NCBI GenBank assembly: GCA_000708835.1
Contig: DF237467.1
Location: 5,770-66,156 of the forward strand
DNA length: 60,387 bases
Reading direction: 5' to 3'
From: Klebsormidium nitens
Taxonomy: Eukaryota > Plantae > Klebsormidiophyceae
The notes under the pieces are model-generated. The model was given only the letters and a program-made list of their open reading frames with translations. It was not told the DNA's origin and did no database searches. Both the position numbers and the translations under genes were made by a program. Within the stretch, counting starts at the first letter, position 1, and the number at the start of each line of letters is the position of its first letter. Positions 1 to 60,387 of this stretch are shown one piece after another.

Positions 1-852
1 CTTGTTGACCCGGGTGTATGTGTGTGGCTCAGTAACTTTGAAGCACTCTCTTGACGCACTGTTGTGGTTCAGCAAACGCAATGCACAGGTGTGAAATATC
101 TCTTTTTGAACAGAGTTTGTGGGTCATATGGTTAAAGAACAGACTTCTTCGAAGAATCCCGTCCTTCTTAGAACATAGCTTTTGAGCCCGTGTCAAATCT
201 GTAACCTTGAAATGTCTGCATGCAAGTTTGTCGTGGAATATTGCTTTCATAGCTGACTTTCTGTAAGATCGTTTCTCAAGAAAACTCGTGACCACATTCT
301 GTAATTTTGCTTCATCTCTTGTAATTCGTATACGTTCTTGTTCTGATCGGAAGCTATGGGGGGTGGGCTGTCTCAAGCCGGAGTATTCTTCCATTTCGAC
401 GAAGCCTCAATATCAGCAGAGAAGCCCGAGTACTTGTTTCTATCTGGGCTGCGGCAGTATGTCTCCATGAAAACTCTGCAAGATGACGTCACTTTAGACA
501 AAAAACTTTGTGTCCCGCTTGTACTCTCGCAGAAAGCGGCCGTTTAATATTTCTTGATAGTGAGTTCCGCTTGTCAAGCTATTGAGCTCAAACGGACAAA
601 CGACGGATAAAGAGAGGGCTTGTGTTTTCCAAAAGCCCTCAATTTGAAACCACGCCAACTGGGCGGGCAGCTATACCCGTTTCCGGACCAACCTCTGTTT
701 CGATACGATTTGTTGGATCAGTCCCATTTCCTTCCTTCAGTCGACCACCCTTAGGAATCTGTGAGGTTAACGAGTGAGTAGATTTCTCATTCAGTGCACT
801 ACAAAGAAACGCATGTAGTTCCTGAACCTCTGGATCCTGTTCATTCCCTCAG

Positions 853-1156
853 GGCCACGCCCACGTCATCACGTGGCTCGTCAACAACGGCGCTGACATC
901 AACGTCATCAAAACGGACGACTGGAACGATTCGTTGCTGCACTATGCCGCCGCAAACGGACACCAAGAGTGCGTCGAAACGCTGCTTTCCGTAGGGGCGG
1001 ATCCGACTGCGACCAATTTCGAGGGGGCGACCCCCGCGGATCTCGCCAGAAAGGGGGGTTACGGTGACCTGGCAAAGATACTGATCGAAGCGGCGTCGGA
1101 CTGGATTCGGCGCGAGTCGTTCCGCATGACCGCACTACAACTGAAGGAGGACGCAG
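853..1156 (+). other. Ankyrin-repeat exon (about 2.5-3 repeats)
   Basis: GHAHVITWLVNNGADINV..DSLLHYAAANGHQECVETLLSVGADPTATNFEGATPADLARKGGYGDLAKIL matches the ankyrin consensus. Acceptor ccctcag ends at 852; donor gtgggt starts at 1157. Confidence 0.92.
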
Positions 1157-4100
1157 GTGGGTGAGCTTTTGGATTCGCCATCGAAGTCGAATCAGATCTT
1201 ATAGCCCAGATGGAGATTTCTGCAGATTGGATACACCTGGAAAAGCACTGGAGTACGTACGTCAGTGAAAAACTACTCATGGGATTGAGGTCCTGCGATC
1301 ATGCCGCCATGATTCTTTACGATCTGGCGCCAGATCGCTAGTGAAGTAGAGCTCTCTTGTCTGCCCTTCACTTGCAAGATAATCGCAAACCACATTGAAG
1401 AGAGGTGCTCAAAAAGTGATCGGCCATCACGCAGCAGTGAGAACTTCTATCTTTCTTTGATGTCACCTTCCGTTGTTTACTTTTGTTTGAGGAGATACCG
1501 AGCCACACGGCTGAGTCGCGCAGAGCACGACAACCACTCAATCCTGGCCCCTGAACCAACCCATCAAGTCACTTCTCTCCGGTCTCTTGACTTATGTAGA
1601 TTTTCTGATGACCCCCCCTCACCTTGCAGAGATGCACAACGACGGTCTGGGCAGCTCCTTCCGGCGCGAGGTGGCGCAGCTCGACCGGATCCTGAACGAG
1701 GCCGCTGGGCCACCCCCAGAAGGCGAAAACAACGACCGCCTGAGCACTATCGACGAGAGCGGCAGCAGTTTTGGCACGGGGCCGCACAGCGAAAACAGCG
1801 GCCCGCACAGCGGCCCGATTAGCGGTTCATCCGTTTCGGGGGGGTCGTCCCCCGACTCGCGGCCGCTCTCGGCGGCGTCCCCCCCGAACGAGCTGGAGAT
1901 GGCGAGCCTGGCGCGGGAGTACAACCTGAAGCCCGCCAGCCAGGTGCAGCTAACCGTCGCGGTTAAAACGCACCCGGAGCCCAAACCCGAGGAGGTTAAG
2001 AAGGCGGACACCCCGAAAGACGTGGACAAGGACGTTCCGGAGGACTCGTGGATCATCGCGAACCGGAAAGAGCCAGAGGGGTGGTCTTCCATGCGGAAGG
2101 AACACACACCGGAAGACGAGAGGACCTTCAAAGAGTATATTAACCGCGGGTGGGAGGGGTTGGGAACTGAGGGAACACAACTGCGCAGCGGTTGGCCGCT
2201 GTTCCGCGCATCGGCGATCGTGTGCCAGTCGCTGGGGGTGATCTACATTGTGTGGCGCGCGATCCGCACGTTCAACATCGAGTCGCTGTGGCTCAGCGTG
2301 CCGTTCTACATGGCCGAGCTGGTGTCGTTTATCCCGTCTTTCATCTTTTGCCTCGAGGTGAGCGGTTTTGTGGGCAGATATTTGTCTCGTCTGAAGTAAC
2401 CAAAGTTTGACTTGGCAACTCTTATCGAGAGGAATGTACTCGAAGCGGTTCGACCTCGCGGCAATTCTTGTAATACAAGACTTTGTGCTTCTTTGATTCT
2501 TCTTCTTTGTGCTTCTTGATTCTTCTGCATCTTAAGAAAGCAGTCAAGAATGAAATGAGGAAATGGGTTTTCGAACCTTGTGAAAACAATACGAGTGTCT
2601 TCTCGTAGACGTTGGGACCCGTTTTTTCGCCGCTTTCGACGGAAGTTCTGCAATTTTGGCTTCGGGGTCTCGCAGCAGAGTTCCAAATCAATTCGCTCGG
2701 GACTTCACTGCCGTCAGCATTCACGCTCGACCCTTGACGCAAGTTCTAGTTTGGAGACCTCTTTCGTTATCAGAGGAGTAAGAGTGACATGTCCCATTCG
2801 CCAAGAACTCGCACGTCTTACGACTCTTTCTAACTCCCCTCCCTCTCTCCCCCAGGTCTGGTGCCCCGCATACCGCCCCCCCCGCAATCTCTCCCAGATG
2901 GACGGACTCACCGAGGCCGACTACCCGTCGGTTGACATCATCATCGTCTGTTACTCGGAGCCCGTAGACATCGTGGAAGCCACCGCTTGCGCTGCGCTCA
3001 ATCTGGACTACCCCGCCGATAAGCTGACGGTGTATATCTGCGACGACGGCAAGAAGGACGAGATGCGCGCCATGGCGCACAGACTGGAGTTCCAGCGCCG
3101 CTACCTCAAGCGCCAGGCGCCGCTGATCTACGTCAGCAGAACCAAGGTGGGTGACGTCAGCGGGGGCGCGTTGGGGTGGTTTCGGTTCGCTCTTCTCGAG
3201 CGTTGCGTCTGTTGGTAAAATGCCATATTTGGTAAAATGTGGTGGTCAAAGGGTCGGGTCGCAAGAAAGATACATTAAGAGTCCGCTTGTCATAACTGTT
3301 GACGCCAGCAGGACTGACGCAGCAGCAACGCAAACTGGTCAGTGGACCTTCTAAGAGACGCTCAAGAGTAGCAAACTTTCAACGTCTCTTTTTTAACCTG
3401 GCCGCAGGTCAAGGGGATCTCCCACCACGCCAAGGCCGGAAACATCAACAACCTGCTCCTCAAGGGGGGAGCACGTGGCGACTTCGTGGTCGTTTTTGAC
3501 TGCGACATGATTCCCAAGCGGGAGTTCCTCCTACGAACAATCCCGCACTTCTTTCGGACTAAGCCTGGCGGGGGCTGGGAGCAGAAGAACCGGGCCGGCT
3601 TCTTGCAGACTCCACAGGCAAGTCATACGCCCGAGAATAGTTGACCCTGACGAGCTGATTGTGCTCTGTGATTTTGGGTCGAGTATACTCGCTGCTGGGC
3701 TCTTGTTTAAAGGATGACCGCATTCTCGGTTTGAATCTTCATAAATTCAGACGGGGCTGCTTCAAGTCTGCCTTAGGAGGCCAAAACAAAGAACAGTGCT
3801 CGACGTCAAAGGTTTTGTGCCTTCGCCCACAGCAGGTGCAATATGCAGAAAAGTTCGTCACTTAAAAAATCGAGTTGCCCAATTGCAGCTGCAGCGAGAT
3901 GCACAACCCGTCTAAAAGAGCGAAGAAACTTACAAACTAGGTTTGAAGCAGACGGCTGACGCAATTTGTTCGACAGGACTTCTACAACTTGGAAGCCAAC
4001 GACCCGTTCGGCAACCGCGCCCGCTTCTTCTACGGCCCCATGATGCAGGGCCGCGACGGCGTGGGCAGCTGCCCCTGCGTCGGCACAGGCGTCATCTTCC

Positions 4101-7100
4101 GGCGCGAGGCGCTCATCTCGATGGGCGGCCAGGTGGGCAGCCTGATGACGTTATCCTGACGCGGACATAGCACGCGTCGTGTGGTTCAACTCTCCAGGCA
4201 GTTCTTCCGCAGAGTTTGCGCTTGGGTTTCCCATCTAGTCAGGCAGTGGGTTATACCTGCTCCGCTGGCAGAGCTTTTGACGGTTGGGAAGAATCTCAGT
4301 ATGCTGGTAGTTGCTGGCTCGTTACGCAGAGGCACAGGTCAGAGTGGGATTCAGCAGCTACATTTGCGGTCACTTTCAGAGCAATCAATCTTGCTTCCAT
4401 CAGTAGCAAGGTTCGAGCACGGATATAACTGCACTCTTAACGCATCTTTCGGAAGGGGCTCCCAAGCTGCTTGCCCAGAGCCTCCTTTGCGTTTTTCACT
4501 CCTTCTAACTCTTTCAACCGGACTTTCAAGCCTCAAGCTCTTGTGAAACGTCTCAATCACCGCGTTCTTTCTCCAGGCGTACGGCAGCATCACGGAGGAC
4601 TACAACTCGGCGATGGGCCTGCTGGGCGGCGGCTTCTCCAGCATGTTCCTCAACGAGCTGCTCATCTTCGGCATCGCGCCCGATGACGTCATGACCGTGC
4701 TCACGCAACGTCAGCGGTGGGCGATGGGCAGCCTGCAGATCCTCTGCCTGGACAACCCGCTGCTCAACGGGGGGCTCACCATACCGCAGAGTCTCCTCTT
4801 CTTCCAGGTAAGGATTCAGAGTCCAAGATCTGAGCGCTGACAACTAAAGAAGTGTGAGGATTTCAGGAACCTTGACCAGCGGTGTCTCGAGGGAGCTTCA
4901 AAGCGTCGCAGTTTCATATCGTTCCCCGCTTTTGGCCTCAAGCATTTTGACAGGCGTTTGGTTGCGAACGGTCACTGTTGATAAGGTATGCTTCGCAAAA
5001 TGTCAATGGAATCGGTACTTTCTGCAAAGCTTTAAAGTCTTTACCTGGAATGCGGCCTGTACTGCCCTATCCGATTCACGATGGGCCTTCACAGGGTTCC
5101 AATGAGGCTCCGGCCACTGCCTCTGCAACTTCTCAGAACCGGTCGTGAAGCTCCTTCACTTTGAGTCCCTTTAACGCCATATTCCGCGACCAATACTAAC
5201 CGAAGCAGCTTAAGCAGCTTCAGACACTGCGGTTTTAGACTAACCATGACCCACTTTTTCTTCTGCAGTCGTGCATACAATACACTCTGGCGCTGCCGAC
5301 TCTGCTGATGGCCCTTGTGCCCATCCTGTTTCTGTTCTCGGGCATCTCGCCAATCCACGCCAAAGTGCACGAGTTCCTCGTCTTCTTCATCGGCTACTAC
5401 CTCGCCAACCGGATCATGCTCTTCCTCGCTCACAGGTAAGCGGGAAACGGCCCTTGTCAAGTCTAAAACTCACAGAGGTTCTTTATGTAACCATGGGCTC
5501 TTTGAACGAAACGGAACAGCGGAACGGCCGCGGGTGGGGATAGGAGGGAGATCGAGATTGCTCCTGCGTTTTTTCAAAGAGGATGCCCAAAGCTTGACAC
5601 ATGCCGCATCTGCAGGCTTATCACCGTTTTGTTCTTTGATAAACGTTCCGAAGTAGCATTGGAAAGCTTTGCATAAGAGGGAACGTTTTCCACCGAATCA
5701 TACTCGCTCGATGGATGACAAAAGTCAAGTCCCTGTTGGCTCGACACCACATTTGGACATGTTCTTTCCATGTGGGTGCCCAACGCTTGTCACAGAGAAC
5801 AAGTGAACGTTTCAATATCGACGCATCTTAGAGGCGACCGAAATTAGGTCCCTGCTTCCAAGGCCTTGACGGTAGATTTGTACCTTTTCGTTCCAAGGGG
5901 TGCTAAAACAAAATGGATAATTGCCATGGCTATACTTTACGTCTGAACGTTTTCGTTCCAGGGGGGTGCCCAACGCGGGCATGGAGATGTGGCGCGGGTC
6001 GCAGCAGTGGGTGTGGCTGGTGCCCAACAACCTGGTGTCCTGCTGGAAGGCGTTCTCCACCGAGCTCGCCATCTTCAAGTTCTTCAAGCTCGGCAAGGTG
6101 AGCGCGTAACGCGTTGCCGTCTGCTTACATGGGCGGCGGATTTTGACGACCATCAGCAAGTGCTCAGTTTCGGCGTCAGAAACTTCCTCTTGTCATACTG
6201 TTGGACGCGCCTGCGGCTCCGGATTTTTTAGAAAGTGCCCGGATTATCCGTGTACACCACCCTTTTGAGAAGACAGTTATGGGTACCTTGCCCTTAATGG
6301 CTACTCTGACACGGGCATCTTTTGTCGTTCAGCTCGGTTTCACCGTGACCAACAAAGACGGTAATGACGACTGGAGGGAGGCCTTGAAAGTGACGTGGCC
6401 CTTTTTCACTTACTACATCGGGATGACGGCAGGGATCATCTATACCATCGTGTTTGTCGGCATCGGGAGCTACGGCATCGAGGTAAGAAGTCTGCCGCCC
6501 CGACTGCGTGTCTCAGGAACTTTGCTGGCCAGTTTCTTCCTAAAGAGCAGGCGTGTCGTTGTTACGTGGAATGTACCTCTTAGGAAAACACCGAGCTACT
6601 TGTCTGATTTAAACTCTTCCTTGTGGTCAGACCGCGCAGCGCTTGAGTCTTGGGAAAGAACTGGCATCGCATGAATCGTCACTGACTGAACGCGATCGCA
6701 CCGAGTTGACGCCTTTTCTTTTCCTCTTGCTTTTCTAGGCTGCAGCTTCCCGAGTTGTGGCTTTCGCCTGGGGGATCCTCGTCTGCATGTACATCTGGCC
6801 GGTAAGAGGCCCCGACCGCTCCGCTCGATCTGAGGTAACATTCAATCGACGGCATCACAGAATGGCGTCTACCAGTCCCGATGCTGACTTTGCCCGTCTG
6901 CTATACGCACAAAATGTAATTTTGGCTTTTTCTTGTTATGAAACGCGACTCAAATACTTCTCGCACGAATCTCGTCACGATGTCCAAAGAGACGTTACCA
7001 GAGGAATCAGAGATTACGGGAGCATGCCCCATATTCTGGCGCCAACGGGCGGCGCTTGCAAGCCGCACTTGTCCTTTTCTTTGGTCTCCCCCTTCGTTTC

Positions 7101-9605
7101 GTGCCTTCGTTCTACTTTCCTTCCATCACGCCTGCAAAATCCTGCTTAGCTTACGACCATCATAAAGGTCTTGCTTCCGCTCGTAGGACACCGTTAGACA
7201 GACGCCGCCTCCACAAACCGCCTTGCATGCGCACGTGCTGTCGTCGATCCCTGCAAGCAATGATATCTCAATATTTTCTGATAATTTCGCAGTCTTCTTG
7301 CTTTCTACAAAAGAGATTCATGAAAAGCAGGCGAGCATCTAAATCTCAGGAGAGAGTTGACCCTATTGACCCAAGAGAGAGAGAAACTCTGTGTGAGCAG
7401 AGGGAGCAAAAAGGAAAACAATGACGAGGCTCCCCCTCTTACTGAAATGCCTTCCGGTTTCTCTTTTCCTGCTTCGCAATCTACGTTGATCAGTCGGTGA
7501 CATCCCCCGGCCTAAATATTTCTGCAGCCCATCGAAGGATCCCCGCCGATCTCCAATATAAGCTGGTTGCATGGGGCCAAGCACACGGGCGGCGCCGTCA
7601 AGTGGGAAAACGACACGTCACTGGCCTCGCCCGGCTCTCACGCCTCTCCTAAAACCCCCGGACCGGCGCGGCGGCTGTCTTTCCAGCGCCTGAAGTCCTT
7701 CGGGCGAATGCCGTCCATCAAGAAGCAAAATGTCGAGGATTTGGAAGGTGAGCTATCACTGGGCGTCGGCGTGTTTCGGACGTCACTTTGCCGACGGCGT
7801 CTACACATTCCGGTCAGCAATTTGACGAAGATATCGTTTACCGTGATGTTTGAAAGAAAAGGTGTCACGCTCACCACAACGAACACCATTCTCACGTTTG
7901 CAAGGTTGAGTGTTCGACGCACTAACTAGTACATTGTTCTGGTCGTAGGGCTCTCACCATTCAGAGCTAGGGACCAGGGTCAAATCATGGGCAGTCTCGT
8001 GCGTTCGGAATGACTTGATCGGGTCTAACTTGGAACAGGGATCAGGCTGGCTCGTGACTCGTAGATCTGAGCCAATGAACGGTGAAACAGCCCTGTCATT
8101 CTAAACCCTGCCAATGCTCTCTTACAGCGCCCCAGATTGCAGAGGCGATCGCGATCGTGCCGTCGACTCCCGGCCGCAACGGCCTCCTGATGACACGTCA
8201 GCAAGTAATCCCGATCGAGGAGCGTGAGCTCAGCCTCCTGTACCAGATGGTCCGCAAAAACGAGACCGGGGGACAACCGGTCGTGTCTCCGGCCTCAAAC
8301 GCCCCCGCAATGTCCCCGGTTGAGCTCCCCCGGTCAGCAATTCCCGAGGAAGAGGAGCTGGAAACGGTAGCGGTAAAGAGCCCGGTTGTTACCCCGCGCG
8401 GGAGCCCCACCGAGAGTGACACGTCATCGGAGCGGTCGAGCAAGATGGAGCAGTTCAAGAAGATGCAGGGCATTAGCCTCATGTCACTGGACGGCGCAGC
8501 AGACGTGGCGGTAAGCGGCCGCGTAATAACGCTTATGGCTCCGCTCTTTCAGCGGGCGCTGGAAGTAATGGAATCGGTTTACAGCCAGAGGTGGGGACCG
8601 TCCGATTGCCTTAGGTCTGTTCTGAAGCCGTTTACGCGCGCTCGGCCGCTATAGCACCGTCAGACTCTGGTCGCCCTGCGGATGAAAAGGGCTGTGGATT
8701 TGGAACTTGGAAAGTCTTCCTGACTTTCTTCCTCGCGCATCCAACTGTTTGTATCGAAGTTTTCCCTTGCGGATAAACGATGCTCCCTTCCAATCCAAGG
8801 CGTCACCTCGAAGCAACACCTCTGCTTGAGCCCGTTCAAACAATATGCACTCATCTCGTCTTTCGTTTCTTGCCAGATCGACATCGCCGACCAAAGCCCT
8901 GAGAACCCCATCGAGGACCCGCGCGCCGCGCACGCGCGCAACCCGCTCGGCGCGCTCCTCACCGGCCGCCGCGTGGGGCCGGCCGCGCTCAACGCCCCGG
9001 CCGCGGCAAAAAAGTCGCCCATCTCTAGGGCACTGGACGCGCTCGCGCTCCCGACCCCACGCGCACCCGGGCCTACTGCGCGCGCGGAGCCCGCGACGCC
9101 CGTCATGCCGTCGCCAAAGGTCGCGACGCCCCCAGTCGCGATCGAAGAGTATTACTCGCTCGTGACGCCGCGGCTCCGCGCGCGCACCTCGCCCCAGCTG
9201 CGCGCGCGCATCTCGCCGCAACTGCGCCCGCGTTCGGGCGCGAGCACGCCGAGGAGCGCGCGCGCGTCGCCGCGCGTGAACAACCTGGAGGAGGTCGTCC
9301 TGGCGTCGCCGCTGCTCCTCGGCGCGGGCCGGAAGGAGAAGGACTGGCCGAGCGACAACGAGAGCGAGGGATTTGAGGAGTTCAAGGAGAAGATGACGAC
9401 CCGGGCAACGTACATCGACCACGCGAGCCTGCACGCGCGCCCGGTGTTTGAGCTCAAGGCCGCGAAAACCGCCGGGGGGGAGGGCATGCGGCCCCACGTG
9501 ACATTCGTCGTGGTGAACACGCTGCTTCTGGCCGGTTTCATTGCTGGGGGGGTGGTTTACGTGTTCAAACTGTCGCTCGACAGCAGCTGGCTGGGCATTC
9601 ATTGA
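853..9605 (+). CDS. Ankyrin-repeat / BcsA-type cellulose-synthase-like GT2 processive glycosyltransferase, 5'-incomplete, at least 1255 aa
   Basis: Exons 853-1156, 1630-2357, 2856-3146, 3408-3617, 3977-4132, 4577-4807, 5269-5435, 5962-6097, 6333-6482, 6739-6801, 7528-7747, 8128-8510, 8877-9605 (3768 nt, all phases compatible, stop TGA 9603-9605). Motifs: YIVWR..AE (N-terminal TMs), PSVDIIIVCYSEP, LDYPADKLTVYICDDG, HAKAGN, FDCD, QTPQ, SITED, QRQRW, FTVTNK, plus several TM segments. The start codon was not located, and an extra small exon in 6802-7527 cannot be excluded. Confidence 0.9.
9165..9236 (+). repeat. Three imperfect 24-nt coding repeats (TPRLRART / SPQLRARI / SPQLRPRS)
   Basis: Read directly in the last exon of the GT2 gene. 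Confidence 0.75.
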
Positions 9606-11413
9606 CGTGTTGTACCGGCTGGATGGTCACGGGTTGCTGCCGTTCGCTAAATAAAAGGCGCCTGATGACGTGATAAAAGGCGGAAGAGATAGACAGGCGT
9701 TGCCACGTAAGGATAAAGAACGGATGAAGCAAAGAAGGTGGTGCTTGGGACTCACTAATAACTTGGTTTCCGTCAGCGAAAGCTGGAAACTTTACCATAA
9801 ACTTCGTTAAGCACTAGCAAATTTATCTGAGTTGAGTCGATCAAGTAAGTGATTCGAGGTGCAGACTGACGTCCCCTTATCACTGCGGGCGTTGCATCCG
9901 CAAAATAAACCCGTCAACTACTAGACATCTGATCATTTGAGGCTATTTAGTTGAACCACGTAGCTTCTGATCAAAGTTGAAACCAAGATTGTGAAGGTGA
10001 ATATATATTCTAGGTCCAGTTTCCATTTCCGTCAACACGGCGTACGTCTCAATCAGAACCAGATTGGTTGAATCGTAAAGAATTGGATAGAATCCAGGAT
10101 CGAGGAGCTGCATGCGTTCAATGTGCAACTTGCGCTCGCGCGCATGTATAGGTCGCTGTATCAACTTGCCGCAGAATCACCGAATGCAGCTCTAATTTTG
10201 GAGTTTGTCTTTCAGTGTACAAGCAGCTGAGCATCTGTCGTACATACAATCTCGTTAAATGAGGTCGAGCTCATGGCCGTCATGTGCGGTAGTTGCCAGT
10301 GCCGGCGCATTAGTACAGCGCCGCTAGCTAGCTAGCTGCACAATGTCTCACTGAGTCAGACTAGCTTCGGTACCGCTGACCGCAATCGTTTAGCTTAATA
10401 CATACATACATCACATTGTAAAGCCCGTTATAAAGCCCCATGCTTCGGATACCGAAGCGCCTGGAGCTTGATTGAGTACATGGGGCCGTTTTTTCCAACA
10501 AGCTAGCTGGTTGACCTGCATGCAAGATCTTATCGAGATTTCGAAACGGAAATGAGCCGCGTCACGAGTACTAAATCGATTGACCTAGCTACACCTCTAA
10601 CCCTTCAATCCAACCAGTTATTGACCTTCAGACTACCTATAGTCGCGTCATTTACTGGCTATTTCCGCTTGAGTCTTTCGTTGACCGTACGTCGCCGTTA
10701 TTAGCAATCACATCATGGCATCCGATCTTGCAGATCGCGATGATGCTCAAATTTGTAGACCGTCTCGACGGTCTTTTGGAGATTCAAAATATGCAAATGA
10801 TTGAATTGCGGCGGCATGGCAGCCATGTATCATTCATGGTATCAAGCACTACTCAGTAGCCCGCCAGACAAAGATGTAAATGCAAATCTTGAAGGGGCCG
10901 CCGCGCGCGACACCGGCGCCCGACGTCGTTCCGCTCAACGCGGTGAACTAAAATCAAGGCGGCCAAAGTGCATGGGTCGGACTTGGCAACGGAGAGGCAA
11001 ATGAAGTTAGAGTCGGGCTTGGCGAGCATGCATAGTTGCTTAACGTACTTGTGATGTTTAATCTCGACGAAGATTTGGAATGCATTCCAGTTCATGGGGG
11101 AACTGCACAGACCTGTGTGCAGTTCTGTCACGTCCGACCTGACGTCAAATGTGCTAAGCTGATCTACCCATGACTCTCAGTCTGCCCTTGCCTATCCTAG
11201 CTCAACCAAGCAATTCGCCGCTGCGAGAACATTCTTTTTGAGAGACAGTCCTACCTTCTGAGGAACGTCTAAGGAACTTGATCTATACAGGACTGCCATG
11301 GACGAGAATGCCTCGACCTCAAATGTGAAATCTATACATGTCAAGGAGGTGTGCTCGTTTGGTTGCCTCAGACTGAGTGTGTCTCATTAGCAACCAGACA
11401 GAAGCTGCACCGT

Positions 11414-13865
11414 TTAACTCACGAACCTCTCCATGGCTTCCTCGTCCAAGAAGCGACACGTGTCTCTCACGCCCATGAACTTATGCCGGTTCGCTGCAAT
11501 CACGCTGTACACGGCGTCCCTGGCAAACCTGGACGAGAAAGTCTTCCGTAAGCAAAGTCTACTATGATAACGTCGTTTCAGAAAAGCCGCCGCCCTTGAA
11601 GCTGACCCATCTAGACAGCGACTTCCTCAGTGTGACGTACAAGAGTTTGGAAGTTCTTACCTTGGTGAATCATGAACGCTATTAGGGCATCAAAGCCTCC
11701 AAATGATTGAGGAAAGGTGACTAATCACCCAAAGCAGGAGGCATTTGCGAATCGGAGTGAATTTTTGAAACTACGAGGGAGACATTGGCAAAAGTTCTCC
11801 GCATTGAGTACTTTGCCTAATATTCTTCGGAGGGGTAGGAGTTTAGAATAGGAGTCATAAAGGTACTGGGGAAAGTTCGACAGGTCCGACTCGAAGCAAT
11901 AAATCAAGTCGCGTTTCCCCTGCGGCAGGGAGCCCCCCCTGACAGGGCTTCAGGAAGAAGAAAAAAGCTCTGCAAAGAAGCGAGCCTGCTCACTTGCATG
12001 TTCCCTGCCAGCAGGGAAGCCCCCCTAAGAAGATCCGAAAAAGGAAGAGAATCTTGAAATGGAATTCTGCTTCAAAGCTCACTCGGGCACGCAGAGGCCG
12101 AAGCTTCCCAGGCCCTTGTACACAGGTGACTGCAAGCACTGTGCAATGTGCAGGATAGCGTCCGAGTGTGTGTAGGCTCTGTTGCAGAAGACGGTTTGGT
12201 GTCAGTGTCAGAGGGATCGCAGAATCAGCATCCGGTCAAAGAGTTCGTGACTGTAACAAGGCCGCCAACAAGCTGGAGACGGCGCTCATGCCAGCAGTCT
12301 TTTGATGACACTAGCATAAAAGCAGAAGAACATTTCAATCACAACCACTTTGCAGTGTTAGAATGCGACAAGACTTCTAAAGCAGTTCGCAATATCGACA
12401 CTAGCGATGGGGAAATGGCCAACAGCATTGTGAGTATTGCTATCACATTTTACCTGTTTGAATACACCATGACCATGCTCGAATGGTCATCCGGCCTTAA
12501 CCCTGACCGTATCAGCAGCGTCCTGCCGGCTTCGCTTTGGAGGGCCGCATAGCGCAGCTTGCTGGAGAGAGAGAGGCAGATGTCAGAGATACTGAAAGCA
12601 CTGCTAACAAGAAAAGGGATGGCGCAAGCTGACCTGTCAGCTACAGATTGCAGTCAACAAACAAGCGAATCTGCAATTCTGCTTTGGTGATCTGTGAAGG
12701 TCAACGTGTGCTCCTGTAATTGTAGAATTACAATGGCCTAGCTGCTGCAAGCCGTATTAATTGGATTCATTCCAGCTAAAGCCTGTTGGAATTACTTTGA
12801 AAACTCGAAAAACTAACGTGCAGTACCTGCCAATCAAGGATTCTTTGACGTTCAAAGTCAAGTCTGACTCACAAATCCGAGAATCTCAGAACCTTAGAAA
12901 GGGCTCAGTAAGTGTAGTACGGAAGCGGATTGGAATTAGCGGAAGTATCAGAAGCTAAGATTGCGTCAGTTCAACCTACCCTTTGGGGTCATTGTCAAGC
13001 ATGAAATTGACCCCTTCATTGCACATGTTGCAGATGCCTGCACGATGAAGAGAGTTTTCGTCAGCATCCAGACTACTTCTTGAAGCCTTAAACTTTTGAG
13101 CAGGGCACACAATCAAAACACCTGGAAATCATAGCTTGAGCTACAATTGCTAACATTGCACCTTACAGCAAAGTGCTTCCTTCAATAAAAGGGGATTGCA
13201 GATACACGCAGAGCCCAATTGTGCTGTGACAGGTGACCAGCACAGACCGGGTTCAAAAAGTCACTATGAGAGCAGAAGGGTGCAAGTTGTTTGCATTCAA
13301 TCAAGGACTTATGATAGGCACGCAGTACATCGAGGCTTCTGGCTTGCTCTAATGCTTAATCTGGATCAACAACACACCTGAGACCCACCCCATTTACATT
13401 TTCGAAGTCTGGTTTCACACTTGGATGCCTTCAAGAGGAACTACTGAGCTGAGTGAATTGCAATTCTTAGGAGCAATCAATCACTTCAACATCACAACTT
13501 CTTGTGACCACTCATCCCTCACCATCAAAAAGCACGATTGGCCTCTTGTCAGTTGCAAACAACTCGTCGCCAGGTCTTGCTTCTGCAGTCTCTTGATCTG
13601 AGGCTGAGCCCTTGCTGCTGCTATCTCTGGTGCTCCTATGAGCGGGCCCTCTGGTCGGTGTCACTGGTTCAGGCAACTGAGTAACCTGATTTTGGGCGAG
13701 GGACACCCTTGGGGCAAGTGTTTGCCGCTGCAAAGCAGGCTTGGTCCAGCTGCCCTGAAATGTCAGATCTGCTGCCTTTGGAAGGCTCTCTGCATCAGGA
13801 TGCCGCGTGCTGGACAGCTTTGACAAGATAGCGCCCGTGCGCACAAGCGAGGTAGACAGCGCCAT
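11414..13865 (-). CDS. DCC-family (DUF393) thiol-disulfide oxidoreductase with N-terminal organellar transit peptide, 239 aa
   Basis: Exons (minus) 13865-13523, 13037-12980, 12561-12454, 12178-12083, 11528-11414 (720 nt). Reads RPIVLFDGICNMCNEGVNFMLDNDPKGKLRYAALQSEAGRTLL..AYTHSDAILHI..FARDAVYSVIAANRHKFMG, with the DxxCxxC motif. The N-terminus is Ser/Thr/Ala/Arg-rich. Confidence 0.92.
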
Positions 13866-15346
13866 CGCTGCTGCTGCTGCTTTGTGAATTGGAAGCGTCT
13901 CCTTTCCAAATGATCTCAGACGACCGTGCACTGCCTGATTTGACCGCTGAAATAGCCGCTATGCTGGTCCCGCCCTTTTGACAATAAGCGCTAAAACCAC
14001 AACCACGAAGGAATGGAGCAACTGTTGCTTTCTTCTTTGGAATTCTTCCAGCAGTAGGAAGCATTTACAGTTTGCGGTTGCAGGAGAAGGAAAGGTGCGC
14101 TGCACAGCTCTCCCAGACCATGGTGAAGAAGGATCTTCAGATCTCCTCAAGCTGCTCTGGTTCACCAGCTCTGGTTCCACGGATATGCGCGTTCGTAATC
14201 AGAGCTAGGTACGCGGAATTCGAGCAGCAATGATTGCGGCATTATCACACCAGATACGCAACTTTTCCAACTGGCATTGATGGAAAACCGTCGATGAAGC
14301 ATGCCTTGATCCATCGACGGCTTGTGCGTGACTGTATCACACGTGCGCGCGCGGCTTGAGCAGCTCAACATCGTGTAGTGGTAGGAGGGGATCCCTTGAC
14401 AAAGGCTGCATAATGCAGAAACTGAGCTCGAGGGGAACCGGACCTTCAAGTTGTTCAGTGGTCACCATCGGCGCGGCCCAGCTGGGTTAAGCATCCGAAG
14501 TCAGCTTGTATGTAAGGTTAACATATGTAGATTCCGGAATTTTAAAAGCTAGCCAGCTAGGAGCTGTGACGTTCTGCAATATTGTGCCCGCGTGAATGCA
14601 GGTGCTGCCGACCGACGGCATTACCATTCGGCCTAGTCTAATGGCAAGTGTGTATCAATGCTTTTGGTTGCAGGCTACAGCCTATCAGCCGTGTGCTTAT
14701 ATACAAACTTCTGATCGACCTGACTAGAGTGGTCAGAAGACGTGCTTGTGCGCGTTGTTAGACTCGCCGGAGCCTCGGCGGCTCGGTGCTTGACGCGCAA
14801 TACTCCACGATCTGCGGACAGCTCAAAGCTCTATCAATGAGCTCGGTCTCGATTCGGTACGGAGTAACGATCAGATGATGTTGGCGCCGGCGGTCAGCTC
14901 TGTGTTTGATTGCTGATCAAACGAATACAGCCGCGAATGGATGCTGTCCATTTATAGTGTCGCCCTTAGTACCACGCACATGCATGTTGAAGCATCAGAA
15001 TGACCTTGTAGGTTTCAATATTTGAGGCGGGGGATGGCTAGTCTACAGTTCCCTGCTTCGAAACAAACAGATTGTGAAAGATTTGATCACGAAACCTCTG
15101 GACGCAGGGTTATTGATGCTACTAGCCTGCACGCAATCCAAAACTTATGCTCTGCGCAAGCCTGCAGCTCTGCGCATGCCTTTTCTGCAGGCTACTCTGT
15201 CAAAAGTCTCGCCTATGTCTGTCAACGAAGCTAGTGGGTAAAACGTGCCGATGGTAGCGCTTAACTTTTAGACTCAAGTAGCTGCTCTTACGAAACCAGG
15301 CTGATGTGTCTGATTCACGACACGCCAGCCGTTCAGGAGCTGTATC

Positions 15347-17697
15347 TCAGCGGCCCGGGCCTTCAGGCGATGCGGTAGTCCTGTTGGCGGGAATACCGGA
15401 GAGGATCCCGAGCGTTTCCACCGGGGCATATGGACTCGGAGTTCCTGGGGGCCCAGGGGTCGGGGCAGGGTCCGCCCCATCCCCGGTGCCCTTGGTCGAG
15501 TTCCACACGGCGTCGGTGTTGTTGGTGTTGGCCTGCCAATTGATGATGGGGAGAGCGTCCACTAGAAGGAAGAAGTAAACAATCTGTCGAATTTGGGGCT
15601 TTGATAACGTCGTAGGGAGATTTATAAGCAGGTGTTCAGTTTGACCCACGACGAGACATGCTCGTGGTGGGCTTTGAAATCTCGCCGGACTAGGAGGTTT
15701 GATCGACGAAACTTTCATCACTCCGTCGCCGGCCCTCTTCCTCTGCAAAGCTAAGCAGAAGGCTCCGAAAGAGTTGGCAGAATCTCCGAAGCAAGAAAAG
15801 CGTCAGTCATTGATCAAACGAGAAATAATCTGGTTTTTATGGGCAGATCACGTTCTGGAAAGGAGTCTTGGAGCTGGCAAAAAAATAGAAGTTGCCGGGA
15901 TGGCAGCCAAGGCAAGCGTACCCACACTCGCATACTGTTTTGCCGCCGAAGCAGAGTCCAAAGTCTCGAGCTTGACGGTCCATTTCGCAGAAGACAATGA
16001 CTCGAAGAGCCAAGTGACCAGCAAATTTGCTAAATACAGAGGCGGGCGGTGGACCACAGTTCAACGAAGCTGGAGCGAGGGCCAAAGGCGCCTCAGATTC
16101 GGCCTTCAACCTGTTCTCTTTCTGCCCTTGTTTAGATCACGCTCAAAGCAAAACGGAGCTTTTTGTGAGCCTTTTCATTGATGCGCTAAGCAGCAGCAGA
16201 GTGCCTCACCGGCCGACTGCACTGTGATGATCCCCACCGTCAATTCGGGATCGGCGGGATCATTGAAAAAGTACTTTCCGGTTTCGTTAAACTGGAGCCG
16301 GATCTGGAATGGCGCCGTCTCCACTGTATCGATGCCACGCCCAGAGAAGACCGGGGGCCCCTGCTGGCTGACAGCTGGCAGGAGGAAAGAATCAGAGCCA
16401 TCAGATGGATTAGTCCGGGCCGTTGAAAGTTTCGCCCTGAATCTTGCCATTCTTCTACGAAACAGACTCAGCATTCGGGTTGGCGCCAAGCGAGTAGATT
16501 GCAAAGAAAAGGGCTCAATGGAGAAGGAAAAGCATGCTCACAAATGCTCGAGAGTAAAAAGTTGAGATATGTACACCTCGAGGCTTGGCAATCATGACAG
16601 AAACAAAGATAGGAAAAGACAGATTGGACATGAGCCAGCAGCGTTCTTGATGAAATGAAAACCCATGGGTGAAGCGGTGTTTGACCATCAAAGACAGGAG
16701 TCCTTTTCGAGACCTCGCTTACCCTGGATGCGGTGAGGCAGGCCGTCGCCCCACTGGAACGTCACTGCAAAATTTGTGACCCCAACTAGGATCATGAGTC
16801 TGGTCACGAGAGTTGAACACATTCAACACTGGACTCATGGCAACCGTTAAGAGGAGCTGAAGCAACAAGTGATGAAGTGGGCGCAGAAGGCGCAATCCGA
16901 AGTTGTTCTTGACGGCAAATAATACTATCATAAGATAGTGGTTTGCGACGTGGTGTTTTGATAAATGGCGTTTAGGGCGTGACGGCCGGCCAGCAAACTT
17001 CCCCTTGCTCCGATGTTTTAACGCGCGGCCGCCTCATGGAAGCAGGCAGGCAATCAACTTGCAAACGAAGAGAAGATATTGAAGTGCAGTCATGCAAACG
17101 TAGAACTCGCCTGTGTCTCTTGGGTCGATGACGCTATTAATGTTGGCCCCCTTCAACCACTGCACGGCGATGTCCCCCGCACCTGCATGGGCGGTGAGCA
17201 CTCGGGGATACTTCCAAATATCCACGTCTCCGTACAACAGTCTCTAACAAGCATGATATGCTCTCTCGACGCAAAGCGGCCAGGCGGGAGTTTATTGCGC
17301 GCCTGACGAGCTTGATCCATATCAATCTTGGTGAGATTTTCAGACCTGAGCAATTTAAGTGGACCGATGCAGGGCACCTTCCTCAAAACAGGTGGAACAT
17401 TGACTGACCAGCGCCGAGCGGGTTCCTTTAAGAAGGTCGTCGACCATTCAAATGACGCCTTTATAGTTGAAGACAGAAACCATATGTTCAATGCAAGTGC
17501 CCTTCATCCTAGTTACCTAGAGAAGCAAAGCAAATCAAACGGCCCAGTGCCTAGATTCGTCCTTGAGGCCTCAAAGGAGGAGGAGAGCTCCCCAAGCAGA
17601 AAAGTAACGGATAAGTCAACTCACCGATCGAGGTAGCTAAGACCACGCAGGTTCCAATCGCCAGAAGAAACAGATTGCTCAGGCCATTGGGCGCCAT
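15347..17697 (-). CDS. Secreted cupredoxin-fold protein with Pro/Thr-rich tail, copy A, 188 aa
   Basis: Exons (minus) 17697-17625, 17182-17111, 16764-16723, 16374-16210, 15561-15347; intron 2 is GC-AG. Signal peptide MAPNGLSNLFLLAIGTCVVLATS. IDPRDTVTFQW..PHRIQ..FSG..FNETGKYFF..GIITV follows cupredoxin strand spacing. The paralog has the same exon structure. Confidence 0.8.
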
Positions 17698-18962
17698 TAG
17701 AACCTTCTGTGCGCGTCCTTCACGTTCTAGCAAGGACGAAAGATGAAACGGCGGTCTGCTGCGCTTCTTGGGAAAGCTGTAGGCGCTGGTTAGTATGATT
17801 CTAAAGACCTCTTTAAAAGTGTATTAGCCGATCCAGCTTCATGTATTAAGCGTTTTTTGAGAAGGAAGAGTCTGAAGTCAGCTTGTTGGGCAAGCAGGAC
17901 TATCTGACCGTGAAAAGCAGACTAGACTAGCTTGCATGAATGAGTGCGAAGTCACTGCAAAGCAGAGAGCAGTAGTGCTGATTTAGCAAGGAAATGCAAA
18001 CGGTCGTCTATTCGACCCTTCATGATAGGATTTTGCGACACTTGAAATGAAGATTTCTATACAAATAAGTGTTGTGCACAGCCTAAATGTTCGTGACTCC
18101 GACGTTGTGAATGCTGCTTAAGATTGATGATGTGAAAGAGACTCAGTAGTGAGTCACTACGAACCCGTAAATATGAAGCAACGTGCACGTGGCGAGGATT
18201 CCTTTATACATTGAAGTGCACAACTCTACTATTAGCAAGGATAAGTGTAGGTAGAAGCTACATGAGTCTAGCGTAGCACTTCGAGATTATAATGGTATGA
18301 TGTAACATGGCAAGCCTTTCAAAATCGGAAATCTGTGCTGAGTGATTGTTAGGAAAGCTGCAAAATCAAGAGAGTACTAGACCTTAGAACCCGAATGAGA
18401 TTCCCACAGCACTGCCATCGCACCTATCATGCACCTACCTCGTTCTAAACCTCAAAATGAGATTGCACAACATCATGTATAGAAGCGTCGAACTGGCAAA
18501 TGCCGTCGAACATTACGTTGTAGCGATGTCGGAGTTGTCGAAAGACGGAATCCTTCTTTGCGCCCACGCTCATATCCGTGCGCCATAGTACACACATACA
18601 TGAAGTGCTTGCAGAAAGGACAAAAATACCAGCTATTGATGTGCGTTGTGGCGAACGGCCGGTCGACTTTGCTATTGATATGGTCACACAATACTGACAA
18701 AGAGACTATTAAGTGATCTTTTTTGTTTTAGACTAGGAGTTGGGGCTGAAACTTCTTGCTTTGGTTACTAGTAGGTTCCTAAAAGAGCCCCTATCAAATC
18801 CTCAAGGATCGACCTTCCTCATGCCATACCCCGCACTCCGATAAAAGACGAACCTATGCTGATGGCCCTTGTATGACTCAAGCTAGTGCCTACACGTGCC
18901 GCTATGGTGGTACTTAATTTCTACAGTCCCAAAACTGCCCTTACAAATGTCTGGGCGCCGGC

Positions 18963-21077
18963 TCACATGCTCGGAACTTTCTTGTAGCGGCCGGCCGGGC
19001 CTTCGGGCGCCGAAGCAGTGGTCTTGCCGGGAAGGCGCCCGGCGGTTTCCACCGGGTAAGGCTTCGGGGTGGCTGTCGCTGAAGGGCCAGGGGTCGGGGC
19101 AGGGTCCGCCCCATCCCCGGTGCCCTTGGTCGAGTTCCAGACTGCGGCGGTGTAATTAGTGTTGGCCTGCCAATTGATGATGGGGAGACGGCTCCCTGCA
19201 ACGAAAACGTCGAGAGTGTATCAGACCAAGGGTTTTGAAAACCATGAGCGGAGAGTTCAATCCTGGTTTCGAATTCTCGGGCGATTGGGTCGAGTGAAGC
19301 TCTTTTGGCTGCCGTTGCTCGCGCCAGTTCGGCGAATGGAAACTCGAAGAACATTCTTTGCTCAACGTGCAGCTTTCCTCGAGCAGAAACTCCTCCTCAC
19401 AATCTCGGTACGAGATGAGTCAGAGAACCGTCCGCCGACTTTTGAATAGGAATCGTTTGGAAAGTATGGGCACAGACGGGGGGAAAATGCATGTACTGCT
19501 CGATGCAGCGGGCGGGGAAGAAGACGACATGCAAGAGCTCTCTGGGCGTCGAACTGAAGTCAGCATCTTCCTATTGCAGATTGGACGCGCTTCCACGAAC
19601 TAAAATCCGGACGAAAAAAGCGGCCACAACGCGCAACTACGCGCATCAAAGTTTCAGGAGTCATTGAATCTGCATCCAACCCCATCCGTTCCTGGTTCAA
19701 TGTCTGAATCGCTCGAGAGGCGAGACCTAACACCTCCCTTCCAACCTTTTGAAAATTGAATGATTCGAAAAGCTAAACAAAGTACTTAGGACGGGACGAC
19801 TGACCGGCTGATTGCACGGTGATGATCCCCACGGTCAGCTCAGGGTCGTTGGGATCATTAAAGAAGTACTTTCCGGTTCCGTTGAACTGAAGCAGGATCT
19901 GGAACGGCGCAGTCTCCACGGTATCGATGCCCCGCCCCGAGAAGACCGGGGGGCCCTGCTGGCTGACAGCTGGCAAAAGCGAGAAAGGAGAGCCGTCAGA
20001 TGGAGAATACTCGTTATTTAGTTTCTCCCTTTAAATATCACAACCTGCCGTCAGATGGGTCAATTTCGGCCGTCAGATGGGTCGATGCCTCGGGGGATGC
20101 ACCAGCATAATCCTTCAATATAGAAACAGTGCTCGGCACACTTGTTCGAAGTAAAACAAACGTGCCAAATCTGCTCTTTGAAGGAGCTCAAGGGCAGTGG
20201 GCTCTTGAAATCACAGAAAGCAAGCCAAGAGTGGGATTCGCAGAAAGATGTTTGGTTTGACGAAGATTCGTCGAGTTATTGACAGACACTCACCCTGAAT
20301 GCGGTGAGGCCGGCCGTCCGCCCACTGGAACGTCACTGCAGAAATCAAAACGAGATGTAGAAATCAGGACTCTTCTCGAACCTGAGTTAGGTTTCCGATA
20401 GAAACACAGGTGGACAGAACTTGAAGTATTGCAGGCCATTAGTGAGTAGAATCCGGGTCTTTTTGAGACTCGCCTGTGTCGCCTGAGTTGATGACGCTGT
20501 TTATGTTGGCCCCCGTCAGCCACTGCACGGCGATGTTCGCCGCTCCTGCATGACTACGGTAGTGAGCGCACTCAAAAGCTTACAAGTATAGAGTCGCCTC
20601 ATTCTCAGTATGTCGCTCTTCGAGACGTCAGAACGCTCTTGTAACGAAACAATGAAAAGGGGAATCATCTGGGAGCGTGATCAACACAAAGTCAATGTTC
20701 CCAAAATCACCGCGCTGACAATAGACCAGCCAAAAACCATGGAAGTTACTTTCAATTTCACCTAGAACTTAATATTCAAGTAAGAGCGACTCGGACCCGA
20801 CTGTCGCCAGAAAAGAGTCCCTTCACAAATGGGAAAGCCGGTAAAAATCTCCATCGAAACAAGCCTTAGACTTAGTCGACGCGGCTAAGAATTCAGGTTC
20901 GTCCCTGAAAGATTCAAGCACTAAGTTGAGATAGAGCGCCTTGAGATCCGTTTCGAGAACGAGAAGAAGAATAGAAACTGGTATAAGAAAGGAAACCGAC
21001 TCACCGACCGAGGTGGCCAAGATCAGGCTGCTTCCGATGGCCAGGAGAACCATGTTGCTCAGCCCTTTGGGCGCCAT
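18963..21077 (-). CDS. Secreted cupredoxin-fold protein with Pro/Thr-rich tail, copy B (tandem paralog), 194 aa
   Basis: Exons (minus) 21077-21005, 20545-20474, 20335-20294, 19969-19805, 19195-18963. The first four exon lengths (73/72/42/165 nt) are identical to copy A and the GC-AG intron 2 is shared. INSGDTVTFQWADGRPHRIQ..FNGTGKYFFNDPNDPELTVGIITV. Confidence 0.8.
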
Positions 21078-22507
21078 GAGTCGATCGTTGTTGCGATCTG
21101 ATTTCAATACCTGGCAAGGGCCAAAAGGAGGGCGATGCGGCTGCGCTTCTCGAGAAAGCTGAAGGCGTTTCGTAAAAGTGATGGAAAGGATTATGAGGTG
21201 CGTGCCTCAAGAGATGCGCGTTAAAAAGCGAACGTTGTTAGAGAACTAAGAAGCCGCAATCCGCTCTTTAGGATGAAAGATGAGAGTCTTAAATAAGTCT
21301 CGCTTCATCGACTAGACGACTTTGAAGGCGCTGAAGGGCAATGAGTCATGAGGCTGAGTCATCAGGGGAAGGTACCAGGATGTAGTCACATTCGATCAAT
21401 CCAACATCAAGGGATGCAAAGCCATCCACGTCCTTCTGCAAACTGAGGTGGGATCCTATGCTCCGTGGCTCCGACATTGTAAGAATCCGCACCCACCAGA
21501 TTGTAGAAATACATCCCGTCTCGAGCTGTAGAACATTGATACAACGTGGCACAGATCTTTCATGTTTGATTGCAGCCATTTTAAAACCGGAAGATATCAA
21601 CGTTGCTGAATCTCTGTGAAGCAATTTACTTCCCAAGATTGGTATCATTTCACCAAGCTTGTGGTAAATCTTGAGGACCTTGCTGAATTCATTGCAAGAG
21701 AGGTGCTCCGGACCAATTGAATAGTGACCCGCGAAATGTATGATGGGCTCAATGAACGGCTTCTACAAGATCCGCTCAGCCTCGGTAATGATTTTTAACA
21801 TATGAACCGTCGAGTACATGCTGTCGTGTTTCTTTGTTGTAGCTATATCGGAGTGTCGAATAGACGTGACACGACAAGACCGCTCTTGAAAAGTAGAGCT
21901 TAGGGCAACCACGTATAGTCTCTCGAACCCAACAACCAATTCTTGAACTGTGCTACCATCAATTGAGATCGATTTCTTCATTATGCTTCTGCACGGGTCT
22001 CGAGGCCGTGAGCTTCGTACAAATTTGAAAGGCGCTCACGTGACGGCTAAAGGATCTCTTTGGGTACTTTGCGTTAAACACGATTGCAACACCTCTCCGT
22101 GACCTGAAGATATGTTGCAGACTCAAGCTCTTAAGCTTCGCTTTACAAAAGGAGACTACGATATCACACCTGCTACAGTATTTAAACGCGCCCTCATTTT
22201 CACGAATAAAATGTAGCGTTCGCACCTTGCCTAGTGCATGTGACTCTTATCTGATCCCAACCAGTACTGGACTCTGAAATGAGACGAACCCATCGGTATC
22301 CCTGACCTCAAACCAGCTGCCATTCAGCTGAAAACCGCTTCAAACCAGACTAAACCCAGCTATACAACGACCAGAAAAGTAAACCTCTAACCTCGACCTC
22401 CAATAAGTAGCATCAACGATAACCCGACTTCGACAACTGTGGTGACAACGTCCTAACCCGTGCTTGCCGCAAGCTAACCGAACCTCAACATCTGGCTCAA
22501 CTCCGCC

Positions 22508-25500
22508 CTACTTCAGGCTTGCCGCCAACCCGTTCCCCGGGGCTGGCTTGACCATGTGCTGCTCGCACTTGGGCCCTTCCAGGCGGCAGTACTTGAGGCA
22601 ATTCTGGCACTTTTGCAGCAGGTATCCACAGCTGCCCGCGGCCGCGACCGCGCCCGCGAGGGCCTCGTCCAGGAAGATGTCCTCGAAGGCGGCCGCGAGC
22701 GGGGAGCCACCCTCTGCAGAAACAGGGCCCGGCGACGTCTGCAGGGGCCCGGCAAGAAACTGTCAGGCGGCCTTATTTATCAACTGGGTTGGAATTTGCC
22801 AGCAATCGTCTGACAGCACGATGAGCAAGAGACAATATCTGGAGTCTTCCAAATCTGGTAAGGCATAGAGTTTGATAACGCTTGAGCTTTATCAAATACC
22901 AATTGCCTGGTTGACACGGTTCAAAGTCTGGAAATTACTGAGACGAAAATCGAGGCGTTTATAGAATGAAGTGGCAGATTGAAGCCCGAGATACACAAGC
23001 CAGAGCACGTCCAAAGGCTCAACTTTTGTGACTGATCATCGAACTTCTGAAAGTTCTGTTTGAAAAGCTTAAAAGCCAGCCTACACCTAGTCGATCGCGT
23101 TTCGAGATGCTCACCAGCTTGCATCCCTTGTCTCCGTTCGGCGCGCTCGTCTGATACGCTGCGGTGGTCACCAATTGCGGAGCTGCAAAGCGGAACCGAC
23201 TTCAGGACGGACAGAAACGCTTGACGCCAAAGACCTTCTTTTCAGCAGAAATACGAGGACCAGAACCTGCGGAGACGACCGAACACCCCTTGACTTTACA
23301 CTGGTCGTTTTTCGTGAACTTTCGAGAGGCACTTTCCTTCAGAACCGTGGGTGTCGTCGCCCGCGTGCAGATCGCATGGAAAGGTTGTCAGAAAGGGGCA
23401 CCCTTCAAGCGCAGAAGTTAGAAACCGGTGTGAACGTTCATTCATGCTTCCAGTCGGCTTTCGGGAATGCAATACCGTCATAGGTGTCAAAGGATGAAAC
23501 ATGTCGTACCAGGATTCGGAAAGGTCAGTCCACCAGAAGGCGCCTGGTTCCCGTGGAAGGTGTTTGCCGCGGTTCCGTTCCGCCCGGTTCCGTTCTGGTA
23601 GAAGGGGACCCACTCGATGGTGACCGGGGTGAAGTTCTGGGCGAGGACTGACGTGGGCGTATCGGGGAGCCCATACAGCTTTCCCTTGTTGGCACTGGAA
23701 TAAGGATGAGAAGTAAGACGCACGACAGCTTTTCTCGCATCAAGAACACCCGCTTGAAAGTTTCAACGGGTTGGAAGAGGTAACCTCAATTTGTTGCATT
23801 GGACATACTTGAGCGTTGGCTTTTCACCTTAACAACGGAATTTCGTCTGCCTGCTGATGCTTGGCCCCCCGCACAGCCTATTGCCTCTGGCACGGCGCAC
23901 AACAGACAAATTCATCTCTCATGTTGGAGTCGAAGCAAAGTTCTTTTGAGTCAGCCTTTTCACTGACCACAAGACACAAATCTCAGACCTTCGTGCGGAA
24001 CTCCTTGCCAGAATAAAAGAACGGGGAATCATACCCCTGGTTGATCCCAACAGCTCACCTCGCAAAAGGATTCGCTCCGAAGTTGTTCTCCGGTCCGGTG
24101 GCAAAAGCACGCTTCGCAGCCGCGTCTTCTTGTCCCGGGAACCGCGTGGCAACCGGTGCAAGTGGCTGGCCAAAAGGTGAAGGAGCCGAGGCGTGGCGCG
24201 GGGTGCCCGGTGACTGGTCAAAAGCGACCGGGGACGGACTGTGGTGGGAAACGGCCGGGGTGTGTTGAAACTGGGCAGCGGCAAAAGCGGTGGGGCTTCC
24301 ACTGTTCTGCCTCGAAAGGCGGCGAAAAGCTGTCGGGCTCGCGCTGTTCTGCCTCTGGATGCTCGCGCTGTTCTGCCTCTGGATGCTTGCGCTGTTCTGC
24401 CTGGCGATGCCCGGGGACTGCGGCTGAGGGCTCGGGGCGACGAGTGTGGGGCTGGGGTGCGGACCGGTCTGGTGGGCGGTAGGGTAAACCGGTGCTGGGC
24501 TCTCGATCTGGGCGCTCGGGAATTGAGACGGTGGAGACTGCAGAGCCTGGTTTGGAGTACTCGAGCGTTCAAACGAGTCAGCCGGTGGAACCCCAGCGAC
24601 CTGGAGGTTCAGGAAGGGGTTGGTAAACACATTCTGGCGGCGCGGGGTGTCCGAGGATTCGACGTTGGCGACCGGAGAGGATGACCGGTAGGCAGACGAA
24701 GGCATCGGGGCAGGAGGCTTTGTACCGTTTGGAGGAAGTGTCTGGATCGAGTCGCTCCGGGGGTTATACTGGGCTGTCTGAGAGTTGATATCTGTCGCTG
24801 GACACGGAGTGAAAATGGGCGGATGGGGTGGGGGGAGATGCTGCGAGTGGTCGGGGAATGAGACCGGGAAGGGCACCGCAGTCGGGGTGTGAACGGGTGA
24901 AGAAACTGCAGAGACAAACAACGAGAGACTGAGAGAAAGGACAACATTGAGGACCAGAACACAGCGACTATCTTCACGCTACAGTTATCGATGCTCAGAT
25001 CGACCTTTTTCCAGTGGTACAATAAAATCTTGTGTTGGGTTCCTAACTGAAGCGTTGCCAAGATCGCTACGCTTCCTATCTGGGGAAGCGCCCTTTCTAC
25101 CCGGGACTTCTTGACACTTCAGGAATTGAGACAGCCCTTCACGAACACATTCTTCAAATTTAGCGCCTTTGACCAATGTCATGTGCCTAATATCAAGATT
25201 AAGTCGATGGAGGTGAGGTGAGGTGGAGGTCCAAAGTCTTTTCTGTCCTGCCCACCTTGCATCGTGGTTCCCAGTTCTTCGTTCAAGTGCTTGATCCAGT
25301 CCTCGTCTCCTCCCATGCTCCCCGCTCGAGCAGGCTGTCAGACGACCCAAAAAAAGATGTGTTTGCAAAAAGCCAACCAGAGAGTATCCTTAACGGTGGC
25401 AGCTTTCATGCCATTAGGATTATGTGGCTGTCCGGACTGAACATCATGTGCTTGCGATTCTAGGCTCAAAATTCGGATGGCACTGTCATCATAGAAAGGT

Positions 25501-28500
25501 CGATTAAGAATCGTGAACACACTTCTTGGAGCAAATTAGCTTTCGTTGCTCAAGGAAGAATAGGTGGAATTGGTACTTTTATCGGGGTTTGGGGAATCAG
25601 AGCAGATACCCTGCAGGAGTAAATTACCTGGCTGGCATTTCGGCGGTGCTTCGCGGCCTTCTGAGCGGACGGAGGAAGCGGCGGAAGGAAAGCGGAACGG
25701 TCGGCCTTGACACCGCTGGGCGCCGGGGATCCTTTTCCGTTTGACTGAATGAAAATCAAGGCTTCCTAAGTCCAGTCGTGCGCCCTTCGTTGGAAGCGCG
25801 AACAAAGTATTCAAGCGCTAGCGCATTGCTACGCGCGGAAACAGCCAAGCCACCCCCTTCCGAGGAGTGCTGATTGGGCGAAAGACCTTCAGACCTTCAA
25901 ACCTTATAATTGCATCTGAAGCCCACGAGCTTGACATCAAAACTCTCTGATATTCTCAGGAGAATCTGGCAATCCACGAAGTTGTTCCGAACAACAGCAA
26001 GGCTTCCCTCTTGGATGTACAACTTGCGATAAAAAATTCACCTCAAGTGGCAGTCTCCTCAGTGCAACCGGTTTTGAGGTGCAGACTGAAAACAAAAAGT
26101 CTACTTGTAATAAGCCCACCTCGAAGTCCTTGGGCCGCACTTCGATGCCCTCCGTTCGGACGCCTTGCAGGTAGTTGGACGGCTTCGGACCCTCCGGCCC
26201 CTCGTCGGCCCCCGGACAGTACAGCAGTGTCATGGCCGGCTCGCTCTTGGTACGCCGGTGCGGCCCCATCAGCGCGCTCTTGTCCTGGTCGGAGGTTTGG
26301 GGTTTGAGCGGGGCGGGTGCGCCGGCCGCGGCCGCGTCCTCGTCGCCGTCCTCGGACTTGGGCAGCTTTTGGGGGGCGTCGTGGCGGGACAGGGGGCCGG
26401 GGAGCGAACCCTGTTTGAGATGGAATAGGATGCTGTCAGCGGTACGTTCCACGATATTCAATGAAGGTTGATTAAAGGGCGACATCAGGCATATCTTGCT
26501 GTTGCAGTATCCGAAAAGGCAGCCGCAGCTTTTTCCTCAGGTTTACTCTTCTCCTTCTATGTTGTCCTCTGGTGGATAGTCTCTTAAAGATTTGAGAGGG
26601 TTGTATGAGCCAACGGAGGAAGTTTGATCCGCACGACAAGAGAAGTTTCCCGAAGAGTGACAACACACACGTGATTGTAGTGTACAAAATGCGGCGAGGC
26701 AACCCATCAAACAACAGAAGCCTCGAAGCCCACGAAAGCGCCCTCGGAGCCCCTCACCGCATGCTGGAGCGGCCCCCGGCGTGGGCTGCTGGCTTGGAAC
26801 AAGCGCGCCTCGGCGTCGCGGTACTTGGCACGCTCCTCCGCGACGCGCGCGTCGTCGACGATCAAAGACGAGAGCGCAGAGGCCTGCGGCGTTCACAAAG
26901 ATACGTTGTCAGCCCACTGTAGCGATATCTGGTTCCCCAATCTTTCAACTGGGGACAGACTGTCATGTCTGATGGATGTTTCCGGTGACACAGCCTTTGA
27001 TCAGGATTGGGGTTGGAAGCGGAAACCTGAGAGCATCGAGCCAAAGTGTCTTGGCTATCTCCTTCGAATAGACACCGCAAAACTTCGTTGCAGGAACCTT
27101 CAAGACTGTGGAGCCACCTTTCACTCGAGTCGTATACGTAACATACAGGGATGTTTCAAGGATGCAGACTTTTCTTCTGTCTACTTGGGCGATCGAAGGA
27201 CGGCGAAGTAGGAGGAACCAAAAAGGTATTGCAAAGTTCTCTTCTCCTGACCTCGCTAAGAGCGCTGATTGAGCCAGGAGCTTTGTTTCGTTATGTCCGC
27301 TTTCTGACTACGAAATCAGCACTTCAAAAATGAACGCGGATTGTCCTCCTACAACCCTCAATCACCCATCAGGACCAGTCTGGCCCTGCTTCTGTACCCT
27401 TACCTTGAGCCGGACATTCTGTCCCAGGTCCTTTCCGGACCCTGGCTCCTCGAACTTGAAGGAGCTTTTCAACTCGTTCACCTGCACATCGTCTGGGGAT
27501 TCGGAAGCTAGCAACTTGATGTTTATTTGCATCACGAGAATTCTACCGTTCTCGAAATCAATCATGAAAGTTTGTGACAGCCAGACTCAAGGAAAGAACG
27601 TGGAAGAATCTCATCCAGACTCCTTCTTAGGGTTTGACAGAGAGTTGTGGACATGAAAGAGAGCCCTCGGGAGGATATTCGAGGCCTTCAGTTTCCATAA
27701 TCTGAGGACGTCATTTCAAAAAGGTCGAAATTGAGAGCCACTCAGAAAAAGTTAGCCCACCAGGTCGACATGCTCTTTGAGGTCCTGGTGCACCTGCTCC
27801 ACTCCCCGCGTGCACAGAAACTCCAACAGGATCAACGCCTTATAAATCTTGCGCCTGCACAAGAGGGAAAATACCAAATAGTGAAAGAATGGTTCGGCGC
27901 CGATAGTTTGTCTCCCTCGAGCGAGCATGGATTGCTAGTCCCTCAAAAGGATACTGGAAGCTCAGCCAGGTTGAGGATCCAGAGCAACCAGCTCCACTTC
28001 TATTGGTCGTGTCAGACATAGACTCCCTTCTTCAAGTTTTGACCACCTGATCACCGAATATCTTGAACCGATGAAGCCTGTGGATTTTCAGAATCACCGA
28101 AGCCCCTGCCTCAAGAAGTTTTGGTCTTTTGGATGTCCCGCGGCCTCTGAAATCCTCGACTGCACTGCGAGCTCCTACCGAATCTTCTCACCAGTTTCTT
28201 GGTTCGTCCTCGAGTCTCTCCAGCAGCGTATTCATGATGCGTGGGTAGTCCATACAGCTGCAAGTGGCATTGGCGATCTCCTGCAAGAGCACACATTGAC
28301 TCTGTTTCAGCGCATTGTCGAGCTTTTGACTCATGATGAGCGAAAAAAGCGTCATCCGAGAGCAAGGGTCGTAGTTCTTGGAGACTAATCTGTGACGAAC
28401 AGTCAGAGAAAGCAAGGTGCTTTTCTTCGATCTTTATCAGATATTCTCTCTCTTCTGGTCATCAGTACCCCTAAAGAGTAGAGTTCGGCTAGTCAAGGGA

Positions 28501-29333
28501 TGAATGTAGCAGAAGCCCTTTTGTTAAGAGGCTTTGATAAAAGACATCTGGAAACCAGAACTTCTCGATTTTGACCCTCTGTGCTCTGATCTTGCTCTGT
28601 CATTCTTGCTCTTAGCAGGATATTAAAGAGCTCTTCGTTTACGAAAGACTCTTTCCAGTCTGCACATCCATCCAAACGCCTCAATCACCTCTTCTACTGG
28701 TCTTTTGCTGGTCTGGTCAGGCAGTCAATTGCAGCCTTTGGAACAGGAACTTTCTCACTTTTGCTAAGTTTGTTTCATTGCAATTCCTAAATCGATAAAC
28801 CTTGCAATCTGATCAAGCCTTACCTGTTTCCAATCCAAGAGCTTCATGCAAGCAACGATTCATACTCTGCCATGCACCTTTAAGAAATCGTGCTTCTATG
28901 CGCACTTCCTTCTGAGATTACAATCATAAGACACCTACAATTATCAAGCTTAGCACTGTCATTCTTTCTACAACGTCAAGCAGTATCATACCCTGCAACC
29001 CGCATACATGTCGCCCTCCCTGCATTGCCACAGCATGCATTTGAAGACTGTCTGGTTTCGTCGCCCCCTGTTATGCCTGAATTCAATTCCCAGATGACCT
29101 TTTGTTAAGGCACACATATCCGCATGAATGTGGCCACAGATTTTGACCTACCAGGGAAGAAATCGACAAACTTTTCTGTCACACAACCCTTGTTGATCGA
29201 AGCACAAAGAACTCACCTTCATCTGCGATCCCAGGGGTCCCCATGGCTCGCTGTTCGTGGCGTTCTTCACAGCCTTCACGATGGCAGGCTCTGCAGTCAC
29301 TTTGCTCTTCGCCGTCTTCAGGAAGGACTTCAT
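22508..29333 (-). CDS. ENTH-domain (epsin-like) protein with NPF motifs and Cys-rich C-terminus, about 725 aa
   Basis: Exons (minus) 29333-29217, 28280-28192, 27854-27761, 27481-27404, 26883-26758, 26410-26120, 25744-25628, 24840-24059, 23694-23510, 23182-23115, 22738-22508 (2178 nt). ENTH hallmarks: VKNATNSEPWGP, EIANAT..RLEDEPRNWRKIYKALILLEFL, GKDLGQNVRLK. NPF at 24613-24621 and 24064-24072. The C-terminal exon chain is less certain than the ENTH part. Confidence 0.85.
24337..24408 (-). repeat. Three 24-nt coding tandem repeats encoding RQNSAS[IQ/PT]
   Basis: gctcgcgctgttctgcctctggat twice (24337-24384), then gcttgcgctgttctgcctggcgat; a partial fourth copy (RQNSGS) at 24301-24313. Confidence 0.9.
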
Positions 29334-31287
29334 TCTGGATGGAGGAGCGCAGCGCCTGAAATGCAGGCTCTCATGCACGAACACGGATGGAGCCCTGGAG
29401 CAACCGGCTGCACTTTGGAGCGAAGCAGAGGGTTTCTAAAGAGATGTCTCGAAGAACCTCCAAGACTTTTTGAGGCGCGCAAAGTGACGGAGCGCGGAGC
29501 CTGATCTGAAGGTTCTCACGAAGAGAAGAGAGATGGGAGTGCTAATGGAATCGGCTGCGCATCGAGTGATATGAAAGGTCTTTGGATTTGCAAGAAGAAT
29601 TGATTCCAAGCGCAAATTTCCTCGGGGCAAGGTCTCTCAGCTCCTTCTGCAGTCAGGCCCGACAGCGATTTAAGAAGGCATACTGTATCTCGATCTTGAT
29701 CTGATGAGGTGAAGTCTGGATTTTCCTTCGATTTTGTGCCATGTTGAGGCCGATCGTCGCGTCAGGATCGAGCTCTAAGACACTCTAAGATTACCATTCT
29801 TGTTGACGCACACCAGCTCGTCAACCCTTTTTTGTCGTTTTCTGTCGGCAGCTGGTGAGAATGCTAATTTGCAGAGGCACGTGGCAGAGTCCGACTGGTC
29901 GACCCCCCGCCCATATCGAGCCTGAAACGTTCTAGCGGATCTCAGAAACACTGGAATCTACTGTAGTACGATGGTCATACCGGCCAGTAACCAGAGCCTG
30001 GAGATTCAAGGGCAAGCTCATGGAGACCGTAAACTATGCATGATATACGTAGTTGTGAGTACATAAGGTGCCGTGAGGAGCTGTGGTTATTCCTCTTTGA
30101 GCTGATCGAACTCCTGTGCTTGTCTGAAGCTGACTCAATGCATCCACAAAACCGCATGCATGAGGTGACCGCAATCAGCCCTTTCGCGAGAGATCGCCTC
30201 ACTTTGACTTTTTCCCCCCCATGTTTTCTGAATCTTATATATATTGCAGCCGAGTTTGGGTTCACGGTTCTGTCAAGGCACGAACAATGACGGCCTGCAG
30301 ATGGCTTCCACGGCAGCTCAAGGTTTGAATTAAACCCTCCCTCATACAAGTTCAGGCTGCGGCGAGGCAGCCGCCTAGCTAAATGATGGATTGATGCAAC
30401 CATGGCGCGGCCAGGTGGCCGACCTAGTATACTGGAGATTGCTGACAAAGACCAACTTACGAGGCAAATCTCCCGATCAATGTACTACCGAGGAATGACG
30501 TGCTTTGAATGTGATAGGCGAAAAGCCAGACCGGCCAACGCGCTGAATTAGGACTGGCACATTTATAACCAGTCAACCAATAACATGCGCGGCGGGAACG
30601 TGCACCGCGCACTTAATGCATATTCAGACACAACTTTCTTCCGAAGATCAGCCGAACACAAATTCGCTGGGCGCATGCCGCACTACAGAGCTCAGTGCCG
30701 CCAACCGTACTTCCATAATGTTTCCAATAGGTGTGACACATGCAAGACTTGACGAGCGGTGATCGCTTCTAGCGCCACCGTGCAAACCTCAGCTGGGTGG
30801 ATCTTCAAGATAAAGCGGTACTCTCGAACTCGCTCAACAGGCAGGTGCACAGCCGTAGTGCCAGATTGGTGGATTAAAGCTTGATAGAGAATTAGCTAGT
30901 AAGTTCCAGTGGTTTCGGCAAACTGCGCACTTGAACGGGTTAGCAAGCGGCAGCTTGAGAATTTGACAAGAGCCGATTACGATTGATGTCAAGGCTGAGA
31001 GCCATTTGTGTCCAGGCCTTTGGACTGATGTCCAGCCCCGTCTGGCATACTTCAGTCAAATCTGAAGACCAAGTGTATACTGTCTTCTTTACCTGCTGAA
31101 CTTTACCTGTGCTTTATTCTTGCAAAGGTCCCCCACAAGTTTCACCGCAAACTCAGCTCATCTTCAGGCCCGTTCATCTTAGAAATCGAGCCTGCCTGAA
31201 AGATCGAACCCTGTCTAATTGTTTACCCCCTCGATATATCCATTCTCAATTCAAAGCGGTCAAGCACTGTGCTTCCTTGACAGTGTA

Positions 31288-34196
31288 TCAGCCAAGCTGC
31301 TTGATCGCCTGTTCCATCCGAGTCACGGACTTCTCGATCGTGGCCGTTGCATGGCCCAACTCAACGCACTTCTTATAGTCCGCGAGTGCCAATTTGTACT
31401 TCTCCGACCCCTCGTATAGGAAGGCCCGCTTCAAGATGACCTGCATGGAAAGCCAACAACAGGCCACATAAGACTGCCGCTGGGAAAAAAACAAGCTTTT
31501 GGGGGGCTCAAGTCGCTCCAACAGCAAAGACCATATTTTCATGAGCAACCTCCTGGAGGGTTCTGTACATTAAGAAGGCTGTCCTGCCTTGTAGTGCCAT
31601 GCCGAGCACCAATACATGGCCTCGAGAATCAGTTGGCGACCATGTCCTTTTTGCCTGCCTGCCCAAAATCTCGGAAGGCACAAGAGGGAACAATCGACAA
31701 CCTATCGTAATACACAATCACAGAAGAAGATTCAAGTGGCCACAACCCCAGACTACGCTCAAGCAGCTGATTGCAAAACGGGATCCCTTGGCGTGACAAA
31801 CTCTGTGAATACAAGCGCGCAGCAAAGCCTATCGAAGTTCAATGACAAAGCACCACGTACCTTGTCATTATCCGGTTGAAGCTGGATCGCTTGTGTCATG
31901 TCAGCAATGGCCTTCTTGTGCTCTCCGTTCTCCTTGTTGCTTTCTGCGCGCTTCAGCAGAATCTGCACCCAGAACCCAGGAAGTTGTAAGAATAGAAGTT
32001 GTAAGATAATAGTTCTGGAGAAAGACGCCATTGTACAGAAGCTGGTTGGAGTCCAAGAGCTCAGTCAACCCATGCAAGGACAGCTACTCTACCCGACTCA
32101 AGCTCCGGGCATGCCGCTTATGACCCAGTCAGTTCCTGGCTTCATGTAGACAGCTGCTCAGTGTCTGCGGCTTCCTTGTCGGATCCGGGTACTCATATTT
32201 ACAAATTCAACAGCGGCCCCTGAGGGAGTACTGAGACCCCCAATCCTTGTGCATCGGAGGCAAGAACATTCACGCGTCCTCTGTGCTTCGATTCCAAGGC
32301 ACCTGATCTCTAAAATTCTGTCCTGAATTTAACCACTATAGCAAAAGAGGTGAGCCACGTGGCAGGAGGGAAAGGAGAGGTGCAAGTATTTATAAATTAC
32401 CATGACCATGGTGTCTGTGTCAGACGGGTTGGTCAGCTGCAGCGCCCACGTGTACCACTTGATGGCATCAGCATAGCTCCCCTCGGACAGCGCTTGATTG
32501 CCCTTTGTAGTGGCACTCGCCCCATCAACGTTGGCAGGAGGTGGGGGCAGGTTGTCAACGTCTGCCGCCGCCTCACCTGCCAGAACAAATGAAAATTGAG
32601 CTGCTGTCGAGGAGCTTCAGCTTTGGAAATCTGCCTTGATGCATACACAAGATCAAATTGCAATATCTATAATGAGCTCGGAATATCAAAGGCCTCTTCT
32701 GAGAGCTAGTAGCTCATCAAGTAGATCTGCATATCATGGCTGGTTGCTCGTTTCAATAAGGTTCGGCAGATGACCCAGGAAAGGCAGCAAGGCTGCTGAG
32801 CACACACTTACTCATTTAAAGCCTGCAGAAATATGGATTCCAAGCACTTCAGCTGCCTTTCAGGAGGCCGGTTCATTCTTACCTGGGGTGGAGTAGCTTG
32901 ATGTGCTGCTGACCCCGGCGCTCAATCGGCTCTGCACAGAGGAGCCTCCAGCAAATGCAGCCAGCAGATCGTCCGTGCTTGGCGCCGCAGCAGCTGGAGC
33001 TGGTGCAGCTGGTGCAGGCTTGGCAGCGGGCATCCCAAGACCTTTGAGGAAGTCATCAGCACCTGGCAAAAGACAAAAAATCACATGATCTTCAAAGCCT
33101 GACCAGACTGCGCAACAAGGAAGTCAACTTGAGGGATATGAGGTGGCTCTTGCACATTTGAACCAATGAGGCACGGGCAGAGAGCTGGACTTGCTCTCAG
33201 TCCGGATTGCGCTGTCCGCAACGAGTCTATAAAGGTTTCCTCTGGCAGAAAGATGCAAGACATCACTTTTTAACTTCTGATAGCAACATGAAGGAAGGAC
33301 TGCTTCGCAAACAGCCGCGGTTCCCAAAGCCGTGCTGAAGCAGCCAAGGTTGGAGTCCGAACTAGAGTGCATCAGTTTGAACAGCTGAAACCTTTGCCTC
33401 CGATCATAGACAAACCCTAAATTACTGTGGGGGTGCTAAAGAGTGGCTGCTTGTGTCAGCACCACATCATGTTCTGGTCAATCTGTGAGAAACAGCAGTG
33501 CACATTCAGCAATTATATTACGGTTCTAATATCTATCTTCTTATGACCACCTTTACTGAGCCACGCTTGACCGTATGACACAGATCCAATTTCACAACGT
33601 TAATACGATATCTTTGGGTTGGTCAGCCTCAACTCAAATTTTGATTTTAGGTTCTTGTCCGGGTTGAGATTAGCCAAACACATTGCAGGCAAATACTCGG
33701 GCAGCAAAATCCAAGTTAGATGAATGCACCATGCTTGATGAAGTCCTCCACGGATTTGTGCTAGATTTGCACCACACTGTTCTGCTTGGCTGCATAATTC
33801 TCATGTGGACCCATCAGATCTGCCTTCTTGCGTATCGAATTCTCCATGACGACAGACGGCAACGGATAATGCAAAGAATGGGTCCTAAAGCACAAGGAGT
33901 ATGTCTTCAGCAACGGACCAGATTTAGGGAGATTGGACAAACCAATCGATGCAATCAGGTCCGTTCTTCCACAATTGCTGGAAAGGATTAGAGTTAATCA
34001 ACTGCTAACCTGCGGCGGGACTGCTCCATGAGGCTTGTGATTGCGTTGCTGGGGTTGGGCTATTCTTTGTAGGCGTTTTTGCTGCGCTCATTGGGCCAGA
34101 GGGTTTGCTTGCACCGAAGGCACCCCCTAACAGATCACCGAAAACATCTCCTTTAGGAGCAGCAGGCTTGCTCGGGTTCAAGAATCCAGCCTTCAT
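31288..34196 (-). CDS. TPR-repeat protein (low-complexity N-half plus three C-terminal TPRs), about 265 aa
   Basis: Exons (minus) 34196-34010, 33062-32883, 32576-32401, 31962-31861, 31440-31288 (798 nt). LPPPP..KGNQALSEGSYADAIKWYTWA..ILLKRAESNKENGEHKKAIADMTQAIQLQPDNDKVILKRAFLYEGSEKYKLALADY. From memory this resembles the Arabidopsis At3g16760/At1g56090 family. Start codon assignment is tentative. Confidence 0.85.
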
Positions 34197-35287
34197 CTTC
34201 AGTCGACAAGACAACCAAACCTCACTTTGTAAGGGTTGCTGAACAAAAGAAGAACGAAGCGCAGCCCAATGGTGCCGCGGGTATTAGAGCAAGGCGGATT
34301 GGAAATGGAACCAAATCAGGATGATCTGAGGAACTTCTTGAGGAAGATCGAGGATGTGAGGACTCAGCAGGAAGACCGTTGCCCCCCTGACCAGTCAATC
34401 TTCGAGTTGACTTGCAACTTCATGACTGCGTACGACTGTAGTTTACAACATTTCAGCTGGCGGACCGCGGGTATCGCATAACTTCGCGGCGAATTATGGA
34501 CTTCGTCGCACGATCGACCCGGTTACCCGGTCGACCATCGAACATCCCTACCGCGAGAGGATTTTCGGGCTGTTTTCGCTTTTTCGATACGAAGTTCCTT
34601 GTCGGTCCGTGACGTTTTTATTGCTTGAGTTGTGTGAATCCCCGACGTGGTCTGGACGATCTTTTCGCGAATACATGGAATATCTTTATTTTGGTCGGCC
34701 AGCCGCCATATACCTACCTCAAAAAAATGTAGCCCGGTTTGAACAAGCTTCTAGAATCTAGGCTCATGAGGGGAAAAACACGGGCTGTTGAAATTTCAGT
34801 TGGGACTAATATTGCAGATTTATTACGAGCCCCGAATGGCTCTGTGCACTGCACCGTACCTGTTACCAACTTCGATCGCACTTAACTCCAGGAAAGGTGC
34901 TCTGCCCAGTGCCCAGCCTCTGCCAGCAGGAAATTGCACAATCCACACGCCGCAGACGTGAGCTTCAAAGGTTTTGCTGGCGTGCAAGAGAGTTGGAGGG
35001 ACCCCGTGGAAAGAATTCCAAAGAATCAGCACCTCTATCAATCGAGGCGCATTGCATCAATTGCATGCACGTATCAACATCTTGCTGGCGGCCCGCCAAA
35101 AAACACCAATGCGAGTGGCTGTTTTTTCGGTTCAGAGGCGTCAGAATGCTGCTAGGTGTTGGCCTGAAGCAGCCTAGGACTGGTGCCTACTACGAGAATT
35201 GAGTATGAGGTAGATGCTTTTTACAACGCCTTGACAGCAGAGGGCGTTGACTGCCGCGTAGCAATAGGGTTTTTGTCTCGGGTAATC
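34197..35287. promoter_or_regulatory. Divergent (head-to-head) intergenic region between the TPR gene and XPO1
   Basis: The TPR ATG (34196, minus) and XPO1 ATG (35288, plus) point away from each other about 1.1 kb apart. No transcription start sites were determined. Confidence 0.55.
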
Positions 35288-38200
35288 ATGGTCGACAAAC
35301 TTTTAGATTTCACCCAGCCTTTTGACGTGCCGCTTCTGGACGCGACAGTCCAAGCATTCTACGGCACGGGGTCGAAGGAAGAGGTGAGGCAAGCAGGGGC
35401 CAACTTCAACTTTGATGTTGGTTGGGCCAGTCTTTGTGAAACGGGTTTAGATGATTCGGTGGGCAGGGCTGATGGTTATACGACCATTTTGTATCGGTTC
35501 GTGGTTTGTTCAAGCAAAGACAGAATCCGGCAGGCACCAGTCACTGAAGTGTGCCGTTTTTTAGTGGTGCGAAAACGACATTGAATTGACCAGCTTTCAA
35601 GATCAAAGCAAGCAGATAAGCGGACAGATCTCACTGGAGGTGGTTGCTTTGACAATCGCTGCTCAAGAGGGGACCAGGTGATGGCTTGGGTGGCGTCGGC
35701 CAAACGCTGAGCTAATTTGACCTTGGCAATCGAGCCATTGCTCTTTGAACAGCCTGCTTGGAAGTGCGAGTCAGCGCATTAGTGCCATTCAAGCAGACTC
35801 CAAGCAAGCGTTGCAAACATGTGGCATTTGCTCTCAGGAAGAATCGTATGAAGAATGACATGAATCTGCTCGTAAGCAACTGTGTTGGTTATGGTGGTGA
35901 CTTTCATAGCTCTTGATAGATGCGAAGCGTCAAGGCGGGGATGATTTCTTGTTTGAGCAATCCTGAGTTATAATAGTTGTGTGTCAGGCTACAGAATAAG
36001 CTGGTCTGAAAGTTGAAAAGGTACGCAAGCCTTGACTTGCCCGAGCCGAGGAGATTTGTAAAGACCGGTATATTCTGGGAAACTTCAGAATGAGAGTGGT
36101 GTTCGTCTGGCGACCAGCAATAAATCTCAAGGAGCTCTTGTGTCTTGAAAATCTCCGTTGGTCATGGATTGGAGAAACCGGGTTGCTACTTGTCTTGTGT
36201 TGGATTTAGCATGGGTTTCTGCTTTTCCCCAAGAATGGTTCTCACGAATCGTGCAAAAAGCTGTTTGAGAAGCAAGTATAGTGACGGAAAACACTCGACT
36301 TTGCAAATTCTCTGGTTTGCCAGGGCTACACCGTGGCTCTGAATTCATGTTTGTTCATAAGTAAGGGGATTCTTTTTTGCACTCCTAGAAGATGCTAAGT
36401 AACGTGTTCAGATTCAACTTTGACTTCCTCACATTTTTGAGGAAGCCCAAAGGCCGCTTGTATTAGCAATTGCGGGTTAGGGCATCCTCTCTTCAAAAGG
36501 AAGTCGGAAGTATGTATCAACCAGTTGCTTCAGACCCTGCATCGGCATCTTGAATCAGAATATTAACAGTGCAGGAGTGCAGCGCAAGTCAACAACTCCT
36601 CTTGCGCAACTCAAATGCACCAATTCAGGATTGGCACACTGCCGCAATGAAACAGAAAAGAACCTTCTTGGCCTGCAGAGATCTGCAGCGGAACGGGTTC
36701 TACGACAGTTGCAGGAGCACCCGGATACATGGACCCGGGTGGTGGATATCTTGCAAAAGAGCCAGGTCATCGACTCAAAGTTCTTCGCACTCCAGGTATC
36801 CCTCACAACCTCTGCTTTTCAGCAGCGAACCAGCTCTGCTTAGTGATTTGCTGTATAGTACCACTTCTTCTTGATTATGCAAGTTGCTCCGGGAAATTTT
36901 CGCAACCTTTTTTCCCCCAGTAAGGAGCAGAAATGTCCAAGTAGCCCGTGTCCTTTGGGGCTTGAATCTATAAGAGAGCTTGTTCCGCAAATTTCAAACA
37001 GGTCCTGAGCAAAGTCTTGTTGTCTGTACAGGTGCTCGAGGGAGTCATCAAGTTCAGATGGAACGCTCTGCCGGTGGAACAGAGGGACGGGATAAAGAAC
37101 TATGTGTCAGAGCTCATAGTGCAGGTAAGCATTTCCCCTTCTTCTAGATTCGACAAACCTTCTACTTGCTTTTGCTTCTCTATCGAGTTCGACGAGACTT
37201 CCGCTTGCGCCCATGCCACCTGTCACAAAGGCTATTCTTTCAGCCGCAAATGCTACAGTGTCTGCTTCATTTGGCAGAGAAGATTCTTGATGGACTGCTC
37301 TCGTGTTAGGCATGAAGCAAAAGCCCATGTTGACAGTGGGACACATTTCTACTCTTTGAGCCACGCAGTGTCTTGCTATCTTGGCTAAGCGACTCATACC
37401 CATCGTTTTCTCCCTGCAGTTGTCACGAGAAGAGCCCACATATCGAAGGGAGCGGCTCTACATCAACAAACTGAACATCATACTCGTCCAGGTAAAAGCT
37501 CACGGCTCTTACCTTGTTTGCTAAAGAGTGCCGACACCACACTTGAAGTTTGACATTTTGGCCGAACAAACGTTTGTGCTGCTTCCGGAGGCTCGTTGCT
37601 GGGTAGCCTCTTTCAAAACGATAGTTCAGAGCTGTGTAACCCTCCGCTACATCAAGTAGTTCAGTGGGTCTCTGTGCCGCGCCCTCTTCTCGTGTCACCA
37701 GAGTTTGTTGCTTGGATTTGTCGCATTGGACCAAGGAGCTGGCTGTCACTTGCGCAGGTCTTGAAGCATGAGTGGCCGTCTAAATGGCCGCAGTTCATCC
37801 CCGACCTAGTGGCCGCTGCGAAGAGCAGCGAGACCCTTTGCGAGAATTGCATGGTCATCCTGAAGGTAAAAGCGCCATCAGTATCGGACAGCCGAGCATG
37901 GCTCAGCATCACAGGACCACTTCGGGCCTTGATGTGGGAACTGTAGTGCAGAAGTCCCGTCACTGAGTGTTAGCGTTCGAGTCGAACTCAAATTGATCTT
38001 TCAACCACCTGCCTTTCTGACAAGGGCGACCGACACTTACGATTCCCGACAACTGTCCTCAAGATGAAAGGATGCTTTCTGAAGCGATTGAATCCGACAA
38101 GGGTTTGAGTTGGGGCGGTTGAGGCGCAAGCATTCTGTAGTTGCCAAGGTGCATGGCCGTCTCGAGATGCCTTCAAGCAAACGATTCCTTCAAGCCGAGG

Positions 38201-41200
38201 GTGTGGAGGCATATGCAGGAATTCCAGCCTACTAGCTGCTTCTTTGTTGCACGACGCAAGTGCTTCCGCTACCCCCAGTCTGCGGCCATGATAGTAATGA
38301 TCATGCTTTCTTTCTGCTTGCAGCTTCTGAGCGAGGAGGTCTTCGACTTTTCGCGAGGGGAGCTTACGCAACTCAAAATCAAGGAGCTCAAGAACTCGCT
38401 CAACAGGTGAGTGCCGAGATCCCAACTGCAAGGCTGTCCTGGATCGGACAGGCCTCTCCGAAATTATTGTTTGGTCAAGGAGATTGCAAGGCTGGTAATT
38501 GCCTTTTTGAGATCAACTCTTCCTCAGTACTCAAAGCAGCTTTTCAGCGGGGTTTACATGCCAAAAGCCCAATCACGTATTGGGCGTCACGATTACTCTC
38601 GAAGAAGTGGTTCCGATGAGAGCTCTACTTTTGTACGTTTGTGCGCAGCGAGTTCCAGCGCATCCACGAGCTGTGCATGTACGTGCTGTCGGCGTCCACC
38701 CGGCCGGAGCTCATCCGGGCGACCCTCGCAACGCTGCACGCCTTCCTCTCCTGGATCCCGCTCGGCTACATCTTCGAGTCGAACCTGGTGAGACAGTTGT
38801 GATGAATCAGGTCAGAAAGATGTTGACTTCGATTACTTTCAGCGGTTTGGAATGAGTCGTTCGGCGGCACTTGCAAACGAAAGTTGGACGTTCAAAAGAG
38901 GTGCTTGCTTGGACGAAGCGGAGTACTTTGTCGAGTTCGGTGGTTACGTTTGGAGCAGTCTTGTTGTCCAGACTAAACTCGTACAACTAATTGCAAGTCG
39001 AGTCCCTTACTCCCTCAGTCAAGTACTTTGGTGTCGTAGCAATAACTAGTTACTTTGTCATGCGGAAGTTTCCAATCTGAGGAACCCTGTGCGGAACGTG
39101 ATCATCCTCTATCTTTGGTTGTGCAGCTGGAGATCCTCCTGAAGCTGTTCCCTGCACCCCCCTTTAGAAACCTCACTCTGCAGTGCCTCTCCGAGGTGAG
39201 ACCCGCATCTCAAATTCCTTCACCTTTTCTGGTCATCTGCTCTGCATAGAGTAGCACTAAGCACTAAGCTCAGGATTCAGCGTCTTTGGCACACAAGGCT
39301 CGCTGTGCAATTGTTGGAGCGCTTGCAGACTGCATCATGGGACATCCAGCGTGTGCTTTGATTGGCCTCACTTTAATCAAGTCAGCAACCCCCCCTGGGC
39401 CGTCATTCTTGTCACATTCCGCTTCCCATTATCTGCCTCGATACAGAACAACTTAGCATGAGCGACTGGCGCTCCATTCCAACGCAAAGGGCAAGCAACA
39501 CTGTTGCAACTGACGAGACACCAGACCACTGCTGAGACGATCCAATTCAGACGCAGCCACTCCTGCGTTGTAAAGTGGCACACTTTTTTTGGGTCCGAAA
39601 TCGTTTGGCAAGAGGAGAAATGGATTCTTTCTTGCAGGTGGCGGCCCTGAGTGTGGGCGACTACTACAACGAGCACTTCGTGAAGCTATACACCATTTTC
39701 ATGGCGCAGCTCCAAGGCATCCTGCCCCCCGGGACCGATATCCCAGCTGCATACGCCGCTGGCACGGACGATGAGCAGGTAGACTCTACATCCGTCCGAC
39801 CATCGCTCTCTCGAGAGTGGTGTTTCAAGCCGGCCTGAAGAGTCGGCACCACTAGTTTTCAGACTCCAAGCGGATGTCGACTTGTTTATAGTACGTGCCA
39901 AGTTGTCCGGGATTGGTGCGAGTCATGTAAAGCTCTAGATACGGGTCTATTCGAGCGAGCACCTGAGTTCAGAGTGTCAATCCTGACCGGACAGACTGGC
40001 GCAAAGTGACAGTGGAATAGCTGACCGCAAGTTCAGAATAAGCCCCTGAAGTTCAAAGTTGAGAGTCTGCTTCCGAGCCCAAGTTGTGTTTGACGGTTGT
40101 CTCACGCTTGCTTGTCTCGTTTCTACAGGCCTTCATCCAGAACCTCGCTCTCTTCTTGACCGGCTACTTCAAGGTGAGCCACAAAGTAGCTGCCAACGAG
40201 AGGTTCCGTGGCATCGAGGTTTGAGCACTTGGCACATCAGACCGGGATCCCGTGTGCTTTTGTCATCGTATGTGTTCCGAAGCTTTTGCACGCTTCTGCG
40301 CCTTTCTTTATCAGTCATGTCTTCTCAAGCTCCCACTTGCCTCGTGAAACTGTTCCGCATGGACCCTTTGATGTCAGAAGATGAAACTATCCTCGCTCTT
40401 CAGCGATCCGGAACCCCTTCCTTTTGGATCTTTGGTGACTTACGTCATCACCTGTTCTATTCTGTTCTGCAGTCTCACGTCGCTGTCCTGGAGGTGAACC
40501 CCGAGACGAAGCCAGGCCTCCTCTTGGGCCTCGACTACCTGCTCAGCATCTCATACGTGGAAGACGTGGAGGTCTTCAAGGTATACTGATCTTTGAGTAC
40601 TCTTCCCTTTCTTTGTTCTGACATTGTGTGATGAATATTCGCAGCTCGCTTTGAAGTGTTTGCGCCCTTGTTCCGGGGCTGTCCGTATAATACTAAGAAG
40701 ATTACGTGTAAGTTTCCAACAGCGGTCAGAAGAGGTCCCCAACTTTTGCACACCCGCTTTCTTCGCTTGGCGTGATTGGCACCGCTTCCTGCCTCCCAAT
40801 GCCTTTACATGCTGTCCTGCGAAGAGAACACGTTAGCTGCTGATGCCAACGCCTACCGACCTTGCTATTTACGCAGCAATCTCAAGCCGAAATCCGCCAC
40901 CTTGCGTGAAAACTGACACCACACCTCTTCTCGCAGGTGTGCCTCGACTACTGGAACATCCTGGTGTCAGACCTCTTCCAAACGGAAGCCAATGCGGAGC
41001 CGGCCGCGGCGCCGCTGGGCCTGCACATCCCGGCGGCCAATGGTGCGGGGGGGCAGACGTCGGAGCGCAAAAAGCTGTACTCAGTCCCAATGTCGAAGCT
41101 GCGGCTGTTGTTCATCAGCCGTATGGCCAAGCCGGAAGAGGTGCTGATTGTGGAGGACGAGAACGGGAACATTGTGCGCGAGACGATGAAGGACAACGAC

Positions 41201-44200
41201 GTGCTGGTGCAGTACAAGGTGAGCTCAGAGAACGCTTTTATGATCGGCTCCTACTGCGTCAAAAGTCTCTGCAAAGAAGTCCACCATCTTCACTCTTGCA
41301 ATCACGTGAACTGTGTCAATGGCTTGTTCTGTTTGCTGTTGTGTGCTAGACGTCCGCTGATGCTGCAGGTTGGTCCTAATGCAATCTTCAGATTGTCACT
41401 CACTTCGTGGTCTGGAAAGTGGTTCGAAGACGGTGTGGAAGGGCAAAGGGCTGAAAGGCTAGGACACTTTACAGCAGGAAAAGATGAATCTCCCATCTTT
41501 ATCCAACTATCGACGCTCAACTAACGCTCACTCAAAGTACCCGCGATGATGTGCTGAAAGCTTCGGCTCTTGCCCTTGCAGATTATGAGGGAGACGCTTA
41601 TCTACCTCTCGCATCTTGACCACGAGGACACGGAGCAACAGGTGAGGTTCTAATACGCAACGGGATCGGTTCTATGCAGACACGTGGTTTTCGGTCTTCT
41701 TGCTTTACGCATCTCTTTTGCACTTTCGCAGTCAGTCTGGATAAACCCATCAGCATCGTTTTGAATTTGCACACATAGTGTAGAAGTTCGCTCTCACCAG
41801 ATTGGTTGAAGAAGCTATCGTAAGACTCTGACGGCTTCATCAATAGTGAAGAGAAGCCGTTCTTGAGCAATGGATATCAGACCTGGTGACAGACTGTACA
41901 TCTGTGAATCGGAGGAGCGAGCGTGCATTTTGCTGTCTTTCCATGCTCGAAGGCTGGACTAGAGCGAAACAAAGCTCAACACCATTTGCATTGGGAAACA
42001 AGAGATCTCGACGGCAAGAAAGCCGCTACTCGTCATCCTAACTTTGCGGCGGGAAAACCTGTTCATGTCATGACGTGTCTACGGATCTACGACTTCGCCC
42101 TTTGTCACACGCAGATGCTGAAGAAGCTGGCCCTGCAACTGAACGGCAAGGAGTGGTCCTGGAACAACCTCAACACGCTCTGCTGGGCCATCGGATCCAT
42201 CTCGGGGTCCATGCAAGAAGACCAGGTGCGGCGAAACCAGCGTCCAAAGGTTAAAAAGGACCTTTCTTCTTAGTATGTCAACCTAGGTACCTCTACGAGC
42301 TTCTGATCGAGCTTAGATTGGATCGGGGCGTCATAGGCAGCTCTTTATGGACAATAAGGTCCTCCATCCTATACTCCGTTTGGCCAGGGCGGCTCAATTG
42401 TTGCTCAATAGCTGGGCCGTAGACTTCACATTCGGGTTACTTGGACTGGTATCTGCCGTCTAAATTGAAAATTGAAACAGTCGTCCTCAGTTGCAGGCCC
42501 AAATTTGAATCTGGAGGCTCTGGCAGGGCTGTTGAGGTCTGGCAGTACTTCAATGCTGACACGCACAGTTTTACTGGTGCAGGAGAACCGGTTCCTGGTG
42601 ACCGTCATTCGAGACCTCCTCAGCCTGGTGGAAATCACCCGGGGCAAGGCCCACAAGGCCGTCATCGCCAGCAACATCATGTAAGCCGCGGCCGGCTCTC
42701 ATCCTGAACGGAAAGTCACTATCGTGTGTATTAGAAATTGATGCGACTGAGTGTTCAGGCAGCTGGATTTTAGCCCTGCAGCACGCATGAGAGCTCAAGT
42801 TCGCAAAGCGTACTTGAGACAATGTTACACGTGTCAGACGACCTTGATGGAACGTTGTTGGAGGGGGTCCTTCTTTCTGCAGATTGGCCTCTTCTCTCGC
42901 AGTCTTTAGAGACTGATCGTGTGGGCAATAATGGTTTAGCCTCCGTATCGATCAGCCTATTCAATGCTCTTCTCTTCCAGGGCACTTCAATGTTATCTTT
43001 GAGTCAGTTCGTAGCCCAAAAGGTCAAAAACTATGTAGCCTTTGCTTTCAAAAATCAGCCCAATCTAAGGACGCTCACTGAACTTCTCGCTTGGAAAACT
43101 TGTGCCGTGCAGGTACGTGGTGGGCCAGTACCCCCGCTTCCTGCGCGCCCACTGGAAGTTCCTCAAGACGGTCGTCAACAAGCTCTTCGAGTTCATGCAT
43201 GAAACGCACCCCGGAGTGCAGGTGCGCCCATCGGTTCCACTTGTCACCGTCTCCCTTCTTTCCTTCTTTCTGGACTTTCTGCAGGAAATATAGCAGGTAT
43301 TGTACAAGGCAGATATGCATGCTAGCCTTGGGCTGTGTGCTCGGTTTCCCTGTGCCACACTCGGTGCGGTCAGAAAGTTTTTTTCGTTGATTCAGACCGT
43401 GCGTTCGGTTGCATTGCTGGATGTGAGGACTTTGAGCAAACGGCTCGGCGTTTGACTATGGGCCTGTCTGACTCGTTTTCATTGTTTAGATGAGACCCAG
43501 AGCCGCAAAGATATTGAAGACGATCATCTGTCCTGACGGCGCAGTTGCTCACTCTTGCAGGACATGGCATGCGAGACGTTTCTGAAGATTGTCCAGAAGT
43601 GCCGACGAAAGTTCGTCATACAACAAGTGAGATTACGTTTGTTCTTTGTATCCACGCCTCCCTTTCTCTTATAGCGACATCTCGTGCTTCTATGTCTGAC
43701 CGTCCCTTTTCGATTGACAACAGAGCGGCGACGGATGTGTGGTGATATCTGGTCCATATACAACTTTTTCAAGTCAAGTCTTGATCCCATAGCAGCCAAG
43801 ACTTACAGTAGCTCTGTCACCAAACTGCCAACCTCTGGGGCTTCTCTTCGGACTTCCGAAACCTCTTGCCTTCTTTCCAGGTTTTATATCAAAAGGTCGA
43901 GTTATTGCTTCAATTCCGCTATTGTAGTTGAGCAGACGGCAGCTTACAAAAGCATCCATATTATTGGCAGGCATTTCCTCGTTTCAAAAACGGATGATTC
44001 TTTTAAATAACGGCTCATTGGTTCAAGTGGGTTCCAATCATGTGGCTGGCTTGTCTAGGTGGGTGAAGCCGAGCCGTTCATCTGCGAGCTGCTGCGCGGG
44101 CTGGCGACGACCATTCTGGACCTTCAGCCGCACCAAATACACATGTTCTACGAGTCGGTAAGGCTGCTGGTCGGGTTGGCATCCGCGCGTATTCGGCAAA

Positions 44201-47200
44201 TGCGTGGATTACACGAGTCGAGTTCGAACATCTACCAGAGCTTTACAGCTTCAGACGAATAGGGACAAAGCTTTTTCAGTCCCACGGAAAGAGACAACGT
44301 TATTTGCTGCATAAGGGTGTCTTGTCTTGTTTCAGCTGAGGAAGCCGCTCTTTCTGCTATGGTGTCCAGATTACGAAGCCCTTGTGTCGTACTTTGCAGG
44401 TGGGATACATGATCCAAGCGGAAACTGAAAAGCAGAAACAGATTGAGTACCTACAGAAGCTCATGGAGCTACCAAACGCGGTGAGCATCGAGACACTGTC
44501 AGTTCTGCCGATTATTACTGTCAGCAGTCTTTTGCAGTATCGTTTTTATCGCCACCAAGGTTGGCGGAGAGGTAAAGCCTCTATCATAGGACGCTGGGAA
44601 AGTCAGCCAAGGCGACTGCCGTGCTCGGATGAACAACGCTTCATCTCGTCATTGAAGCGGTTCAAAAAGTTATTAAGGCCCCGGATGTGCGTTGATAGAA
44701 GCCGGCCATCACAAAAGAAAGCGTCAGCTCTCTTGAGCTGTCCCTTAATTCTCTTTTCCGTCCTCATCTTCTCTCGGTTCGGCTGTAACTCTGCTGCAAC
44801 AAAGGCACGAGACCTTAGCGGAGCATGGCAGAGCGTGCTCAAGCTTTAAGACACGCAGCTTGATCACGTCGATCATCTCCAGAAGATGTTTATGCAAAAT
44901 CCTGTTCAAACTCTCCTGGAGACACCGGTGTCACTTTCTCAATCTCCACGCAACTCCACTGCAGGTTGGAACAAGATCATAGCGCAGGCACTGCAGAGCG
45001 TGAACGCTTTTAGTTCCACACCTCAACACATTAGTCGAGCTTTAGAAATTTAGAAACGTTACCCGTATTCCCGGGTTAACACACTCCCCCTCTTTGGGGA
45101 CACCCTAACGAATTCCTGCGCCTTTTTGCTGCAGCGGTGGAACGAGATCATGGCGCAGGCGCAGCAGAGCGTGGACACGCTGAAGAACCCCGAGACGGCG
45201 CGCGCGATCCTGAACATTCTGCAGCCCAACGTGAGCGTGGCCAGCGCGCTCGGGCAGCCCTTCATCAGCCAGCTCTCCGGCATCTACCTCAACATGCTCA
45301 ACATCTACAGGTGGGTCCCCACCCTCCCTGCCCTGGTAACAGTTTAGTTACAGTTTTTTTAGTGGCCTCACAACTTGCCACCCCAGTTTCAGCTTTGAGT
45401 TGCGGTCCAAAATCTTGATCCGTCGCAACTCATTCAACAACCATGGGACTGTGGAAATCAAAAACTTTGCTCTGAGCTGTGCTAATCTGAGAGCACCAGT
45501 TCTGAAGGTCTTCCTCATCCTTCTGGGTGTTTAGAACGGGTTTGTTTCGAGAACGGATTCTGACAGAGCAGATAATGCACTGCTGGGATCTTTTTTGGCA
45601 GGTGATGCGAGATTCGTCTTCCTTTGGTCCGCTTTCTTACGCTTCTGAAAGACGCCTGTCAAATTGCTCAATGGAAGTCCGTTTTATGAACCATCTGGGG
45701 TGAGAGAAGGTCGCCTTCAGTGCAAACCATGTTCAACGACCACTTGTCACTCCCATTTTGGCAGGCTCGGATCGCTCTGTGTCGAATTGGTCGCATAACA
45801 CTTTCTCTTGAGTGCAGAATGTATAGCGAGATCATCTCCAGCAGCATCGCGGAAGGAGGCCCTTACGCTTCCAAGACATCCGTGGTCAAGCTCCTCCGGT
45901 GAGACTTGCCTCTCTGCTAGTTTGCCTCCCGTAGGTCTTGCCATCTCTCAAAGTCATCTATAGTCGGATAAAATGAACGAATCATTTATCAACGTTTCGG
46001 GTCAATTACGTTCCATTCCGGAGCTTTGTTGGTCAGACGGGAGCGACTGTGAGAAGTCTTCTTTTGAGGACGGTGTCTAAAATGCTGGAGATTTGTTTTC
46101 AGGACCACAGGCTTTTTGCCATGACCTGCTATAAGTACAAACTGTTTTGTTGCAATAACCTGGCATAATCACAGACTGTTTCGTTGCTACAACCTACCAT
46201 AAGCACAGACTGTTCCGTTTGCTATCATTTGCCATGACCACAGACTCATTCGTTACCAGAACCTGGCATAATCACCGACTGTTTCGTTGCTATAACCTGC
46301 TAAAACCACAGACTGGTTCGCTGCCAGGTCCGTGAAGCGCGAGACGCTGCGGCTGATAGAGACGTTCGTGGAGAAGGCGGAGGACACGGAAATCATCGCC
46401 AAGCAATTTGTGCCTGCCATGCTAGACCCCATCCTAGGGGACTACGCGCGCAACGTGCCGGACGCACGGGAATCGGAAGTGCTGTCCCTATTCGCCGCCA
46501 TCATAAATAAGTGAGCTCTTGATTACAGACGTTCCTCCTTTAGTTGGTTGCTCCTCATGCCCTTTTCTTCTGCTGTTCCCTCCGTCACCAGTTGAAGTCA
46601 CCTGTTCAGTTCTGTGGGAACGAGCAAAACGGGTGCTGACAATGTTCGTAGCATAGATGCCAAAGTTCCACCTCTTCCCACGAGGTTTTCGAGGGGACCT
46701 GTGTCCGCATCCGTCTTAGTAGCTGCTGGCTGTCGGAGGACCTGCTAGCGAAGGCCTCCAGCTTTTAATCGACAGTTTTTCGGCTAGCGGTGCCTTGCTA
46801 TCCTGCTTAGGCAATCCGCTGTCGGTATCACCGCATATGCTGTTTTGGAGAGCATTTGTCGCCCTTTTTATTGCAGTTCGTTAAGCTTCGCATCATTCTC
46901 ATTTGATTGCAGATTGAAGGAAGCCATGCTGGACGAGGTGCCCCGGATCTTCGAGGCCGTCTTCGAGTGCACGCTGGATGTGAGTACCCACTTTGCAACC
47001 TGAGCTTTGCACCGCCTTTCGAGTTTGAGGCGCCGTTCAAGTATCCCTTCACGGCATGCACACGTACGCAAGGAAAAGCTGTCTGGAACCAGTCAGCAAA
47101 GTTACCTAACATAACAAACGTAACTAGTCCGTTCGTAAGCCCGTGTCTCGTGTCAAAACCGTGCCTGAATACAAAAGCAACATACTCCTCCTTTCGGGGA

Positions 47201-50200
47201 CATAAGTCGTGAGCGATTCCTCTCTCCCTTTTTGGTGGGCATCAGTGGGTGTTAAGCGCGACTTTAGATGCCCTTCCATTACAAAGCAGTAGCCTACACA
47301 TCGGACAATTCTGGAACCCCCTTGCCTGGCAGGACATCCTCCGTTTGCAGTTGATGTCACTGATGATACCCCCCTCCCTCTTAGCGAGGCTGACCACTAC
47401 TTACCTGCGCCTTCGTGCAGATGATCACCAAGAACTTCGAGGACTACCCCGACCACCGGCTCAAGTTCTTCTCGCTGCTGCGCGCCATCAACAGCCACTG
47501 CTTCCGGGCGCTCTTCAGCCTCTCCAACCAAGTGAGTTGGGCGCTCGGTTAACGCGGGCGTCGGCATTTCATGGATGCACTCGGTTTTCGTTGACGGCAT
47601 CACTACTGCTTCTAAGCTTCGGCGCGGTTGCAATTTTGAAGTTTGAACTAGCATATGTTTGGATGCAGTCGGTCAACTTAGTCACACAGATTCAGGGTGG
47701 AGTATCGTGTGCGGTGAGAGCTGCGCTTCCGTGGGGTTTGAAACGGCTTCCCTTCGCTTGAGTTGGAAGGACCCACACGGAGTCCAAAAAGCACCTACTG
47801 CGTCAACGCCTTGGACCGGTAAAGTAAAACTGCAGAGAAGAGGTAGAGAGTGCCCATAAGCAGCGATGAATCAAAGGGGTTCCAAGCAGTTTCTATCAAG
47901 TCGCCCCTGCCGGCGCGCCGACCAGCGAGCATCGATGATAGTAAGGCGTTGAACCAGATCTTAAAAAGGTCGTATCCGCTGATCCAGCGGCTTGGTTCGA
48001 CGGCTCATCTTCGCTCCTCGCGTTGCAGCAACTGAAGCTGGTGATGGATTCCATCGTGTGGGCGTTCCGGCACACGGAGCGCAACGTGGCGGAGACGGGG
48101 CTCAACCTGCTGCTGGAGATGCTGGGCAACTTCCAGGTCAGCCACTGCCGCTTTCAAGCGGTCTCGGTCTACTAATTGTTGGTTTCGCTACGCCCTTTTG
48201 TGTTGGTGGGATGGCGATCGCGGATCAAACAGGCGGTTTGGCGATTTCAATGTTTTTCAGCCGAGACGGGGCTGAATCTCCTGCTGGAAATGCTGGACAA
48301 CTTCCAAGTCAGCCGCCGCCGTCCGTCAGGCTGCCGCCGTCAAAGCGGTCTTGTCGTAACACAATCTGGACGGTGCTGCGCCTTTTGGTCTGAGTGGGTT
48401 GGTGTTTGGGGTATGAACGGATTAGGAGCGTGGTTTAAGCATCAGATCGTTCGCGTTTGACGATCTAATCCTTCGATAGTGCTGAACGAAGGCTCACCCT
48501 TCTGCCGGACCTCATCCATTTGAACTGCAACTACCAAAGTAGATGTCCTCTGCACTGAAGACACGTCTTACTTTGGATCAGTGACGTGAGCGGGCTTTAT
48601 TCGAACACCTTTCCTGCTTACAAGTAAAGTTTATTGCTCGGACTGCTGTGGATTACACTATTGTGAAGTTGACCCGCTTGCTGGTTTTGTCTCGAATGGC
48701 TGGAAACAAGACCTGACGAAACGACTCGCTTGTAACCTTTTGCCGTATTGGCGCCGTTTTCGGCCGGTGTTTCGTTGGTCAAAGTATCTTCTCCTTGGGA
48801 GCATCCATCATTTCGACTTTCTTCTGTCTCCCTTTTCATCCTGCAAGGGAGATTGACTGGAACTGGGCTCTCTTTTCATCATGCAAGCGAGAATGATTGA
48901 ACCGCGCTTTTGAGAGGCATCGAGGATGAGATAGTTATCCTTGCGCTTCGACTGGGGCTCCGGCCTCGATGAAGACAAGAAATAACACCAGACTGCTAAT
49001 CCTGGTACTGAGATGCCGCCTTGCGCTTGTCAGACGTTTGCTTTTGTTGGTTTGGCTCCTCTATCCCTGTTGCATCGTTTTTCGGGTTTTTGACACGCAC
49101 CACAAGTCCGTGTCGTCGGCCTCTGAAGAGAACTCCTGTTGCCGCTTCCAGCTAAAATCCCACTCGGTATTGAATCGTTGCTGTGATTAGAATCCTCTTC
49201 CTTGTTTCGCAGGGGTCGGAGTTCGTGAACGCGTTCCACCAGACGTACTTCCTCACGATTTTGCAAGAGATCTTTGCGGTCCTCACCGACACCTTCCACA
49301 AGCCCGGCTTCAAGCTGCACACCGCCATCCTGCAGCACCTCTTCTGCCTCGTGAGCCCACCTCACCTTCCTTGTTTCTTTTTGTCCTAGAAAACCAAACC
49401 TCAAGGCCTATCCCCAGTGCAGCAATGCTTACTTGATCCTCATCGTCCTGAAACTCTTCGATACGGCACGGTTTGTCTATCGTACCACCGTTATGTTGGC
49501 GTCTTCTACATGGTTCTGTCGGAGCCCATCAGTTGATACTTTCTCGTCAAGCAATCAAAGATCGGGCTGAAGGAGCGAAGGCCCACAAGGGGTGTTAGCC
49601 AGTACCGTGGCTTGCCCTGCTCTAGACTTTCCCTGACCACCTTGCGCGTTAACGCCTCCCACCGCTATGTTGCAGCAATTTTCGGCAACCCCTTGTTTTT
49701 GAAGTCCTGGTGCTGCTTGGTGTGACACAAAGCGCTGGAATCCTCACCCGGCCGTTCCTTCGAGGAGTAAAATTTTGACGTTCTTCCTGTCGACGTTTGG
49801 CGGTCGTTTATATTTCGTTTATATTTGGAAAATCGGGGACAGGTTGTCGAGATCCGCAGTGAGCCCAACTGAATGTCTCTTTCACGGTTTGTTTTTGTAC
49901 GAGCTGACATTGTCCTGTTGCTTCGGCAGGTGGACTCGGGCACTTTGACGGCCCCTCTGTGGGACGTGTCCACGCTCGGCCCTGCCGCATACCCCAACAA
50001 CCCGGCGTTCGTCCGAGACTATACCATCAAGCTGCTGAGCACGTCCTTCCCGAATTTGGCAAGCGCGGAGGTACGGAAATGTTCCTCAGTCCGGCGTTTC
50101 TTCCTTCGCGCTCATGTCAGACGTTGTTCCATCTGGTGCTATTGCAGTTCTGCCTCCGAAGTTGAGAAGGCGTCGCAAGCTTTGGCATGCTTGCTGGGTT

Positions 50201-50591
50201 TAGACAAATAATGATCTGACTAATGGGGCTCTTGCGTCGCTTTTCTTATCGTCTGACAGTATTGTTCCGGGAACTGCTTGCAATAAGGGCAGTTGCCCGA
50301 CGTTCACTGCTCAGCACACTTGACAAAGCAGAGACCTGAAAAAGCCTTCTTGTATCTATACAGGTGGCGGCGTTCGTGAGCGGGCTGTTTGAGTTCAAGA
50401 ACGACACGACGGCGTTCAAGAACCACCTGCGCGACTTCCTGGTCCAGTCTAAGGGCTTCTCCTCCCAGGACAACAAGGACCTGTACGCGGAAGAGGCGGC
50501 CGCGCAGCGCGAGGCCGAGCGCCAGAGGATGCTCAGCATCCCGGGACTGATCGCGCCAAACGAAATTCAAGACGACGGGATGAAGGATTGA
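35288..50591 (+). CDS. XPO1: Exportin-1 / CRM1 nuclear export receptor, 28 exons, 1069 aa
   Basis: Exons 35288-35383, 36679-36795, 37032-37124, 37420-37491, 37758-37865, 38324-38406, 38649-38787, 39127-39195, 39638-39778, 40129-40173, 40473-40580, 40937-41218, 41582-41641, 42115-42225, 42583-42680, 43113-43221, 43561-43626, 44059-44157, 44400-44480, 45135-45310, 45818-45898, 46328-46510, 46913-46979, 47421-47531, 48029-48136, 49213-49350, 49930-50070, 50364-50591 (3210 nt). Colinear with plant XPO1, e.g. [57 protein letters not shown]. Confidence 0.97.
44959..45008 (+). repeat. Decayed partial copy of the XPO1 exon 20 acceptor and 5' end, in intron 19
   Basis: ctgcag-gttggaacaagatcatagcgcaggcactgcagagcgtgaacgct versus the true junction ctgcagcggtggaacgagatcatggcgcaggcgcagcagagcgtggacacgct (45129-45181). 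Confidence 0.85.
46103..46327 (+). repeat. About 34-bp minisatellite (about 6.5 units) in XPO1 intron 21, ending in the 3' splice site
   Basis: Consensus tcacagactgtttcgttgctataacctggcataa. The last unit, ccacagactggttcgctgccag, supplies the acceptor of exon 22. Confidence 0.9.
48260..48314 (+). repeat. Duplicate of the 3' part of XPO1 exon 25 plus donor, in intron 25
   Basis: gccgagacggggctgaatctcctgctggaaatgctggacaacttccaa|gtcagcc versus gcggagacggggctcaacctgctgctggagatgctgggcaacttccag|gtcagcc (48089-48143). Confidence 0.9.
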
Positions 50592-52596
50592 GGACGGGGA
50601 GGTGCGGCGAGATTTTGTGGGTATTGGAAGAGAGTGGTTGTTGCAGGGGGACGGTGGTTACTGGTGTCAAACTGTTAAACGAGAATGTGGTGCTGTATAC
50701 TTGGTCGGGGAGTTTATGATACGAGGAGGCCTTGCCGTGAAGTTCGAGCCGGTGAAGCATGTTCTGAGGTCCTAACTTCGAGGGCTGCTCATCAGTTTTT
50801 ATGAGTTCGTGGTCGAAAGCAGTGATTAGGGGTACGCCCAGCTCCTGGGGACTTACCCATCATCGTCTATAAGCTAGCAAGAGCGGCTTAGGACTGGTCC
50901 ATTCGCGACAAGCTAGTTGGTCGTGCTCTTGTGAGCGGGCAGAAACGCCAACCGACACCATCATTGGCCGGTTGGTATCAAAGTCTGCTAGGCGCCTAAG
51001 TGCTCTTGTCTAATTTCGGTCTAGCTGAATCTTTTCGAAGTGTAGAGTCATCTTTGAATTGGAGCTTGGTCACACCAATGTGGTCAAGCTGGTCAAGTAG
51101 TGACTTCACCTGAATCGACTTTTGAAATTCCTCGATAGGTGGTCCGGTCAAGTGTAGCTTTGAATCGGGAGGGCGATAGGATTGCTATCAAACTTGAACA
51201 AAGTAAATTGCTCATGTGAAGCAGTCTTTCATATTGCATACATATGTGTCTTCTTTTGTATCCAACTTCCTGCACGATTTTGCCATGCTTTGCTTGAGGT
51301 TCAAACCATTCTCAACAAAATCGCTCTGCAACGCTAGCTCCACTTCATCCTATACCATGAGCCATCTTAGTTTCGTGAATGTTTTCTGGTAGATTTTTGA
51401 TACAACAAATGGTATATGTATCAACATCACTAACTTCTATATTAGAAGGTGCAATGATACATTCGTTTATTGCTATTTGCTTCGAACTTGGCACCGCCCG
51501 CCAGCTGAGATCGCGAAACGCGCAATTTCCGATATGATTATAATCATTTGAGACATGATTACCTTATCCAACGAGCTCGGGTGCAAACATTGAAATTTGT
51601 ATTCGTGCTCTTGGCCGCGGCGGCGTGGCCTTCAGGAGAAAGGTGCCGGATCCGAATGGTGGATCATGCAGTGTGCAAAGTTATCCGCCGTAAAGCTCTA
51701 CATGATGCGCCTTTACGCACACGCTGCGCCATCGTACACGACCAACCTACTCCTACTCACCTACCGCCGCGGGGCACGACGGTGACCTGCCTGAAGACCC
51801 TACTATGTCTCCAAGCTAGAATTTCGAATTAAGCACCCATGTTCGTAGATTTTTGCTAAGGTTTGTCATTTGTGCAAGCTATAGCATGTTAGGGCATATC
51901 AGGTGATCAGGCATAAAATGTTATCCAATAAAGGTAGGCCATAACGAGTAGGAAGTGCATGTAGGTACTTGCCGCCAGTGGTAGAGTACCTAGCTTTTCT
52001 AATCAAACGTTCAGACTCGCAACAAAGTGTGTACTCGCTCTCAGGTCCGTGGCTCACGCTACGGCCTAATATAAAAGAAGCATACCGGTACATCTGACGG
52101 CGACGGTAGGTTCAAAACCTTTATCCTCATCGACGACCATCATTGCAGATATTTATCGAAGTGCGATCTTGTAAAATCCATGGCGAGAGATTCAGGCGCA
52201 GATGGGCGCAGATCGACGGTTTGAACGGGAGCCATGGAGCCACAAAAGTCATCGAGCGCCCAAAGACACGGACAACGACGATCGGACGGTGCAGCTTTTG
52301 CGAGGCATCCATGTGGCTTTACGACTGGCACTTGGTGCTGGGCACTCTTGAGTCACGACTCACAGCCTTCACTGCTTCAGGCTGCTCGTTGCTGCTCAGT
52401 GCACTGATCATGCGTTGTGTCAAGACTCCAAAGGGCAGCATTGCAAGCCCAAAAGCGACCTCAAAGCCCCTCGAAAAGTGAGCTGAGCAGCGGCCATTTT
52501 CTGGACGGAAAAGTTGTTTTCCTTTCACAGATCTCCGGTGGGAAATACAAAGCTGCAGTCAGGGGGCTTTATTGGTGCTGTCAAAGCCCTGCAAAG

Positions 52597-55500
52597 ATGG
52601 CTGCTTCCATGTCCCTCGTAAGGGGCACGTGTGCGCCAAGTGCAGCGCTCGCCCCAAAACTTTCGGCGTGCTCATCAGCAAAGGCAGGGGTCTCCCTCCT
52701 GCCCGCAGTGGGCTTTCTTGTTCCCCCCCGCTCTGTGGGCAGTAGTTTCCTTGCGGGCGATGCCGACCTGTCGTCTGTGAGGAAAATGTGCCGGAACGCG
52801 GGCCGGGGGGGGGCGCTTCAGGCGCAGGCCGTGGCCGAGTTTGTGGAGACGAGAGAGCCGTTGAATGGAACGCTGCGCAAAGTGACCCTGCCCTACAGCG
52901 AGGACGATTCCGAGCTGGAGAATGGGCGGGAGTCGGACTACGAGGAGGTTGAGACGGAGAGCGAGCCTGAGTTGGCTGCCACTGACATCCGGAACTTCGA
53001 CCTCTCAAAAGAGACGGTTCGGGCGTTGCAGGCCCGCGGGATTGAGAACCTGTTTGCCATTCAGGTAAGGAATGCAGCCACCCTTGTGTAAGATGGGTTG
53101 CAAATGTGGTGGTGACCATTACCGGTCGAATCTTGCCTTGTAGCCCGTTTGAAGCTCCTTCTTACTTTCAGGAAGTGGTTCTAGCAATAGCAATGCTGGC
53201 CTGAAGCCGTGTGGTAATGGTGACCAAAGATCTGCAATGTACTTCTGATTCACTTATCTTACCCTGGGTAAAATGAGTTTTTCTTTTCAACTTCAAGTGT
53301 TTTCTGGACTATCTTTCAAGGACGAGGATAATGAAATAGTTTGCCGTGTGCCTTTTCAACGTCGGAGTCGTCGTGGTTATTTGCGAGGGGCCATCTTTCT
53401 TCTCTGCTATATGGGCGCCTTTTCTGAAGTATGCGGTTATCGCATTTTGAAACCCAGTTCAGGTATTCTGTGTTCAGTACGGTCCTGTGAAGCTGTCATT
53501 GCAGCTGCTTAGTCAATGCCGAAAGCCTTTCCCGTAAATTGTTATGTAGGTTGTATCTTCACATTTGTTGAAAGATCTGCCTTTTCTTCATAGACCGTTT
53601 TTTTGGACCCAAGGGTCTGCTCCTGGGCGCATTCGGTTCAATTTTGAGGTTAGGGTTGGGAACTAATATGGGTGGGTTTGGACCTCGGTGTTTGTGGTGT
53701 ACTACTGGACATAACAAAACTGTGTTCCTGACTTGAGTTGTGGCTTTGTCTTCAGTGCGCCGTCATTCAGCCCGCCATGGCTGGGCGTGACATCATCGCC
53801 CGTGCACGGACGGGTACTGGAAAGACGCTCGCTTTTGGGCTGCCCATCATAGAAAAGCTTCTGGCCGCAAGAGCAGAGAATGGGGCATCCATGAGAGGGT
53901 GAGTGACCTCAAGCCACTTTTGTTTCAATAGTTATCTCTGACCAGCACTCAGAGTTCTAGGAGGGGGCGAAACAACGAGGGAGGTGCTTTGGAGAGCAGG
54001 TTGTGAGTTTGAAAGTAGTAGCTGATGCTTTGCTGGAGGTTGACCCTCGTTCATTGCTTCTTGAAGCTGTCCTAGACTAAAGAGCTGTCCTAAACGAATA
54101 AGCGGCTTCCAAGTGAGGGAGGTGTAAAAGTCAATGCCGGCACTCGCCTGGCGCACAAACGTGGATTTAGGGTTCAGTTTAGGGTTCACATGTTTGCCAC
54201 AATGCTGACATTCCTGACTCCACGCTTTGCAGGAGAGCTGGCCGCCTGCCCAAGTGTTTGGTGATGGCTCCAACTAGAGAGCTGGCAAAGCAGGTCGAGA
54301 AGGAGTTCATGGAATCTGCACCAAGTAAGCAGCGGAAACTTTCTTTTCCATCTTTCAAAGTTGTTCATTTTGTTTCTAACTAATTGGCTCTGGAGCGTCC
54401 CACATTATCCGTCGTGTCCTCATCTCTGTAAAGTGCACAAGCTTTGCTGTGATCCTCATCCGGCTCTCTTGTATTTGTATGCCTGTACCCACCAACTTTT
54501 GATGCCTCAAGACAAGCAACCCAGAAGTTCCTCACTGACGTCAACTCCTTTTTACACTTGCAGGCCTGCAGACGGTGTGTGTGTACGGTGGTGCTCCCAT
54601 CTCCGGTCAGGAGCGCACCCTTCGGCGGGGGGTAGATGTGGCTGTTGGCACGCCAGGGCGTATCATGGATCTGATGGAGCGGGGGGCGCTGGACTTGCAG
54701 GAGGTTCGCTACATGGTTTTGGACGAGGCAGACCAGGTGAGTGGAGCCTAGTTGTTCATCGTATTTTGCTGGTTGCTAACAGACTTGCTTAGGGTTTGAG
54801 CCTTTGGTAAAGCGAGCCAAGGGGGGTGGTATTATTAGCCCAACTTTCATGCTGCTCAATAAAGAGCTCAACGCTGCGATCGAGTGAAGAGGAGCTTTAC
54901 GCTGCAATCGTGTGAAGAGACCAGATTGTCTGGAAAGCTATTTTCATCTGGGCTGCAGGCGGTCAATCAAAGATGGGCTTTGAACCCTAGCTAAGTTGCA
55001 AAAAAGATGGGGATACTACATATTCATCGGGCCGAGCTTGCTTGTTCCCCCAATCAGAAGCATGGTCATGTTTTTACCCCAACTTTAAAATCATGATCTG
55101 CAGGGTTGCTCGCTTTTTCAGAAGCGCCTCCTTCGGTTACTTTTCCAGGACCCACTCCCTGTATGCCTCAAGCAGTGCCCATCTGGAGTCACCTCAGTCA
55201 GAGATTCCACTCATTGCTTATCCTCCTTCACTGCAGATGCTGAACGTCGGGTTCGAGGAAGCGGTGGAGCACATTTTGCGCAACTGCCCTGTGGAGCAGC
55301 GCCAGAGCATGCTCTTCTCCGCCACCATGCCCACGTGGGTGCGGCGTCTCTCGCGCAAGTACCTCAACAATCCGGAAGTCATTGACCTGGTCGGAGATGA
55401 CGACGCAAAGATCCCCGAGGGCTTGAAGATCATGGCGGTGCAGGTGCCGAGGAACGCCAAGCGCAACGTGCTGATTGACCTTATTACGGTGAGGGAGTAC

Positions 55501-58500
55501 CTGAATCGCGACAGAAGCAGGGTCAGAGCAGACGGTGGGTGTTTCACCAAGAAAACATGATACATTTGAACGGAAGAACGGAAGGCGCAGTTGGGGCTTT
55601 GGGCCGCACAGAGAAAGTCGAGTCAATGGGCAACTGTGCGAACCCTAACTGAGCTTAGGGTTTGTTTTCGGGCGTGCGAATCAGGATTGCCCCTTGCGAG
55701 TCTGCTTGCTTGGATGCGTTAATTTGCAGCTTGTGCTGCGTTCTATGCCGGTCAACCACTCCGCTTGTTCACTTGCACTCTGGTGTATTTGAGCTTCCCC
55801 AGCAATCTCTGATTCTGAATTATACCGTTGACGTCGGTCATGCCGTCTTTATCAATCAAGTCTCAGGGCGTCACTTCCAGGATCCAGTATAGTTTCTTCA
55901 ACCGGTGGATGTTGTGCTTGTGTTCAATATGCTCCATGTCTTTCTCTTGCAGGTGCATGGTCGCGGTCGGCGGACGATTGTTTTTGGGCAGACTAAGCGC
56001 GACGTGGACGACATTGCGGTGCTTCTGAGCCGCACGCACAACGCAGAGGCGCTTCACGGAGACATTGCGCAGTCGCAGAGGGAGAAGAGTCTGCAGGGAT
56101 TCAGAGATGGGAGGTTTAAGGTGCTCGTGGCCACTGACGTGGCGTCGCGCGGGCTCGATATTCCCGACGTCGACTTGGTAAGTCGCGCATTTGGTTGCGA
56201 TCAGTTTCTTCGTGTTGTTTTCAAGTCTAGGAAAGCTGATTGGGGTCGCGAGCAGTCCGTTTATGCTGATTTTCATGTCTAGGAAAGCTTATTGGGTGGT
56301 TGGGATCTGGTGACCTGAGGCCTTGCAAAGGCAACCCCGAAAAGAAGTCGCTGCAGTCACTTTGGGGATCTTGGCTTGTTCCAACACATGGGAGAGATCT
56401 ATTGTTGCCTGTGACGTGTGTAACCGTGCTTCGTGTTGATCCGGCCTTGCTCCCTGCCAGGTTATTCATTACGAGCTGCCCAATGACACCGAGACCTTTG
56501 TCCACCGGTCGGGCCGGACTGGGCGTGCGGGCAAGGACGGCATTGCCATTGCGATGTACGCTGCCCCGGAGAGGCGCATGATGTCGCGCCTCGCAGCCGC
56601 CTGCGGAAAGGACTTCGTCAACATTCAACCGCCTAACCCCTCCGTAAGCCTCCTTGCCCTGGATTCGGGTCTTTGCATCACGATTGGGTGGACTAATACT
56701 TCCAATTCTGAAGGGTCAAGAAGATTGTCATGTCAATGGTTCTAGCAGCCCGGGGATTAAATATCCCCTCACCATTTTTCATTCCCGCTCACTAATCTCA
56801 CATTCCCGCTCACTAATCTCAATTTTCGCGTTGAATTTTGTCTCAGGTTGCTTCAATCTGTCCACTGTCCAGGATCGCGATTTGGTTGTTCCTTGAGACT
56901 GCTAGGGCCCTGTGACAAAACACGTCCGTCCTTACAAAGTAGGACTTGTGCTACCCCTCATTGGAAGCCCGTCCGCTGGCAGGTTCAGTGCGCCCCTCTC
57001 ATCCTCCTGTTGACTGGCTGCATCGACCTCCTTTATCAACCATCCCTCAACCTGAAGCCTCCCTGTGACAGCTTTATTGCGCTCCTCTCATATTCTCCTG
57101 TCAATCGGCCACATCAACCCCCGTCTTCAATCATCCCTCATCTTCAGAATCCCCTTTCTTGCAGGATGTGTTGAACGCCGCTGGCCAGCAGGCACTGGAG
57201 ATGCTGGAGGGCGTTGATGCTGAGCTGTACCCGCACTTCTTCCCCGCAGCAGAGCAGCTCATCGCGGAGCGTGGGCCGCTCAACGCTGTTGCGTCTGCGC
57301 TGGCGGCGATCAGCGGGTTCCGGGAGCCGCCCAAGCCCAAGTCGCTGCTGACCTTCGAAGAGGTGAGGGGCAGAAGCAAAAGGTCTGGGCGTTGTGTCAA
57401 ACTTTGGGTGCTTAGAGAAGGTTAGGGGGAGGTGGGCGTGGGCCAACACCTGTGCTGAGTGGTTCGAAACGAGAGGGTGTTGCTGGACCTGGATGGTAGA
57501 GAGGGGCTGTGTATTCTGTTTCTGAGGAGCCGTTATGGTCCGGAGTAGGAGCTCTGGTTGCGGAGTGTGCCTTCTTTGGCTCGCTTAGAGGGGTAGGGAG
57601 TGCGAAAGACCCTACATGTTTGTTGTGCTGTTGGTCGACCCTGGATCATGCATTCGGCAGATTCACGTGCACTTACTTTTGCCGACATAGTTTCAAGCCA
57701 GACACGAGGTAAGGCTCTGCCGGAACAGCAAGATGAGGTTCAGAGTGAAGGCAGTAGCCCTTGGCGACATACGGGAAGAAGTGGGAGGTCTTACGCTTCT
57801 CTGTGGAACGGTTCCCTGATATTATTCGCCCTTTTCTCTGCAGGGCTGGACCACCCTGCAGGTCGTGCGCTCTGCTAGCGGTCGTGGCCCAATCGTCTCC
57901 CCGCGCAACGTGCAAGCGCTCCTCGGGTCAGTCGGGCAGCAGTTCGCGGACAACGTAGGAAAGATCCGGCTCATTAGCGACCGGGACGTCGACGGGGCGG
58001 TGTTCGACCTGCCCACCAAATTGGCAAAGAGGCTAGTCGAGATCAAGGAAGCGGAAGGGGACTATTTCGACGAAGTACAACAGCTGCCGAGGCTGGTTGA
58101 GGAGTTCCGGGGGGGAGATATGGGCGGTCGGGGCGGAAGTCGGGGAGGCTACGGAAGGGGGGGCGGTGGCGGCGGATATAGGGAGAGGTCGGGGTAAGTG
58201 TTTCTGTATTCTTTGCATCCCCTCTGTCCGTTTGTCTCTTACTGATAGGTACACCTTCTGCGGAGAAAAGAAGGGCCGCGATTTGGACAGGAGCACCCTG
58301 CGTGCCTCGTTCTCATTGTCATTCCTCGTTCATCTAGGTTGGCTTGAAGAATCATCTGAAACCCCTTCTTCTCTTCTCAGCTCCCGTTGCTTTTCGTCTT
58401 CGGGGCTGCAGTTTCATCTCTGTGGATGTCTGAAGCAGTGCTGCTTTTCAGTGGGTTCGTGTGACGTCGGGTACTGGCTCGTGATGAGAACATACATAAA

Positions 58501-59310
58501 AAAACCCGCGCTCTGGTTCTCAGAGTGCGTCGAGCTCATTGGGCGATGAAGTAGGTTTAATCCGTTCTCTGAAGCACCTCGGAAATGTTTCCTTCTCTGC
58601 AGAAATGTTCTCGGTGCGATTGGTGTCTTTTGCTTCTTGAATGTCGACCAGTGTTGGGCTGTATGGAATGCATTCATTGGAGTTGCTGGGACTATTGCAC
58701 GGGAATCGTTGGATGCAGCAGCAAGTCGTCGGATGGCTCGGCCTTTAAGAGAACGCTTCCCCTCGTTAGCAGTTCCATGAGTCTTAAAGTACGTTCCTAA
58801 TGCAGGTATGGTGGCAGCCGAAGCGGAGGGGGCGGGGGCGGCTACGGAGGTTCGAGGGAGAGGGGTTCTGGCAGCTCGTATGGAGGCCCCAGGGAAGGCC
58901 GGGGCGGCAGCGACTTCGATTTCGGCAGGAGGCCCAGCAGTGGCGGCGAGCGGACGAGTCGGCCGCGGTATGGGGGTTCCAGCGGAGGTCACGACGACTT
59001 TGGGGGAGGTGAGGGGCTGTTGACGATAACCTACGAGCCATTGCTTCACCAAGTTTGTTTTCAGTTTTGGGTGAAGAAGAGTGGTGAAGAAGAGCTGTTC
59101 GTGTTGCCATGTTCTTGACGTGGAGACGATTCCGGCGCTGAAGGTGGGAGCCTGTGCTTGTAACCTATCGTTTCTTGGAGAAGGGCTTCAGCAATCGGAC
59201 GAACTTTGTTTGTGACCGCTGAAAAGAAGCAGTACTTGTTTTGTACTTTTGTATTCCACTGGACTGACCGACTTACCGTACATTGTGCAGGTGGTGCTCG
59301 GAGGTGGTAG
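52597..59310 (+). CDS. RH3: Plastid DEAD-box RNA helicase, RH3-like (DEAD + helicase C + GUCT + RGG/GYG tail), 768 aa
   Basis: Exons 52597-53064, 53756-53898, 54233-54324, 54564-54736, 55237-55488, 55953-56177, 56461-56643, 57165-57362, 57844-58193, 58806-59008, 59291-59310 (2307 nt). Transit-peptide-like N-terminus, [46 protein letters not shown], and GUCT-like [22 protein letters not shown]. Confidence 0.9.
53651..55662. promoter_or_regulatory. Cluster of seven telo-box-like motifs (TAGGGTT/AACCCTA) in RH3 introns, two preceded by site-II-like TGGGCY
   Basis: Motifs at 53651, 54168, 54180, 54790, 54983, 55641, 55656; TGGGCT at 54974 and TGGGCC at 55600. Regulatory function is inferred. Confidence 0.5.
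56780..56821 (+). repeat. Perfect 21-nt tandem duplication (cattcccgctcactaatctca x2) in RH3 intron 7
   Basis: Read directly. Confidence 0.9.
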
Positions 59311-60047
59311 ACTGCCACCTTAGGTAGTAAGAAAGCTAGTTTTAATTCAGGTCTCTGTGGGCACAATTCGGTAGTCCGCCTGCTTCCGCTCCTTTGCAGT
59401 ATAAAGAAGACCTACTAGGGTAGAATTCTTGATGATTATCAGTGGGCTCGGAAATAGGGTTGTTGTAACATAGATAAACGTTCATTCTTCATGTGCAAGG
59501 TTGCTCTTGGGTTATTTCCCGTTGCCCAAGCTTAACAACTGTTGTCATCTACATTGACGTTCTTTGCTTGTTGATTTTTGAGCATGTCAATGGTGGGATG
59601 CTTCAAGTCATGTTAGACGCCATGACGGATATAGCACCCACATGCCAGACGTCCAATCAAGTCGTTTGTATGCTGACAAAGCACGGGGTTTGCAACATCC
59701 TCGTATACTGTGATTCCATGCTCAAGGATTTGACTTTAAGTATATAAATGAAAATTGCGTGTGGTGCACGCATCGGTTGCCAGCCTTGGCGGCCCCCTTC
59801 TACCATGGTTGTTTGGTGTTCCCGGAGTCCTTAATCCGTCGATCAGTGCACCGTCACTGACATTGTTCTAATTCAAGGCCCCGGTGTGTGCATCATCCGG
59901 TGACCCAACACATATCTCCGATCAGTTAGGAGGCTCAAGAGTATAATTGAGTGCAGTCTGTATTCATCAAGTCTAGCTCACGCGGTCATGCCACCGTCGC
60001 TTATTAGTCGGGCCTTTGTGTAATCGTTAAACGGCCTCGATTTTAGG

Positions 60048-60326
60048 CATGATGCACATGCTTGAATGGATCCGTAAGCAATCGTCCCATTTGGCTCATG
60101 TAGTGGTCCCGGCTTGCATGGACGGTTGTGGCCGCCGCGCGATGTTTATTCGATCACATCACTAAGTCTGCCTGATTGTTGCATTAAGTTGGATGGTCTC
60201 TTTTCGAATTGAACACGCTGTGCATGAATTCATAGGCCATGCAGCATGCATGCATGCAGATCTTGAATGCGCACCCACCATCTGATGCACATGGAATCGT
60301 AGGAGCCTGCATGATGGCGTGTCATG
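60048..60326. promoter_or_regulatory. CATG / RY-element (CATGCATG) cluster
   Basis: Twelve CATG in 279 bp, including CATGCATGCATGCA at 60245-60258. No associated gene lies inside the window. Confidence 0.4.
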
Positions 60327-60387
60327 CCAGAATCCATCGGTGCCATATCGGCTCGGGTAATCGCTAAGCGAGCGACGCGTGTCACAA

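Follow-up and report, generated by a model that had tools for sequence, protein, structure and literature searches.

The window analysed here, a stretch of 60,387 nucleotides from Klebsormidium nitens, contains near its start an exon for ankyrin repeats that is followed at close distance by exons for a cellulose-synthase-like GT2 glycosyltransferase. This locus raises the question of whether these exons form a single gene and, if so, how the ankyrin repeats are placed in its product, how widely the combination occurs and what polymer the enzyme makes. In the reading that we regard as highly probable, a single expressed gene encodes a BcsA-like protein of the layout TM1-ANK-GT2, a putative beta-glucan synthase with a fixed ankyrin platform.

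The region from position 853 to 9605 (+ strand) is described by a 13-exon model of an expressed K. nitens gene, for which 11 of the 12 exon joints are among those listed for RNA contigs (five runs from four studies). The joint at the GC-donor intron 3617/3977 is absent from the RNA joints listed; one contig stops exactly at 3617, and the spliced model agrees with a public protein model (P0054). The encoded protein is a multi-pass membrane protein of 1360 aa. Its first 105 codons lie off the window, and residues 1–105 were taken from the public model together with an RNA loose end 5′ of position 853, which reads GWTALHAAAI(Q) and corresponds to residues 95–105 of P0054. For the remaining 1255 aa (residues 106–1360) the translated splice product shows 100% identity with P0054. 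The public name of the latter is 'cellulose synthase catalytic subunit [Klebsormidium nitens]', and its database entry carries precomputed Ank and Cellulose_synt Pfam domains; the Pfam E values for P0054 are 3.5e-25 for Cellulose_synt and 2e-22 for Ank_2. The features of the gene, all on the + strand, are as follows.

1–852 (+): 3′ part of the upstream intron; no open frame, RNA depth nil over 1–800.
853–1156 (+): ankyrin exon, residues 106–207, ending in phase 1; Pfam Ank families, E 1e-12 to 1e-16.
1157–1629 (+): intron of 473 nt, GT..AG; skipped by RNA contigs of runs X1, X2, and X8, depth zero.
1630–2357 (+): exon with the disordered linker (to ~2120), a conserved RGWEGLGTEGT motif (2145–2177), TM2 (2199–2264) and the start of TM3 (from 2292).
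2856–3146 (+): GT2 exon with the end of TM3 and the UDP-binding DDG (3042–3050); Pfam Glycos_transf_2 / Cellulose_synt, RNA joint.
3408–3617 (+): GT2 exon with HHAKAGNINN (3423–3452) and DCD (3498–3506), GC donor at 3618–3619; RNA joint 3146/3408.
3977–4132 (+): GT2 exon completing QTPQDF, with CVGTG (4076–4090); Pfam Cellulose_synt E 4.5e-5, motif alignment.
4577–4807 (+): GT2 exon with TED (4592–4600) and QRQRW (4706–4720); Pfam Glyco_trans_2_3 E 2e-7.
5269–5435 (+): exon with TM4 (5290–5346) and TM5 (5374–5430); hydropathy, AF2 helices, RNA joints.
5962–6097 (+): exon for the helical region between TM5 and TM6, with a conserved WRGSQ motif; RNA joints.
6333–6482 (+): exon with a loop and TM6 (6402–6464).
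6739–6801 (+): exon with TM7 (ending at 6795) followed by a conserved WPP.
7528–8510 (+): two exons (7528–7747 and 8128–8510) for a Ser/Pro-rich C-terminal tail, separated by a 380-nt intron; RNA joints.
8877–9605 (+): last coding exon with a Ser/Pro/Arg-rich tail, a C-terminal TM helix (9501–9563) and the TGA stop (9603–9605).
9606–10018 (+): 3′ UTR; RNA contigs of runs X1, X2, X3, and X8 all stop at 10003–10018.

A Pfam scan of the two tail exons 7528–7747 and 8128–8510 gave no family.

Ankyrin repeats and a GT2 domain in the same layout were found in ~45 database protein clusters, which come from core chlorophytes, Pseudoscourfieldia/Pycnococcus, Chlorokybus and the chytrid Boothiomyces. 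The named genera with both domains include Nannochloris, Picochlorum, Micractinium, Chlorella, Scenedesmus, and Symbiochloris, and a protein of Chlorella sorokiniana named 'Cellulose synthase' (P0069) likewise has the ankyrin repeats. In a tree based upon the catalytic core, the ankyrin-bearing sequences formed a monophyletic clade (SH-aLRT 94–98) in broad agreement with green-algal groupings, and sequences from the Zygnematophyceae (Mesotaenium, Closterium), which are devoid of ankyrins, formed a separate sister clade. Some members (P0049, P0057, P0060-63, P0066/67, and others) also seem to lack the repeats; their GT domain begins ~45–240 residues from the start, and due to this closeness they are most likely N-terminally truncated models. 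One metagenomic member (P0082) has the layout GH9-TM-ANK-GT2, in which the GH9 domain lies ahead of TM1 and is extracellular. Several other members are single ORFs on Logan or ENA contigs that barely exceed the ORF in length (e.g., P0024, with 1202 aa on 3968 nt), and these contigs are probably transcript assemblies. Although many of the database members were annotated automatically, it is exceedingly improbable that the layout is a novelty of Klebsormidium or an artefactual gene model that has spread through the databases, in view of the independent RNA contigs for the K. nitens gene, the continuous ORFs in Logan/ENA contigs from other species and the monophyletic, broadly green-algal grouping of the clade.

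An earlier, sequence-only reading of this DNA had regarded the combination as a possible new architecture. That view has to be given up, as the annotation of the K. nitens protein was already public and the layout is shared by the clusters described above. The same reading had asked whether the fusion recurs, which it does, in chlorophytes, basal streptophyte algae and a chytrid. Its further statement that no ankyrin version had been described agrees with our literature search: in full-text searches for ankyrin together with cellulose synthase or CesA (algal, chytrid, Klebsormidium) the fusion was not found described, and the word 'ankyrin' is absent in this context from Ulvskov (2013), Blanc (2012), Hori (2014), Yin (2014), Fitzek (2019) and the Feng (2023) preprint. 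The fusion is a real and conserved variant that is annotated in databases and undescribed in the literature searched. Because it is already annotated and recurrent, it represents a trait of a known enzyme family that has gone undiscussed, rather than a new gene. The present results are of value for having defined its anatomy and distribution; they bring no new sequence, since public databases already contain both the gene and its domains.

The junction between the ankyrin and GT2 parts can be examined at the level of both sequence and RNA. The donor exon 853–1156 terminates in GACGCAG followed by gtgggt, and on the acceptor side accttgcag is followed by AGATGCAC, the start of the exon 1630–2357. 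The codon split between them (G + AG) encodes Glu E207, and the ATG at 1632 is an internal codon for Met208. The joint 1156/1630 is bridged by RNA contigs from X1 (1407 nt) and X2 (849 nt), in which the shorter side measures 255 nt, and by a contig from X8 with 22 nt; a contig from X12 stops at 1156 and has a loose end that matches the first 14 bases of exon 2. These four runs come from four studies, and the presence of this joint in RNA is far beyond chance. The phase-1 donor and the acceptor that rebuild GAG and maintain one frame, the normal GT..AG signals of the 473-nt gap and the union of the ankyrin and GT2 exons in one mRNA and one reading frame, all of which had been proposed from the letters of the DNA, are thus borne out by these contigs and by the identity to P0054. 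The locus could also be read as two genes, a small ankyrin protein ending at the TGA at 1162–1164, which lies just past the donor in frame with the ankyrin exon, and a separate GT2 protein starting from the ATG, which is located 2 nt inside exon 2. However, this TGA is intronic, the RNA depth at intron positions 1201–1600 is zero in all four runs, orthologues contain ANK and GT2 within a single uninterrupted ORF and the public model has both parts joined. With the bridging contigs of three runs and the matching loose end of the fourth, the two-gene reading is refuted as the main form, and we consider it very unlikely overall.

The exon 853–1156 encodes the last 2.5 of ~4 ankyrin repeats and a capping helix. 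Its translation matched the Pfam families Ank_4 (E 9e-16), Ank (2e-14) and Ank_2 (1e-12), and residues 67–160 of P0054 scored 80 bits for Ank_2 (cut-off 27.3) and 61.8 bits for Ank (cut-off 21.1). The region is an ankyrin domain with tandem 33-residue helix-turn-helix repeats and Ank profiles above threshold. In the AF2 model it has pLDDT >90, and it superimposes on a designed 4-repeat ankyrin protein with a TM score of 0.87–0.91 and rmsd of 1.5–1.7 Å. Within the family the ankyrin region shows a mean identity of 37% at an occupancy of 93%, and W129, H135, A137, G153, and A154 are invariant.

The polypeptide begins with a short N-terminus on the outside (only ~24 residues in P0054), which is followed by TM1, the ankyrin repeats in the cytosol, a disordered linker that is lineage-specific, TM2-TM3, and the GT2 domain; after the latter come four more TM helices, a low-complexity tail of ~400 aa and a C-terminal TM helix. 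This last helix recurs in Nannochloris, Pseudoscourfieldia, Chlorokybus, P0058, and P0064. In all full-length clade members a conserved TM1, followed by basic residues, precedes the ankyrins, which therefore lie in the cytosol as a loop that joins TM1 to TM2 and is tethered at both ends. The repeats had been taken for an N-terminal module of the kind represented by the plant RING finger or the oomycete PH domain, and the conserved helix ahead of them contradicts this.

It was also envisaged that the ankyrins act as a flexible docking arm, which brings in partners from the cytoskeleton or from trafficking, or drives oligomerisation. Ankyrin repeats are generic protein-binding modules, other CesA lineages carry partner-binding modules at their N-terminus and in Klebsormidium the ankyrins are followed by a disordered linker of ~170 aa, for which pLDDT is <50 for most of residues 233–354. 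Nevertheless, TM helices tether the repeats on both sides and the linker is short in most species (24% occupancy in the family alignment). The AF2 pTM is 0.78 for Klebsormidium, where the model reaches residue 935 and 165 residues have pLDDT <50, and 0.86 for Nannochloris (residues 1–800), the latter value implying a defined predicted position of the ankyrins relative to the core. Hence, structure prediction upheld the ankyrin fold but spoke against a free arm, and we consider the docking arm possible but doubtful. Judged from pTM alone, the models suggest that the ankyrin loop is rigidly packed on the core rather than dangling. A loop placed in this manner would serve as a fixed cytosolic platform on the synthase, for regulation or assembly, and, instead of being a loose tether, it may be a functional counterpart of the PilZ domain of BcsA or of the N-terminal and P-CR regions in plant CesA.

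The catalytic core carries the conserved motifs DDG, HxKAGN, DCD, QxPQxF, TED, and QRxRW. Across 32 sequences, DDG (512–514), DCD (577–579), TED (674–676) and QRQRW (712–716) were invariant or nearly so, with D512, D513, T674, E675, D676, Q712, R713, R715, and W716 being strictly invariant. The protein thus has the GT-A catalytic signature of the BcsA/CesA superfamily (D, DxD, TED, QxxRW), as well as the TM helices flanking the GT domain and the overall BcsA-like fold. Residues 392–915 of the model align with BcsA at an rmsd of 3.3 Å over ~547 residues (E 8e-26 in AFDB and 3e-24 in PDB), and the fold ranking places BcsA (3e-24) ahead of plant CesA (1e-18), hyaluronan synthase (3e-10) and chitin synthase (2e-7). 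By sequence, BcsA (E 1e-49 over 384 aa) similarly ranks above plant CesA (2e-22 over ~125 residues). The enzyme is a non-plant-type (BcsA-like) synthase of the CesA superfamily, in agreement with the earlier description of it as non-rosette in type.

BcsA from Rhodobacter sphaeroides (4HG6/4P00) and Escherichia coli (7LBY/9B8V), the best match of the K. nitens protein by both sequence and fold, has in common with it the GT-A domain, DDG, DxD, TED, QxxRW and HxKAGN, and in both of them TM helices flank the GT domain and form the translocation channel. In contrast to BcsA, the K. nitens protein has no PilZ domain and no signal of a BcsB partner; PilZ (PF07238) was not detected by Pfam in P0054 or in any member of the ankyrin clade, whereas it is present in the BcsA matches. 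It also has two TM helices directly before the GT domain where BcsA has four, and the motifs DCDM, QTPQDF, and CxGTG where BcsA has DCDH, QTPHxF, and FFCGS, and it additionally contains TM1, the ankyrin loop, a long low-complexity tail and the C-terminal TM helix. The nearest prokaryotic relatives of the core are cyanobacterial GT2 proteins of ~800 aa fused to PF13581 (HATPase_c_2), e.g., in Nodosilinea, Acaryochloris and Leptolyngbya, which differ in having no ankyrin repeats and another accessory domain. Their core match scores were 290–375 bits, versus ~170–220 for the PilZ-containing BcsA proteins, and they branched as the sister group of all the eukaryotic sequences (100 SH-aLRT).

The tree groups the K. 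nitens protein with these cyanobacterial GT2s. With the rosette-type plant CESAs it shares a VGTG-type motif. No RING zinc finger was matched by Pfam in P0054, and as the GT domain is compact (residues 456–745), we infer that P-CR and CSR are lacking. Plant CESA and CSLD carry a RING finger, oomycete CesA a PH domain, red-algal CESA a CBM48 and tunicate CesA a GH6 domain. These enzymes and the K. nitens protein belong to the same superfamily, in which a lineage-specific accessory domain is added to a processive GT2 core; the accessory domain of the K. nitens protein differs in that it follows a TM helix as an internal loop in the cytosol and is not a free N-terminus. The GH9-fused proteins of Coccomyxa C-169 and Chlorella variabilis are likewise green-algal, non-plant-type CesA-like GT2s (that of Coccomyxa was compared by its published description, PMC3446292), and no GH9 was matched by Pfam in P0054, unlike in its relative P0082. 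The families CslP and CslO have been described as BcsA-like Csl proteins that streptophyte algae possess and seed plants lack (Feng et al., PMC9915684); CslP is missing from all land plants, whereas CslO occurs in non-seed land plants as well (PMC9915684). Placed by these published descriptions, the K. nitens gene probably falls in or beside one of these two families.

By its homology, the enzyme would be a processive, membrane-translocating beta-glucan synthase that uses UDP-glucose. The product is most likely a beta-1,4-glucan (cellulose-like), as suggested by homology and by the single GH9 fusion, since the GH9 cellulase on the same chain in the metagenomic relative points to such a polymer. 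To the alternative that the fusion is real but its polymer is not cellulose (a mixed-linkage or beta-1,3 glucan, a heteroglucan or a GlcNAc polymer) we assign an appreciable chance, albeit less than an even one. Products of related CesA-like enzymes comprise mixed-linkage glucan, beta-1,3-glucan, and arabinoglucan, and among the BcsA-like GT2s of eukaryotes are the fungal MLG synthase Tft1 and a moss arabinoglucan synthase (PMC9915684). Cellulose has been reported only in low amounts from Klebsormidiophyceae (PMC10762512), a related ESM Atlas cluster was automatically labelled Chitin_synth_2 and the K. nitens protein has CxGTG instead of FFCGS and DCDM instead of DCDH. However, TED, QRxRW and the fold ranking are those of glucan synthases, with hyaluronan and chitin synthases far behind, and Pfam (E≤1e-4) yields Cellulose_synt and no chitin synthase family. 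The domain fused in one clade member is of the GH9 endoglucanase type, and the GH9-fused 'cellulose synthase-like' proteins of Coccomyxa have been read as cellulose synthases in an alga that is Calcofluor-positive and cellulase-sensitive (Blanc et al., 2012, PMC3446292). Chitin_synth_2 as the primary reading, which was considered because of the Atlas label, was rejected on motif and fold ranking. Klebsormidium also possesses plant-lineage CesA/CslD-like genes (PMC6566377), and hence the ankyrin gene is not necessarily the main cellulose synthase of this alga.

In the genomes of chlorophytes, early surveys detected CslA/C-like genes only (PMC4023592, PMC3797821), and orthologues of land-plant CesA are restricted to Zygnematophyceae (PMC6566377). 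The ankyrin clade provides a concrete and testable candidate for the cellulose genes of chlorophytes and basal streptophyte algae: a well-supported, BcsA-like clade of the green lineage is now delimited, in which the catalytic motifs are intact, the ankyrin loop is conserved and tethered to the membrane, and a GH9 domain is present in one member. The loop may be a regulatory domain that takes the place of PilZ in BcsA and of RING and P-CR in plant CESA. A more far-reaching proposal, which we offer as speculation and consider unlikely in its entirety, is that the TM1-ANK-GT2 clade represents the long-unidentified cellulose synthase of chlorophyte and early-diverging streptophyte algae, as the catalytic subunit of their non-rosette (linear) terminal complexes; it would have been inherited from a cyanobacterial GT2 before chlorophytes and streptophytes separated and been lost later toward land plants, with the membrane-tethered ankyrin loop regulating the synthases or arraying them in rows.

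Ten ORFs in the neighbourhood of the gene, each ≥140 aa, were also scanned against Pfam; there was no cell-wall context among the matches of these ten, seven had no match at all and the matches obtained were to exportin-1 repeats and, weakly, to a DEAD-box helicase.

The synthase gene, as reconstructed in our spliced model, has 13 exons in the window, which together hold an open frame of 1255 codons.

Exons of the synthase gene (spliced model)
853–1156, + strand, exon encoding the ankyrin (ANK) repeats
1630–2357, + strand, exon 2
2856–3146, + strand, exon
3408–3617, + strand, exon
3977–4132, + strand, exon
4577–4807, + strand, exon
5269–5435, + strand, exon
5962–6097, + strand, exon
6333–6482, + strand, exon
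6739–6801, + strand, exon
7528–7747, + strand, exon
8128–8510, + strand, exon
8877–9605, + strand, exon closing with the stop TGA (9603–9605)

In the window sequence the exons are 63% GC (GC3 0.71–1.0) and the introns, of 235–726 nt, about 50% GC. Ankyrin repeats are encoded by exon 853–1156 (Pfam Ank_4, E 9e-16; Ank, 2e-14; Ank_2, 1e-12), which is closed by the donor GCAG/gtgggt, and the next exon is opened at 1630 by the acceptor ccttgcag. The codon split across 1156/1630 (G + AG) encodes Glu, with no stop in the frame up to 2357; the coordinates and phase given by the sequence-only reading, including a TGA at 1162–1164 within the gap and an ATG at 1632, all match the sequence. Intron 3618–3976 carries a GC donor (CACAG/gcaagt) rather than GT. 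Here the end of an RNA contig falls exactly on 3617, and the public protein agrees with the spliced model; no joint across this intron was listed among the contigs of four RNA runs. Positions 1–852 are intronic and the 5′ end of the gene therefore lies outside the window, the first 105 residues being taken from the public model and one RNA loose end.

The transcript evidence comes from RNA contigs: those of four runs, each from a different study, were mapped on 1–6000, and a second mapping, also of four runs, covered 5900–10400. Public K. nitens runs contain 0.26–0.62 of the sampled words of 853–2357, approximately the exon share. The 1156/1630 joint (skipping 473 nt, GT..AG), the junction by which the proposed fusion could be checked, is present in contigs of runs X1 (1407 nt), X2 (849 nt) and X8, and at 1156 a loose end in a contig of X12 corresponds to the first bases of exon 2. 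With this joint bridged and no RNA depth in intron 1157–1629 in the contigs of the four runs, separate ankyrin and GT2 transcripts are refuted as the main form. Five more joints were found in the mapping on 1–6000 and the five remaining ones in all four runs of the second mapping, where one contig measures 3272 nt; the transcript ends near 10018. The RNA loose end preceding 853 translates to GWTALHAAAI(Q), hence the ankyrin repeats extend into an exon further upstream; about 590 extra bases upstream of 853 are present in the X1 contig.

Residues 106–1360 of P0054, the public protein "cellulose synthase catalytic subunit [Klebsormidium nitens]" (NCBI/UniProt, 1360 aa), are 100% identical to the spliced model over 1255 residues. 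The fusion is therefore already in the public annotation exactly as reconstructed here (gene, splice structure and Pfam domains). Exon 2, searched against 1.8 billion representatives, gave distant matches with Ank and GT2 Pfam domains from Nannochloris and Pycnococcus/Pseudoscourfieldia, and a profile search gave about 55 clusters, many of whose members derive from metagenome or transcriptome assemblies. Most of these clusters carry both Ank and Cellulose_synt/GT2 domains; thus the fusion recurs, as the sequence-only reading had proposed to check, and the architecture that it called possibly new is not new as data. In the full-text literature searched, ankyrin repeats are not mentioned for any cellulose-synthase-like protein, and the ANK version appears to be undescribed as biology. 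For streptophyte algae, BcsA-like Csl families, among them CslP and CslO, received names in 2023 (PMC9915684), and the K. nitens gene probably belongs in or next to one of these two. The K. nitens protein is a synthase of the CesA superfamily that carries an accessory domain specific to its lineage.

Anatomy of the synthase (residues of P0054; window positions on the + strand)
1–24, short N-terminus
~25–47, TM1, then KRVKSRKGK
~60–195, four ankyrin repeats and cap, pLDDT above 90
~200–370, disordered linker, mostly missing in relatives (24% occupancy)
379–389 (window 2145–2177, +), conserved motif RGWEGLGTEGT
397–418 and 428–452, TM2 and TM3
456–745, GT2 domain
753–771, 781–799, 870–890 and 895–915, four more TM helices
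~400 residues, Ser/Pro-rich low-complexity tail
1327–1347 (window 9501–9563, +), C-terminal TM helix

Every full-length relative examined has a TM helix immediately preceding the ankyrins, in some cases with a large ectodomain ahead of it. For this reason the ankyrins are predicted to form a loop in the cytosol that is anchored at each end, and not a free N-terminal module. The ANK region equals the TM regions in conservation across the family alignment (37% mean identity, 93% occupancy), with W129, H135, A137, G153 and A154 invariant. The motif R-x3-G-x-G-x2-G-T, just ahead of TM2, is nearly invariant in the ANK clade and is not known to us from BcsA or plant CESA. The C-terminal TM helix is kept in Nannochloris, Pseudoscourfieldia, Chlorokybus and the relatives P0058 and P0064.

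The Nannochloris orthologue model (residues 1–800, without the long linker; pLDDT 84, pTM 0.86) has TM1, ANK and short linker all at high confidence. With these ~240 residues floating freely, a pTM above ~0.7 could hardly be reached, and the same arithmetic applies to the Klebsormidium model, with a pTM of 0.78 despite 165 residues below pLDDT 50. By itself, pTM suggests that the ANK loop is fixed in place on the cytosolic side of the synthase; a part in regulation or assembly would then be more likely than that of a loose docking arm.

The motifs DDG, HHAKAGNINN, DCD, QTPQDF, TED and QRQRW are kept throughout the clade. The core sequence matches BcsA best (E 1e-49 over 384 aa), then plant CESA (2e-22 over ~125 aa) and CslF6 (4e-14). 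The K. nitens AF2 model (pLDDT 76) superposes on BcsA with an rmsd of 3.3 Å over ~547 residues, and fold ranking places BcsA first, then plant CESA (1e-18), CslF6 (6e-14), hyaluronan synthases (3e-10) and chitin synthases (2e-7). The K. nitens synthase has neither the PilZ domain of bacterial BcsA nor the RING of plant CESA and, to judge from its compact GT domain, also lacks the P-CR and CSR of the latter.

With regard to the product, P0082, from the ENA metagenome contig L001, reads GH9, TM helix, ANK and GT2 in order in one ORF, and the N-terminal half of GH9 is in the ORF directly upstream on the same strand (L001:5478–11345). This is probably a GH9-TM-ANK-GT2 fusion from a picoeukaryote whose genome is gene-dense, and the GH9 position fits the N-out topology, with the cellulase-type domain placed outside. 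KORRIGAN in plants and BcsZ in bacteria act as outside cellulases for their respective synthases. In Coccomyxa and Chlorella, GH9 was reported to be joined to a non-plant cellulose-synthase-like domain and cellulose was predicted (Blanc et al., 2012, PMC3446292); the wider GT2 clade was noted in that year. Based upon the P0082 fusion and this report, β-1,4-glucan would be the most likely product, at somewhat better than even chances. That the synthase makes another polymer is favoured by the mixed-linkage glucan or arabinoglucan made by related BcsA-like eukaryotic GT2s (PMC9915684) and by the scarcity of cellulose in Klebsormidiophyceae (PMC10762512); the GH9 associations point instead to β-1,4-glucan. 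The nearest relatives of the window protein (P0064, P0058 and P0070) have an ectodomain of 450–700 residues ahead of the pre-ANK TM helix, in the position of GH9 in P0082; the start of P0064 is also signal-peptide-like, and no Pfam family was found in this region of P0058 and P0070.

In trees based upon the TM-plus-GT core, which came from quick searches and contain some long branches, the ANK-bearing proteins formed one clade (SH-aLRT 94–98). It contains two subclades, one of streptophyte algae (Klebsormidium, Chlorokybus and two transcriptome sequences) and one of core chlorophytes, together with Pseudoscourfieldia and two sequences from the chytrid Boothiomyces. Seemingly ANK-less members look like truncated models, since their GT domain sits very close to the protein start. 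The ANK-less sister clade holds Zygnematophyceae (Mesotaenium, Closterium) together with the fungus Gonapodya. Next come cyanobacterial GT2s with a fused PF13581, and not the PilZ-type BcsA. Among prokaryotic proteins, P0085 and P0151–P0158 lie nearest to the core; these are cyanobacterial GT2s of ~800 aa with PF13581 (HATPase_c_2). No land-plant protein was among the 120 best core matches.

Three Boothiomyces sp. proteins share the TM-ANK-GT2 layout. On the tree, P0074 and P0076 fall with the green-algal clade, and P0086 matches it by search and Pfam only; these copies could reflect algae–chytrid horizontal transfer or ancient retention. The closely numbered Nannochloris paralogues P0048 (g07741), P0052 (g07738) and P0053 (g07735), found besides g07156, look like a local tandem expansion of the ANK-GT2 gene; their contigs, of ~1.12–1.14 Mb, probably represent a single region taken from different assemblies. 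Elsewhere in the window, exportin-1 (CRM1) exons at 40059–41521 on the + strand (Pfam CRM1_repeat, CRM1_repeat_2) have no relation to the synthase gene.

What the first reader, a model, noticed from the sequence alone, without database searches (positions are those of the whole stretch)
2856..6482. GT2 core is compact and BcsA-like, lacking the plant P-CR and CSR insertions
Seen: only about 37 aa separate DDG and HAKAGN, and QTPQ leads to CVGTG..RREAL..GG..SITED with no long insert. All processive motifs are intact (DDG, DCD, TED, QRQRW), as is an FxVTxK gating loop (FTVTNK). Established: plant CESA/CslD carry P-CR and CSR inserts at these positions, whereas bacterial BcsA and Dictyostelium, oomycete and red algal enzymes lack or reduce them. 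Inference: this is a prokaryote-type beta-glucan synthase in a green-lineage genome, either ancient or horizontally acquired and then intronised (12 introns). The product could be cellulose or mixed-linkage glucan.
Basis: partly seen in the sequence, partly recalled or inferred. Interest (0 to 1): 0.7.

Follow-up and report, generated by a model that had tools for sequence, protein, structure and literature searches.

The report
Known algal bacterial-type cellulose synthase gene
This is a real, expressed gene of the alga Klebsormidium nitens for a compact cellulose-synthase-type enzyme, but it is already annotated and most likely belongs to a family (CslP, the non-rosette type) already described in green algae.

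Summary
The + strand gene at 850-9602 encodes GAQ89401.1, "cellulose synthase catalytic subunit [Klebsormidium nitens]", 1360 aa. DDG and HAKAGN are 38 aa apart, and there is no insert between RREAL and TED. Plant CESA structures carry about 100 and about 125 extra residues at these two sites.

Spliced contigs from four studies confirm nine introns, so the gene is expressed.

The core aligns collinearly with BcsA (E 1e-49; plant CESA 2e-22). An AlphaFold model (pLDDT 93.6) superposes on BcsA. There is no PilZ domain. The protein has an N-terminal ankyrin domain and a long disordered tail.

In the phylogeny it sits in a strongly supported green-algal clade that splits into streptophytes and chlorophytes. 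That clade is sister to stramenopile cellulose synthases. This argues for ancient inheritance in the green lineage and against recent transfer.

This matches the CslP family described by Feng et al. 2024 and the earlier "linear terminal complex" CESA subfamily. The product is untested; cellulose is the most likely.

This scan had already noted the ankyrin exon of the same gene (s1-277598).

The parts
850..1155 (+). Exon encoding ankyrin repeats (protein aa 105-206). Earlier exons for aa 1-104 lie upstream of the window.
   Evidence: tblastn and exact mapping of P0300; Pfam Ank_2/Ank hits at aa 67-170
1629..2357 (+). Exon encoding a disordered Ser/Pro-rich linker and the two transmembrane helices that precede the catalytic domain; GT donor at 2358
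   Evidence: helices 16-40 and 44-70 of the model; joint 2357/2856 in spliced contigs
2856..3146 (+). Catalytic exon with DDG (3042-3050), which binds UDP
   Evidence: joints confirmed
3408..3617 (+). Catalytic exon with HAKAGN (3426-3443), DCD (3498-3506) and QTPQ (3606-3617); followed by a GC-AG intron at 3618-3976
3977..4132 (+). Catalytic exon with CVGTG (4076-4090) and RREAL. Plant CESA has its CSR insert directly after this segment; here there is none.
4577..4807 (+). Catalytic exon with TED (4592-4600, catalytic base) and QRQRW (4706-4720, acceptor-binding Trp)
5269..5435 (+). Exon encoding transmembrane helices after the catalytic domain; ends in phase 2 (AG|G codon split)
5962..6097 (+). 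Exon encoding the conserved WRGSQ segment and the helices before the gating loop
6333..6482 (+). Exon with the FxVTxK gating loop (FTVTNK, 6339-6356) and the next transmembrane helix
   Evidence: F470 and K475 are invariant in 64 sequences
6739..6801 (+). Short exon encoding part of the last core transmembrane helix
7528..9602 (+). Three exons (7528-7746, about 8127-8510, 8877-9602) for a roughly 430-aa low-complexity C-terminal region that ends in a transmembrane helix; no PilZ domain
   Evidence: mapping; no Pfam hit after aa 791; C-terminal piece 9426-9566 matches Nannochloris homologues

Best explanation
The stretch is the catalytic core of the expressed K. nitens gene for GAQ89401.1. This is a membrane-embedded, processive family-2 glycosyltransferase of the non-rosette eukaryotic cellulose-synthase lineage. 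It is the family named CslP in streptophyte and chlorophyte algae, and the earlier 'linear terminal complex' type.

Inferred mechanism, by homology with BcsA:
- A cytosolic GT-A domain binds UDP-glucose through DDG and DCD.
- The Asp of TED acts as catalytic base.
- The Trp of QRQRW holds the acceptor end of the chain at the mouth of a channel formed by six core transmembrane helices.
- The FTVTNK loop closes over the substrate.
- The growing beta-glucan is pushed out one sugar at a time.

The protein lacks the PilZ domain, so it cannot be switched by c-di-GMP the way BcsA is. It also lacks the P-CR, the CSR and the RING finger that plant CESAs have. It therefore probably works as a single or linear-array particle. 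The ankyrin domain and the long disordered tail are the likely regulatory or docking parts.

The gene was inherited vertically within the green lineage since before the streptophyte-chlorophyte split. Any bacterial origin is much older. The most likely product is beta-1,4-glucan (cellulose).

Shown: gene structure, expression, motifs, fold, clade. Inferred: chemistry, product, regulation, oligomeric state.
For: Identity and expression: P0300 maps at 96-100% per exon to 850-9602 and carries the names GAQ89401.1 and A0A1Y1IJT9. Spliced contigs were found in four studies.

Catalytic core: phmmer to Rhodobacter BcsA gives E 1.1e-49, collinear over 384 residues. E. coli BcsA gives 6e-44; plant CESA gives 2e-22 over a part only; CslF6 gives 4e-14. 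TIGR03030 CelA gives E 1e-79 over profile positions 67-532 of 714. The AlphaFold model has pLDDT 93.6 and pTM 0.91. Its best Foldseek matches are BcsA (TM 0.73-0.79 in 544-587 columns). Plant CESAs need 720-745 columns.

Conservation: D133, D134, E296, D297, Q333, R336, W337, F470 and K475 are invariant in 64 sequences.

Clade: the careful IQ-TREE run gives a eukaryote clade at 100/99, a green clade at 100/99, a streptophyte subclade at 99/97, and K. nitens with Chlorokybus at 99/96. Two quick trees on other samples agree.

Literature: the CslP description fits on distribution, length of about 1,474 aa and affinities. About one third of Klebsormidium wall residue is alpha-cellulose, and lichenase released nothing from the pectic fraction (PMC11688530).
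Against: No biochemical test of this protein or of any CslP member was found. The related CslO/Tft1 branch makes mixed-linkage glucan or arabinoglucan, so the product cannot be read from homology. The CslP assignment therefore rests on matching descriptions. K. nitens also has plant-like CESA homologues that could account for its cellulose (PMC4023592). The lichenase test covered the pectic fraction only.
Confidence: 0.8

Rival explanations
1. Same enzyme family and mechanism, but the product is a non-cellulosic beta-glucan, such as (1,3;1,4)-beta-glucan or an arabinoglucan-like polymer, as in the related CslO/Tft1 enzymes.
For: Feng et al. place CslP next to CslO. CslO holds the moss arabinoglucan synthase and clusters with the fungal mixed-linkage glucan synthase Tft1. 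The motifs cannot tell the linkage. K. nitens has other CESA-like genes for cellulose.
Against: Lichenase released nothing from the Klebsormidium pectic fraction. The nearest characterised relatives by sequence and fold are cellulose synthases. CslO proteins are about 659 aa, whereas this family is 1200-2000 aa.
Confidence: 0.2
2. The gene was recently acquired from a bacterium by Klebsormidium and then gained introns.
For: The BcsA-like core. Only 1 of 12 intron positions is shared with a chlorophyte homologue, and the Pycnococcus homologue has no introns. Introns were therefore gained lineage by lineage.
Against: The closest relatives are eukaryotic (53-56% identity to Chlorokybus and two other sequences that group with it, source organisms unknown; 42-49% to chlorophytes). 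The best bacteria reach 33-40%. The tree follows the streptophyte-chlorophyte split. The ankyrin fusion and the C-terminal helix are shared across green algae. Exon GC is 63.5% and intron GC 49.7%, with ordinary splice sites.
Confidence: 0.03
3. It polymerises another sugar (mannan, chitin or poly-GlcNAc, hyaluronan-like) and not glucose.
For: GT2 processive synthases share the same fold (hyaluronan and chitin synthases also appear). JGI labels relatives 'cellulose synthase/poly-beta-1,6-N-acetylglucosamine synthase-like'.
Against: PgaC and NodC models score E 5e-11 and 1.5e-7, against 1e-79 for CelA. Hyaluronan and chitin synthase structures match far worse (TM 0.37-0.56). From my own knowledge of these families, TED followed by Y is the glucan/mannan form of the motif, whereas chitin synthases and NodC have EDR.
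Confidence: 0.05

Closest known systems
CslP, cellulose-synthase-like family of streptophyte and chlorophyte algae (Feng et al. 2024, Nat Genet, PMC11096116)
   Same: BcsA-like GT2. Present in streptophyte and chlorophyte algae and absent from land plants. Long proteins (mean 1,474 aa; this one is 1360, relatives 1200-2015). Groups with non-plant eukaryotic cellulose synthases and with cyanobacterial CesA.
   Different: Direct co-clustering with the Zygnema type members could not be tested. The paper does not mention the ankyrin domain and names no K. nitens gene in the text I could read.
Bacterial cellulose synthase BcsA (Rhodobacter sphaeroides 4HG6/4P00; E. coli 7LBY)
   Same: Collinear catalytic core, all catalytic motifs, FxVTxK gating loop, six equivalent transmembrane helices, compact loops at the P-CR and CSR sites.
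   Different: No PilZ domain. No two extra N-terminal helices of the BcsA type. CxGTG in place of FFCGS. N-terminal ankyrin repeats, a 430-aa disordered tail, and a eukaryotic intron-rich gene.
Non-rosette eukaryotic cellulose synthases (stramenopile and red algal CESA; 'linear terminal complex' subfamily of Ulvskov et al. 2013, PMC3797821)
   Same: Sister clade in the tree, containing Nannochloropsis 'cellulose synthase', Tribonema, Vaucheria and Mucochytrium; Gracilariopsis joins it on a long branch. Same 63-residue QTPQ-to-TED spacing and the same CxGTG motif.
   Different: Those proteins lack the ankyrin domain. The green clade is separate with 100/99 support.
Land-plant CESA/CslD (e.g. 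poplar CesA8 6WLB, soybean CesA3 8VHT)
   Same: Same fold (TM 0.76-0.81), the same D, D, D, QxxRW chemistry, DCD and a VGTG-type motif. Exon 4 finds plant CESA as its best solved relatives.
   Different: Lacks the RING finger, the P-CR (about 100 aa) and the CSR (about 125 aa). Sequence match is only E 2e-22, over a part of the core.

Membership tests
BcsA (TIGR03030 CelA equivalog) | GT-A core with DDG, DxD, TED and QxxRW motifs | tested here: met
   Motifs located; invariant in a 64-sequence alignment; collinear alignment at E 1e-49
BcsA (TIGR03030 CelA equivalog) | FxVTxK gating loop between the last transmembrane helix pairs | tested here: met
   FTVTNK at 6339-6356; aligned with the BcsA loop; lies between helices in the model
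BcsA (TIGR03030 CelA equivalog) | C-terminal PilZ domain that binds c-di-GMP | tested here: not met
   No PF07238 hit, although bacterial hits carry it. The CelA profile is matched only over positions 67-532 of 714, at 268 bits against a cut-off of 699.
BcsA (TIGR03030 CelA equivalog) | Works with a periplasmic BcsB partner encoded in the same operon | not tested
   Eukaryotic monocistronic gene; I did not search for a BcsB homologue
Land-plant CESA/CslD | Plant-conserved region (P-CR) between DDG and the HxKAG motif | tested here: not met
   38 residues here. Equivalent points are 104 residues apart in 8vht and 4 apart here.
Land-plant CESA/CslD | Class-specific region (CSR) between the RRxAL segment and TED | tested here: not met
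   4-7 residues here, against 126-134 in 6wlb and 8vht
Land-plant CESA/CslD | N-terminal RING-type zinc finger | tested here: not met
   Pfam finds only ankyrin repeats in the N-terminal part
CslP (Feng et al. 2024) | Found in streptophyte and chlorophyte algae, not in land plants | tested here: met
   Named hits are Chlorokybus and many chlorophytes, plus a chytrid. No land plant appears among the 120 best hits of three searches.
CslP (Feng et al. 2024) | Long proteins (mean 1,474 aa) with a BcsA-like core, grouping with non-plant eukaryotic CesAs and cyanobacterial CesA | tested here: met
   1360 aa, relatives 1200-2015 aa; tree; description
CslP (Feng et al. 2024) | Forms one clade with the type members Zci_01910 and Zci_11882 | not testable with these tools
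   The Zygnema sequences could not be fetched. The published trees are images without readable labels.
CslO / fungal Tft1 (mixed-linkage glucan and arabinoglucan synthases) | Short proteins (about 659 aa) that cluster with Tft1 and moss Pp3c12_24670 | tested here: inconclusive
   Length and distribution do not fit, but no CslO or Tft1 reference sequence was available for the tree

The most novel reading that the evidence does not exclude
The ankyrin-GT2 (CslP) enzymes may be the catalytic subunits of the non-rosette terminal complexes seen in green algae. In that case the cytosolic ankyrin domain and the disordered tail would do the regulatory job that PilZ does in bacteria. Alternatively, they may make a beta-glucan that is not cellulose. 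Either reading would give this uncharacterised family a defined role in algal wall building before the rosette evolved.
Probability: 0.3. Interest if true: 0.5.

Novelty: already known. Interest (0 to 1): 0.2.

Why it matters
The gene itself adds little. It is annotated as a cellulose synthase, and its family, its bacterial-like core and a proposed bacterial origin are already in the literature. What remains open is biochemical: no member of this green-algal family has been assayed. Knowing its product would show how early streptophytes built walls alongside, or before, the plant-type CESA. A small correction to the common view also follows from this work. Lack of P-CR and CSR is not a mark of 'prokaryote type', because bacterial relatives have their own large inserts at the same two loops.

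Tried and rejected
Exons were searched one by one by reference. The full-length analyses used the public protein P0300 that a search returned, after I checked that it matches the exons.
- The first word search, with a 774-aa relative, missed the K. nitens protein because of the length window.
- The exhaustive search with exon 2 alone gave mostly fragments and no name.
- I looked for K. nitens gene identifiers or CslP membership lists in the Feng et al. supplements and found none. The trees are images.
- No paper mentions GAQ89401 or A0A1Y1IJT9.
- A search for ankyrin plus cellulose synthase in green algae found no discussion of the fusion.
- Intron-position comparison was meant to date the gene but is weak evidence. 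Only one position (after QTPQ) is shared with Micractinium.
- The bacterial sister group is unresolved, because the three bacterial groups are joined with only 92/78 support and the root is unknown. A cyanobacterial origin is suggested only by the higher pairwise scores.
- Recent transfer, a pseudogene and a non-glucan product were considered and rejected or rated low (see the rival explanations).
Full report
**What is there.**
Three-frame translation and reading of the DNA show an intron-rich gene on the + strand. The finding's range 2856-6482 runs exactly from the first base of the DDG exon to the last base of the gating-loop exon.

A protein search returned P0300. This is GAQ89401.1 / UniProt A0A1Y1IJT9, "cellulose synthase catalytic subunit [Klebsormidium nitens]", 1360 aa. 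It maps exon by exon to 850-9602 at 96-100% identity; the one lower figure, 84%, comes from an alignment that runs into an intron. The window holds 13 exons and 12 introns of this gene. The first 104 residues are encoded upstream of the window.

Exons were searched singly by reference, and the full-length work used P0300.

**Expression and gene model.**
Twenty public runs from six studies hold about 0.2-0.3 of the sampled words of 2856-6482. That is close to the exon share of the stretch, which is 1341 of 3627 bases. Contigs from four runs of four studies skip all nine introns between 2357 and 7528 at the predicted borders, with no differences. Eight of these introns are GT-AG. The intron at 3618-3976, directly after QTPQ, is GC-AG. 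Exon GC is 63.5%, intron GC 49.7% and window GC 51.5%.

**Compactness, measured.**
DDG and HAKAGN are 38 residues apart. QTPQ to TED is 63 residues, with ...RREALISMGGQ running straight into AYGSITED. I searched the exons separately against solved structures to measure what plant CESAs add.
- At the P-CR site, points that are 4 residues apart here are 104 apart in soybean CesA3, 8vht.
- At the CSR site, points that are 4-7 residues apart here are 126 apart in poplar CesA8 (6wlb) and 134 apart in 8vht.

Plant CESAs therefore carry about 100 and about 125 extra residues at these two sites. Against BcsA the core aligns collinearly with only small gaps.

**What kind of enzyme.**
- Pfam finds ankyrin repeats (aa 67-170) and the GT2/Cellulose_synt domains (aa 473-791), and nothing after that.
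- phmmer of aa 380-930 against PDB gives Rhodobacter BcsA 1.1e-49, E. coli BcsA 6e-44, plant CESA 2e-22 (partial) and barley CslF6 4e-14.
- NCBIfam CelA (TIGR03030) gives E 1e-79 but only 268 bits, against a cut-off of 699. The match ends at profile position 532 of 714, before the PilZ part. PgaC and NodC models are far weaker.
- An AlphaFold model of aa 380-930, built on a 64-sequence alignment, has mean pLDDT 93.6 and pTM 0.91. It shows two helices before the GT-A domain and four after it, with the gating loop between the last pairs.
- Foldseek ranks BcsA first (TM 0.73-0.79 in 544-587 columns). Plant CESAs follow with equal TM scores, but in 720-745 columns, which reflects their inserts. 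Hyaluronan and chitin synthases match much worse.
- D133, D134 (DDG), E296, D297 (TED), Q333, R336, W337 (QxxRW), F470 and K475 (gating loop) are invariant across the 64 sequences.

The inferred mechanism is therefore that of BcsA: UDP-sugar binding, Asp base, acceptor held by Trp, gating loop, and coupled translocation through the protein's own channel. This is homology-based inference, not something shown for this protein.

**Relatives and history.**
The nearest proteins share the whole ankyrin-GT2 layout.
- Chlorokybus atmophyticus: 56% identity over the core.
- Two unnamed sequences, one a transcriptome ORF from EukProt and one from a public-run assembly: 53-55%. They group with K. nitens and Chlorokybus in the tree.
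- Many chlorophytes: 42-49%. These include Micractinium, Hariotina, Scenedesmus, Tetradesmus, Nannochloris, Picochlorum, Symbiochloris, Chlorella and Pycnococcus/Pseudoscourfieldia.
- The chytrid Boothiomyces.

After these come cyanobacterial proteins of about 800 aa (Acaryochloris, Leptolyngbya, Picosynechococcus; E about 1e-100), then stramenopile proteins, then PilZ-bearing BcsA (about 1e-50).

A careful IQ-TREE analysis (64 rows, 555 columns, LG+C20 PMSF) gives the following support values:
- one eukaryote clade, 100/99;
- within it a stramenopile clade (100/99) and a green clade (100/99);
- within the green clade a streptophyte subclade (99/97), with K. nitens next to Chlorokybus (99/96), and core chlorophytes (100/99);
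- the chytrid pair sits inside the green clade with weak placement (64/75).

Two quick trees, one on a 101-row sample and one on the 64-row alignment, agree. In the 101-row tree the red alga Gracilariopsis joins the stramenopile side on a long branch.

The gene tree thus tracks the streptophyte-chlorophyte split. The ankyrin fusion is also shared across that split. Together these argue for vertical inheritance since early Viridiplantae. The bacterial sister group is unresolved.

Intron positions say little. Only the position after QTPQ is shared with Micractinium. The Pycnococcus gene has no introns and Nannochloris has three.

**Comparison with the literature.**
Feng et al. 2024 analysed 17 genomes, including K. 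nitens. They defined CslP as a BcsA-like family of streptophyte and chlorophyte microalgae that is absent from land plants and has a mean length of 1,474 aa. CslP lies close to CslO (moss arabinoglucan synthase, fungal Tft1) and to the cellulose synthases of oomycetes, tunicates, amoebae and red algae. Its closest bacterial relatives are cyanobacterial and Chloroflexi CesA, and the authors propose an origin by transfer from bacteria.

Ulvskov et al. [quoted passage not shown]

My results fit the CslP description on every point I could test. I could not place the Zygnema type sequences in my tree, and no paper names GAQ89401. The ankyrin domain is not mentioned in Feng et al..

Another note (s1-321836) reports a second bacterial-type GT2, fused to a GH9 domain, elsewhere in this genome. 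An unnamed relative with GH9, ankyrin and GT2 domains (P0203) turned up in my searches.

First, compactness is not simply "prokaryote type".
- The nearest cyanobacterial relatives carry 134-272 residues between DDG and HAKAGN. In the relatives of about 800 aa this includes an HATPase_c_2 domain, at aa 204-328 in Picosynechococcus.
- The actinobacterial and spirochaete relatives carry about 150 extra residues between QTPQ and TED.

These two loops accept inserts in several lineages independently.

Second, the segment encoded by exon 4, with CxGTG, finds plant CESAs and not BcsA as its best solved matches. BcsA has FFCGS at that place.

**Product.**
Nothing in the sequence fixes the linkage. Three things favour cellulose. 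The nearest characterised relatives are cellulose synthases. About a third of Klebsormidium wall residue is alpha-cellulose. Lichenase released nothing from its pectic fraction. Two things count against certainty. The CslO/Tft1 relatives make other glucans, and K. nitens also has plant-like CESA homologues.

**Verdict.**
It is very probably refuted on its own novelty criterion, since the gene fits a described Csl clade. This is a known, annotated gene of a described family. What is left is a biochemical question.

Noticed in passing
window 3618-3976: This intron, directly after the QTPQ codons, has a GC donor (cag|gcaagt ... cgacag). Contigs from three of the four runs laid skip it exactly; the other eight introns checked are GT-AG. 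It is also the only intron position shared with the Micractinium homologue.
   Followed up: partly
P0311 aa 204-328, P0387 aa 214-326 (cyanobacterial relatives); P0209 and P0327 (actinobacterial and spirochaete relatives): The closest bacterial relatives have large inserts at the same two loops where plants have P-CR and CSR. Cyanobacteria have an HATPase_c_2 domain between DDG and HAKAGN. The actinobacterial and spirochaete proteins have about 150 extra residues between QTPQ and TED. These loops look like insertion hot spots of the fold.
   Followed up: partly
P0196, P0197 (Boothiomyces sp. JEL0866), locus L005: A chytrid fungus has ankyrin-GT2 proteins that sit inside the green-algal clade. 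The gene is almost intron-free. This suggests transfer between green algae and chytrids, but the direction and support are weak (64/75).
   Followed up: partly
window 3977-4132: On its own, this exon (DFYN...CVGTG...RREAL) finds plant CESA structures as its best solved matches (E about 1e-3) and no BcsA. The CxGTG motif is shared by the green and stramenopile clades, while BcsA has FFCGS.
   Followed up: partly
window 7528-9602: The last three exons encode about 430 low-complexity residues rich in Pro, Ser and Ala. They end in a transmembrane helix, and that end piece (9426-9566) is conserved in Nannochloris homologues. No domain was found there.
   Followed up: no
window 1-849 and upstream of the window: The annotated protein's first 104 residues include a predicted N-terminal membrane helix and the first ankyrin repeat. 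They are not encoded in the window, so the gene starts upstream of base 1.
   Followed up: partly
P0203 (ENA contig, 1114 aa): An unnamed relative combines a GH9 cellulase-like domain, ankyrin repeats and the same GT2 core. This parallels the GH9 fusion that this scan noted elsewhere in the K. nitens genome (s1-321836).
   Followed up: no
loci L002 (Pycnococcus), L001 (Nannochloris), L003 (Scenedesmus), L004 (Micractinium): Intron load of the homologues ranges from 0 (Pycnococcus) and 3 (Nannochloris) to 19 (Scenedesmus) and 30 (Micractinium). Scenedesmus and Micractinium share four to six positions with each other.
   Followed up: partly

Follow-up and report, generated by a model that had tools for sequence, protein, structure and literature searches.

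The exportin-1 (XPO1/CRM1) of the streptophyte alga Klebsormidium nitens carries a valine at the position of human Cys528, so that a non-thiol residue occupies the site targeted by leptomycin B within a NES groove that is otherwise intact. The gene is encoded in a window of 60,387 nucleotides (assembly GCA_000708835.1, contig DF237467.1, positions 5,770 to 66,156 of the forward strand), and all coordinates given below without a contig name are positions within this whole stretch. Considering gene model, transcripts, phylogeny and structural comparison together, we find that the protein is probably an ordinary NES exporter which cannot be alkylated at Val524 and which is predicted to be insensitive to the inhibitors that act there.

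The exon chain was obtained from tblastn matches with the XPO1 of Riccia and with other green-lineage XPO1 proteins, followed by a search for exon junctions (Table 1). The model agrees with spliced RNA contigs at ten GT..AG junctions between 40580 and 45818, and its translation is identical, letter for letter, to GAQ89407.1 ("exportin 1 [Klebsormidium nitens]"; A0A1Y1IL98; P0392 in our protein set). This entry was returned by a region-restricted search with the XPO1 of Botryococcus as the query, in which it ranks fourth; the K. nitens protein is already correctly named in public databases. Its precomputed Pfam annotation comprises IBN_N, Xpo1, CRM1 repeats 1-3 and CRM1_C, the architecture of exportin-1/CRM1 in the karyopherin-beta family, and individual exons match CRM1_repeat_2, CRM1_repeat_3 and CRM1_C. 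The peptide of exon 16 is, from 43114 on, identical to that of one green-algal XPO1 (P0118). A preliminary description of this DNA had recognized exon 15 of an exportin-1, an assignment confirmed by the 28-exon model and by the identity to GAQ89407.1.

Table 1. Coordinates of the exportin-1 coding region of K. nitens, of the exons around the NES groove and of the altered codons in exon 15.
Feature	Positions	Strand	Description
Exportin-1 (XPO1/CRM1) coding region	35288..50588	+	28 exons, 1069 codons; introns all GT..AG
Exon 14	42115..42225	+	HEAT 10B to the start of HEAT 11; RNA joints 41641 to 42115 and 42225 to 42583; tblastn
Exon 15	42583..42680	+	Residues 509-541: NES-groove helix H11A, turn, first half of H11B
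Exon 16	43113..43221	+	Remaining H11B and helix H12A; RNA joint 42680 to 43113; tblastn
Ser522 codon AGC	42622..42624	+	Human Gly526 column; Asn in other green plants
Val524 codon GTG	42628..42630	+	Human Cys528 / S. cerevisiae Thr539 column
Ala531-His532 codons GCC CAC	42649..42654	+	Human Asp535-Asn536 columns; first turn of H11B

Two further features of the window were observed outside the groove exons. Intron 25 contains a 62-nt copy (48260-48321) of the 3' end of exon 25 and its donor (48089-48150), which is 85% identical to the original, is preceded by AG and would introduce an in-frame stop if included; this copy is a relic or possibly a poison exon. Downstream of XPO1, at about 52400-56300 on the forward strand, lies a multi-exon gene whose stop-free stretches contain DEAD-box helicase-like motifs (GTGKT, a DEAD-like VLDEAD, SAT and HGD) and whose N-terminal region is long and presequence-like.

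Exon 15 is bounded by a cag acceptor and a gtaagc donor, and it encodes 32 complete residues and a last Met, the codon of which is split as AT and G over the junction. These 33 residues align without gaps to residues 513-545 of human CRM1 (phmmer, PDB chains), which places the GTG codon onto Cys528 and upholds the earlier reading of a valine at the leptomycin-B cysteine. The nucleophilic cysteine of this H11A column is absent from K. nitens in DNA and RNA contigs alike. Over a 130-residue stretch of the groove, the differences from bryophyte and zygnematophyte XPO1 proteins consist only of scattered variable positions and of the clustered Ser522, Val524, Ala531 and His532; the rest of the stretch is nearly invariant from fungi to plants. 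Judging from the alignment, only the changes from Asn to Ser522, from Cys to Val524 and from Asp to Ala531, all within ten residues, appear to be lineage-specific in Klebsormidium. His532, in the Asn536 column, is probably the ancestral state because it is common to Chlorokybus, Mesostigma and marine prasinophytes. The preliminary description had treated KAHK as a double change from KDNK in which a normally conserved Asp-Asn pair was lost. The Ala-His pair is indeed present, but only the replacement of Asp by Ala is unusual, and the pair is less conserved than stated: Asp-His occurs in 30 of the best 80 metagenome loci as well as in Chlorokybus and Mesostigma, two streptophytes which branch just below Klebsormidium and which combine it with the cysteine.

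A sequencing or assembly artefact is a practically negligible explanation for Val and Ala-His, given that Logan contigs from four runs of four studies (one DNA run and three RNA studies, 2015, 2022 and 2024; compared over 40500-45900) have no differing letters in exon 15 and that three further, synonymously diverged metagenome contigs encode the same peptide. The RNA contigs show both joints of exon 15 with GT..AG boundaries, and RNA and DNA contigs keep GTG, not TGC, at the critical codon. The metagenome contigs include two complete Klebsormidium-like XPO1 genes with different introns (L002 and L003, JGI sample 3300060284) and a copy from a sister sample (L004). In L002 and L003 exon 15 has 12-15 synonymous and no non-synonymous differences from K. 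nitens, and in this comparison valine is encoded by GTC as opposed to GTG. Two base substitutions are required to turn Cys into Val, and the earlier view that a single sequencing error is unlikely is borne out by the contigs of the four runs and by the metagenome genes. Between themselves, L002 and L003 differ at three synonymous sites of exon 15 and in their introns, and both carry Val and Ala-His; they may represent two species, two haplotypes or two paralogues.

The K. nitens protein is 80% identical to the XPO1 of Riccia and other bryophytes. A quick maximum-likelihood tree calculated from 33 XPO1 proteins recovers it as the sister of Zygnematophyceae plus embryophytes (SH-aLRT 100%), above Chlorokybus and Mesostigma, on a branch of 0.18 compared with a median of 0.21. 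Comparison with L002 and L003 over 1032 codons yielded dS of 0.86-0.87, dN of 0.013-0.015 and dN/dS of about 0.016, and Val, Ala and His are kept in these genes. Since the three residues persist at this synonymous divergence under very strong purifying selection, they are long-standing and fixed in an essential gene. Among the 120 best hits obtained with the Botryococcus query, GAQ89407.1 is the only one from K. nitens. The survey for a second, Cys-type XPO1 that had been recommended earlier therefore returned none within these 120 protein hits, and sensitive tblastn revealed no second or relic Cys-type exon in the introns of the K. nitens window or in L002 and L003.

The thiol at the Cys528 column is the point at which leptomycin B, ratjadone-type polyketides and SINE drugs attach, by Michael addition. 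Covalent inhibitors need a reactive cysteine, and yeast CRM1 was engineered to carry T539C for inhibitor crystallography (PMC7938638); the substitution C528S makes cells resistant to SINE, even in the heterozygous state (PMC5356594). We examined the position of the altered residues in an AF2 model of residues 430-660 (mean pLDDT 87.7), in which helices span residues 506-526 (H11A) and 530-545 (H11B) and are connected by a Thr-Arg-Gly turn at 527-529. Val524 is located near the end of H11A and Ala531-His532 in the first turn of H11B; the model agrees with the published limits of H11A, yeast 529-540 (bioRxiv 10.1101/2020.08.05.237479). The protein is the housekeeping exportin-1 of K. nitens: it is expressed and full-length, it is orthologous to plant XPO1 and human CRM1, and it is strongly constrained. 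We infer that it performs the usual RanGTP-dependent export of NES cargo. With no thiol at Val524, the side chain at this position cannot be alkylated, and intrinsic insensitivity to leptomycin B, ratjadone-type compounds and SINE is predicted. This is the resistance to covalent inhibitors that the preliminary description had expected from a Cys-less groove, and by analogy with the engineered and mutant proteins cited above the expectation seems well founded. Non-covalent inhibition, or reaction with another cysteine of K. nitens exportin-1, may nevertheless occur; plumbagin and oridonin attack other cysteines of yeast CRM1 too (bioRxiv 10.1101/2020.08.05.237479). Our literature search returned no paper on leptomycin B with Klebsormidium or Chlamydomonas and no drug or export assay for Klebsormidium.

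In order to place these residues in a broader context we examined their distribution in a library of 1.84 billion proteins. Among the 150 best of 281 matches, the inhibitor column is occupied by Cys in 129, Val in 12 and Thr in 8; in the same 150 the 535-536 pair is Asp-Asn in 130 and Asp-His in 8, and Ala-His is found only in two Klebsormidium-like fragments. Full-length plant and green-algal matches combine Cys with Asp-Asn in 116 of 119 cases. When the exon alignment was used as the query against metagenomes, the best 80 loci, many of them marine, all had the cysteine; none of them was another gene of the Val/Ala-His type, and none contained tandem exons. Threonine is present in 49 of 115 fungal-type matches (for example in Lipomyces, Dothideomycetes and Cryptococcus), and valine in Fomitiporia, Pyrrhoderma and Phellopilus of the Hymenochaetales. 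Within green algae, Thr is found in Auxenochlorella and Ostreobium quekettii, and Val in a trebouxiophyte Logan transcript (P0432) and in a metagenome contig (L088). Chlorella A99, the sister of Auxenochlorella, has Cys, and the tree implies at least four independent losses of the cysteine in Viridiplantae. A cysteine-less CRM1 is therefore common overall, not rare, and the phenomenon was already known from fungi; apart from K. nitens, we found no streptophyte in which the sole copy of the exon lacks the cysteine.

Cysteine and non-cysteine versions of the same region were also observed side by side in several lineages. A trebouxiophyte XPO1 (L001:9950-10375; ENA ERZ25067493 ctg171477), closest to that of Myrmecia bisecta at about 74%, contains the H11A-encoding exon twice in tandem, as copies of 186 nt that are separated by 54 nt. 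Both are equivalents of a fused exon 14-15 and have AG/GT boundaries and the same phase; the first encodes Val and the second Cys. A second contig (L089:5950-6378) has the same tandem arrangement with only synonymous differences within the exons. The two copies are candidates for mutually exclusive exons. Myrmecia bisecta and Elliptochloris each have a single Cys exon and no second copy, and the literature search returned no paper on mutually exclusive exons in exportin-1.

Among Zygnematophyceae, the annotated XPO1 proteins of Spirogloea muscicola (three homeologues, P0160, P0161 and P0162) and Mesotaenium endlicherianum (P0402) include a second, diverged copy of the exon, which comes about 12 residues after the Cys-type peptide in Spirogloea and follows it directly in Mesotaenium. 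In the second copy, which is conserved between the two genera, Ser occupies the Cys column, Lys replaces Glu529 and the 535-536 pair is Asp-His. It is probably an old alternative exon that was read through by gene predictors. This Ser-type second exon was not found at the Closterium and Riccia loci. Closterium sp. Naga37s-1 has a near-identical duplicate of the 3' half of the Cys-type exon with its donor about 80 nt downstream (L090:6322-6373), which reflects a recent tandem duplication of part of this same exon. The wood-decay fungus Phellopilus nigrolimitatus encodes two CRM1 genes on one contig (L007, JAJOHG010000005.1) that are 91% identical, one with Cys and one with Val at the inhibitor column (P0320/P0347). 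In the jellyfish Rhopilema esculentum, a predicted protein of 1431 aa (P0158) contains the groove region twice, in identical form and 333 residues apart; this doubling is probably an artefact of assembly or annotation.

Why the cysteine was replaced in Klebsormidium is a separate question. A near-neutral replacement at a structurally tolerant position of the groove, with drug insensitivity as its by-product, is a real possibility to which we assign somewhat less than an even chance. In its favour, functional CRM1 proteins naturally carry Ser, Thr or Val at this site and the remaining groove of K. nitens is unchanged. However, the cysteine has been held by the great majority of lineages for more than one billion years, which means that the column cannot vary freely; in addition, three lineage-specific changes fall inside ten residues of an otherwise invariant stretch, and duplicates with and without the cysteine recur in other lineages.

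Adaptive drug-proofing, in which selection was imposed by electrophilic export inhibitors of soil actinomycetes and myxobacteria or by other environmental electrophiles, is on balance unlikely for Klebsormidium, and its support is circumstantial. It is consistent with the repeated loss of the cysteine in sampled green algae (at least four independent events, comprising V in Klebsormidium, T in Auxenochlorella, T in Ostreobium and V in the trebouxiophyte transcript), with the many fungi that lack it as well, and with the retention of both states in the trebouxiophyte (tandem Val/Cys), in Spirogloea and Mesotaenium (Cys/Ser) and in Phellopilus (Cys/Val). The uniform presence of Cys in the best 80 metagenome loci, many of them marine, points in the same direction, and a single resistant allele suffices for resistance (PMC5356594). 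However, land plants and most terrestrial algae have kept the cysteine, the tolerance of the site for Ser, Thr and Val leaves room for neutral replacement, and the alternative use of the duplicated exons is itself a candidate only.

It is very unlikely that the specificity for NES cargo has changed or that the gene is a specialised paralogue with a role of its own. Where H11B begins, beside the lysines of the groove, Ala531 replaces an Asp that hardly ever varies, and near the central hydrophobic pockets Val takes up more space than Cys, both of which could affect NES binding; the literature search found no mention of a role for Asp535/Asn536. On the other hand, the suggestion of a specialised paralog in the preliminary description is not supported, because the protein is a canonical orthologue by its position in the species tree, its ordinary branch length, its dN/dS of about 0.016 and its status as the lone K. 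nitens entry in the best 120 hits. The idea of an altered NES specificity, put forward in the same place, appears weakened because helix H12A, including the selectivity filter Lys568 (PMC5358978), is identical to that of human CRM1.

Looking beyond Klebsormidium, we tentatively suggest that the column of the leptomycin-B cysteine has come under selection repeatedly in green algae and fungi, where a non-thiol version has been fixed or kept beside a Cys version, although we regard this as doubtful at present. If it were true, it would imply an arms race with electrophilic export inhibitors or a redox control of nuclear export. The Klebsormidium protein and the duplicates of other lineages together make it testable whether the cysteine is retained for a function such as the sensing of redox state or electrophiles, and whether toxins drive its loss. 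The duplicates with and without the cysteine, which recur, are a more novel lead than the Klebsormidium protein itself, which is of moderate evolutionary interest as a streptophyte example of a cysteine-less exportin-1 and of practical interest for work on this alga. Leptomycin B and SINE compounds are standard probes of CRM1-dependent export, and Klebsormidium is becoming a model for the algal origins of land plants. Such probes are predicted to be ineffective in Klebsormidium, where only the introduction of a V524C allele would open the pathway to these drugs.

Among the known systems, the XPO1 of plants (Arabidopsis XPO1A/B and bryophytes) is orthologous to the K. nitens protein: the full-length sequences are 76-80% identical, the Pfam architecture is shared and the HEAT 11-12 groove is almost the same; the plant proteins have Asn-Leu-Cys and Asp-Asn where K. 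nitens has Ser-Leu-Val and Ala-His. Human and mouse CRM1 (3GB8, 3GJX), the target of leptomycin B and selinexor, align without gaps to residues 470-620 of the K. nitens protein (HEAT 10-12; E about 1e-71). The identity to human CRM1 in H12A extends over WKFLK...MHETH, whereas the alkylated Cys528 and Asp535-Asn536 of the human protein correspond to Val and Ala-His in K. nitens. A parallel is found in the cysteine-less CRM1 proteins of fungi, in which a non-nucleophilic residue occupies the same column of an otherwise conserved groove: Thr539 in S. cerevisiae (PMC7938638), Thr in Chaetomium (4FGV) and Cryptococcus, and Val in Fomitiporia, Pyrrhoderma and Phellopilus. Within this group, experiments have demonstrated drug insensitivity for yeast only. 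Unlike K. nitens, these fungal proteins keep Asp-Asn, and as they belong to a different kingdom the changes are independent of those in Klebsormidium. The cysteine-less XPO1 proteins of green algae (Auxenochlorella, Ostreobium, P0432 and L088) are changed at the same column, again independently but within Viridiplantae; all of them are from chlorophytes and have kept Asp at the 535 column, in contrast to the Ala of K. nitens.
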